From assembly GCA_964106915.2 (NCBI GenBank), contig OZ066921.1: a DNA stretch of 64,000 bases; one strand, 5' to 3'. The notes beneath the pieces are model-generated. The model was not told the origin of the DNA. It did not search any database and worked only from the letters and a program-made list of their open reading frames with translations. The stretch is from Podarcis gaigeae. Lineage: Eukaryota. Of this stretch, positions 1 through 64,000 are shown one piece after another (the stretch's first letter is position 1; the number at the start of each line of letters is the position of its first letter). Made by a program: the position numbers and the translations under genes.

Positions 1-820
1 GTAAAACTGAATTGTTGTGTTGCAAAATGATGCATGTCTAAAAAGTGTGTCACCAACATGAAAAGTTTGAAAAGCTCTGGGCCAGATAGCTGTTTTTTGG
101 GTGCGCAGTGGGGCTCTTGGTGCAGCTGCCCTGCAGGAATCCTATCCCCCACCCCTATTGCTCAGATATTTGTGGACATCCCTCTGGTTGGCATCCCTTC
201 AATATTTACAGTTACCTTGCCCTCCCTGCAGTTGTCTCTCTGCCAAGCTATGCGTATTTAGCTCCTTTAATCTTTTCTCATAAATCAATCTCTTCGGCCT
301 CTTAATCCCCTTTGTTGCTGTCCTCTAATCTCCCTCTTTGTTTATCAATATCTCTCTGGGACTGAGGGGACCACATCTCAACTCAGGAGGAGACTTGGAA
401 AGCATGGCTCCTGCACAGGGGCTCTGCCCTTTGCCCAGGAACCTAGTGAGGAAGCCTTGACATGAGCTGCTCCATGCTGCACTGCCCCATCCCTCCACGT
501 GGGAAATCTGGATTGGCTATCTCACCTAAGAGGGAGCTCTGTCTGGAGCCACAGAAGGCAGAGGGTCTCCCCTCTGATCTCTTTAGGACCACTGGCTCCT
601 CAGGCCTTTGACCTTAGGATCCATCATCCAGTTGTCACCAGAGCCAACCGGCATAAACTGTGCATATCCCATTTTACAGCAGGTCTTGTAACAAAGAGAA
701 AACAACCCAAGAGGTGTGGCCTCTTGATGAGCAAAACATATTTTCAGTCCATGCTCAGATAAGTGATTTCTTACCCAATAATAATGCCGGCCTTCTCCCT
801 ACTCAAGAACTGCTTTAAAA

Positions 821-822
<2 letters not shown>

Positions 823-854
<32 letters not shown>
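823..854. repeat. (GA)n microsatellite
   Basis: Direct reading; it produces the RERERE run in ORF 763..1107. Confidence 0.95.
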
Positions 855-861
<7 letters not shown>

Positions 862-3375
862 TGGGTTAAGCTGCCTTTAATCTTTAATTCATGCCCACAG
901 ATGCTCTGCAGCACATGCAGCAGCGGAATGGGAACGGCACTCCTAAGTTGGCGGGTTGTAGAGACTCTTGCCAGACCTTCCCTTTCAAAGCCGCACAGCC
1001 TGGGGAATGGTACAAATGGCCTTCCATTGCCCTCTTCATTGCTCTTTGTGGCAAAAAAAATGCATTGCTTTTATCCAGCCCCGCACTGCCAGCCCCAGAG
1101 GCTTTGAGAAAACAAAAAACAGCTGAGTAAAATGCCCCCTTCTCTCCCAGAAGGCGGGTGGGTGGGAAGCTTCCTCCAAGGAAAAAGGGCTGAAGGAGGG
1201 CAGGCGCTCAGGCTGTAAAAGCCAGTAAGTGTAGCAAATTTTTCTGCATGGATAGCAGAATTTGGCCGAGGCTGACAATGTGCTTGCTCTTTCCAAGCTC
1301 CCACAGGCTCTGGCTGCATTAAGCTGTGCTTGGCCAGAATGGAAGCCAAGCAAAGAGGCAACTATTGTTGTACCTGGCATCTAAGTGGATGCAAAGGGAA
1401 GACAATCCCACTGCACAATTGAAAGAAGGGCCAAGTGAATGTAGGAGGGGTGACTAGCAGCCTTCCAAACAGATTCATTAGCATCTCACAGAAGACAGCG
1501 AAGGCTACTCTGGGAAACGAACATACAACCACAGGCTAATGTTACAGCAGACTCTGAAGCACCAGGGCGGGGGACCGATCAGATCCAGATCCTTAAAAAT
1601 AAGTGAGGCAGTGCATAATCAGAGACAGGGAACCCATGATATGAGCAGAAAGGCAGAAAGTGGGGGAGGAAGTAAAGGAAAACAGACAGGGAGCCATCAA
1701 TAGATTCAGTGTCCATCCTTCCATCCATCTGCCTGTGTCCTTTCGAAAGTAAAAGAGAACAGGTCCCTGCCTCTGTGTATTAAGCTATGAGGGTGCAGGG
1801 AGGAAGCAGAAGTCTTGTGCAAAGGATGAATAAAAACTCTCTCCTCCAACACAACTTCTGGCAAAAAAGTGATGTTATTATTTATTTTGTTTACTATAGA
1901 TTCTTCTATCTTGCTCTTCCTCCAACCTGGAACTCAGGGCAGGTAAAGAACCAAGAACAAGAAGCCAAAATAAGGCATCGTTTAAGTGCAACTTGCTAAC
2001 TAGGCAAACAAAGAAGAACTTTATTGGGCAAATTGTTAAAGGTATAAAAATGAGCAAAAAATGGGAATTCAAACTAGAGTATTTTTTGCATATTTGCATT
2101 TAATGTGCAAAAATGAAGGTAGCAAACTGCTGTGGGAACTGAAGATAGCAGGTGTGGAGGAGTTGAAATTGTGGTCCTGTTGAAATTGTTCCTCAGAGGC
2201 TGTGATTTGCATTGGGAGGAAATTCCCCACTGGTGCAAATGGTAGCTTCTGGAGAGTGATTATCAACAGGACTTTGACACAGACACCTCAAATATTTGGT
2301 TTCATCTAATGCTGTTTTCAAAGCTTTTGAGATTACTTTTTATCACTTTCTAGGGTGGGTAAAGTTGAGCAAGAAATACAAACTATTTTCATATTTAGGC
2401 ACAGGTTATAACATTTTTGGAAGTCTACAGAAAGGGACATACCTAAAGGTGAGGATTGGTGTGTGTGTGTGTTTAATTTCTGTGTTTTACAGAAATTATC
2501 CCAGCTGCTTCAGGCCAAAAACATCATTCTGCATTTGGTGGCCAAACACATCATTATGGGAGGACAGAGCAGCCCATCTGGGCACTGAGTGCAGCTCCTG
2601 TTGCCTACTCAAAGCCTTAAGCTTAAAAGGGGACTAAAAGGCTCTCACAACTGAGGCAGCCATGCACCAGTCTTGACCCTGGAGTCATCCTCTTCAAGGA
2701 ATGAAGCTAAGGAGCTGGAGTTTGAGAGGGAACTGCGCTCAGGCCAGTCCCAGATGTATGTAACTAACAGGAACCACTTGTGCAAGAGGAGCCCATTGTG
2801 CCAGCACCTCTCTGTCCAAAGGACATCACATTTCCCTCCTCTGACTCAGAGGGTTCCAGTTCAGGAGCCATGGTTGGGCCACTGTCTCCTTTGCTCCATC
2901 AGAGTCAAAGCAGGTTGAAACCCTTTAAATGAAGAGGTTCCTCTCACCGCTGAGCTAGCAACCGAGATAGAGCTGTTGCTCATATTTAAGGGCCAGCTTC
3001 TGGGTTACGGGTGCTGAAACAACATTCAAGCTTTGCTCATGTGGAGTCTCCCGCCTGAGCCTCACATGGAGCTGTCCAGGGTACTGATGATGTTTGCCTC
3101 ACAGCTGAAACCATCACTTAAAACAGAACTGCAGCCACATTTTCCCTTGGTGTTTCAGCCCTAGTGGTCTTCTTCCTTTGCAGGGTTGGGGAATACTGAA
3201 GCTCAAAACACATCTAATGGTTCCTACACATTTCCCTTTATGCTTCATTTGGGTTCAGGAGAATGGAGCAATTCAGTAGCAACAAGTTGGATGCTAAGAA
3301 TGACAAATGCAAGATGCAGAGAGAGAGAGAGATGGTAGGAGGGGAATGACATGAGACTGGTGGCAGGCCAGCACA

Positions 3376-3563
3376 GGGAAGGGCCGTAGCTCAGTGGTAG
3401 AGCATCTGCTCTGCATGCCGAAGGTCCCAGGTTTAATCCCTGGCATCTCCAGCTACACCTGGGAAAGACTCCATGTCTGAAATCCCAGAGAGTCACTGCT
3501 ACTAGTCAGTGAGCTAGATGGATCAATGGTCCATCTTGGTATAAGGCAGCTTCCTATGTTCCT
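3376..3563 (+). mobile_element. tRNA(Ala-like)-derived SINE, near full length (squamate Squam2/AnolisSINE2-like)
   Basis: Head GGGCCGTAGCTCAGTGGTAGAGC with Pol III A box (3387-3397) and degenerate B box GGTTTAATCCC (3430-3440), TGC in the anticodon position, then a non-tRNA body and LINE-like tail ...GAGCTAGATGGATCAATGGTC...ATAAGGCAGCTTCCTATGTTCCT. The family name is from recall. Confidence 0.85.
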
Positions 3564-4161
3564 GTGGGACAAGTTTGTCTTTTACCATGAGTAAGGCTGA
3601 GTGGATAAGTCTGGCATTGTGCGCAGAGATGAAAAGGGGTTGACATTTGCCGTATTAATTAAATGTTTAGAATTTACAAGCAAAGGAGAGCCAAGCCTGG
3701 CGTTCTGTTTGAATAGTTACTTTATTAGTTTTGAGTTAAGCATGTGCAGGACTGAGTTCTGTATTTTAAGATAAGCTATGCAAGAGGTTGGGTGTCAGAA
3801 TTAAAAGTTTCAAATTTGCCAGCATATGTTTTATTAAAGACTGACCCACTACTGACTTCATCTTTAGGGTCCTCTAACTTGCAAAGGATTCGGACCAAAA
3901 CACCAAAGAAACTCCATGGGGACACAGAAGCTGCTGCAAGTGAAACACAAGCATCTGTACTATAGAGTACAGCATCTTTACCGTTTACATGTCACACAAG
4001 TTAAGGTGAGAGCCTTACTTATTGGTGCACAAGTGAATTTGTAAGCTCCTTAACTCTTTTTAAAAAAACTGAAATGTATATATTTCAGTCCTAGAATGTC
4101 TTCATTGTTTTTAATGAAAGCAAATTTGCTAAATTACACGAGCCATTTCAATGGGAAAAAT

Positions 4162-4236
4162 TATACTATACTATACTATACTATACTATACTATACTATA
4201 CTATACTATACTTTACTTTACTTTACTTTACTTTAC
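4162..4236. repeat. Compound pentanucleotide microsatellite (TATAC)n-(TTTAC)n
   Basis: TATAC units 4162-4211 switch by one substitution to TTTAC units 4212-4236. Confidence 0.95.
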
Positions 4237-4503
4237 TAAACACACCAGCAGCAAAACCATCTACCTTACTCTCACATAGGCACACACAGCAGCACTTCTT
4301 TCTCTTTAACATACCACAGGCACACAGAGCACCCTTCCTCACAAACACATCCATGTTCTCCCTCTTGCTCTCTGTCACAAGTATGTCCTCCTAGTGTGCT
4401 CATCCTCTGCTTCCACTGGTGCTCACTAGTTGAAGGATAACAATATGCAGAGATCCATCTTCTTCCAGTCCCCTGGACTAGATCACAAATTCTCTCTCTC
4501 ACT

Positions 4504-4505
<2 letters not shown>

Positions 4506-4551
<46 letters not shown>
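4506..4551. repeat. (GA)n microsatellite
   Basis: Direct reading; preceded by a short (CT)n at 4491-4500. Confidence 0.95.
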
Positions 4552-4553
<2 letters not shown>

Positions 4554-7500
4554 TGGAAAAAGCCATAGTCTTGCTCTGCCACAACTTACTTGCTGGGTGT
4601 GTCAGCTTTTAACTACCTTGTAAATGCCGCCCTATCCTGCCAATCCACCTGCATTCAGGGTTTTTTTCATTTCCAACTAATCTCTTGCTTTGCGTCTTTT
4701 CCTACCTGCTATTATTCCAAATCACCCACTGTACAACTGGAAAAACAAACCTGCTTGCGTGTCTTACATGCATAACTGTTAATTTACCTAATTAAATGTA
4801 ATCTTGTTAAACTGTGTGTATCTTTGGAGCAGGAAATCAACTGACAACCAGGGTCAAAATTGAAAGCAACAGTGTGAGTCAAGTCCCTGAATCTCCCATG
4901 ATGGGAAATTAAGTGCAGCTTTCAAACAGCCTCCTGATTAGCTATTTATCTTAAGCCATTTTAGGCAGAAACTGATACTGTAACAAGAGGTAAATTATTT
5001 TACAAGAAGTTTTCCCCCTTTCTTTCTAAAGAAGTGCAGTGCCTCATTCAAACCGTTTGTTTCTCTGCTTGTTTAGGATAAGTGAAAGATGCTGACAAGC
5101 CCAGTTAAGCTACAGCCACGTTCTTTAGACTGAGCAAGTCACAGACCGGGGTTCTTTGCTTCTGCGTTGTCTTGGTCAGACAGAAAGCTTCTTACCAGCA
5201 TCATCTAAATACCCCTGTTGTTGTGATATACATTGAAAAGTCAGCATGAAACATTCCATGCCAATAAAAATCAACAGAGAGAAAAAGAGAAGAAGTCCTT
5301 GGCCTGAGAGCTTAAATAAATTACCATCTTTGTAATTCTGTAATAAATCCCTCAGTTGGGCTATAATGATTTAGTGTTTGCTGATTTGGCACAAAGATAA
5401 ATGTCTGGTGTTGCTTAATGGATAAAGTGTTGCCTTTTCACCCTCCTGACCCTGTTTCAGCCTCTGCTCCAAGGACTCCCCTCAGTTCTTGATGGACAGC
5501 AGCAGCAGCAGCAGCAGAGGAGCTGGAGAAATGGCCTCTGAGAGGCACCCGCTCCAGAGTCAGGAAAGGGGCAGAGGGTGGGTGAGTGTGTGGACATTAA
5601 TGGAATGGAGGCCCATCTTTCACACCTTATAGAAGGAAGCCCAGACTTCTTGCCAGCATTGTGCCTGTCAGGGCTTTGAGCTTCAAAGGCAGAAAGTTAA
5701 GCACTCCACAGGCAGCCGCTGCAAAGCAGCTTCTTCCCTCCCAAAAGGACACCCACAGAGTTAGGGAAAGATATCAAGTTCCTCCTAGGTGCCAGCTTCA
5801 GGTTTTTAATGGAGACGGGCACCAGCGCCAGAATGGGGCTGAAATAAATCTTTCCACTTCCCTAACATTCTGCTCTGATTTCTAGGCACCAGGTTATCTG
5901 TTGCCTGAATTTTCCCCAAACTGGGAGGCACCTGTTCAGAAAAGGCAGCCCAATTCTTTCCCGGGGGGGGGGGGGTCCCCACATGTCACTTGGGATACAA
6001 ACTGTCTATTTTTTAGCATCAGGAGGAGATTGCACAAGGAAGGAAAACCCAGACGGGTTCCGGGAATAAAAGTTTCTCATGTTTTATTCAATTTGGCAGG
6101 AATGGGAGGAATATTTTTCAGGGGACACACATTCTCTTTTGCGCAATCTGCTGAGGGCGCATTTTGGCTGCTGTGAGATGTGCTGCTTATATCTCTTTAC
6201 TGTTTTTCATCTACGTTGCTCTAATCTCCTTAAAGAGGAAAGAGTGGGGTATAAATTATTTTAAAACAAATACAAAAATAAAACAATGCAACCAGATGTT
6301 GACTCTGTGGGAGATGGTTGTCAGTGATTAATGAATCACTAGGGATGCTGCTAATCATTGCATGCTCATTTCTCATTAGAAACTCTTCCTATAAGGTGTG
6401 AAGATTCTCTAATCCTTGAATTCTTTGGACAAAGGGACACATTCTCCTTTGATGAGAGGAAATGAATGTGGTTGTTTCCCATGATACAGGTTAAGAGAAT
6501 GCTCAGTTTGCAATCAGATGAAATCTCTTAGTTAAAGCTGGTCATCTGGATTACAGAAATGCCTTTTGGGGATTGCTTTCTAGGTGCAAAGAGCAACACA
6601 TCTTTAAGTCAAAGCCCTTTGTGCAGGCTGCTCTATGGTGCACCTCCAGATAAGGAGACAGCATCCCCGCCAGGCCTCCCTAGACTGCCCCACAGGGGGC
6701 TCCTCTGGCCCATTTGCTCCAGTGGCCTTCCCTTTCCAGCCGTTAGTTAGCATTAACGGGAGAGGACAGCAAACCCCCAAAGGCTGTGTCAAAAAACGGG
6801 GAAGAGAGTCATTCAATAGAGCACAGAAAAGACCTAAATTGGAGGTCAGGAAAGCCGGTCAAAAGCCGGGTAGGAAGGAGGGTAGGTTTGCTTTGTCCTG
6901 CCGCCACTGGGAGCAATGCAGCCAGAGATCTCTCCAGCCCTGGGGGAATGGGGGCTATTGTCTTCAGCTGCCCATAGATGTAAGCTCCATATGCCCAGAG
7001 CCCTCCCCCTTTCCTGACCCCAACAAGGTCAGAGGCACAGACATTGGTCTTGAACTCTCCGTCTGTTTCCCCACTTTCTTTCTGCCATATTAATTACGGC
7101 TTCTCTCTATCAAATGCATCCTCCCCCCTGGCATTCACGTGCATTAAGAAGGGCAAGCTGCTTGTTCTGGCTGCCTTATCCCTCTTCCCCCACAGAAAGG
7201 CAGGCTGAGTGGAGGACAGCCTAGAGATGCTTTTCTCCATGGGCTAAAAACAACACTTGCTCTGATCTCCAAAGTGCCGCAGGGATCAGCAGGCAAGGGA
7301 GGTGGAGAAGGCAGGGTGATGCCACACTGAGGGGCGTAGATGCACAGATTATTGTGGAAAACCCAGCAGAGATTCTCACTGGCTGGAAGATCTCTTGTTG
7401 CCAGTGTTTCCTGGAGCTGCTCCTTCTCCAAACACTGCAGAGCATTTCACGTTGGATCATTGCAAGTTTTGATGAGGGTTGAGGAAGGCCCCCCCTTGAT

Positions 7501-9507
7501 GTGAACCATTGACACGCACACCCCACTTCCTACCTGCAACACCCAGCCCCAGTGGCACTAAAGGATTACAGAATCAGAGCTAAAGAAACAGGTTAGTCCC
7601 CCTTCTCCAGAAAGCTTGCCAACCACAGGAACCAGGAAACCATGATGCCTCTTTCTGCTTCTTACATGTATTCCAAACTGTGGAAAAGAACGGGCAGCTG
7701 CTCTCCAGTGCCAGCCCTTCTGCCTTCCAAGGGCTGAAGGAGCACAATGCACTGGCCCAACTGGGTGAGGCCTCCAGTGACCTCTTCAATGCACCAGAAG
7801 GTTCTCATTGACCTGCATGGGGATGGCACATGAACATGGAAAGAGTGCCCAAAGAAGCAAGAGTGCAAGGTGGGTAAGTCATAGCCAAAGAACTGGGTCC
7901 CAACAGTATTTGTCTGTGTGAGTGTGTGTGTGTGTGTGTAAATGCTGCTGAGTTCCTGGAACAAACTCTTTCTTTGGAGAAGCACCTTCCCTCCTTATTC
8001 CCCAAGCTTTATAAAAATAGAAAGAACACATGTTCCCATTAGTCATTTGCTTGAGGGGAGCTTTGGGGTATGTGCTGACAGTCTGTACATGGAGGCCTAA
8101 TTTGAATACTATTTGCATATTGCAGGTAGACAAAGTGCCACTGTCTTAACAACACTCACAGACAGGCAGGCAGGAGGAGGTGGAGCTGAACAAAGCAGTG
8201 TGAGGAAGACCCCCCCATGCCCCCCCTGGCAAGCAACCAAGTCAAATCCCAAGCAGCAGCTCCCTCCACCCACTCACCAGCACCACCCCCGGCAAGCAAT
8301 GCCCAACGTGGCCGCCGTATTCAGAGAGGCTTTTAATTAAATGCTTGCTTGCCAAGAGTGGTTTGTAGATGCCTAACAGAGGACACGGCTTCCCTCCAGG
8401 GAACGTTGCAGGCAGACACGGTCCCCCTCCCTTGATAACACCATTTGCAAGTCCTGAATGAGGAAGAGGAGGGGGCGAAATTTTCTGGAGGATACAAGCC
8501 AGTTGGTACTGCCTGACTCTCCTACCCCAGGCCAGAGATTTGAAAGTGTCCTGAAAGCCCCCTTCCAGAAGCCCCCTGCCCTTGGCATCCTTTGATCTCA
8601 TCCAGCTGAATAGCCTCTGCCTTGGACATAACCTTGGGGAGTTCAAAGGTTACGTTTGAAGGATGCAATCAGTGTCCGTGCGAGACAGAACAAGAATGCG
8701 AGTGGGAGGGCTCCTACAGGTGCCTCCATTATCGATGGACCACTTTGCATTACAGGATGTGAAATGCTGTTCATGTCCCCAGTGCCTTTGATCTGACCTG
8801 ACCTCTGCAACCCCGTCAGGCCCAGCGGTCAGTAGTTATCAGCTGTCAATAGGCAGCGGAAAACGTTCCTCATTCCGACCTGATCAGCTGTTATTACTAC
8901 AACTCCTATAGATCAACTAATCAGCTGCAAACCATCAGCCTCAGATTTTGTGACTTAGCCTCAAGAGAGTGTCAGATGCTGATTCACCTCTAGTTCCAAA
9001 ATATGCAAGAAAACAGAGAGGCGGCTTGCAGCCTCACCCCAAGGATGTAGGCCACTTATACACCAGCAATAAAAAAGAGAGGGTGATAGATAATTTGCAC
9101 ATGATGATTTTTATATATAGATGCAAATTCATAAATAATTGCTAGACGTCAAAAGAAATCCATACATGTCACCACCGTGGGAAAGAAGGCTGTGGTCAGG
9201 GGCCCTGTGTGACTGCTCAGCCTATTGTCCAGGAGCTGCTCACTACTGCTGGCTGGAAACTTCCAGCCCTCATCCCTGCTCTGCTCTCCTTTCTTGTGAC
9301 TCTTTATATTTAAACCAGGCTTGGACCGGGCATTCCATCAAAAAGAGAACTATCCTCTGCAAAGTAGGAGAGCTGCTCCCCCCACCGTCACTAGGCTTGC
9401 TTGGAAGTCAGCTCCAAAATTCCAGTGGAATTCACTTCCAGGGATGCAATCATGCGTAGTGACACCAGAAGGAGGGAGATAGATACTGAACTTCAGCTTC
9501 CTCTAAC

Positions 9508-9631
9508 CAGGGTTTCCTCCAACTGTTTTTGGACTACAATTCCCATCCTTCCTGACCACTGGTCCTGCTAGCTAGGGATGATAGGAGTTGTAGTCCCCAA
9601 ACAGCTGGAGACCCCAGTTTGGGAAACCCTG
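9508..9631. mobile_element. Non-autonomous hAT (Charlie-type) MITE
   Basis: TIRs CAGGGTTTCCTCCAACT / AGTTTGGGAAACCCTG; internal inverted GGACTACAA...TTGTAGTCC; flanks CCTCTAAC / CTCTAAAC resemble a degenerate 8-bp NTCTAGAN-type TSD. Confidence 0.8.
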
Positions 9632-12195
9632 CTCTAAACCTTCCTATTAACTAGCTTGCCTTAGCAAAAAGCACAGTACCTTGGGGTCAGAAATGGTTTT
9701 ACTGAGACAAATAGCAGGCTTCATGGGACTTCTGTGCCAGTCCAATGATGATGCTCTGGAAACACTTTTGGTTTCGATGGTGGCAGAGTTGGCAACAAGT
9801 GATGTAAGAGCTTTGGAGTGGAAGGACACAAAGTTCAGAGAGGAAGGAGGGTGTTGCTTTTGACACTTCCTAGTGGGATTTGGGGTTAGGCCTGGAGCAA
9901 CAAGTGCCGTGGAAGGTGAAGGCCAGGAAGACCTTCCAGCATAGCCAGAGAGAAAAAGAGTCTTGGAAGAGGGTTTGGGATGCTGAGAGGCTCCAGACAG
10001 AAAGACAGAATGCAGATGGCTGCATTCAGAAAAGAATTAATGAGTAGGTGTCTTCTACGACTGTGATAATTACCAATTTTCTGTATTTATGAAAATGTCA
10101 TAAATATTGAAGTGTGGCACTATTATCTCTATAGATACTGATTTAGCATGAATATGGAAATTTGTTAATTATCGCTAAAGCTGTTCATTAAATTCTGAAA
10201 GTTTTTTTAAATAAAAAAAAACAGCAAATAAGTATGTCATTTACTCATTGCTTCATTGCTTCAAACCAGACATTTCCATATTGACCTGCTTTGTTTGTTT
10301 GTTCCTTTCATGATGCAGGTAGAAGAGATTCACTCCAAAGAAAAGGTTCTCTCTTGCTGCACAAGCAGAATTATGCAGTTGCCCTGATCCAGCAAAGGAA
10401 ACCCATGCACAGAAATAGGACTCAGCGCTGTGCGTTCACAAGGAGAAGGACAGCTGAAAGGCCCAGCTGGATCAGACCAAGCCAGGCAGATCCTCCTGCT
10501 CTAGTTTTCTGCTTTCCACAGTGACTGCACAGATACCTCTGAGATCCTCAAGCATGACACATGAGCACAATTAAAGGCCCCTTCCACTGTCACTCCCACT
10601 TCCCACCAGCAACTGGTATTCAGTGGCATGTTGCCTTTAAATCTGAAGGCTGCATCTGCTAATCTGGTTTCTGGATTGCAGCTACCAGAGGAAGGTTCAG
10701 GTTGCAATCCTAAACATATTTTTTTCATGTTCACACCACCCACAAGTCCCAACTCAGGCCAGGCTTTTTCATATACCCCTTCCCTGCCATTGCTGCACTC
10801 CAGATAGAAATGCAACAATATCCCCTAACAAGTTCATTACGAAAAAAGGATAAATAATCAAGACAAACAAAATCACAGAACAGACGATTTCAATAATCAA
10901 TACAAAAACACTCAGTTCCTAACAATTCATTATACTAGAATAAGTAACAATGCTGTAATGACAGCATTAAACGGCAAGTCACAATTCATTCATACAAACA
11001 AGCAAAAATCACCAGCAAAGCTTGGCAAAAATTAATACAAATAAATGAAAATGCCAGTGTAATCGGTGCAATTAAGATGTTAAATGCACAATCTTATTGA
11101 AGGCAGAGGGACTTCTGAGTAAACATGCTGAGGACTGAGCTGTCAAATTAGGAAACAGGGAGAAATGCACTACTGGCTGTGAATGCCTGCTTGGCAAAGC
11201 AGATACTCTGCTCAGAGGGGAAATTTGCTACATTCTTTGCCCTCTTGGGCCAAATTTCTAGGCCTGATAGAAAGGAAAGTGCAAAGAGGGCCCAGCAGCG
11301 GCGAGAGAAGGTCTGGGAACATCCAACACCCTGTGAGAGGGCAAATCTGTATCTAGTCACCAGCCACGCAAACTCAAATCATCACTTGTGCAGAGCACAG
11401 ATAACATATAATTTGGGAAGCCGGGAGAAGCCTTGAGGAATCTCCTATTGGAGCAGATGGGCCTATGGACAAAAGCGAGCTGCACTCGAAAAGCTGAACT
11501 TATCCTACAACTGCCCTCCCTCCTGCCAGTGCAAACCTGGCAGGAACTCAGGAAGCAGCTGAACCACTTCTTGGTGTTCAGCCTCACTGCAACATTCCCA
11601 AGCGGAACATGGGCGCATCGCATTGCTCTGATCTGCACATCAAACCACGCAGAAAGTAACATGCAATTATACAATTAGGCTGATAACACAAGCCTCCAGT
11701 TAGTGTTTATTCCTCTTGCCAATCATGCTGCTGGCTGGGAAACAGGCCTCTTGGAATTTGCAGCTTGACAGCATTTTTCTCTTCCATTTGCGGAGCCTTT
11801 GCAACCCTACCTCCTGGTGGAGGTTTCCATTTCCTTGGGGCCCTTAAGGGTTTCCCATTACGAAGTCAACTGGAAATGGGATGGACTTAGTCCCATCTCC
11901 TGTGTGAACAAGGATGAACAGGGCTTTAATTGGTCCTTTCCTCCCTAGGAACAGGAAGCCCACCCTCAACGTGCGCATAGGCCTTATGTTGTGCAAGAAG
12001 GAGCTAATAAAGCTAATATTCTCCCATCTCATAGCATATTCAGGACAGTTATCTGCAAGAGCATATATGTTGTTTGCTCTGCAGGCACAGGCACCCACAA
12101 GCATCCCTATGGGGACCTACTGTAGATTGAACCGGTCAGGGGTAATGTGCTCTTTTGTCACAGGATTGAGAAACAGCACAGCCCCAGCCCACCGC

Positions 12196-12676
12196 CAGGG
12201 GTGGAGGAAGGGGGGGCAGTCCGCCCTGGGTCCCTCATCACTGAGGGGGTGACATTTGGCGCTCCGCCCGCTCGTGACTCCCAAGCCTACCCCGAGCCAT
12301 CGGGGGAAGGGGCAGAGCTGCATTGCCTTGCCAGTGGCCTTCCCCCCTTCCCCCTTTGTTTTGACAGCTCGAGGGAGGCTTGGGAGTCGCACCGTTGACC
12401 CCTGCTCCCGGGATGCTTCCTGGGGGAGGGAAGCCTCCCCTGAGCTGTCAAAAGGAAGAGGGAAGGGAGGAAGGCTGCTGGCAAAGCGGTGCAGCTCTCC
12501 CCCCCCACCACCCAGGAAGCAGCCCGCCATGGGGGCGGCTCGCTCCACCCCCCATGGGCAGCTCGTTCCACCCCCATGGGCGTTTTGCTCCCAGGATACT
12601 CGTTCTGTCCCCGGGATGCTTGCCCCACCCCCATGGCCCCGCCCCTGGGTGCACAGAGAAGCTAGCTCCGCCTCTG
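12196..12676. mobile_element. GC-rich non-autonomous hAT-like element with internal hairpin
   Basis: TIRs CAGGGGTGGAG / CTCCGCCTCTG (9/11); 8-bp TSD CCCACCGC (12188-95) / CCGACCGC (12677-84); long imperfect internal inverted repeat about 12315-12382 versus 12431-12498. Confidence 0.8.
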
Positions 12677-15525
12677 CCGACCGCTATCCATCCGACCTGC
12701 CCACAAAGACCTGCCTGTCCTACTCCGTTTCTTCTTTCTTAATGGGACTGGCTTCCCTACTCTTTCCTCTCAGTCATTTCAACCTCCCACCTTATCTCAC
12801 TGGGCTCTGGGACTGCTGGCTCTTCCTTAATACATTTGTAGATTAGCTGCTCCTTCCATTAGTAAATTAGAAATCCTCCAACCCACTAGTTAGGGAGAGG
12901 TTTCCTCTTCCTTTCATGCATGTCTAGATCCCAGCCTTCCCTACCATGTAAGCGTCCATGCCTCTCGTGAAAGAGGGACCATTTTGAATCAAATTCTGTG
13001 GCTTTTCGGGAAATGGTTGGTTCTAGACAGCAATGTCCCTACGTTTCGTTAAGGAGAAAATTCATTGTAGGGGAAGTGTAATTCACAAAAAGAGATTAAC
13101 AGAAGACAACGGTGGGCATGTCAACCAGAGCGTGGCAGGGCTCACACCTTCACAGCAGAGGCTGTAGGAGAGGATGGCTTGAGCAGGACAATGACTGGGA
13201 AGGGCAGGAAGGATGGGGGCTGCCCCCAAATGCAGAAGCAAACCCGCTTCCTCCCAGTTTGTGCTGTATCAAAACAACTGGGATCCACTTTGAGCCTTCC
13301 AGAGAAGGTGGGTGTGAAATAATCGAATGGTCACGCAGAACACCCACTCAGCTCTTCCACCATCACTGCTTTTGCAGTTGTGGCAACCAGTTTCTAATGG
13401 CCATCTAATAATAATAAAGTATAATTTACGCAGATCGCTGTAAAGAGTGGGTCATTCTGAGGTTTTAAGTGGAGTCACAAAATCTGGGAAGCTGCATATT
13501 GAAACAAAATAAATAAAACCCCAGGTGGATCCCCTCTTTCTATGGCACAGAACTGGTCCTTGGGCTGTGCACGGCTAGTGCTAGTCCCAGGCTATCAGGA
13601 GGTACTTACAGTTCAACGACCCTTCAGGAGCTCTTTGGGGGCTGCTCCAGAATGGCCAGCAAAGGAGTCCTACAACACTCCTGTACCATGTCTCTAAACT
13701 CAAACTGCCTGTGCAGTTGAATGCCAGCATTTCAATATCAAAGGCTCAGGTCCCTTGCTCAATGCTGGGGATTACAAGCTTTATGAAAAATCAACATGCA
13801 GATTGATTTTTGGTCAGATAATGTTTTGCCATGTTTTGAACCCAAGGATGATAAAGGCATAAACTGTTCAATTTCTCCCAGATGCAAAATTTACCCAATG
13901 TAGCAGAAGCTTTTTGTGCACCTGAAAGTCAAAATAGCTTCTGACAAAAGTTAGGATGGAGAGCAAGCCATGAATGCCTGAGGATTCTACCTGACAGAGA
14001 GTTTAGAAGAACCAAAATGAAACCTCCAGCAGCCAGGTGAGATACCTCTCCTGGAAGATGCGAGATCCTGAACAGGGCAGAGGGCCCAACCACCCGGCCA
14101 CTCTGTGCCTCTTATCTCTTCCTTTAATTGGTTTAATCTAGCCTGCAGGTCCATGTTGAACAAACCCCAACAAGATGCTGTGCATACTCTTCTGAGACTC
14201 CTTTGCAGGCAACAACCCCCAGCCTTTAGTGGGCTGTTGCAGTCCCAGCAACAACATCCAAAAGAGAGAAGGACGTCTTGTGCTGCTCAAGAGTGTCCGT
14301 TTAAGCCTTCTTGGTCTCATGCGGCAGAGAGGCAGGATGTGCAAAGAGTTAAACAGCTCACATTTCCATTACACTTTGCCACTAGGCACAACGAATTTGA
14401 TGTAATTAAGAACCATTTAGGAGGCAAAGTGTGAATGGATCCAACTGCACTTCTGAATTTTTAAACGGATCCTAAGTGGGAGACAGTGGCCGGCTGCAGC
14501 CTCTCTCCGGAACACAAAGAGCTGCTCCTCTTCCGTGCTGAGTGGAGCCCTCGGAGCAAAGGTAGGGGATGGGGGAAGCAGATTACAAAATTCAGTCACA
14601 TTTGAAAATTTTCTGCTACAATAATTCACTTTATGTAGAATTAATGTGGCTGATTGAACGTTTGTGCTGCAATTTACTTATAATTAACATTTTATGGTGA
14701 ACAGATTTCACCATCGCCTTCATGCAAGGAACTCCGAGCCATAGGTCAAAAACAGAGATGAAACAGAGAAGCACAAAATATTCTCACTGAAATATTAATG
14801 AGATTTTAATTTACTGCTTTAAAAATACATCTTTCATCAACGTCTGTATATCAAATCATTATTTCAATTTCCCCCCTCAAATCACATTAAAACTATAATG
14901 AACTTTTCTGGCCTTTGAAAAGCTCTGAGGGAGAGACATTTGTTTTGAATGAACATCCCTGGGGAGGAGCGCCAAAGCACCCCCCTCCAGCCCATGGCTC
15001 TCTGGCTGACCAGGACCATTTACTGCCCGACTCTTGGCCCACTGGCTTCTGCAGCCATTGCTGCACTCTGGAAAGGAAGGTAAAGTGAGGGTCAGTCAAG
15101 AGGCTCACCCAAGATCCCCTTCTCCTTACTGAAAGCCAGGGCCCCAGGGACTGAAGGGAAACTCCAGCTGGCCACCCCTACATATTCACTTACTGATTTT
15201 ATTTCCCATTGCTTTGAGATGTTTCTCAGGAATGGGGGTGGGGGAAGCAGGGGGGGGGGGAATCTAGGCTGCTTTTCAAAATAAGGATTTCCCCCCAAGC
15301 AACACACAACATTAAAAGCAAAATTATTAAAACAAAATGTAAATTCAAAAGGCAGCATACAAACATTTAAACCTTAACAAGTAAACCATTCCAAATTCAA
15401 AGCCACCCAAATCCACAGTCTTCAACAGCAACAGCTAGCAGCCTTTGCAACAGCCTCAGGTGCTGGATTGCCACTGCTCAAGTAAAAAAGCAGTGTTTTA
15501 AGGTGTATTTGTGAAGATATCCTGC

Positions 15526-15662
15526 TAAGGTTGCCATATGTTCTCTTTTTCCAGGACACGTCCTCTTTTTCATGAGCAGAGTTGTCATAGCGATCCATAG
15601 TTTAAAAGTAGAAATCAGCAAATGTGTCCTTTTTTTTTGCTCTTCAAAATATGGCGACCCTA
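15526..15662. mobile_element. Short MITE with hAT-Tip100-like termini
   Basis: TIRs TAAGGTTGCCATAT / ATATGGCGACCCTA; internal repeated GTCCTCTTTTT motif; TSD not clear. Confidence 0.7.
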
Positions 15663-17235
15663 TCAGCTGAATGCTGAAGAGAAGGGCACAGTGAATTTCT
15701 GCCTGCCACACAGCTGTTGAAGGTAAAAGAGCCTTGCTCTCCTCCACTGCCAACTCTTAAACCATACCAGTGGGTTTCTTGAGCTTCAAAACCAGTTATG
15801 TTACTGTAGCTATTGCATCCATTGATCTTAGGCTGGCAATATGACATTCAGTGCTAGACCAGGACTGGTATTTCAGATGGCAGAGGCGGGGGTGGAGGGG
15901 TCAAAAGAGATTGAAGAATTACAGCAGTCAAGGTTCAGATGCTGCCCGTGCTTGCATAAATTCAAGATTAAATTGTTAAAAAGCATTCTAAGAGCATTTG
16001 CTTTGGTTATTTATTTATATCTCATAATAATAAGTACAACAATGTCATCAGCCCAGGTCAAGCAGGCGCCCTTTTATTTTACTTTTTTAGCAAAAAGGAT
16101 TTGATGCTTTGACATTAATGTATATACCAGAACAATCCACCCCCAAGAATTTCCCTAACCTACCCTCCTGAAAGCAATTAATCCCCCTCCCATGTTGCTG
16201 CTACAATCAACTGATCAGCATCTACATCTGTATTTCCCTTAAAAAAAAACCAACACACCAAGAGCCTGAATAACAACACTAGTCTACACTGCAGGGTTGT
16301 CATGCACTACTCTTTCTCAATCCTCCCGTCACCCCCACTTTAGCAATATTAGTATAGCAACTCTGAGCTATTTTGCATGGCTGATGTAATCCATGCTTTC
16401 TCAACCATAATATCCTCCGTGCAATATGGATATACTAATCATGGATTTTATTTGTATTTCCATTTGCAGGGTGTCACATGAAATTAATCCTGTGCTACGA
16501 AGAGCATGAAGTCCTGTCCTCATTGCACCCTTTTGGTTTGGCTGGACATGCCGCTGCCTGGTCACTGCTACACTAAAATCCTGGATTTCCAAATTATTAT
16601 CTCTGATCAACAATTACTTGTCTGTTACAGAAGAAGAAAGCATCAAAAAGACTCAGCCATTCCTTTATCTGTTGTTTTGAATCTAGCAAAAAAAAAAAAA
16701 AGTTTGAGCCACAGAGCTTCAAAATGACCCAGGAAGTCCCTTCTCCATTGTGTGCAGAAGGGGTTTCCTGGGTCACGCTGGAGCTGCTTTGTGCTCTTCT
16801 CTGATGTGTGGGTCACTCTGCATTTATCTGTAGCACTTGCCAATCACAGCGGTGATCACTCACAGCCTACAAACACTGAAAAGTGGGAACAGGCTCATAT
16901 TTCATGAGGCTTTTGGGGGTGGGGAATAGTGCCTGCACAGCTTGCTTCATAACATTTGTTCTACAAGGGCTAGAAAATTTACTTTTAAAAAAAGAAAAGA
17001 AAGCTCAGAGTCTGCTCTCCTGCTGGCTCTGGGCTCGGTCCCTCCTTCTCTGGTTGGGTGCTGCAGGAAACAGAGAAAGTGTCCTTCTCTTGAGTCAGGC
17101 CATTAGGTCATCTAGATCAGCACTGTCAACACTGACTGGCAGCAGCTCTCCAAGTTTCAAGTTAGAGGAAATTCCCAGTCCTATCTGGAGGTGCCATTGT
17201 TTCCCCACTTCTAATTTTATTATTTTCAGAAGCAT

Positions 17236-17295
17236 ATAATATAATATAATATAATATAATATAATATAATATAATATAATATAATATAATATAAT
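17236..17295. repeat. (ATAAT)n microsatellite
   Basis: Direct reading. Confidence 0.95.
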
Positions 17296-17335
17296 AATAA
17301 TATAAACCTTTGTGTATTGGTGGCGGTGCAATTGT

Positions 17336-17390
17336 GGATCGAACCAGGGGCCTTCTGCATGCTGAGCAAAGGTTTGACCATTTAGCTACA
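17336..17390 (-). mobile_element. tRNA-derived SINE head fragment (same family as 3376-3563)
   Basis: Reverse complement TGTAGCTAAATGGTC...GCATGCAGAAGGCCCCTGGTTCGATCC aligns with the 3.4 kb SINE head; B box intact. Confidence 0.7.
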
Positions 17391-17620
17391 ATGCGCCTTC
17401 CTATGAACAGGATGCTAGACTAGGTTGGCCTTTGGTCTGATCCAGCCCTAAGGCGCTCCCGCCCATATCACATCAAAAACATTCACCGACATTTCTGCCT
17501 CAGAGTCGTAGGCTCTTAAGTTCAGTCACCACTAGCAAGGAGTGCGGCTGGCTATGCAGAAGAGGATATTACCATTATCATACATACGAACTGGGGAGGA
17601 AATAAGATGGTAACAATAGG

Positions 17621-17626
17621 ACACAT

Positions 17627-17681
<55 letters not shown>
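17621..17681. repeat. Compound (CA)n(GA)n microsatellite
   Basis: Direct reading. Confidence 0.9.
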
Positions 17682-17686
<5 letters not shown>

Positions 17687-17997
17687 AAGCAACCTTTCCT
17701 TATTTCTCTCGTAATAATCTGGTTTTTGCTGCAAAGATTGCAAGAACAGCCCCCTCACACACCATCCCCTACCAATCCCAGGCCTCGCTTTGAGTTCATT
17801 CTGTGCATTTACACATTCTGAAAGAAAGAAAGGAAGGAAAACCTAATGAATATACTCAAAACAACAACCTTGTCTGTGTTCAAAAGGCCCTGGATTTTGC
17901 TCCAAAGTTGCAGTTCCATAGTAGAAAGATAGAAACATCCCTGGGAATTATTACTAATTTTTAAACAGCACTAAAGAATTAAAGCACAAGAGAAAAA

Positions 17998-18164
17998 NNN
18001 NNNNNNNNNNNNNNNNNNNNNNNNNNNNNNNNNNNNNNNNNNNNNNNNNNNNNNNNNNNNNNNNNNNNNNNNNNNNNNNNNNNNNNNNNNNNNNNNNNNN
18101 NNNNNNNNNNNNNNNNNNNNNNNNNNNNNNNNNNNNNNNNNNNNNNNNNNNNNNNNNNNNNNNN
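17998..18164. other. Assembly gap (N run)
   Basis: 167 Ns. Confidence 1.
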
Positions 18165-20346
18165 GGAGGGAAAATGGGTTGGGGGGGCATTTCAGCTTAA
18201 AAGGAGACTTTATTCATTCCTGATCAGCTTCTCCTTCTATTCTCTCTTTTATTCTTAGATATCTTTTTTTTTTTTAAGGCGGCCCTTCAGATGTTACACA
18301 TCCAACCCTGTGAATCCCACCTCTGGGCAGTGAGGGTGGAATTCAGCATCCAATCGGCTCTTTCTACAGCCCTGAAAAACCAATTTGCTCATAAAGATTT
18401 TTTTTTTTTAAGGGAGAAGCACAACAAGAGGGGGCTGGAGTTGCTCTTGGAGGAGAGCTTCAATTTCACTGTAATTGTCAGAAGAAGGGCTGCTTTGATC
18501 TACAGAATCATGATTATCTTTCAAATGTCTGTGCATTAATGCAGCAGCTGCACTTTGGCAGGAGGGCATCAAGAGGGTGTTGCAGGATAACCTCCGGCTT
18601 TGGCCCTGCTTAGCTCCCCCCACAAGCCTCCCTCTTCACTCTTCCCCCACCCCACTTATTATTTCCAAGGCCACTTAGGAAGATGCCCCACAAGCAGCAG
18701 CGGCAGATGTAAAGCTCTTCGTGACCGGCCTTGGTGTTTCCGAGAAGGTCCCACCAAAGGTTTGGGAAGGAGCTCTCCAGGCAACACAAGAAATGCTCTT
18801 GTCTGTCAAGCCCCCATCCCTGCCCCCAGTCCCAACCCCAGGCAAAGGCAACTGGGAGGAGACTTGAATCTTGGGTGAAGGCTCATCTTCTGATCTTCAT
18901 ATTTACGTTCTCCATCCTGCATTATCCAAACAGAAGAATTTTGTGTTGCATGCTGTTGCTACAATCTTCAAACCCAGTTCTGGAAATCACAATCCACAGC
19001 ATGATCTGGTTGGGAAGATGGAGCCTGGGAGAGGCCCTCATCTGTGCACCTGCAGCTGCCAGGTGGCAAGACTAAGGGCCCGGTTACACCCTATGTGGAC
19101 ACTGGATGGCTGCCAGAGACCCGCCTCCCCAAAGAATTACTGGGCAAAAGACACAGGTGCCACTGTATTCCATGATCTCACCACCACCACCACCATTCCA
19201 GTTCACTGACTGCCACTGACTGGAGGAGACAGTGCACTGAATGCATGGATTCATGCCACATGTTTCTTTTGCCAAATGCTACTGAGGGGACACAGGTTGG
19301 TGGGAGCTGCGTCCCCCTCCCACACACATGAAGTCCACCCTAAATCACTGGAAGATAAGCAGTCACCTTCATTTCTCTGATGCATTTTTTTGGCCCTCAA
19401 CCCCAACACTACATTAGTCCTTGATTCACTGATTCCATTTCTCTCCTGCCCATCCAAGGCTCCTTATAGAAGCTACTGACTGTTTTGTTTTTGTGAGAAG
19501 TGGGGCATCTGCAAAGGGGAAGAGGAAGACTTGCTTGGGAAAGCCAGTAGGCCCACCAACCTCACTTTCCCACCTGCACGTGCTCCCCACCTAACCTTAT
19601 GCTAATTAGCCATGCAGCCCCACCAAGAGCAAAGTTGCCTGCCACATCCCCCTCCCTCACCATGATTTATGTTCAATTTGTACAAATGGAGAAAATGAGA
19701 TTTCTGATTTCAATGCCATTTCTGCAATGAAGTGATTAAAAGAGAGAGAGAGAGAAGGAGAGAGAGTAGGGGAGAGGGAGGCACTGCGTTCGACTGTATA
19801 GAATATTGATCCTGGCGCTATTTTTCTTTGCAATAACCATTAGCCCTGTATTATTTGCAAACCTCTAATGTGAACCCGAGGATGTAATTTACATTTCTGC
19901 TTTCCTTATTTGCCTTAACAAAACAACAACAAAAAAGCTTTGGGCCTTTCAATCTATCCACATTGTCAATAAAATCAGCAGCTGATAGGAATTTGTGCAT
20001 ATGCTAAACTGTCATCTCCATGTAAACGACAGAGGGTAAAGCGAGGAGCAGAGGGGACTAGGAAGGCTTCAGATTGCCTATACTTGGCACAGGTCTCCTC
20101 CTGTGTCCATCCTATACCTGTTATTTGCTCTCCGCTCCCTGGCAGCACAGTCCTGGCTCCTGGAAGCAATGCACAGGAAGCCATGCAGGCAATAGGCCTG
20201 GATGTGGCCTGGGGAATATAGCCACATAACAAACTCAGGGCGCTTCCAGATTTTTGAGTAGGATTCAGCCACAAACTGGCAAATGAAGGCTGCACAGTTA
20301 AAGTTGTTTGGGTGGTCTTGTGCAACAAACCCACTTTTCTGAAAGA

Positions 20347-20349
<3 letters not shown>

Positions 20350-20394
<45 letters not shown>
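20350..20394. repeat. (TA)n microsatellite
   Basis: Direct reading. Confidence 0.95.
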
Positions 20395-20397
<3 letters not shown>

Positions 20398-20433
20398 CAA
20401 TCAGGAAAGTGATGAGAAAATGCACTGGAATAA

Positions 20434-20616
20434 TATATCCTCCAAATGTCCTGATTTTCTAGGGACAGTCCTGGAATTACAGAAGCCGCCCGGTTTCTGA
20501 TTTGATCCTGGACTGTCCCACTTTTCCAATAGGACGCCCCTATTTTCATCAGAGAAATGTCAGAAGAGATGGAGGAGGACATCCCTCTTTTCATCAGAGA
20601 AATGTTGAAGGGTATG
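20434..20616 (+). mobile_element. MITE, CATACCCTCCAA-terminus family, copy 1
   Basis: Termini TATATCCTCCAAAT / ATGTTGAAGGGTATG; flanked by GGAATAA / GGATAAC, matching the single GGAATAAC in the uninterrupted host repeat at 63035-63042; homologous to 26001-26311 and 28345-28736. Confidence 0.8.
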
Positions 20617-22969
20617 GGATAACACTTGCTTTGATGCAACATCATCTAACCACCCCTCAAACAAACTGGAAAGAATGCTCACTGAATGGCCAGCATCATC
20701 TAATCTGCCTGCAAATGAATCGAGATGGATCCTTAGTAAAGAAGTTGTCTCGAAGTGGCCTCTCACACCATTTTACAGCCAGCCATTTCATCACTCCAGA
20801 TCCTGGAGGGGGCACATCAGGGGCACCTAAGCTGTGACCCTCCAAATGGTCCTGGACTACAGGTTCCATCACCCCAAATGTGGGCCATGTTCACTGCAGT
20901 TCAGCAACATCTGGAGGGCTGCAGATTAGCCACAGGGACACTTTGCAGAGGGTTGCAACTGCAGCCAATAAACTACAGCGAAAGAAGGTGTTTCAAATGT
21001 GCTCTAAAGGTATAGTGTGTACACTGAAACAGGCACATTGTAGGGTAGATGATGCCCCTTGTTATGTGATGGGTGGCCAGTGTGACTGAGCTGTGCCCCT
21101 CCCTACAAAGGTCCAGCTCTTTGTTAATGGGCTTTAGGTTACGATGGTGGACCTATTCCAGTTCATAAGCACCCAGCCAGCCATCAAAGAGGCAACAGGC
21201 AGTAAAAAAGCCCAAAGAAGTGTGTGTGGAATGGAGAGGTACTAGAGACAGAAAGGCAGGTGTGGGGACAGGACAAGCAAGGTAGCTCTTGCCCTTCAGC
21301 CAGGAGGGATGCAACACTCTTGCCTCTGAATCAGGAGGACTTTGTCAGGGTGGGGAAAACAGTCATGCAAAGGTCCAAATCCACCTGGGACTCTCATGCA
21401 GAGATTGCTGGAAAAGCCCTTACTGAGCTAATTGCACAAGGAGTTTGTAACACAGGTACACACACCTGCGCCACACACACCAGTCCAAGGAGAATCAAGA
21501 TGGGGAGGCAGGGATGGAGTCCTGAGAAGTTGTCAGACATCATGTTGCCACTTGGGTACCAGTTCTGGACAAAGGAGATGAGGAAGTTTCTAGGCATCCC
21601 CAAAAACAAGGAGAAGGAAAGCAGGAGAGGGAGCCCAGCCCAGCTAATGACCCTTAATTGCCACAAGCAGCATGGCACTGAGGCCAGGCGGCTGCTTTGC
21701 ATTCTTGGGATGTAGGGTATGCAAATGCCTCCCAAGGGCTGACACAGTTTCTCTATTGTGGATCCTGAGGGTAACAAAATTAGCCTTTGGCAGCCATGGT
21801 AATTGGGAGGTGCGGTTCCCATTAGGAGTCCTACAAATGATGAAGAAAAATGGACCAGGGGCTTTGTCGCAAATAATAATAGCAAGAAGAAAAGAGCAGG
21901 CGCCTGCCTCTGTTCTCCCCCCCCCCCACGCCAAATCTCTCTCTTTATTTCTAGATGGTGCAGTTAATGCCTCCTTGTTTAGTAACAAGAAAATAGTCTG
22001 CAGTCCCCTGCTGGACTTTTCCAAGGCAAGATCACATGGTGGATAATATAAAATCCAATCCGAAGATGGAGTTGCAGCAGAGCCAAAGTGCCAGTGGCTG
22101 ATCCAGACAATGTTCTTGTCCCTGCTTCGCCCCCGCCTTTGTTGTGAGTGAGGACTGAGACCTGAAGCAACATGGAAGGATGTGCTTCCTGGTCCCTGAA
22201 GTGCTAGACATCTTTGAACAATCCCAACCCATGACTTCTTCTTTCCCCTGCTGCAAATGGGGGGTCCTAGCCTGCTCCCAAATGTGCCTGCCCGGGATGA
22301 AGGTCTCAGCCGCTGAGAACTTGAAATGCTCTGCCAACATCTTCAATGGCTGCTGACCCTCTCACAGTGCAGATACTGCAAGTCAGAAAATGAGTGGCCT
22401 CTTTGATCTCCCTGCCAGGAGACCAAATGTCACATTCAAGAAGCCCCAGCCGCCGCCCCCAAGTTTACACCTGAGACTGTTTTCCTCCCGAGTCCCGAGG
22501 GTTTTCCATACTACTGGGTCGGGGTAGTAGAGAACGTGAGAAGTTTCACATACATAGTGCAGCAGGCCACTGCTCTGCAACTATGCTGTGTTTCCTTTTG
22601 CAAGAAAACTGCAAGATGTGCCCAAGGTTCACTCAGGTTTGTGGATGAAGCTAACGGAAACAAAGGAAGTGAGGCAGATGTCCAAGGAAGGCCTCCCTCC
22701 TTCCTTCTGAAGTGCATGAGGCCATTGCCAGTCACATCAGGACCCAGCCAGAGGGCTCTGGAATTTGGCTGAGCCAGGGTACTGGAAAGTTCCCTTGTTG
22801 CATGGTGTCCAGAGAAAGGCCTGAAGCCAGATGATTGGGTCTGTCCTGCACAGTATCAGCACTGGGTGGGGGGCAGTTTTGGGGGATGCCATGAATGCAG
22901 CTCTGAGCCAGCAATAAAAGGGGAATGAGGGATTTGGGAATATTGAACTGTTGCAGTCACATTTGTGCT

Positions 22970-23082
22970 TTGAACTGCAATTTGTTAAGGGTGCTGGGAA
23001 TTATAGTTCTGTGAAGGATAAACTACAGTTCCCATGATTCTTGGGGGGAAGCCATGTGCTTCTGATGTATGGTGTGGATGTG
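22970..23082. mobile_element. Degenerate squamate MITE fragment
   Basis: Inverted GGGAATTATAGTT...AACTACAGTTCCC core and ...GTATGGTGTGGATGTG end; recognised from recall as a common lizard repeat. Confidence 0.5.
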
Positions 23083-24349
23083 CATGAAACTCAACCAGGT
23101 GGAGAATGCTGCTGCTGCTGCTGCTGCTGAGATGTCCCTCTCAAAGGAGCGTCAAGACAGAGGATGTCTGGGGCAGGAGTGTAAAGAGCCGTCACAGGCC
23201 ACACCTCATCCTGAATTCTGTTTCTGGTTCACCCACTAAAAGAGGAACTCCACACACCCTGAGCTGTTTCTCATTCCTTTCCGCTCTCTACATTCTTCTT
23301 CTTGTTTATTATTATTTCAAACCAGGCAGCACAACAGCAGCCATTAAACAACACCAATCAGGGAGGCACCCACAATGCTGGGAGGACTAAGTCTGCATGA
23401 GGACGATCCTGCAAGCGACACAGGGTGTGTGGCAGAATGAAAGAGGAGGAACAAACTGTGCCTGGGGATGGGGGGCCCATTACCTCTCCCCCAGGTCCTG
23501 GGGTAACAGGCGGTCAGCCTCCCCACTCCACTCCTGCAGGAATCCAGGGCAGCCCTAAGAGATTACGAAATCCCAAACCCAGAAAGGCTCCCTGAGCTGC
23601 GCAGACGAGTTGAAGGGAACAGCTCACTCACACAATGACAACAATGCTCGACTTTTTCATACTTATGCTAACTCTCCATCATAGAAACCGCCGCAGTCAA
23701 TGTCTTAACCCCAGATCTTTATTTTTTCATTGTTTCCCCTCAGGGCCTCTTTAAGGAGCCGGCAGAGGAGCCACTTTCCACGTCGGGCGCAGTTGGCACG
23801 CCGGCCAAGTGTACTTAAACTTTGCGTCTGATCAAGTTATGTGTATTGGATCTGAAACCAGCGAGTCAATTCTTCCAGGTCCCTAAGTGGCGATTTGTGG
23901 TAATGTCTACATCAATACGAAGAGAGCGGTTTGCTAGCTGGTTTACGTAAAGCAAATGCCTGCAGGATGGGAGGGGGCCTCCAAGGGTTCTCCCAGCTAA
24001 TGGTGTTGTGCACATATGGTGTGGGGGGGGAGCACAAGCAGAGGCCAAGCAGGAGAGGGTGCTTTTTATGCAAACCTCCATGCAAAGGAACCACCACAAC
24101 CACCACCAACTGAAGGGTTCTTTCCCATTTCCACCAAAGCTAATCTTTCCCAGCCTACCAACATCTCTCTGCCACCTTCCTGGCAAGCACCACCCACCTG
24201 TCCTGAGGTGGAGAAGGATGGGGAGCCTCTGGAGGCGACCTGTGGGCCAGGCCAGGAGATGAAGAACTGGGTATTCTGTCACAGGGACTTCCCCAGAATG
24301 GCAGGCTGTGCTTTCTCTCATTTGCTTGGTTTTTTGGGGGGGGGGGCTC

Positions 24350-24660
24350 TTGGCACACAAGGCTGTGTGAAAATTGATTTATGGGATCCACTGCTGTGGG
24401 ATGCAGTGATAGCCCTACAACAGAGAGAAAGAACAAGGAGGTTTAAAGGGGGATTAGAGGAATTCATGGGTGAGTGGGGAGATCTGTCAATGGCTGTTTG
24501 TCATGGTTGGTCTGTGGAAGATGCTCTGGGTTTAGCCTATACTGCTCCTAACATTTGCTGGCAGGCACAGAGCAGGGAGCACTTATCCCTGCTTGTGGGC
24601 CTCTTGAAGGCATTGCTACTTGGTGGGGCAGATGAACTGAGGTGATTCCTGCTTCTGATC
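24350..24660 (+). mobile_element. Degenerate CR1 LINE fragment (ORF2 C-terminus and 3' UTR)
   Basis: Translation ..DLWDPLLWDAVIA..RFKGGLEEFMGE.. resembles the CR1 ORF2 end (LWNSLPxxVV..FKxGLDxFM). Confidence 0.6.
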
Positions 24661-26000
24661 TCTCCCCTGAACAAGCCTTCCGGTGTGCCTTCAACAGCAT
24701 CGCTACTCTATACCAGACACGCTCCCCTGCCCACATCTACCTGGCCACCTGGAGAAGAAGCCAGATGAAGAAGACAAGAGAAGCATTTGAGAAAATTCCA
24801 CCGGAGTCCTGGCCACATGTAAGATTTCCCAGAATGCTAAGCAGCACTGCTCACATCCTTCTTTTGAAAGCGTCAACAGGATCCCCTTGCCCTCGGTGAC
24901 TCCCAGCTCCTCTGTGGCAGTGCAGGTGAGCAAAAGTTTGATGGAACAAGGTTGGGAGGTGCAATGGGAATTTCTTACATTCAGTTTTAAGACACCAGAT
25001 GCCCATTGCCTCTGTGTGCTTTCTTGTGAGAATCAGCCCAACGTCACTGAAGTCCTTAAGTTAGTTATAAACATCCCTCAGATCTAGGAAAGCTCTCAAG
25101 AAAGACTAGCTCGCAGCAATGACCTCAGGAGAACCTTATTACGTCCTCTCTAGGATTTCAGGACAACCTTCTCTGAGCTGCCTCCTCCTTCTTCATCTTC
25201 CTCCTTTCCTTGACCTCTGGACCAGTTTCACCCAACTGAGATGCCCTCCGGGTGTTTTGAACTACAACTCCTATTAGCCTCCGCAACATGTTGGCTAGGG
25301 AGGAAGGATCACAAAGGAGCCACCACTGCAGCAAAGATTTCCATAGGTAGAGAGAATCTGCTTATCCATTTGACACTGCTAAGTTTAGTCTTCTTAAGTA
25401 CCAGCTCCCCGCTGCCTGCTGCTGCCACCATGACAGTGATTCTCTTCTATTTCCCATTAATTATTCGTTTTGCAATTGTACATCTCCATCCCTCTGGGAT
25501 TGTGCTGCTGCTGGCATTTGGCACACAATTTATGGAAAGTTTCCATAAATATGATGCTGTTCAGAAAAGGAGCAAGATATTAGTTTAGAATTTGCAGACT
25601 ATCACAGGCTGAGGACACACCACTGATTTATCGTCCCCTGTAAATTCAGAGGCACGGCTGGTGCTGCACTCATAAACTGCAGATGAGCTGGGGTTGGCGT
25701 TTCTCTCAAGCCCAACCAACTGCTGGGAGGACTCAACAGCCACCAACTGCAGAGATGGCGGCCTACTGCCCCTCTGGCCTCTTCGGCCTACCTGCTAGAG
25801 TCAGGGATTCTTCAGCAGCCATTGCCACTAGGAATGGTTGACCTAGATTCTTCTGCTGGACAAGGACTCCTCTGAGGTCCTGGGGCTGCCATGATTGATT
25901 TCAGCTCCCCACTGCTCTGCTCACACCTTCCTCCCACAAACAGCAGCAAACCAGGCCTTAGCTGATACTCCTACTCTATCCCATAAATGCTTTGCAGCTG

Positions 26001-26311
26001 CATACCCTCCAACATGCCACAGAGGAAAATCTGGCTGTATGTCTTTTGGGGCTGCATGCCGTGTGAGTCACGTGACTCCCATAAGAACACAGCTCCGAAA
26101 AACTTACATCTTTTCAGAGCCAGATAACTCATGTGAGAGCATAACTTACATCTTTTCAGATCCAGATAACTGGCCCCCCCCCAAAACAAGTGTCTTTGGG
26201 GGCTGTGATCTTGTGGAAGCCAAACAGGACATTCTGGGATCCAATCAGAAGCTGGGATGGCTTCCGTAATTCTGCGATGTCTCGCTTCAAGTGGGACAGT
26301 CATGGGGAATG
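26001..26311 (-). mobile_element. MITE, CATACCCTCCAA-terminus family, copy 2 (inverted)
   Basis: CATACCCTCCAACAT at 26001; reverse complement of 26228-26300 matches the copy-1 body; GCAGCTG duplicated at 25994-26000 and 26312-26318; internal 29-bp direct repeat at 26101 and 26143. Confidence 0.7.
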
Positions 26312-26684
26312 GCAGCTGACAGGGCTGGAACACCCAGCTGGACAGGTTTGCAGTCTTGGTAGCAAATGGCAGCAGGGAAAATGTTTTCTAATGCAGGTTT
26401 CCCCTTGGGGGAGCTGCAACATTCCTTTGGGAATTTTTGTAGCCACAGCCATCTGTATTCATTCAGCTACTTGACAGCCCACAAATCCTGCTCCTGTACA
26501 AAAGGAAACGAAGGAGTTCCGATGCTGTACTTCATTTTAAAACTGGGCAGAGCTTGCTAAAAACTCTGGCCTAAACAGATCTGCAGACAGACAGATTCAC
26601 CTTTTGATGATGCTGTGAACTGCCGACAGTGGTTGTCTATGCAGCATCTCAGTTCTGCTCCCCTCTGCCAGGGATAGTCTTTCC

Positions 26685-26830
26685 CATAAGAACATAATAG
26701 CAGCCCTGTTGGATCATGCAAATGGTCCAGCTACTCTTCCACAGTGTCCAGTTGGGTGACCCTCGGAATCCCACAAGCAGGACATGAAGACAACAAGCCC
26801 CCTCCTGCTTCTTGCCTCCCTGGAGACTCA
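26685..26830 (-). mobile_element. CR1-type LINE/SINE 3' end fragment
   Basis: CATAAGAACATAA terminal repeat followed by CTGTTGGATCA...GGTCCA..., the antisense of a reptile CR1-type tail; similar decayed pieces near 32360-32500 and 54835-54945. Confidence 0.55.
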
Positions 26831-28344
26831 GGCTCAGGAAAGAGACTAGCTCTTCATATGTCCCTATACACTGGCAGCATCCATAAGCGCTATGAGCTGG
26901 ATATTGTGGGTGGTGGGTATCTTACTCCCCAGTCAGATGCTATGCAGAAGATGCCATGTGTGGCTTTGGAGGATTGCTTTGTACAAAAAAAAAAAAAAAA
27001 AAAAACCCACCAACAGTCCAGCACTCAGCTACAACCTTCCTCTGTACATCTAGGAAAAGAGGTCACAGCATGGCTTGTATGGGTGAATCCCAGACCCAAT
27101 GGTGAGATTTGCCACAAGTTCAACAGCCACATTTGTCTTAAAACTGAATCTTTAAGGAATAGGCACCCTTCCACTGGGGAGACAAACTCTCAGAGGGGCT
27201 TGCACAAGCCCAGTTTCTACAGGACAGGAATAGCAGCAACTGACCTTCCTAACATGGCATAGCTGAAGGGAGATATGAGGTTGCTGCCTGACCTGAGGTT
27301 AAGATGGACTGGGCCATAAAACCCAACTTTCATACTTCAAATGTTTGTGCTCCTCCTCCATGAAGGAAAAAAGAGAGCAGTTTCCAGAACAGCAAAGTTG
27401 GTCCAGTTTAGGAGTAGAAAGAATGCCTGCCGTGATCAGATTTACTGCTAGAAAGGAACATGCATGCATCATGGCAAGCCTGAAATGTGTCATTATGAAA
27501 CATTTAACCAGTTTAAATCTCTCTCTCTCTCCCTTCTCTGATGCCCTTCTGAGTGTCTGCGATTTACAGCTCTCAGTCGATAATCAAGCCCAATAGCGTG
27601 GATGAAACTGACAATCAGAGGAAGCATCTAAATGAAACAGAATTGGAGTCACTTTCGAAAGATCCATTAAAGTAAAGAATTCTACTGAAGACTCTATGAC
27701 AGCACTTATTAGAAACACCTCAGAGCAAGAATCAAACTGTGAACGGAATGGAAAATCTCAATGAGTGCTCACAATTAATTAGGGAAAGTTTGGAAGAAGA
27801 GCTCCCTTGTAATCAGGGGAATACCTATTTGGGGTTTGGCAGGGATGGGGCTCATTTCTTTCCATATGTAGTGCACCTTCCAAGGCTAACTGATTTGGAG
27901 GAAGCCCACCTGGCTTGCAAAGGCTGCTCTGGGAGCCATCAAACAGGGCTTGGACCCAGGCCCAGGCAACTGCCCTTGCTCCAAAGCCAGAACTGTTGCT
28001 TCTTGGCCAGAGGGCATCTCTGGAAAGCACTTGGGCCTCCCTCCTTGCTGAGTCCCCATCAGGCCATCTCCCCCCTCAGATAGCAGCACCTTTGCTTCCT
28101 TCCTCCCACAGCCCTTGGATAATTTCCCTGGCTATGGACTCCAGCCTGACCTCAGAACTGTGGTCTTGTCTTTGCAGGGAGCCACAAGGTTCTTAGCTTC
28201 TCATCTCTTAAAAGTGCCCTTGCCCCTTCTGCATCTTGCCTGAGGCAGCCTTGTCTTGCCATCAGGGCCTTCTTGGACTGGCTCAGGTGAGATGAGACTC
28301 AGGCTGGATACCAGCAGGCCAAGGCAAGAGTGGAGGCAGGAGGG

Positions 28345-28640
28345 CAGACCCTCCAAGTGTCCCTATTTTCCAGGGAGTCCTGGATTTACAGAAGCCATTC
28401 TGATTTGACCCTGGAATGTCCTACTTTTCCTTAGGATGTCCCTATTTTCATCTGAGAAATGTTGGAGGGTATGGAGTTATGTGACCCTCAAGCCACAAAG
28501 ATGGAACTATACAAGCTTTAGTAGACATCTGAAGGCAGCTCTGTACAAGGAAGTTTTTTAATGCTTAATGTTTTATTATGTTTTTATATATGTTGCAAGC
28601 TGCCCAGAGTGCCTGGGGCATCCCAGTCAGATGGGCTGGG

Positions 28641-28679
<39 letters not shown>

Positions 28680-28736
28680 AGTAATAGAATAGAACAGAAC
28701 ATCCCTATTTGCATCGGAGAAATGTTGGGGGGTATG
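28345..28736 (+). mobile_element. MITE, CATACCCTCCAA-terminus family, copy 3, containing an L2 3' end
   Basis: Left end CAGACCCTCCAA; right-terminal unit present twice (28434-28473, 28697-28736); body aligns to copy 1; no TSD seen. Confidence 0.75.
28500..28678 (+). mobile_element. L2-clade LINE 3' end with (AAT)n tail
   Basis: Reads TSFSRHLKAALYKEVF-stop (L2 ORF2 C-terminus-like), then GCTGCCCAGAGTGCCTGGGG..CAGATGGGC stem and (AAT)n; homologous to 52511-52675. Confidence 0.75.
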
Positions 28737-30639
28737 GGTTCTGGCTGAATGCAGGGGCTCTGACTTGGCTCTGTGGCCACACAGCTCCTATGTTGCTTCA
28801 GCAGGGAACAAGCTGAACCTCACCCAGCCCTATGTGGCTGCAGCAGAACAGCTGTCTCCTAACCACAAGCCTGGCAGGCACTGGAAAGTTCTGCTTTGCT
28901 TAAAGGGCCCAGCCCTCTCCATTAGTCTCTTGCTGCAAGGGAGTGGAGTCTCCGGTTGCAACGAGTCCTCCAGGGAGCCTTCCAAGCCTGAGAATGGCAT
29001 CCTCTGGCTGCAGGGTGAGGAGGAGGACACTGGCCCTGCAGGCTCCTCAGGTAGGAATGCTTCAGAGGGTGCCTACATACCCTTCCCCTTCTGTTTCAGA
29101 GTCTTACACTTCATCACCTGAAGAGCACTCCCTCTCTTAGCCCCTGACAGGGTAGTAGCACATTTAATTCTGACCAGTACCAATTTGACAAATCCGTATA
29201 ACAAATATATTTAAGCAAGCACTTGCTCACTTCATTTTGTTTGTTTGTTTTATTATACAGTGTTTATATACTACTTCATTGTAATAAAACCCAAAAAGAC
29301 TCATTTGACCACCACCACCACTTACTCCACCATGCTGGAGGCCAGGCCCTTCTATGGAAGTCCAGCTCCTTTTCTGAAGCATCTTAGCAGGGGCCCAAAC
29401 CCTTGATGGTGCCTCTGGCTAGGTTTTGCCAGCAGGACCCCTAACCAGTTGGGGACAAACCAGGCCATGCAAATGGCCCTCGGCTGCACTTCCTGATTGA
29501 ATGGGGTGCACGTGGCAGAGTGGAAAAATGTCAGAAGTAGCTGCATGAGCATCATTCAAAACCAGGTGTAAATCTAAATGATCCTGGGCACTCAGAGGAT
29601 GGATTTGTCATTGGTTAGAAATATGGGTGAATCTGTAAATTTCGGTTTCTCTCAGCTTTTCCTTTTTTGCAGATTTTTTAAAAAGAAGTCCTCATGAAAA
29701 TTCATCAGTATTTTAGTGTGAATTTCTCTAAATTTATACATTTTTGTTTGCAATGCTACCTACAATTTTATTGAGTGCATGATGGAGGACTTGTGATGCA
29801 TCTTTGCTACAAATGTAAATGGGAAGCAAAGCAGCCCCTGGTATGTTCTGGCTGCTTCTTTGACCACTCTGAGCCGTTACAAATATCCACAGCCATAAAG
29901 ACAGGTAGAATCACACACACCTGAATGACACCTTCTGCCTCCCTCAAATGGACCCGACTCCCCAGCTTGAATCTGTTTCTCAGTCAATTCCTCTTTAGCA
30001 GGGGTTACTTAAAGTTGACTTTGCCTCCCCATATCCTACCTGGCCTGTTCCCTCAGGGTCACTTTGTGTTCTCAGGGAGTCAGGTGGGCCCAGATGCCTG
30101 GGATCTGGGATCATTAGAAGCCTCGATTGCTGTAGCCAATTCCTCGCCACTCTGGTTCAGGGCAAGTAATAGCATCTGCAGCAATGACCCTGGTCATTCT
30201 CAAAGCCACACAGAGACCCTGTGACCAGGCTCTGCAAGGCCTTTTGTCCGGGGTCTATACGAATAGCAAATGGATAGCCACCTCCTCTCCTGCTTAAAAG
30301 GAATGTGCTCAGGGACATGAAGGCCTGCCCTTCGATCCAACTAGCCTCTCCTATTGCCTCTCTTTCACTGTGCAAATGCACCCCCCCCGACAACACACAC
30401 ACCCTCCCCACCAAAGCTTTGCCAACAGCTGGAGAATCACCTCTTTAATTCTGACACACGAAGGATGGTGGAAGGCACCCACCAGTTCACCTGCCTCCTG
30501 GAATTCACAGCAATTCTTTGAATGTGATAAAAGACCCTCTTCCTCTCCCCGTTCCTCTCGCCTCCTTGAAGCCTGCCCAGGCCCAGACAACCAGGTCTCC
30601 CCAGCCCTTAGATCCCCGCCATCAAGGGGTTCATTTTCT

Positions 30640-31360
30640 GTTCAAAACATGGCAGCTTAAACCAACAAAATGAAACAGAAATACAAGAGGAGAATTATCA
30701 AAGGGAAAGGAAGAGCAAGAAATAAATGAGAAATAGGTGAGCGGGGGTCGAAGGCGACAAAGCGAGGCGCTTGACCCACCTGGAGAGCAGACCGGGCCAT
30801 CGCGTCCGTCTTGGCCAATCATGCGAGCTTTGCAACGGGCAGGAAAATCCACATGGGTTCATTTGGCTGGAGAGGGTGGCTCATAAACCTTACAGTGCTG
30901 CTATGAAAGCTCTCCGAATCTCCCCACGTTTCCCCTTGTCATACCGTGGAGATTGGCTGCTGGAGAAGTGGTGTTGGTGGTGGGGCGGGCAGGCAGGAGG
31001 GGGATTGGACTGATGTGTGTTGTGGGGGATCAGCTGGTGGGGGGGAGAGGGATGGCCAGAATTATTATTTTTTTAAACTGCGTAAAGCGAACGAAGAAAA
31101 CAGTTTATACCTTTAGGGTCATGTGAGGGAGCCACTGGCAAAGATATATGCAAGACAACAGCAAAAGAGGGAAGAGGGAGGGGGGAGGGGGAGAATGAGT
31201 GCGAAGGAGAGAGGCAAAAGCTTTCTATTATTCGGGACATTGGTGATGCACACGGAGGCAGTTGGAAGATTAAATTAAGTATTATATCTGCTGACCCAAT
31301 TGCCATGGTTACCGGACAGCGGAAAATATTAATCAAGCCAAGCCTTTTCTGCTGAACATT
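30640..31360. promoter_or_regulatory. CpG-retaining promoter/enhancer-like block
   Basis: CpG cluster 30740-30850; CCAAT boxes GGCCAATCA (30813-21) and GATTGGCT (30951-58); RFX X-box-like ATTGCCATGGTTAC (31299-312); no repeats. Function is inferred. Confidence 0.45.
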
Positions 31361-31410
31361 CTGGGGGAGGCGGAGGTGGGTGGTGGTGGTGGGGAGAATG
31401 CTCAATATAA

Positions 31411-31443
<33 letters not shown>

Positions 31444-32179
31444 GGCATTGCTCCGTCACACAAATGCTGTGGAGGAAGGCACCTGATATTGTCAAGAAAA
31501 ACCATTTAAAAATATTGCTGCTGCTGCTGCTGCTATTATTATTATTATTATTCAGAGGAGAGCAGATGTCACTGCAGAAAGCTATGCTTGGAGGACAAAG
31601 ATATGGCAGCCTCCAGCTCCTTCTTCCAGCTGTTTTTTAAAAAGTATTTATTAATGGCAGCAAACTATGACATTTGGCTGATTGCAAAGGCAACGGGATC
31701 TCCAAGGCTCTTTGCATCCTTCCGCCCAGGAAACATCACCGCAGCTGAGTATCCCTCCTGACAGGAGAGGTAGCAGCCTGGAGAAATAAATGATGGCCCA
31801 GGTAGACAATGAGCAAAGACCGGCTGGAGAAGGCTGCCTATGTGTGTCTCCTGCCAGCCCCTTCGTGTGCAAGACTAAGCCTCTGTTGCTACCACATCCA
31901 TCTGCAGCTGCTGCCATTGCACACAGAATGAGAGCCATGCATACCTTCAGGAATGGCCCGAGTCTCACAACTGAAGACTGAAGCTCTGGTTCCACCATGT
32001 TAAGAGATGTAGGAGCTTGGTGATGAATTTGAACCAGACGCTATCCTCTGATAAGTTCATAGACAACTGCCGCCTTCCCTGTCTGTGCTTTCAAAATGGG
32101 GGTGAGAGCAGGGGTGGGGCATGAACCACTGAGCCCTGTAATTTACCTGACAACAGCCACCATCTTGCTGCTACTCCGG

Positions 32180-32197
32180 GGCCAGCAGGTGGCACTG
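32180..32197 (+). promoter_or_regulatory. Candidate CTCF binding site
   Basis: GGCCAGCAGGTGGCACTG fits the CCASYAGRKGGCRS core with no mismatch. Confidence 0.6.
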
Positions 32198-35100
32198 TAG
32201 CTTCATCTGCTTCTACTCCCAACTGGTGGTTAGGCCGAAACAGGAACTTCTTCTTGATTGGCTCATTCAGATTATTTAACTTCCTGAGTCACTGTTGAGC
32301 TGGGCAGGGTCCAACCATTTTTTCCTTTACCTTCCTTCTAGTGTAAAGCAGAAGAGTTTCCATGTCAGAGCAGACCAAGGGCCTATCTGACCTAACTCCC
32401 CTGCTCCCAACAGAGACCAGTCAGATCCCTCTGGGAAGCTCACAAGCAGATGAGCCAGCTGCCCCTCTGCCCCAGTTATCTGAACATGGAGGTTCCACTT
32501 ATATGTCGTGGTTAATTATTACAGATAGATGTATCCTCCTCTTCTTCTATGTATGTGTCTAATCTTTACGTTGTCAGCAGGACAAAGCAAAATGCAGTAT
32601 CAGGCATTCAGTGGTGTATGCCTGCATGTGAAGATGGAGGGTCTGTTGGCCTGGTTTAGACTCCTAAAATATGTAGAGCTCTCCTTTCTTAGTCATCTTG
32701 CCCAGCATCTTCCTCCAACAGTGTATAGCCTAAAAAAGACCACAAGTAGGACATGAAGGCCTCCCTGGCTGTCCTCATACACAGGATTTGGACCTCAGGA
32801 AGCAGGCAGCCTCTTCAACATATGCAAATGAGGTAGGCATCTACTTAAAGAAGCATTCTTTTCGTACAGGCCTTCCCATATTAATTCAGTGTACCGTATT
32901 TTATTTTTCTCCACTGCTGGCATTTTGATCACTTGGAAATTGTTTTTATCTTGTCTTTATGATATATTGCTTTTCTCTTTAATATACACTGGTTTGATAT
33001 TTTCTAATAATAATTGGTTAAAAAGTCTAGCACAGAAATGTGAACAGAAATTCAGCTCCCATCTCATCGTTCTCAGACTGTCTATCAGGGTTTCATAATC
33101 TTTTTGGCTGTAGATATTTTAAATGCTACTCTTTTGGTCTTTAGTTTTGTAAGGTACCAGAAGTAAGTGATTGCTTGATTCCAGGTGTTCCAAATGTTCT
33201 GATTGACTTCAGGGGTTTTAAAAAATGTTTTGAAATGGTTAATACACACATATGTATGCGTGTGTGTGCGTGTGTGTGTATATGTATATGTGTGTGTGTA
33301 TATATTTAAAATAGTATTATTTTTATCTTTATTTATTTTTCCTGTACTGAGATACTTTGGAAGGAAAGGCAGGATAGAAATCAATCAGTCAATCAATTAA
33401 ATACCTGTGTCTGTATGAGAGTTTTAACATTTTTAGCAACACAGCTGTTTCTGTAAATATACTTCTGATAAGCAGAAGCAAAAGTACTGTGTATTAAAGA
33501 CAACACTTAAAAAGAGCATTGCTGCCTTTAAAAAAATTTAAAATTTTTAAAATTAAAAAATGTTAATAATAAATATTCATCATAAAATAAACAGAACTAC
33601 TCTACTGTATTACACCTTGGGGCTCCAATAATGTCATCTGCAAAACACTCTTTCCAGAAATACCTCCAGAATTGTAGTCACCCTACTCCAAAGTATTTCC
33701 AAAATTGTTTAATTAAATCCTTGCTTGGTGATGGGAAAACTGCCAGAGGACGTCACAAGAATATTGCCATTCAAAAACTGTGTTACATATTTCCTATGAA
33801 TTAAATAACAAAAGGCAGTCTCTGCAATCCAGTGGAGTGAACAGCAGCTGGCATACTTAAGTCCCATGCAATGATGTGGTTGAAATGCACCAAATTCTGT
33901 CTTGGAATGTGGTCAGTAATTTTTAGTCAATCCATTGAAAAGCAGACTGCGCTAAGTCTCAGTCCAGTGGTGTTGTTCTCTCAAAGGAAATACTCTCCCC
34001 ATTTATTCTTTGACCCAAGGGAAACTCATGAAAAAGCTGGAGACCTTCCCCTGCCCCCCCCCCCAGTAGTTACTTGCCAGCATCCTCTGTATTGCTGTCT
34101 GTTTACTGCTGACTCTTGCTGCCAAGATGGCAATCACCCCATCGCACCCAGCACCCTGATCCCTTGAGTCCTGCAATCTGGAGCTTCTTGGCTGTGCATT
34201 CTGGAGTGCCCAGACCCCTGAATCAGTGGCCGCTGCCTCTGCATAAGCCCTCCCCTTTGGCACTTCAGACATAGCTCCTTCCTTCTTACCCCGGCAACTT
34301 ACTCTGGATTCTCCTCCATCTGCCACCCTGCCCAGCTGCTTGTGGGATCCTCACAATCCTGCCCAAACGTGCCTCCTTCCCCTTGATCCAGCAACACCTC
34401 CCTCCCAGTTTGTCTGTTCCTGGCCCTGAGTCTTTGCTTTCTTCCACCCCACCAGCAGTAGCCCAGCCGGCCAGAGGCTCATGGGCAGTACCTGTCCGGC
34501 CAGTAATCCTTTCCTGCCTGGAAAATGATTACCCTGCCATGGCCAGTGTGGACGGCTTAGGGCAGCTGTGTCATATAAATTGTCAGCAATGACCATAAGC
34601 ACTCAGAGAAACACTTTAATTCTTCACTCCCGCCACCGTGGGCTGATATATTCTTTCAAGGTCATTACCCAAGGCTAGGGGGGTCGCATGATAAACGAGT
34701 GACAGGCCCAATGAGGGACGGTGTGCCTGAGCAGGCCTTACATTAATTAGACAGAAGCGCTAGAGAGGAAAGGTGGCTGGGCCAAAGAAGGGGAGGGGGA
34801 GGGCTGGCCCAGGCTCTCTGGGATCTCTCACCCTTCCCTTCCCCTCCTGCAGGCCAGGAGACCAGTTGGCCTCCCTCCCTTGCCAGGTTTAGCAGCTTTA
34901 CTTGTAAAACTACATATCAGATGTAAACAATACTTCATTTCTGCTTTGCAAGGACCGGGACACCCCTCTCTGCCTGTGTTCTGCTGGGTCTGCTACTTGC
35001 CTCCCACCCCTGCTTCACAGCGGACTACAGAAGAGTAACTTGCAATGAATGACACATCCGAGAAACAGCAAGGAAGAAAGGCGGCACCATGTGACATTTC

Positions 35101-35449
35101 TCGAAAGGCACCGTTGACAGGCCTGGTACAGCCACCCGCCTTGTTAGGTTGAAAGAGCAGTAAGAGAATTGCTGGGTCAGTTCACGCACCCACATTTGTC
35201 ACTTGGTGGCTACACCCTCAAGTATCAACTTGCACATCCAAATGAGGCATCCAGAACCTAAAGTAACCTCCAGTACTGTACAAAATGTCTATGGGTAGAA
35301 TCACCACACACATTCAGCCAACACTCAGCACATGCTGAATAATCAAATTATGAGGAGTCTAGCGATGTTGGTGAATGTGCTGCTGGGTGCACCCGAGCAC
35401 TTGGTTCCTTGAAACCAGAAGAGGGGGTCTGGATAATATCACATCTCCC

Positions 35450-35535
35450 CATGTTGAGCAAAAGATTCTTGTATTTCAGGGGGTTAGACTAGATGATCCT
35501 CGTGGTCCCTTCCAACTCTACAATTTGTGATTCTA
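35450..35535 (+). mobile_element. CR1 LINE 3' terminus
   Basis: GGGTTAGACTAGATGATCCTCGTGGTCCCTTCCAACTCTACAATTTGTGATTCTA is the canonical CR1 3' end with decayed ATTCTRTG repeat. Confidence 0.85.
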
Positions 35536-36877
35536 AAGATATAGAGCTCAGCCACCTCTGTTCCAGCCTTTTAATTGGGTGTTACTGCAGGTGTGAAGGG
35601 AGCCTGGTTACAGCTGCTACCCTTTGGTGAAAAAGGCTCCCAGTTCGAACTGAACCATCGGTTGCATGTTGTATTTGGGGTGGGGTTGGAGATAGAGTGG
35701 AGCAGATGGGTGCAATCCCAAATGGCAACAAACAAAGCCACCGAGTAATGGTGCAACGGGCTGCACCTCTGGCCTCCCCTGCCCCCTGACATCCACATTC
35801 ACCCAACAGCACGTGCAGGAGTGAGGGGTCTTCCTGACTAGTGCAAGCCCTGGTGGGTGGGTGTGGGTGGGTGTTCCGCCTTGGGTGCCCTCCCATGGCT
35901 CCCCACTATGAGAAGAATGATTTGAGATGGCGAGTTGATTTTGTTCTTTATAAATCAACCGCTGGCTAGTCCTGAATCCAGCACTGCATCTGTTCCTTGC
36001 CTGGATCTGTGTACGCATATCAATGATTTCTTGATCTTCCTGCCCTTCGAGGTACAAGTGTAGGCAGACGTGTAAGGAAATATTTGGTGTGTGCCTGCGT
36101 GGGCGTATTAAAAGGGTTCTATGCTCTCGCTTTCTCTTCCTCGTTTTCTCTGGTTACTCTCGATAATGCTGATTTTACTGCATAAAAAGAAAGCCCCCCA
36201 GAGCATTCGGCTCTTCCCACCCCCACCCCCGCCTGCCTTCAATTCCTCATAAAGCCTCTGGCCTTACACTGCTGTTTATCACCTAAGGCAAACTCTCTCT
36301 CTCTCCCCTCCACCCAATCCCATTTCTTTAAATCTCTAAACCACAAGGCAGTGTGCGAGCAACACCGTGGGTCAAAATATCAAAAGCCGGAGCTTTCTCC
36401 GGTTTCCTCGATAACACAAACCATAAAAGGAGGCAGTAGCATCAGCGCAGGCAGTTGCCCTGACCTTAGCTGGTGATGCTGCACGATGGTTCCCGGGCAG
36501 CCTGCACTCAGCCACACCGGCAGGTGATGGGACTGGCTGGGGCTCCAGCAGGTGTTAATGATGGAGAGGCAAGAGCAGAGGATGAATCTCACAACTGCAA
36601 GGAGGATGCAAGGACAGCATGGGATGGGTTTCATCCTGCAGACAGCACCAGAGAAACAGCCGCCTCACCCCACAACCCAGGTATCATTTCAGAAACTGTA
36701 CGCCCCGTTCTGGTGTTCTCGAGGGCGAATGCATCAGAAACAGGAGGGAAGGAGGATGTGACCATTCACAACAGCCCCATCCTTTTGGACAGCAAAGGTT
36801 GCAGAACGGCAGCAGAAGAAGTTCAGTACAAATCTGAAAATGACTGGCCTGCTCTCAGCTTTGCAGCTTGGCTACAC

Positions 36878-36879
<2 letters not shown>

Positions 36880-36928
<49 letters not shown>

Positions 36929-36940
36929 CCCCCCCCCCCC
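36880..36940. repeat. (CT)n microsatellite followed by poly-C
   Basis: Direct reading. Confidence 0.95.
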
Positions 36941-37699
36941 TAACATAACAGTGGTTGTCCATTCCCATCCTCCAGCCCACTCCAACTCCCAAAAATCAAG
37001 CATACATTTGCAACTTTTGTTTCCCAGTGTTTGGGGCGCCATGCCCCTTAGTGTATTTTATATATACCCTTAGTGTATTTTTGAAAAGCGACAGCCACTC
37101 TAGAAGCTGGCAGTTCTGCAGGCCTGTAATGTGCCCTGGGGTGCTGCTTTGTCTCTTTGGGCATTCAGCCCCTCTACTCTTTGCACTTAGAAAGTCTTGT
37201 CTCTAACAAGCCTCAGGAACGTGAGAATGAGGGCCTGAAACTGCCTGTCACCAAAACTTCAGAAAAAGTCCTTATGTTGACTGGCTCAATCCAAGCCCTG
37301 AATTTGAGTCTGCTGGCCTGGTCTTCCTGTAGTGACTACAGGGCCAGACTCAATAAAATGTGGGCCCCACAGAACATGTACATATCTCACACCTATGCAG
37401 TCAGTGTGCACACATGGCTGAATCACCTGCCCATAAAGCACACAAACATGTAGAAGGGCACATCTAAACCACGGCCGGCAGCAGCACCTCCATGAAGGAT
37501 GGGCTTCAGAGATGAAAGAGACTTGTCTCACGCGCGTCAGGCAAAGGCTGCCATTTTGAACAACACTTTCCCTTCCATCAGAAGAAACACCCCAAAGACC
37601 AGACTTCTTTCCCACCAAAGGGCACGTCCGCCTCCTGTCCGCCCCTCCCTCCTGCCCCACTTGAGGGCATGAACCAGCCGTGCGGAAGGAGTGGGGAGG

Positions 37700-40600
37700 G
37701 CAGCTGCTGCCCCATCTCACCTACGTCCTGTCAGCCTATGGACAGGCATTTCCACACAGCCTCTCTTATTTACGCACACGTGCAACGCGTCTAGGAGGAG
37801 AGAGCGCCTATCTCTGTGGTTATGCCTGCTTGTCTCCAGGATGAAAAAAAATACACAGCACAGTTACTCAAACACATGTAAATATCGCTCTAATCCCATT
37901 TGTTTGGCAGACCATATAAAGGCTAAGAAATGAAAAATGCACTCACACGCCCTCTGACACCCTGGCCCAGCGCATGGAGGGGAGCGCTCTCCCAGTGGCT
38001 GGCTCCTGGCTCCCTCGCCTCCCTCGCGCTTTGCTGCTAAGAAGATACTTAGAGCGCAGGGATTGCTCACAATCTGGCTGTGTGATCCACATACATGAGT
38101 TGTAATATGCCTGCTCCTATTTCGCTGCCTCTCCCTCTGCCTCCCCCCCCCCGCCAGCCCATCTCTCTTGTTCTCATGTTCAGTGGTTATTTTAGCTTAA
38201 TGCAATGACATCACACGGCTCCCTTCATTAGGCAGAGCCCTCGCCGTGCTGCGCGGCTCCCCTGATCACTTCCAAATGATGGGATTTAGGGAGGTCGGAT
38301 ATTTATTGCCGATCAGTCTTAACGTGGGACGCTCAACTCCAGGGTGGCGGGGTGTGTGTGTTGGTGTGTCAATTTCTCTGCCCAAGGTGTACACAAGGGG
38401 GGGGGGGTTGCACAGCGCGGGTGACAGCTGTGTTGTGGCTGTTTGTGTAAGCTGGCGGGGGGTGGGGAGAGAGAAGGCGAGAAAGTGAAAGGGGGGCTTT
38501 ATTACACATTTTCATTTTTATACAGCAGGCTCGAATAGCTATAGGTATCTGCCCATAGCTCCAGCCTTTAATCGGTGGAGTTTTTATATCAAGTCTGAAT
38601 GAGGAAACTCCAGTAGGCCCTGGGAGGAGATGGCGGGTGCAGGGGGGAGAAACCTCACTTTTCAGCATCGCATAACAGCATCACAAAGCATCGGTATTAA
38701 AATATGCACAATATATTATTTGCTTTGATAATGGCAATAATAATATTTTTTAAAGTAGTTGTTGTGGTGGTGGTTGTTATTAATTGTTAAGCTGCTGCTG
38801 CTACTACTACTAATACTAGTAGCAACAACAACACCCATTTTTCTTTTTATTTCCTGCACACACCCTTTTATGTTTTATCTTCTACCTTCTGGGCTTTTGG
38901 ATATCTCCATCATTTTATCAAAAGCGGCAAATGCTAAAGGACCAGCAAAGGCCAAGCAGTGGTTCAGCAGGAATGCTGAGGAGGAGGGAGAGAGATGTCA
39001 TCAAATGAGCTTCCCATTATTATGGGCTGTGGTGGACTGGCTGGGTTCCTGGGATGCCAGAGAGCCCTGAAACCCTAAATAATCAGGTTGCCAAGAAGGC
39101 TAGCCTGGGGAGGGCGAGGTTCAAAGTCTGCTCCTGGAAAGACAGACACACGCCGGCGTTTCTCCTGCAAAAGGCTATGGCTTCATTCAAGTATTTTCCT
39201 TCAAAATCAGGCCAGCACAAATCCCCGCCTGCAGAATATATACTCTGTGCCCTCCCTCGATGGGCTAGGTAATCCCTTGAATTAAGATTTCTTCTTTTTC
39301 CTGAGGGTTTTTATTTAACTGTTCTTAATAAATGAGAGCATTTAGGCACGTTTTGTTCTGCAGCCCTTGCTGGGACCAAAATTGCTACATTTGCTGAAAC
39401 GCCGTTCCAGATGGCGTATCCCCCACCCAGCTCCCTCCCCAAAAGGGCTTTTCTGCTTCTGCTTCTGGCTGCCTCTCTTTCGCTGCTGCTTGGCTGGGAC
39501 GGAGGGGCAGCCGCTGCGGGACCTGGACAGCTCCCTTGCAGAGCCACAAAGCCAGGCAGGAGGAGGCCTGGCTGGCTGGCTGGCTGGCTGTCGCAATGGA
39601 GCCCCTCCATACATTTGTAGCAGCAGCAGCGGCAGTCTCTGGACTTGAACCCCCTGCCCTCTCACCTCAGGGTCTGATATGACTCCTCTCTCTCTCTCTT
39701 CCCCCACAACTCCCTGCCCCCACTCTCTTTTCTTCCGGCTCCTCTATCAAGCAGTGATGTACTCAGGCTGGCTGTGAATAAATGTAAGTGACCCCCACCC
39801 AGCCACCCCCACTTCCCTGAGCCTTCTGCAACTGCTGGAGAGGGAGAGAGAGAGAATGAGAAAAAGAGAGAGGAGGAATGAGAGAGAAGAAAGTGAGGGA
39901 GAGAGAGAGCAAGCAAATGGCCCCGACTTCCTCCCAGGTAATTAAAGGGTCTGTTTTCAAGGTTGCGTGGGTAAAAGACAATTTGGCCTAATGAAGCATT
40001 GATCGGCCAGCACTAAAGGTAGAAAAAGAGATGCTGACTCTCATCCATTCAAAGGTACCTTTCACTGCTGTAAAGCAGAGAACCGGGGATTGTTCTGGCT
40101 CAGCTGTCATTGCCTATGACCTGCTTTAGGGGGGGAAAGATGAGAATTTGCTTTAAATTTATTTCGATTCTGTAATGGCGCCGAGGTATATTATATGTCA
40201 GGCTGGGTACGATTATTAATCAGTGGGAAATTATATTTGCACGTGTGCGTGTGTGTGCTCTTCTCTCCACCCCCTTCCCCTTTTCTTCCCCCTTTTCTGC
40301 TTCTACCGAATATTGCGTCCTTCATTATTCACATTAAGACCCCCACCAATCAGCTCTTCGGATGCTGAATGCGTGAGGTCAGTTATGGAGATGCAGGAAA
40401 TTACTGCGGATTGGTGGGGACATTTTTGTCAATTTGTAAGCAAAAGCCGGCGTTATTGCAAGGTTTTCATCACTGTCGATTTGTGCCGGTACAAGATATC
40501 TCAAAACAAAACCCTCCAAGGCACTGATGGCGGACGAGGCAAAATATCTGAGCAGAAATCTTTAGGCGCCGATATTAATGTTCCGGCAATCAGAGAGAGG

Positions 40601-41250
40601 AAGTGTGTAATTTTTCCACTTGAGACCAATCCAGTTCTAAGCCAAAAGCCCTAAAACCTGCCTCCGGTGGCATTTAAGCCTCATCCCAGCCAGGTTCTGG
40701 AGCTGGCAGGCAGGCGGACAGCGGCCTCCGTACATTCCCCTCAGCTGCTGGCCACCCTGACCCCTCTGACCCCTGAATTATTTCATTCACCAAAGGACCA
40801 AGTGATCATAAATGGAGGAACGGGAGGAAAATGGGGTATAGCAAATTTGGGTGAGGGAGGCAGGAGGGGGACCTGTACCGATTGCGGGACAAGCTGAGTC
40901 TTCTCCAGCAAGCCTTTGCTCCAAACCGGGCACTGCTGCTGGGTCTTGCGAGAGGCCCTGGGCTCAACAATGGAGCGTCCCTTCAGAGCACCAAACACAA
41001 AGGGGATTTGCTCTCACGCTGTCCGCATTGTGCAGCTCCTCTCGGTCTAAACGGGGCCGCTTTTTGCCCTGATTAAGACGAGGAGGGGAAAGAGAAACCG
41101 AGCCCCGCATCTTTTCTTCTGCAATACAGATGCCGCGTTTCTCCCTCTCCCTCATGCACGGTGCAGTTCCCTGCTCTTTCTAAGGTGCCTTCTGCAGCCC
41201 ATCCTCATACCGACTGTTGCATTTCGTAGTCTCTTTAGGTGAGCATCACC
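37700..41250. promoter_or_regulatory. Extended transposon-free, CpG-enriched promoter-like domain
   Basis: Raised CpG at 37.7-38.5, 39.4-39.6 and 40.1-41.2 kb; GA/CT-rich tracts; CRE-like TGACATCA near 38206; CCAAT boxes; splice-site-like signals at 39.75-39.94 kb; no recognisable TE. Host gene not identified. Confidence 0.5.
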
Positions 41251-41663
41251 CCTCTGCCACCCTAACACTAAAAAATAAATAAAATGGAAGGGGGTTCAGA
41301 GGAGAGGGCAGGAAGGTGGACAAAGGACAGAGAAGCCAGTTAGGAAAGAGGCCATGGGAGGCAGCTCACATACAACAGATTTTGTCATGTGTGGGTCCTT
41401 TTCTTTTGGGAACAGTGCTGCTCTAACATGTAGGATTTCACAGATGTGCAAAGTGCTGATCTCTCTTCCTCCATTGTCCCCCTCCCCATTCTAAGCATCC
41501 TTCAAAATGGCAAAACGGTGGCTCCCCCGATTGTGTCTGCACAAGGAGGAGATGTTGCCGGGAGGCCGGTGGAAGGCAAGCGGCTCCGAGCTCCCGGAAC
41601 TGATGGAGACAAAGGCCACTTCCCTGTCACCTTCGCCCAGCTTTTCAAAAGAGCATCCCCCGA

Positions 41664-41835
41664 NNNNNNNNNNNNNNNNNNNNNNNNNNNNNNNNNNNNN
41701 NNNNNNNNNNNNNNNNNNNNNNNNNNNNNNNNNNNNNNNNNNNNNNNNNNNNNNNNNNNNNNNNNNNNNNNNNNNNNNNNNNNNNNNNNNNNNNNNNNNN
41801 NNNNNNNNNNNNNNNNNNNNNNNNNNNNNNNNNNN
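41664..41835. other. Assembly gap (N run)
   Basis: 172 Ns. Confidence 1.
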
Positions 41836-42456
41836 TCTCTGGCAATATTAAATCCCCCCTCCCTCCCTGCCTTGCAACGGGCCCACCTTCCTCTTATTCC
41901 AAAGAACAAGACGGCAGAGCAAAACCTCATTTTTCTTTTCTATTCTTTTCTCTCCCCCCTTCCTCCCAAGGCTTATTAAAATGTATTCTTTTCTATTGCA
42001 CACCAGGCAGTTTGCAGGGAAGCTGGGGGTGGGGAGCAGGGGGGGGGCATTCAGGAAACCCCATTACAGCTGCACAGTGAGCGGCAAGAGGCCGAGGAGG
42101 CTCTGCTGCTTTATTAAGGGAGGCAAGTTAGAGTTACGGGGCTGGTGGGGTGGGTGGGGGTGATGCAATCAAATGTGAAGCATTTTCTGCTAATGAAAGA
42201 GGCATGCATGTCTGTGCAAGGGGGTGTGATTGGCAGGGCTGCAGATTGGGAGCCACAGGAAGGGCCTTACCTCAAAGCCACGGTGTGAGAAAAGGCAAGG
42301 GGTGCTATTTTCATCAGGCAGACATTTGGGAAATGACCACAGCAAATTTAATCACAGTTGGAACAGGGTGGGGGGTGGGGAGAGAGAGCGAGCACCAGAG
42401 TCGCATGTTTTATTTATTTGTTCAAAGTCACGGTCATCCTATTGTGTCATTCTGTC

Positions 42457-42459
<3 letters not shown>

Positions 42460-42501
<42 letters not shown>
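42460..42501. repeat. (AC)n microsatellite
   Basis: Direct reading. Confidence 0.95.
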
Positions 42502-42503
<2 letters not shown>

Positions 42504-44829
42504 CTCCTCCCTGTTTCCATTGTTCACGCAAGGCACAGGAAAAAATATATATAACCCCCCTCCTTTTTGGGGGAAGACAATCCAGGAGAGGCCAAAGGTT
42601 TGGCCAGAGAGAGAGCAAAATGGGGGCTTTTCATATTCAAATCATAAAAGCAAAATGCATTCTACATTGTGATGCTAAAACCTGCATCTTTCATGCATCT
42701 GCTTGACAGGCTGCTTGCCTTGTTCCCTTGTCTTCATCCCCTCTCTGTTTTGTGCAATATAGCCTTTTTAAATGGAGGGGGGAACTGCCATCTAAGCCCC
42801 TTGCAAGGGTCTGATTTGCAGCGGGTGAGGAGGCATTCTTAGTGCTAATCAAAACAAATAGGAGAAAAGAAAACCCAGGGAGCTCACGGGAGGCAGTCTC
42901 CCCTCCCTCCTCGCTTCCTTCTGTACATAGTTCCTGCTTCTGCGCTCCAGGTCTCCTCCTCCGATTTATTCCTAAAGCTGCCCCATGCCCTGAAATCTGT
43001 TGTCAATGTACTGCTCTCTGCTGAAGCCCGGTGGAGGCACACAGTCGCCAGGAAGGCAAGAGGATGTGGGCCTGGGGAGGGTGAACTGGCCCTGTATGTG
43101 GCTTTTTCCCCATCCCACCCCACGCCTAGAAAATATGTCATAACACATTTTAATATTTTCCTAATTGTTTGAGAATTGCTTCCAATCCTCACCCTGTAAA
43201 AAACAACAACCTGGTTTAGGACCAAATTTGAGACTATCACTACTTTGAGCTATTTTCTTGCCTGTGTACTGCAATCCACCTGAAATGTGTCCCTTGTCCA
43301 GGATAGGTCATGCTGTCTGCTGAAGGCAGGCAAAGCACCTGCACCCATTGGGGTCCCTCTGTAGGGTCACAAGCACCTGTTTCACATAAGCAGCAAAGAT
43401 GTAGGAATTGTGGCGGCAGTGGGAGGGAGAGGCTTTTATATTGCAAAGCCAGCACGATTGCATACTTTAGTTCCTGGTCTTTAAATGACAGGCAGACCCA
43501 TATTCAAGTGGACCCTTGTATGCTTCATTCATAAGAGGAGGAATTTCATATTCATAAGAGAAAAATGCAGGTTGCTAACAATTGATCAGATTCCCCCCCC
43601 CCCCCGCTTCAAGATACATGGCATCTACTTTACAAACCCCCCACTCCAATGCACCCCATTCTGTAAAAACCTTAATTGCACCAATTCCTTTGAAGAAGGA
43701 AATGCAGGACACCTAATCTAGAAAGCAACCTAGAAAGAAGTAAAAGCTCCTTGCAACCATATTTCAGGAGGGAAAATCCTTTCGTGTCTAAACTTGGTTT
43801 TTCTTTGCTTTCCAATACTTTAGAACTAGCTGGTTAGATGGCAGATAGATAATAGACAGACATATGCCACTGTATTTCTATATTTAAAAATCCATTTAAT
43901 TGAGGTCTAAATAATTATCCTATTTAAGCATTTTCTAAACATCTTTAGGAAAATTTGTAACAAATTTGTGTACAGCTAAATTAATATATTGGAACCTTAA
44001 GAAAGGAATCAAATATTTAAACCATGCATATATCTCTGGGAGATCCCACACATATTCAAACCAATTCATATATGGCACATTTGCTAAAATACTAGATTAA
44101 ATATCAAAATTATTTGGCTCTTTTTCTCTGCAATTTATTTCCATGTTTTTTCCTCATAGGATGTTGGGTTTAGAAACATGTTTGATGCCTGTCAGCATAT
44201 TTAAAACAAGGCTTCCATGCAGTTATTTTTCTTAATTCTGTACTGTCTTAAACTTTATTTCAGAATATATACATTTTTAAAGAAAACTGTTTCAATTATC
44301 TCTTGAAATCCCTTGCCAAGAAGGGATTACATTTTTGTATGAATTTTACCCAAAATATTAAATGTGCAGGATCAGCAGAGAGAAGAGATCAGAGGAGGGA
44401 AATATTCTATTTTCAAATTTAGGTGCAAAAAACAAAATAGAAAATAAATACTGTGCAACAAAAATATTCAAGAGAGAATTGATACAGCTATCTGACAATT
44501 AATAATGTTTGTATGAAAATGAAATTATTATTACAGTGTGGAATAGCAAGGAACAAACTTACAGGTATAGGCTTTGAACAGTTCTCCATAAGGAAACAGC
44601 TGCTCCTATCCTGGTGGGGGAAAGGAAAATACTTCAAATGTAATTTCTTAAAGAAGGAGGGAAAGGGGGGGAACAAAAAATAACTATTTTTTATGGGGGG
44701 GAATTAATGCACCGTTAAAAGGTAATAATAAAATGTGATGATGATGATGATGATGATTAGTGTGTACTGTTTCAATACCTCCTGCTACACCTTTTCTGCT
44801 TTACACACACACCACACACATATTCAGAT

Positions 44830-45760
44830 GAGCAGCCGAAGGAACACACACACCCCAGCCGTTCCAGGGGACAAAAGGGGGAACAGCCGAGTGAGTGCCG
44901 CCAAACAGTTTAATCTGGATTAATCTTGCACTACATTGACTCCCTAAACCTCACATTTTCGTTATGCAAAAGCCAATTGGATTTGCCTGCCCTCGGGCTT
45001 CTTCGGTCTGGAGTCTCCAGGTTCAGACCCAACCATTTATCTTGATCGTTTCCAAGCTACTTGGACAGAAGGAGCGGGAGGGGGGGCGGAGGGGGGAGGC
45101 GATTGTTTCGTTTGTTGTCAGAGGGCATTGATCCGCCCTTCTGTCTGCTGGTCACCGAGGGGAGGGCAGCCCCCGGAGGAGCCCTTCCAGGCTCGGCCAG
45201 GTCAGCAGAGAGACACAGAGAGAGAGAGAGTCCTATTGAGCCATGACCCAAATGAGCGCTCATTGAAGGAAACGGGGATTGGCGTCGGGATCGTTCGGAG
45301 ACACCCTCCGTAACACTTAAACAAGTCCACTCTGTTAATGCCGGGTCACCAGGGACCCATCAAGACCTCTCTCCTGACCATTAGACCCTTTGATGGAGTG
45401 GACGATAAACTTCCCAGGACAGCTCGGACACTGGACTTGAACGTGGCTGCAGGACGAGGCCTGCCTGGGATGGCACAGATGGCTGCTGACTGCCCCCCTG
45501 CCCCGGTGGGGGGGGGGAGACTATATGTATCGGGACTGGAGATTAGGCAGAGCCAAAGCAAAGCCACGTGGCTGGCACAGGCCCCCTGGAAATCACGGCT
45601 GCAAACGCAGCCAAATTCCAGAGGCTGCCGGCTCCCCCCCCCCCCACAACTGCCTTTGCCGTAGCAATCTCCGTTCCCCCCAGCCAGATCCAAGGCCGGG
45701 CATTTGGGTATCTTTTGGCTGCTGTTGCTTCTGTTCTGCGTGAAGGGAGGGAGGAGGAAG
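44830..45760. promoter_or_regulatory. CpG-island-like segment with upstream homeodomain and CCAAT motifs
   Basis: Sharp switch from AT-rich sequence (43.8-44.7 kb) to GC/CpG-rich; TTAATCTGGATTAATCT at 44910-26; GCCAATTGG near 44972; GC box GGGGCGGAG near 45083. Confidence 0.5.
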
Positions 45761-47804
45761 GCAAAGTCTTTCTCTTTCAGAGGAAAAAATAATAACAAAT
45801 CTGAGACCCATCAACTGGTTTGGGGGACACGATAATGTCAAGGCAGTGCCTAAGAGAGAATTAGTTAAAATGTTAAAATCCTAATTGTTTCAATTACAAA
45901 AGGTGACGTTTATAGCAGTCGGCACAGCAGAACAAATACAATACTCGAATTAGTCCAAAATAATAATAAAAATGCAGCAGGGACTATCTGACCGTTTTGG
46001 TGTTTTAATCCATGTACTGATATATTAGTATTTGCACAGATTCTTCCCAGGTGCTCACTAAGATTTGCTGTTTCAATTTTTCCACAAGCCAAAAGGATGC
46101 TACTTTTTTTTTTTTTTTTTGCAGAGTACTTGCTTGAATTATCAAGCTTTTATCCTAGTTTTACCACCTTGCCTCCTCCTCTCTGGAGAATTGACTGATT
46201 CTGTGTTAATACAGGAAATGACACCAAATTTTGCAGAGACCACACTAGGAGAAATTGTCATTTCTTGCAAAGCTCTTCTGAAACATTTTCCCTCAAAGTA
46301 ATGAATATTACATTGATTTGCAACGAATATTTAAGTAATTAGCAGAAACAGTCACTAATAAATGGCTAAGGAATTTGGCAAAATTCACTGGAAAATGAAG
46401 CTGGCCTTTATTTAAAATATTTCATGAATAAATAGCTGCAGGATATTATTTTTTACCTAGCATGTAACTAATGGTGGCACGGCAAAAGAAAATGTCAGAA
46501 TAATTCTGATTATTTAAACATCCCTCTCCCAGTCAAACCTGAAGAGCTTTTGACTGAAGAAACAGCCGTGTCCTCACTGAGGCAGCTTGTAACCTTTCCA
46601 ACTTGTTCAAATTTAGGCTGTTTTAAATGAGCCACTTTCAGCGTGACACAATGGTGCCGCCTCCCCCCCCCCCCTTTTGTGTGCAGAATGCACCGTGGTT
46701 ACTCAGCGATGACAAGGAAATGGCATTTCCCCAGAATTCAAAACATGCAATATTTTGTTACTGGGGAAATGTTAACACCTCTTCCTCCCCCATCCCAAAC
46801 CCAGCACACCCTATTGCAACGCTCTGGTCAGCTAGTTGACAGTCACATTTGTGACAAGCCCCCCACCCCACAAAAAAACCCATTTCTGTCTCATTTAGTG
46901 ATTCTCCCCCTCCCAATTTACATTGGGTTAGTTGCGCTTCGTAGCCCTTGGAATCAACGGTGCTGTAAATTGTGGTCAACTTATCCCCCACTTTTCAATG
47001 AGACCAAAGTTCATCTAACTCAGCCTCGATCCAAATCATTATTTTCCGCATTTTCGCCAGAGCTCCCTCCTCCTAAGCCACGGGTCAAGTTGCAGTGACG
47101 AAAACAAGCAGAAAACCGCTGGACACCAGCAAGTCGCCCCCCTCCCCCAGTGACAGCAGCCGGGTTTTTCCACGAATCTTTTGCATTTCCTTGTTTTAAA
47201 TGCAATTTTTCAGAGCCTGAGAGCTGCCTCTCCTCAGCATGGGAACTCTGCCTCGCTGAATGAAAGGAAGAAAGACTCAAACAGTCCCCCCCCCCAGTCC
47301 AGTGAACACTCAGAAACAAACGCACAGGCTGCCGTAACCATGTGCTTGGCAGACGTGTGGGGGTATCACACCGCAAGAGTGTGTGGCTATTAAAGTGCTC
47401 GGAAGGGAAGGTGTTGCCTTTCCCTGCCCTGTGGAGAGGGCTGTGGCTTTCCAAGGAATGCACCCCCAGCGGAAAGAAACCTTTCATGCCTGCCATTCAA
47501 GTTCCAGCACTTTGCAAAGTGATCTCTCTCACTTTCGCAAATGTCTCGAACCAAGAATCTGGTAATGCCTCTTCGATGGCATCATCACTTCCGACGCTTT
47601 TATCCTGCAATGCGAATGATAATCAGGCTGATAGGCAAAGCAAAGCACCCTCTAATCCCGCCCTCTCCCCAGCGAATTGTTCCTCTGGGCTAATGCATTC
47701 CCATTCACATGGCTGATGTCTGTCTGTCTCTCTGTGTACCCATGCAGCCTTTTGCAGAGAGAACAGGTGATTAAGAACTTTATCATACGAAAAGGAAAAG
47801 CCAG

Positions 47805-47885
47805 AGGCAGGCGGAGCGCGCACGGGGCGGGGGCGATCAGGAACAGAAAGAACAAACGCAGCCCCACTAGATCGGAAGTCCCTTT
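47805..47885. promoter_or_regulatory. Small GC-box/ETS motif cluster
   Basis: GGCGGAGCGCGCACGGGGCGGGGGCG followed by CGGAAGT near 47873. Confidence 0.35.
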
Positions 47886-48828
47886 TGTAAAGTCATCTCT
47901 TTGTAGGGTAAAATCCGGCAACCTCAGAGATCCAACAAGCTGTGACTCTGCAGCAGGACCCCCACCCTCCCGAGAGAAAAAACCAACCTCTCCCGCTTTT
48001 GTACATTGCAGTTCCCTATGATGTCCAAGGAACTGCACAGCAGGAGATAATACAGATAAATCTTTACGTCGAGCAGTCATTAACAGAGTACAAAGTTGCT
48101 ACCACTGTACTTGTCACTGTTTAGAGATATTTTTTTTGCCTAAAAGCACATTTTACACCCTGAAATATACGTTGGCATAACAAACCTGAAGGATTCATTC
48201 ACAGCAAATAATGGAATTTCTCTCTTCTTAGAGTAAAAATATAAAATATATGTTGCCAGGTTTTCTTAAGTGCATTACTATTTAAAATGTTCATAAGTTG
48301 CCTCCTCTCCAAAATGAAAGTGACATATACCCCCATACAGATATATAAAATCTGGGCACTGTGTCCCCCTGCAGATGTGCCAGGCAGATAGACAGAATTT
48401 GTGCAAGTGGCACAGGTGGCACTTACAAATGGCCTCATCCTGCAGCCCCGTTTCAGGCCCATGGAACAAGCTTCAAGCCAAGGCACCTTCTTGAACTCTG
48501 GGAACTTTGTGGCAGGGATCAGGTACAGAGGGTAAATAGTACAATGGGATTGTGTACATTCGAGTTCATTTCTGGAAGTGGCTTTTTCCTGAGATTTATT
48601 AGCACTCGTGGAAACTGGGGATTTTCTGTTTTGTTTCATTGCTTGTCACATCTCTTTCACTCCCAACATAATGCACTTTGAGTGCTCTGATAGCACATAG
48701 AACACTGCCAAACCAATGCAAGAAAAACTCTCTTTGCAATCTGAGTGAATTTCGGAAAGGCTTTTAGTCACGCTTACACATACAACTGCACCAGGTTCTG
48801 CAAGGTGACACTAGACAGTCATTTAAGA

Positions 48829-48925
48829 TAGCCTTTCCCAACCTGGTTCCTTCCAGAGATTTTGGACTACAAACTCCAGCACCCCAAAACAGAATAACCA
48901 TATGATGCTGGGTTGGAGAAAGTTG
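48829..48925. mobile_element. Degenerate hAT-type MITE related to 9508-9631
   Basis: Termini TAGCCTTTCCCAACC / GGTTGGAGAAAGTTG; internal TTTTGGACTACAA. Confidence 0.6.
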
Positions 48926-50348
48926 CTTTCAGGCACCCTGGAGTTGGTAATGTGCGACTGCTTAAATGTCAGGCATGGAAAAAGCTACGTCTGAGTTTAG
49001 AAATAACACAGAGAAAAGTAATATTATTTCTGTAATGAAGAAAAGTGGAAAGCCTAAATGTTGCATAAATGCATTTTTAAGAACCTTATTTGGGAAAGTG
49101 ACAAAGGGCTGCCCTCCTAGCAAAGATTATTATTATTAAATAAACCTGCTCAAAGAGGCATTTCTCCAGCCTGCATCCAGCAGCAGCCCTGAGCCCCCAA
49201 TGGTCTTTCTTGCCACACCCAGGACTGCTCTAAATATCCTTCTCCGCAAAGCTTTCAAGGATTTTCAAAACCACTGCAAAGCACATCCCAGGTTTCTTGG
49301 TCCTCTGCCATCATCCTGAGGCAGATTAAGGCACTCTGTAGCTTCTAAGTGCTAGTGAAACACTCATTTGCTAATTGAGATGGGATTCCTTGAAGATCAA
49401 CCATTGTTTCACATGGTTAGAAAAGAAAAAGATGAGTACTTTTAATTATAGGCCTAGTCAAGGTTTTCCTATATGTTGTCGATAAATATAGCTTGGAAAA
49501 TACTCGGCCCTTTACAGAATTCTCCTACAAATGCACGAGTGAGCCTCAATTTGCTTCCTAAATATCCAGCTCATACAAATACGTATGATTCAAACGGCTG
49601 TGACATGGCTGTAAACAGAAATGAATTCCACTTTTCAAAGCCCTTGCAAGTGTGAGGCACAAGCAGATCCGAGTGACCTTGCACCACCCCCGCCTTAGCG
49701 CACGCGCTCCATTAACCCCCTGTCTGCTGAGAGCTGGAAGCAGAAATTAAGGACCCCACTGGGTGATTGATGCACTTCAGAGTAAAGCGCCATCACAGGC
49801 AGCCTCAAGGCAGACTCTCCTGACGAACAACATCACAAGACCAGAGGACATGGTCTTGGGCTACTATGGTAAAATAGGAGCTCTTCCTTAGAATGTTTGG
49901 ACTCTGAGAAATCTGTAACTGACTGATTCAGGAGGTCTAGTTTTTACATCTGGGAAATGGACAGCAAACCAAGCATCTCAGAGTTTCTCAGAGTACCTCA
50001 TGTATTCCAGAGGTTAGGGATGGAGAAGGATTCTGGGGGGAAAGACTCATTACTGGGAAGGGTGGCAACAAAGAGGTGCTGTAGGGCCGGATTGTGCTCA
50101 AGTGCCTCCTGGGTATTCTGGGACAGAGCAAGCTCTCCTCAGTCGAGCTGATATGCTGCCTTGTGGCAAGTGTTTGGGATTAAAACTAACAAAGATGGCT
50201 GCAAAGCAAAGCTGTAGCTGGGCCTGTATCTTTACCCGGCTGACTGGGAGCAGAAGCAGCTGAAGGGAAGGAAATGCAGGCAGGCAAGAGGGAGTTAAGT
50301 AAATAATTTTTTTTTCCTTTTCTTTGTCGATATGTTTAGTTCTCTTCC

Positions 50349-50480
50349 NNNNNNNNNNNNNNNNNNNNNNNNNNNNNNNNNNNNNNNNNNNNNNNNNNNN
50401 NNNNNNNNNNNNNNNNNNNNNNNNNNNNNNNNNNNNNNNNNNNNNNNNNNNNNNNNNNNNNNNNNNNNNNNNNNNNNNNN
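50349..50480. other. Assembly gap (N run)
   Basis: 132 Ns. Confidence 1.
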
Positions 50481-51656
50481 TAGAACGATTCCCCCTCCCT
50501 TTTTTTTCTTTTTTGCAGCAAACATCTGATGAAAGTCAGTAAGGTACTTGAATGCTTCTAAAGGTTTTGTGGCTATTTCTTTACTTTGCCTGGTTAACAA
50601 AAAGGCAGAACAGGACTGGCCAATCTCCCCCTTTTACTTCTTCAAGTTAACAAAAAAGTGCTTAATAATATTGCTTTCAATTCTTCTCTGATAAATAGCA
50701 CTTAAATGCACCAAAAACAGCTCTATTTCTCTATCGCTCCCTTCCTTTCCTGCTTCTGTCTTGGAGTATAATATGAAAAGCCTTTGGGTGCCAGTGCCAT
50801 CCTCCCTCTGCAAAAGACAGCACCAATTTTTAAAGGCTTTTTTTTTTAAAAAAAGGCTATGGCTGTAATATCTGCTCTAGAAAAGAGAAATTGCCTTCCC
50901 CCTGGGAGCAGGCACATCATAACATGGAATCATAAAAAGCTGAGAAAAGCCACCCATTTCTCAGATGAGAAGATAAGAAATTTGTTTGGAATGCTTACAT
51001 GTAGATCCATTTAATAGCCACTCCTCATTTGGTACCATTCTCAGGCCAAGGCATGAAAGGGAAAAGACTTGGATGTTTTCATGGCAGAAGAGTCATTTCC
51101 TGACCATGCCTGAAGTTGAGACTCAAAATACAAGTTATCTTCAGTTACTTCCAAGGGCCTATTGTGGAGCTCTCCACCGGTGAGACTTTTGCCTGCCTGC
51201 CATCCATTTTTCTGCCTTCCCCAGATATGTCCGAAAGCGGGGAGAATATGTGATTATTGTTCTCCAGAGAGGTGGAGGAAAGGTGTTTCAAAAAGTGACT
51301 TTATCCATATGTAAGCAGATGGTTTGTCTGGAGAGAATGAGAATGCAAACCTTACTCACTGGCGCATGCACACACAAACACACACATGCCCTTGGAGAGG
51401 CTGCTTGTTTTAAGTGGGCCCTTTTGCTTTCTGAATTGGTGGTGGAGATGTGTGTTACGTGTTGAAGAAAGCATGATGTACTCACACACCTCCTATTATG
51501 AATTACTGCACTTGATAATTATAGTAGGAAAGTGATCATCTGAGCAAGAGTTAATTTCAAAAGCCTCCTGTCAAATGTAGTTGGCTGAAGAGAACATATT
51601 TCTCATTTCATGGGAAACCGACGATATAGCTCTTGTTGTTTCAGAATTTCATAGTT

Positions 51657-51873
51657 CCAGTTCCAGATAGGTAGCCGTGTTGGTCTGCCATAGTCAAAAC
51701 AAAAAAAATTCCTTCCAGTAGCACCTTAAAGACCAACTAAGTCAGTTCTTGGTATGAGCTTTCGTGTGCATGCACACTTCTTCAAAAGAAGAAGTGTGCA
51801 TGCACACGAAAGCTCATACCAAGAACTGACTTAGTTGGTCTTTAAGGTGCTACTGGAAGGAATTTTTTTTGTT
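51657..51873. mobile_element. Penelope-like retroelement terminal (pLTR) fragment in inverted-repeat arrangement
   Basis: Perfect 86-bp inverted repeat (51698-51783 / 51788-51873, loop AAAA); 17-bp direct repeat TTCAGAATTTCATAGTT at 51640-56 and 51872-88; GGTAGCCGTGTTGGTCTG...GTAGCACCTTAAAGACCAAC...GAGCTTTCGTG matches my recall of reptile PLE termini. Confidence 0.8.
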
Positions 51874-52510
51874 CAGAATTTCATAGTTAATATCTTCAAC
51901 TTCTCTCGGAAGAGTCTCGCGTTATTTCAATTGCAAATTGAGTGTGCGGGGGGGGGGAGGGAGTGGGAAATAGGTTGTGGTGAAAATGTGTAAAAAGGAA
52001 TAAAAGTTGTGCTGAACTTGAAGGAAAGAAACCCTAAAACTACCCATCTGTTTTCACAGTGATGTGATTATGGTAGAGCCAAGTCACATCCACCTGGCTG
52101 CCCCATGCAATGGTTAGGATTTGGTTGTGGACAGTGCTTTTTTCTGGGGGGGGGGGGACACAGGGGTACACATACCCCTAAACATTTTATGAATCTTTGT
52201 ACTTTTGTCCATTTACTGTATTTATTTTTCCTGATTTGAACTATAAAATGGTGATTTTCTTGAGTCAAAATGAGACTATCCCTAAACATTTTTTTCAGGA
52301 AAAAAGCACTGGTTGTAGATATTCCCACACTAAAAAGAAAACATGAATCTGCACTGAATCTGAATTTTTGTTTGTTTTTTAATCTGAATCTAATTTTTTG
52401 GCTCAGTCCCAAACATTTGGGTTTTGTATCATGGACGCTTTGAATTTTTTGATCCACAAATAGGTTTTTGTATTGAAAAGGGTGTTTGGTGCTTTCTCCC
52501 TAACTATTAT

Positions 52511-52622
52511 GAGGCGGCCCTGTTTAGGAAAGTTTTTAATGTCTGATGCTGTATTGTTTTTAATATTTGGTTGGAAGCCGCCCAGAGTGGCTGGGGAAAC
52601 ACAGCCAGATGGGCGGGGTATA

Positions 52623-52675
<53 letters not shown>
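52511..52675 (+). mobile_element. L2-clade LINE 3' end with (TTA)n tail
   Basis: GCGGCCCTGTTTAGGAAAGTTTTTAA...GGAAGCCGCCCAGAGTGGCTGGGGAAACACAGCCAGATGGGCGGGGTATAA(TTA)n; homologous to 28500-28678. Confidence 0.8.
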
Positions 52676-52676
<1 letters not shown>

Positions 52677-54126
52677 AACATCTCCCTAGGCAGAGCCTAC
52701 AAAAGACTCATTTCACTGTGGATTTGTGGATTTGGGCTTACCTCCTCTCAGGCAAGGCAATCTCCTTCAGTGAAGTGGGGTGAAGGAGAAGGTTTGCTTG
52801 ACAACAGCAAAGGATAAAATGTTTGGTGGAGGGTGGAGGCTAACGCAAAGGGGGCTCGGGGAAAATAGAGCTATCTAAAATATGAACCTGTTGTAGGCTA
52901 AATCCACCTAAATGTCACATGTACAAATCAGACCAATAGTACCCTTCAAGTGTTAACGAGGTGAGGGTGGGCAGGCAGGAGGGAATCTAACCCAGGTGGT
53001 TCTGTGGTTTGGGAACAGAGTTAGGGAGAATATATGCTGCTGATTAAGTTCCAAAAAATGGGGAGGGAAGCATAGCAAAAATATAAATCTATCACTATGG
53101 GCAGTAAATGGAAAGGGGTGCGTCAGAAGGGGGGGGTAGCAGAAGGGGGGGTAGCAGAAGCCGCCTGCCACCAGGAAAAGGTGAAGGAGAAGAAGGGGGG
53201 TGGAGAAAGAAAGAAAGCCGACCTCTGGCGCAATAATGGGGTGCAAACGTCTAAATCTCTCACATTTTATGGGCAACGGCTAATGCTTCTACCCCCTGCC
53301 ATTATGACATTTCCACTGGCTCTGATCTTTATTTTCAGTTTTATTGCCCACTGAGTAACAGGTTTCTCCAAGAGTGAAAGAAAGAAAGCAGACTCCTCTA
53401 GGAAGCTGGGCAGTTGGAACTCAGGCAGCTACCATCTCCGTCCTCTTGCTGGAGGGACAATTTCCCAGACTCCATGTGGAACTCCAGCTAGGATCAGGCC
53501 CAAACAACCCTTGAGAGGGACAAGGCCAGGTCTTCAAGTACGGGTTGAAAGCAGGTGTGTATGTGTTGGGTGGGAGACTGCTGTTTAAAGTCCCAGAGGG
53601 TGCGGGTTCAGATCCATACTTTCATCTCATGCCTTTCTGTCCCCAGTCCTGCTCTCTGGGAATTTTTCTCCCAGCTAGACCCACTTCCGGTATTTCAGCT
53701 GAGATGCAAAGGGCCATGGGGCCAAAGTGCTGTGAGCAGCAGAGAGGGCACTTTGAGCCCCATTTGAGAGAGGACAGAGCAGCGGGCCTCTCTCCCATGC
53801 TGTTTGGCCCTCTGTGATACCTTCGCCCTTGCCTGTGTCTGTGTATGCTACAAGGAAGCCAGAGTGGCTGAGGGGGGCACAATGCAGCCAATAAGAATAG
53901 CTCTCAGGACCCACTCATTTTAATCAGAGAAAGAAGTTCATGCACCTTCAGTGCATCACCATGTGTTACTTGTACAAGCCACCATGTGATCCTGGGAGCC
54001 TTAAAGCAGTTATTCCTTCAGTCAGAGTTTGTGATGCAAATCTAAACCCTGAAACTGGCCAGAATGCTCATCTGCATTACAAATGGCTGTCTTGTGCTTT
54101 CCTTTCTCTTTTTAAAGCACTATACA

Positions 54127-54170
54127 GAAGGAAGGAAGGAAGGAAGGAAGGAAGGAAGGAAGGAAGGAAG
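54127..54170. repeat. (GGAA)n microsatellite
   Basis: Direct reading. Confidence 0.95.
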
Positions 54171-57100
54171 CTTAAAAGTGATCTGAAATGCTCCAAAATG
54201 TGGAGAAAGAGTCAAGAATCTCTGTGGCCACAGCTGTCCCTCCTGCAGGAGGGGGTAGGAGGAGCAACGGTGCAAAAGTGGCCTCACTGGATAGACATCT
54301 GGATCCCATTAGCTTACAAACCAGAGCATCCGCAAACTTGTCAGCTGAAACCCACAACAAAGCCTGGGGAGGCGATTTGCCTTCTGACAGGAACCCGGCT
54401 GCTCTGTTTTACAAGGCAAATATTATCTGTTCTCATTTCCAGGGTGCCACATTATTAAAAGCTGGATGTAATCTAAGAAATTAAAAAGGGCTTGTTTCAT
54501 TTGACATTTCATCTCTTGAATTCCCCAGAGAAAGAAAAGCCCAATATGTGCCTGGGTCCTGCTTGTCAAGAATTGTCTTTTCACTTGTGAATCTGTTCTC
54601 CTCTGACCTGCCTTGTCTGGCAGCCAATCGCAGCACAGGGAAATGCACCTCCCTGTGCCTTGCGAGCCACACCCTCCCAGGGGCTGCAGCAGGAGGGAGC
54701 CTTTGCTCGCCACCCAAAGGGAAGAGGGGTTTTGTTTTGTTTTTATATAGAGGATATAGATTGCTTGCCTGCGAGGACACGCTGTGCAGTGGGCCAAATT
54801 CAAGCTAGAAATAGTTATGAGCATCCATAATTATGCTTCTGGATCAGGATGAGGCGCCTGCTTTCCAATGATGTACCTGGAAGATCACAAGCCTGTTTGT
54901 CACCAGCATCTGGTATTCACAGATAGACTGTCTCTGGACACGGAAGACAGTCCACGAAAAGCTTATTATTGGCTGCACCACATTGGATTGATTATTCCTG
55001 AACCCTGAACCAAACTGGCTTGTGTGCTATCTTGAAGTCCCACAAGTCGGGGCAAGGCTGCCAGAGTATGCACCCCTCCCAGTCCCTTGCACCCTTGGAG
55101 TCCCACTGGGCACTCCTCTTGCACTTCTAACAGCTGCAATGGCACATGCCAGGAACTGGGTTTCTCCAACAAGGTACCCAGAGGAGCTTGCATGCCTCGG
55201 CCAGCCACCCAGGATGAGTGGAGGAGTGGCCTGGGGAGCATGCAGATGGGCAGGCTCCCAGCTACTCCAAGCCAGAGTGGAGAGGTGCAAATTTTGGCCC
55301 CTCCTGGGCCCATGCTCTTGGCAGGGGCCAGCCTGACCAACCACCAACCCCTGGCTGGGGGCTGACCCATACAACTCCCTTGGCCCCTTTCTTGAGACTG
55401 ACCTACCCTACCTCCCCTTATTGTCTATTTGTGGTTTCAACAGCTGTCAAATGGCTTAAGGCGGCACATCGCTCTTGAGCACTGTTTTGGTTTATTTGCA
55501 AGGATGAGGGACGGGTTTTTATTCAAACTGGGGTGGACTGTGAATGGTTCTCTACATAGTAAAGTCAACTTGGAAGAGCTTGACTGGGTAAAAAAAAAGG
55601 ACTGAGGCTGTTTCCCTACTAAGGCATCCATGGGTAGCTGTTTTTGTCTCTGTACTTGTGTGTCTTAGTCCACACACTTTCAATTTTATTCCTCCAAAAT
55701 CTGTATTGATGTTTCCCGTCCACAGGAGTGGGTGCCGCTTGATGAGATGTAGTCTTGCTGCTTTCTGTCCCCCCCCCCCATCCACCGTAAATTCCAGTAA
55801 GCTGAGGTCTGTTGTGGGCATGCATGCAAGTGTTTGTTTATCTATGCATGCAAACCTTTAAAAATAATAAATGGTTCAAAATAAAAGTTTTTCAGTCTAC
55901 TAGATCTGCACAAAAGAAAAGTGAATAATAACAAAAATATTTGTGCTTCAGAAACCTGAGGTCCATTACGGGCAGGCAAGCAGGCATTTGTTTACCTGTG
56001 CATGCACACCTTTAAAAAAAAATTAAAACCAGGTTTTTTTATATACCAGATTATATATGTGTGTTAGAGAGAGAGAGATTCCAAGCCAGTCAAGGTTTTG
56101 GAATTGCTTACATGAAAGGCTGCTGCTTCCTTTCCAGCCTATTTCCCTTCTCACTTCCTGTACCTGCAAGGACACACTTTATTTTTATTTTGAATACAGC
56201 TGCCTTGTGCAAGAGCAATTTTGTGCAGAACTGCTTTTAAAATTGGCACACTGCAAATGTGGCTTCAGCAACGAACAGCAGAAAAAAACCTTTTTGGCTG
56301 CTGGAAACAAAATGGAAATAGGAGTTGTGGCAGTAGACGGCACCCAGTGAAACCCTGCCACACATAGGGGGAGGGTGATCATCCACACAATGCACTCCAC
56401 AATCAGGTAACATGCAGTTTTATATTGGATTTTCTTCCTTTATCAGATCAAAAAAACACTGCATTTCGTGGGGGATGAGGAGAATGCCACAAAAAAATAA
56501 ACACACAAGTAGCTCCAAATCCACATTAAACTCCAGTGTGGATGAGCTGCAAGTTGTTTAAATTGGCTGAGTCCTGCAGCTTGGGATTCAAAGTGGGTGA
56601 AACAACCAGCAAATGTTGGTCGGGGAAAAGGTCTCTCCTTTGGTTCTACGACCAAAATTTCCAGCTGAAACTCCTCTACAATATAGTTATACGATGAGCA
56701 TGTCAGAGGTTCGTGCCACACTGAAACAGCGGTGCAGTCGCCACTGTAACAAGTGGCCAAACCTTGGGGAGCAGCAGGGCGAGCCCTCCAAACTGAACCC
56801 CCAGAATCCAGAGGCTCAAGTCAGAAGGAAAAGCAAAATGTGCACTCAAAGCCATCCAAATTGTGAAGTGAGGGTGGGGATTGTTCAGCCAAGAGAAAGA
56901 GAGAGGGAGGGAGAGGGAGGTAGGGAGGGAGGGAGAGAGGGCAATAGAGAGGCTCCTGTTTGACATTCCTGCAGGCCTATTTATTAGTGGTGAAATACAA
57001 ACCATGTTATCAAGAATCTCGAGGAAATGGATTGATGTTAAGTGATACTTCAGAATCCACCCCCTAGCAAAGCTGCTACACCATTGCAGGCAGATAAGTG

Positions 57101-57765
57101 GAAAATCCTTCCTGCAGACGGCGGAGATGCTGTAAAGCCTTTGGATGCATTTCTGCGGCAAAATACCAAGCAGCCTTGGGTACCTTGGGGGGTTGGGGGG
57201 GAGACAAAGTACATGAAGACTGCAGAGGAATGTTACGAAATCAAGCTAATAATCTCGAAATGTCATAACATGGTGTTCAAAGTCACTCTCGATGTTATGA
57301 ATCTCTGCCTTTTACGGAACACTCATTGGTCTTGAATGGACCTCCTACAGAAGTGAGGGGTTCAAGAAGAATGATATTCGCTTGATTCATAATCCAGCGG
57401 CAAAACAGGTGCAACCTAGAGCTCCTCCCTGGCATAAACAGGTGATGTTTTTGGGTCCAAAAAGGAGGTCCTTGAGCTTGCAACACAAAGACCATTGGAG
57501 CTGCTAGGGTGGCCTTTGGCAAAACCACACCTGCATCATAGCCTTGGAGGTATCTGTTCTCTGCAGTGGGACCTCTGCTAACAGCGGCAACTTGGCTGGC
57601 CTAGGCCCCTTCTTTCGGCTGCCTTCCAGATAGTTGGGCTGCTGTTCATCCCCCTGCTGAGAAGCCACCCCCCCCATGTCACAGCCCTGATCCATGTGAC
57701 ACATGGGAGGAAACCCTGGAAACAGAGCTCCCCACAGTGGGCAGGAAGCACGAGCACCCCCAAGC

Positions 57766-58008
57766 CAGGGGTAGGCAATGTAAGGCCCGGGGGCCGGATG
57801 CGGCCCAATCATCTTCTCAACCTGGCCCACAGATGATCCAGGAATCAGTGTGTTTTTACGTGAGTAGAATGTGTGCTTTTATTTAAAATGCATCTCTAGG
57901 TTATTTGTGGGGCCAGGAATTTGTTCATATTTTTTTCAAAATATAGTCCACCACATGGTCAGAGGGACGGTGGACCGGCCCATGGCTGAAAAAGGTTGCT
58001 GACCCCTG
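57766..58008. mobile_element. Non-autonomous hAT-Charlie-type MITE
   Basis: TIRs CAGGGGTAGGCAA / TTGCTGACCCCTG; 8-bp TSD CCCCAAGC (57758-65) / CCCTAAGC (58009-16); subterminal GGCCCGGGGGCCGGATGCGGCCC typical of Charlie-group elements. Confidence 0.85.
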
Positions 58009-58899
58009 CCCTAAGCAAACACCCCACACCCCACCCCACAGTGTATGCAATTTTTATTTTTATTTTTGAAAAAATGTGCTGCTATAGGGAAGACCAGGGT
58101 CTCTGACACACACATGGAGGAATGTGCATCTATTGCTTTCCATATCAGGAAAACCATCTAAAAATTACTGTAAATGTAAATGAGAAAGGAGGGGGAAAAA
58201 CCCAGGATGTGTTATGGTTTCCAAAAATCACACCCCTTTGGAAATCAGGAAAATGTGCCTGGAATCTTGAGAATCCCTGCCTGAAAAGTGGTGTTTTTTG
58301 GGGGGTGGAGCTGGGAAGAGATAACTAAATTCCATTATGTTCCTTTCCTTCGAAAACCATGTATACAACTCAACTAACACGCATTAGAAACATCCCTCTC
58401 TGCCTTTGATCCTTTCTCATCCTGGCTGTGTGGAGCTCAGTCTTCCTTCGGTTGCTCATTTGTGCCTTTGGAAGGGGGGGGGGGGCGGGAGTGGCTGCCC
58501 CACTGCTTAGCTGGGGAGGTTCAAAGCCTGGGCAGGACTGAGATGCAACAAATAGCTTGCCCCGAAATGCATGTTCTCCCCCACCCAGACATTCAGGGGG
58601 GGGGGTTTGAGGTGGGCTGAGGACAAACATCCCACCCCCACAATAAAAGTAACGTTTCAAGCGGCTCATTCATTCAATGAAGATGCCATCTCACAGAAGA
58701 ACTCTGCTGATGGCGGATGGCTATTCATGGGAGGGTCCCCTGCTGGGGGGGGGGGAGCTCGTACACACCCTCCCCCGCTTCCCCCCACGCAGGCAACCAA
58801 GTGGCTTGCCTTTGCAAGGCCTGGGTCCTCGGCAGGATGCTTCCACTTTCAGACCTATCAAAGGAATCTCCGAACAAATTACATGGTGAATTAGAGTCC

Positions 58900-59900
58900 C
58901 TGCTCTGCCTCCCCCCTCTCCCGCCGCCCGCTTCCCGTTCTGCACGGACAGCAGCCGCGGAGCACCCGGGAAATCCTGCCAGATAAGCAGATTACGGACG
59001 GGCAGGTGCCAAGAGGCGACTCTTGAATTTCACAGCCCAACTTCTGAGGCGAGATCAGTTCATCTCTCTCTAAGATGGGTCACAGGCGGACCAGGCTGTT
59101 TTAATTAACGCGCCGATTCGCGAGCGGAACAAACCGCGGAGCAGCCCGCGCGCGTGCGGAAGAAGGCTCCTGCGCCTCTCCCTGCAACAGCCTGGGGGGG
59201 GGGCGGCGTGGAGGGGGGCGCGCTGCTGTGGGGCTTTTCACAGAAGCCTTCCCTGTGGGCTGCTTTCCGGCAGCTCATCGGGTTGCTGGCGATGACCTGA
59301 ATAACAAAGCCGGAGAGAAAGGACAAAACGCGGAAAACAAATTAGCATTTTTAAAATAAAAGGGGTGGGGGGAAAGAGCCTGGCTTTTAATCCTATTGAG
59401 ATCGGGGCTTCTTCCCTTTCTAGGTTCTCTGAGAGAGAGATCCCGATGCCTCTGCTATTACCATAAGTGCTGAAATCAGCGCTTTCTTTGACAGAAGTTG
59501 TTAATATTTGGAAACGGCCAGAATTCCAGCCCCGACTTTGATTGTTATTCCAGGCTCCCCTCGCCGGTGCCAAGGTCACCGGGAGATCCACCTGCGCGCC
59601 GCGCGCAGCCCAGGCGCCGGGCCGCAGTGCATGTATAATTGAACACCAGCCTCTCCAGGACCTCCCTGCATCCCGAAAATTATTTTATTACAATAACAAA
59701 TTGGTTTCGAAATCATGCATTATGGATTCTGAAATTAGGTCAGCCAACGGAACCTGGAAACACAAACACGCACTTCAGCCACGGAAGGTCCCGAGGAAAA
59801 AAACCGCAAGATGGATGGGGGTGGGGAGGAGGAGGAGGGGGCGCTGTGTGTGTGTCAGGACGAGAAGAACATTCATTCCGCCTGTAAACTCCTCGAACTC
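58900..59900. promoter_or_regulatory. CpG island
   Basis: Highest CpG density in the window (e.g. 59108-59160, 59590-59625); G-run clusters; CCAAGGTCA nuclear-receptor half site near 59570. Confidence 0.65.
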
Positions 59901-59985
59901 TTCTTTTATTACCCTTAATCGACAGAGTTAACAAGAACAAAGCACTCCTTGGGCACGAGAAGTGCGTAGGAATCCCATCGCACCT

Positions 59986-60040
59986 ATTCCTGCATTGCAG
60001 GGGGTTGGACTAGATGACCCTTGGTTGACCCTTGATTCTA
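59986..60040 (+). mobile_element. CR1 3' end fragment with internal deletion
   Basis: ATTCCTGCATTGCAGGGGGTTGGACTAGATGACCCTTGG...GATTCTA; homologous to 35465-35535. Confidence 0.75.
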
Positions 60041-62999
60041 CCCCCCCCCCTTCATCAGGCAGGGACTCTGCAGCCAGATGGGGCTGTTCTGCACAACCCA
60101 GGACTGCTGTTGCCATTCAGGCTCTTGCTGCTAAACGCCCTGCCCCCAAGGCAGCTTTTAGGAAGCCCTGCAGGTATTCTCCTCCGAAAGGGTTAACCTT
60201 GGCTTCTCTGCACCAGCCGGGCCTGCCCTGCCCAGCTAATGCACTTCTATGATAGACGGTTGTCTCTTATTTGCAAATTTCATTTTAAGTTAAATATACA
60301 TTGATTTAGCATCCTTTTACAGCACAAATATTCTTTTTTCTCATGCAAAATAAGCATGTTTCTTGGTCAACTGACATTTTGTGAAAATGGAGTTGAGGTA
60401 GCTATTTATGAATAATTAAGGCTAAAATGTTTTTCTGATCCCCTCAATGTCTTTTTATTTTAAAACATTTATATCATGTCAGAAAGGACTTGTTGTACCA
60501 AAAAGTAAGCTTTCCATTAAAATAATGCGGAAAATGACATCTCTAATGTTCCTAATAGTACCTACGGCTTCTCAGCTGTATTCTGGATCCCCGCTTGCAA
60601 GCGAGCAAGGGAGGAGGGAGGCGGATGGACGGACAGGCAGGCAGGCAGCCTTCCTTCTGTTCTTAAGGGGGGGGGGGAGTTCATTTTCTGCCTTATCCAC
60701 TCTGGTGTTAAAAGACTTCATTTGAAATATTTACAATGTGACAAAAAGCCCCAACTAAGAACTCTTTTTTAAAGTACTTACGCTGGCCAAACCCTTTCTG
60801 ATTTTCAGGAGAGTGCATTTTTCTATTAATGGGAGAAATGCAAATTGACAGAAATTGCCATTAGTTTTAAATGGTTTGGTTTTATATATTTATATCTATA
60901 TGGAGACATTTAAAAAAAGAAAGAAATTGGAAGAACATGTTGCAAGCCCATACGATGTTTTAATATTACCAGTCCTAACAGTGCAGTGGTTACCTGCCAT
61001 TCCTCATCCATATAGGCATTTTCTGGCAGAAAAAGAATCAGAACAGAATTAAAAAGTTTGAAGATTTTAACGAAGGACATTCTAAGAGAAAACATAAATG
61101 TCTGTCTTCGCTTTCTGAAGGCATTTGTAAGCATGCTTTGTTTTTCCTCTAAAGAAATGTCTGTAGAAAAACTGATCTGTAATTTCATTTAGAAGCAATG
61201 AAGGGAGTAATTTTTTTCCCTTTAGTGAAATTAAGATGAATAATTATCTCTAATCTAATCAGTATTATCTGAAAAAAGATGTTAAACAGCTTAATTTTTG
61301 TGATTTCTTTAAAAGCCTCTTTTGATGCTATTTAGACTGACATGCTGAAGGGTGGCTTTTCTAAAGAAACAATTAAGAAATTGTTGATAGTTATTAAACG
61401 TTACTGGCAATTCTGAACAATTATAAATGTATTTTTTTAAAAAAAAAACCACTTCTGATTTTTTGCACACATGCTTAAATATCAGACAGTGAAAAGGAGT
61501 AGAAAGAACAATTTGCCAAATCTATTATTGTACAAAATAAAAACAGGATTCATAAGAGAAGCAATTTCTCCCATGATGGGTGTGTGTGTGTGCACTTGAA
61601 AATCTATTAAATTGGGGGTGGTAACTAATGTTCCCTGCATATTTGGTTATCAATATTTTTTTTAAAAAAATCAGCTGAGGGCTATTTTAAACTGACTGTT
61701 ACAAGCCTACTCTTTTAAATGTTATTAAAGTCTGCTTCCACGTGCATGGATTCCTCGCATTTCACCACAAGCACCATTTCAGAAAAGGGGGGGGGGAATA
61801 AAGTCAAAATTATCCTCTCATCTAGAGAAAGCAGAGAACTGCCCCCTGTCCCTGGTCAAGATTTCCCAGGGGGAGGACTGGGAGCTGTGTTGGTGAGGAT
61901 CTAACGAAGAGAACTGCGTGGAACAATATTTCCCCTGCCATAAAGGCGGCTCCGCAGCAGGTTCACAAGATTTCCAAATCGGCACAAAGGATTAGAGGGG
62001 GAAATGGATGGGGTGGACGACATGGTCTCGAGGGCAAGCCCCCTGGAGTTTCATCCCAAGCTTAGTCTAACGGGAGAGGCGGCTGCTCATGAGAAGGCAA
62101 GCAGGCCAAAGCTCGGCTGGCTGCAGCAGAAGCCCAGGGTTGAAGGGGTCACTTCACAGGGAGAAAGACAGAAAAGAAGATGAGCCACAGTAAAAAGAGG
62201 GAGCCTGATGTGGTGCACAGAGGCGGCCCAGCCGCCTCTCTTAGCAGCGGCTGTGCTGGCAACTCGGCTGACTGACACCATTAACTGGTTGCCATTTGGA
62301 ACCCAGAACATCCCCTTGCAGCAGCACCAGGCGGGAAGCTGGCTGCCAGGAAAGGGGGAAAGTTTGACACTGCATCCACCAAGCAACCTCACATCAAAGG
62401 TTTCACAAATAACATAACAATAAAGACACTTGTTGTTCTTCAGGATGGTAAACCTCTGCTTTCTCTTTATGCATCAGATTCTGCCAATTCTCTCTCTCTC
62501 TGATTTTCCATGGCCAGCCTTCAGCCCAGAAATTCAGACACAGAAAAGAGGAGGGAATACTGTCTGCAGCGGGGTTCCCTCCTCTTCTCCTGCAAATTCT
62601 CTTATTTCCCTGGTCAGCTGCAATGCAAAAGGCAATTCCCTTCCTAAACATCATATAAAGCTAGCGGAGGGTGGTACCTGATTAGTGTGAAAACCTGCAG
62701 AAAAGGGCAGCGGGTGCCAGCACCCATGGCAGCAACAAGCAGTTAACCAGCCTAGGGCACACTCCGCAAGGAGCACCTCACACGCAAGCCCTGCATCCTT
62801 CTGCACAGTAGCCATTTGCATTAATGCAGCCCAGGCTGGACCAACGGAATTGTCCTCCTTGATGAGGACAATCCAGTCCTTCCAGACTGCCACTGTTTTC
62901 AGGTGCAAGTCAACCACATACTGGCAAATTCAGATTGTGTTATTACAGTTGGTCAGGAATTCTTGTGCAAGAAATCAGCCTCCCCAAAGATCAGACTTT

Positions 63000-63174
63000 T
63001 AAGGAGGAAAATGAAAAGCAAACTGGAAAATGCAGGAATAACACTTGCTTTGATGCAACATCATCTAATCTCCCCACAAATGAAAGAGAAGCAACAAATT
63101 TAATAGCCAGCCTCATTTAATCTCCCTGCAAATGAATCGGGATGAACACTCAGTAAACAGGTTGTCTGGAAGTG
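63000..63174 (+). mobile_element. Interspersed repeat, second copy of the 20.2-20.8 kb host element, without the MITE insertion
   Basis: ATAACACTTGCTTTGATGCAACATCATCTAA...CTGCAAATGAATCG...GTTGTCTGGAAGTG shared with 20619-20757. Confidence 0.75.
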
Positions 63175-64000
63175 AAATCAAACAATTTACCTAAGGGTGA
63201 AAACACCACTTTTGGCAAAGCATTTATCCCACCAGGAAATAATTATTATTAGTAGCTGCTGTTTCCCCCCCCCCCCCTCAATTTTACAATGTATATAAAA
63301 CTCAGAGAACAGTTATAACAGAGAAAAATTAAAACATGAAAAACAAAATTGTAAAATGGGCATGTACAATAAGCACAGTTACATGTGAGTTAAAATAAAG
63401 TCCAAGTCATAAAAGAAAAAAAGTGAGAATAAATGTTGTCTTCATGAAAAGACAATCAACATTATTTGATTATCAAGTATAGTTCCAGATTTGCCAGGCT
63501 GGTGACAAGGGTTGAAAATAATGGCTTCATTCTATATATAATAAAGGAATGCCAAATCATATAAAATGTGTCTGGGGGTTTTAGGCCTTGTTGAAATCTT
63601 AAATTATGTGTAATTCTCTCCATTATGAGTATATTCCAGAGTGTGTGATACAGTACTAGTTATTTTTATTAAATATTATTATTTATGATGATGATCTGCT
63701 GTTCCCCAAGGGGCAAGGCAGTTTACAATGTGCAAATAGAAAACATTGCAACCAGAGTTTCAACTAAACTCTGCCCTTGAACTCCTCTCCTCCCTGCCAG
63801 GCCACATCCCTGTCCACTTGCTCTGCTAGCTCTTTTGAACATAACATTCTTTTGTCCTGTGACCATGGAAGGGATTCTTCCTCTCCTTCAGCATACTTGC
63901 ACCAAGATTTTCTTGGCTGCTGCATTCTGTGTTGGTGACTAAGAAGTCATGCATATCTTGCTACTTTTTAATCATTCCTGTGTCAGGTTTTCCCATGTTC

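Follow-up and report, generated by a model that had tools for sequence, protein, structure and literature searches.

The window, the whole 64-kb stretch of DNA that was analysed, holds at 51657-51873 a gene-less insert of 217 bp. By sequence comparison, it consists of two head-to-head pieces of the terminal repeat (pLTR) of a Penelope-like element (PLE) whose parent has a Neptune-type linker. The insert cannot encode protein and is the only copy of the element in the window, and the three N stretches of the window all lie outside it. As for a host gene, none of 114 stop-to-stop frames of 100 or more amino acids in the window had a Pfam match (114 of 121 frames were searched, seven that overlap N being left out), and 24 of 27 candidate exons, when checked, gave one match, below the cut-off. 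The features of the locus are as follows.

51640-51656, no strand: left TSD copy, 17 bp; its last 7 nt fit the continuation of the element (microhomology at the tailed end)
51657-51697, minus strand: "tail", a 41-nt one-sided extension, about -6 to +35 of the element by alignment to copy L051
51691-51689, minus strand: first ATG of the parent ORF, within the tail, by alignment to parent copy L051
51698-51784, minus strand: tailed arm, a pLTR piece that reads in sense on the minus strand, with -92 of the element as its 5' end
51785-51787, no strand: 3 nt of untemplated bases at the head-to-head junction
51788-51873, plus strand: tail-less arm, a pLTR piece that reads in sense on the plus strand; covers -91 to -7 and closes with a U-rich run
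51872-51888, no strand: right TSD copy, 17 bp, with a 2-nt overlap with the tail-less arm

Sequence comparison bore out the geometry given in the first-pass annotation. The segments 51698-51783 and 51788-51873 are exact 86-nt reverse complements around a 4-nt loop, AAAA, the 17-mers on the two sides are identical, and beyond the hairpin the left arm has 41 nt more, on that side only. The 17-mers have no third occurrence in the window, and the right one shares 51872-51873 with the right arm. One A of the loop is templated and three are not. With +1 set at the first ATG of the L051 ORF, the tailed arm covers -92 to +35, or reaches +42 if the 7 nt common to element and TSD are counted; these 7 nt close the left 17-mer and fit the continuation of the element as well. 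The end of the tail had been read as a short repeat, (TTCCAG)2. That reading is ruled out: the letters belong to the element itself and include a family variant of one base that also occurs in L009, L010, L011 and L027. The word tail follows the usage for PLE ends in PMC8557442 and PMC11167929. An optional tail of 30-40 bp at one end and an inverted, 5'-truncated copy are described for PLEs in PMC3846280 and PMC8557442, and the insert carries both marks, in the form of its 41-nt one-sided tail and an inverted 5'-truncated pLTR copy.

The left 131 nt of the insert recur at 94-100% identity in all 40 scored candidates from the animal's own genome (1.51 Gb, 211 contigs). Copies that reach past the tail enter an ATG and then an ORF. 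An ORF of 910 amino acids is present in two of the 12 longer loci fetched around ORF-start matches, L051 and L041. In profile searches the L051 protein matched both RVT_1 (E 9.5e-12) and GIY-YIG (E 7.8e-6); the L041 protein matched RVT_1, and its 910-aa ORF had no match to the GIY-YIG profile. The layout of L051 is pLTR-ORF-pLTR, and the arms of the insert are 98-99% identical to its pLTR. Upstream of GIY-YIG the parent protein (P0001) has a CX4CxxC linker; in the classification given in PMC8557442, a CX2-5CxxC linker at this place is a mark of Neptune/Nematis and is missing in Penelope/Poseidon. The PLE clades on record in vertebrates, as far as the sources cited here go, are Neptune and Poseidon. 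The first-pass proposal of a PLE origin with an inverted, truncated pLTR thus gains support from the RT and GIY-YIG domains of the parent ORF, the linker and the pLTR identity. In the CCHH motif of the L051 endonuclease the second Cys is changed. With this change in L051 and the missing profile match in L041, the two parent copies may no longer be active. The L041 copy (1683-4778 of that locus, G000:C32), whose ORF is uninterrupted, was inserted into a different ORF, a LINE-like one, and has a TSD of about 12 bp. By the look of its repeats, the host would be a squamate, probably a lacertid lizard. A shorter copy led by a hairpin, L033 (G000:C28), has an ORF reduced by internal deletions with both ends kept, and is a candidate non-autonomous derivative.

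The pLTR of L051 also contains a candidate hammerhead motif. Inspection and a predicted fold show the core motifs together with stems I and II, which would fit the minimal type described in PMC4209133; Rfam returned no hammerhead match on the parent pLTR. In element coordinates the core begins at -93. Both arms in the window are without its first C and without the 5' strand of stem I, and C3 of the hammerhead is reported as essential in the anole element (PMC11167929). Both hammerhead copies of the insert are broken.

The family is abundant. A 22-mer from the core had 13,592 exact matches in the genome (control, 0) and a 26-mer from the tail had 8,075, which answers the question of copy number raised in the first-pass annotation. 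The same annotation had asked how often the combination of hairpin and TSD recurs. At 542 genome sites two arms meet within 12 nt at the same element spot, and among the first 100 core matches on contig C1 there were 18 head-to-head pairs, all of which were fetched. Scaled up, this corresponds to roughly 2,400 pairs genome-wide, a figure that rests on 5.1 Mb at the start of one contig and on pairs with the exact 22-mer in both arms. Fourteen of the 18 have a TSD of 11-16 nt, one lies in a microsatellite, and three have none as scored by a script whose pair finder missed five of ten junction-selected loci; loci L101 and L102 were left out of the analysis. The aligned arms are free of mismatches and gaps in seven of the 18, in two of these over 80 bp or more. 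Since TSDs and mismatch-free arms are this frequent, a perfect hairpin with a TSD is routine in this genome, and the window copy is a lineage-restricted but ordinary stub of a Neptune-type PLE. The proposal that it came from an active, young family is sustained by the 94-100% identity of the scored candidates, the number of core matches and the 910-aa parent ORFs.

Another reading of the hairpin is a non-autonomous unit that spreads by itself, copied from a master hairpin in the manner of a MITE or a retrozyme. Some junctions do recur among the 50 hairpins listed of the 542, and sizes cluster near 200-230 bp. However, the 26-mer across the window copy's junction occurs once in the genome, junctions and outer ends differ among copies, the tail may sit on either arm where a junction recurs, and the hammerhead cores in the window are broken. 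Propagation as a unit is thereby largely refuted for the window copy, and we regard it as highly improbable. Non-LTR retrozymes, in the description of bioRxiv 10.64898/2026.07.22.740005, are likewise non-autonomous, pLTR-derived and hammerhead-related. They are head-to-tail tandems with working ribozyme motifs, whereas the window holds a single head-to-head insertion with broken cores and a unique junction.

Among the hairpins of contig C1, several junction sequences recur at independent loci, and some of these are loop-less palindromes. Such recurrence is consistent with two cDNA ends that were joined by way of a few self-complementary bases. In L012, L016, L017, L021 and L002 the junction holds head-to-tail pLTR pieces or short iterated segments, which suggests repeated template jumps at the 5' end.

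Presence and absence of the insert were compared in contigs from four of 20 sequencing runs with matching sequence. Organism A is represented by X1 and X2, which come from two studies, organism B by X4 and organism C by X5. In X4 and X5, one contig each joins 51639 directly to 51872, leaving a single 17-mer, and about 840 bp of their flanks show about 5 substitutions relative to the window. In both X1 and X2 an unbranched contig enters the element at the left junction. The X1 contigs, from what may be the source sample, also contain the right junction, with both element ends pointing outward; the right junction has no contig cover in X2, which proves nothing. The insert is a true insertion with a TSD, as had been read from the 17-mers, and the contigs show it to be missing in two related organisms.

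These contigs bear as well on the reading of the hairpin as an assembly error or a long-read fold-back, which might be entertained since none of the contigs listed crosses its centre. The flanks are different sequences, and organisms B and C have them cleanly joined. Contigs of X1 contain the two outward-facing junctions and those of X2 the left one, and the one-sided tail and the TSD agree with the rule of the family. An artefact is rejected on these grounds as extremely improbable.

With the empty site in B and C and the insert in the samples of A, the insertion is younger than the split between the alleles of A and those of B and C, and it may be common or fixed in A. The first-pass description, very young and possibly polymorphic, holds in part: the insert is missing in B and C, while no empty allele of organism A was found among the contigs listed from X1 and X2, a kind of data in which rare variants are dropped. 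The absence of mismatches between the arms is a weak clock, because two of the 18 position-ordered hairpins are likewise mismatch-free over 80 bp or more of aligned arms.

The outer ends of the hairpins follow a simple rule. Exactly one arm is tailed in 17 of the 18 position-ordered pairs, and the other arm ends in a U-rich run. Relative to the first ATG, the tail end falls at about +28 to +42 and the U-run end at about -10 to -2. The first 30 loci were excluded from this count because the query for them contained the tail and the window copy's junction; five further pairs among them keep the rule. Exceptions are known on both sides. L075 and the degraded L085 have no tail, and L002, L029 and L050, which come from biased locus sets, have two. 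L045, L046 and L049 were also scored with two tails, but these loci had been selected by the start of the ORF, into which one of their arms continues.

A diagnostic base, G or A, is the same in both arms of 36 of 37 callable pairs (45 listed), where about 54% would be expected from independent draws. The two arms of a hairpin therefore come from one template or source. The sole discordant pair, L013 (G000:C1:8929575), possibly drew on two RNA templates.

The arms differ in how far they reach toward the 5' side of the element. The tail-less arm is longer by 7 nt or more (7-114 nt) in nine of 17 pairs, the tailed arm in four, and the two agree within 3 nt in the remaining four. In 11 of the 17 the longer arm has its 5' end at -105 to -93. 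In the element pLTR a TATA-like box lies at -130, followed at -102 by an Inr-like motif; by the spacing of these motifs only, transcription is predicted to start at the A at -100. The cluster of 5' ends coincides with the 5' edge of the hammerhead too, and stalling of the RT there is an alternative to a transcription start. The tail end has 2-4 nt of microhomology with the target in nine of 14 pairs, a figure with no shuffled control behind it.

Both of the outer sites serve as ends, as is seen in the longer copies. In the full-length L051 the tail-less site is the sole end, and no inverted arm is listed on the 5' side of this copy. In L041 the body of the ORF adjoins the tail-less end, and a short inverted stub carries the tail. 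L105 and L109 have similar junctions with the tail on opposite arms.

We consider it likely, with some reserve, that the insert arose by twin priming on one RNA. This mechanism is read from end products alone, every step of it by inference. The GIY-YIG endonuclease would cut the two target strands 8-17 nt apart. One target 3'-OH would prime at the tail site, with up to 7 nt of pairing in the present case, and the second would prime at the U-run about 40 nt upstream of it. Both cDNAs would then run to the 5' end of the RNA, predicted at the Inr-like A (-100), 30 nt below the TATA-like box at -130. The RNA not being degraded, the second cDNA would displace the first. The two cDNA ends would lose a few bases and be joined, in the window copy with three added A's. 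The overlap of the two cDNAs would cover nearly the whole insert, which would account for the hairpin shape.

The closest competitor is a fold-back, in which a single tail-primed cDNA reaches the 5' end of the RNA, primes itself, copies its own strand as far as the U-run and then switches to the second target end, with later central deletions reshaping the junction. In one step this would give identical arms with common alleles (36/37), the one-tail rule (17/18) and the stop at the T-run, and in eight of the 17 pairs, the window copy included (-92 against -91), the tailed arm is longer than or equal to the other. What it does not readily yield is the tail-less arm that extends 7-114 nt farther in the other nine, or L041 with its whole ORF on the tail-less side; both would need a later deletion. 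Also against it are L051, with its tail-less end and no inverted arm listed on the 5' side, and similar junctions with the tail on either arm (L105 and L109). A cDNA primed at the U-run and folded back cannot make a tail. Twin priming is favoured over fold-back by the one-tail rule, the common alleles, the longer tail-less arms and the cluster of 5' ends taken together; the fold-back reading is unlikely, even with its deletions.

Head-to-head PLE repeats have also been ascribed to an antisense pLTR transcript that primes itself (PMC3846280). The hairpin would exist before integration, and resolution by the endonuclease at two sites would leave the one-sided tail (PMC8557442). Arms from the same template and a one-sided tail both follow from this published proposal, and several junctions are loop-less palindromes. 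It makes no prediction, however, that 5' ends should cluster at a TATA/Inr-like start in the sense direction, and in the in vitro work reported in PMC11167929 the tail maps to two RT start sites on sense RNA. Its probability seems to us low.

Twin priming, for its part, has to accommodate the pairs with two tails (L002, L029, L050) or none (L075, L085) and the discordant L013. Common alleles could also be due to gene conversion, to a single source gene that dominates at any one time or to fold-back, and central deletions after insertion could lengthen either arm relative to the other.

The proposal agrees with in vitro work on an anole PLE, by analogy and as far as that account goes (PMC11167929). 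Poseidon_Ac (PAc) of Anolis carolinensis is, like the present family, a squamate-type vertebrate PLE with RT and GIY-YIG, a hammerhead in the pLTR (a candidate one in the present family), and two internal end sites near the pLTR-ORF junction whose spacing is the tail. Its protein, predicted to be dimeric, nicks and extends both target strands, and reverse transcription starts at two adjacent internal sites. PAc belongs to the Penelope/Poseidon clade whereas the window family has the CX2-5CxxC linker of Neptune/Nematis, and the two were compared by description. The PAc start sites are 111-118 nt into the ORF, against ends at about -10 to -2 and +28 to +42 here. As described there, PAc initiates in vitro without target homology, whereas nine of 14 tail ends here have 2-4 nt in common with the target, and inverted products do not figure in the part of the study cited.

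A precedent for two target ends priming on one RNA is the twin priming of L1, in the account of bioRxiv 10.1101/2024.08.27.596794. There the joined cDNA ends appear as an inversion inside one TSD, and overrun of the internal primer leads to a duplication. The second priming site of L1 is variable and the overlap small, whereas here it would keep a constant distance of about 40 nt from the first, with an overlap of nearly the whole insert. The insert also differs from L1 products in that poly(A) is missing.

The layout itself, with an inverted pLTR, a one-sided tail and a TSD, is already published for PLEs (PMC3846280, PMC8557442). In the Pen2a EN+ PLEs of Adineta vaga (PMC3846280; Fig. 2 of PMC8557442), as here, the pLTRs are head-to-head. 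These Adineta-type PLEs also share, as described, a tail on one arm over the first ORF codons, a short TSD, TATA/Inr-like motifs in the pLTR and a hammerhead motif there, which is a candidate one in the window family. In contrast to Adineta, no ORF lies between the repeats here, which leaves a 217-bp hairpin, and copies number in the thousands. The TSD is 17 bp in the window and 11-16 in sister copies, against 8-10 bp in Adineta.

More tentatively, with the chances somewhat short of even, the thousands of mini-hairpins of the family could be an in vivo record of programmed twin priming as the normal way in which PLEs insert. A single protein dimer would act on one RNA from two fixed starts about 40 nt apart, one for each target strand, and both cDNAs would reach the capped 5' end. 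If true, programmed twin priming would explain head-to-head pLTRs and a one-sided tail without antisense templates. The origin of inverted PLE structures is stated as unresolved in PMC8557442. Family-wide end statistics discriminate between models of PLE insertion, for which this genome supplies thousands of events for a statistical test, and the geometry matters somewhat more than the single locus.

The locus itself is most likely a neutral, dead-end insertion. If transcribed, the hairpin would be predicted to fold very stably: for the hairpin strand a free energy of -170.3 kcal/mol was calculated (z -26.6), and none of 200 shuffles was equally stable. Recruitment as a functional dsRNA, miRNA precursor or cruciform is nonetheless barely credible. 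Close relatives are without the insertion, the hairpin is one among hundreds to thousands alike, and the 33 Rfam matches on the insert are all below the gathering score, those to miRNAs far below it and owing to hairpin shape only. Roles as dsRNA, in editing, as small RNA or as a cruciform would in any case not be specific to this copy. No RNA run with matching sequence was listed among 23 runs, which has no bearing on expression. As a single locus this neutral-looking, lineage-restricted stub may serve at most as a presence/absence marker; thousands of near-perfect hairpins of 80-100 bp, if transcribed, could be a sizeable source of dsRNA in the animal.

Other repeats occur in the window. About 270 bp to the right of the hairpin, 52152-52295 is a piece of a second very-high-copy repeat, about 90% like its relatives. 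Organisms A, B and C all have it, and its contig depth sums to nearly 10^6. A (TTA)17 tail closes 52546-52675, the 3' end of a further repeat that looks like a retroelement, and similar sequence flanks L002 and L012. At 12309-12503 there is a degenerate self-inverted repeat of 195 bp with 72% identity; it may be what is left of an old hairpin of MITE or PLE type. About 1.1 kb to the left of the insertion, 50500-50548 comprises a pyrimidine tract with AG, then 20 nt, then GTAAG, which looks like a splice donor; the whole resembles a micro-exon and could also be due to chance.
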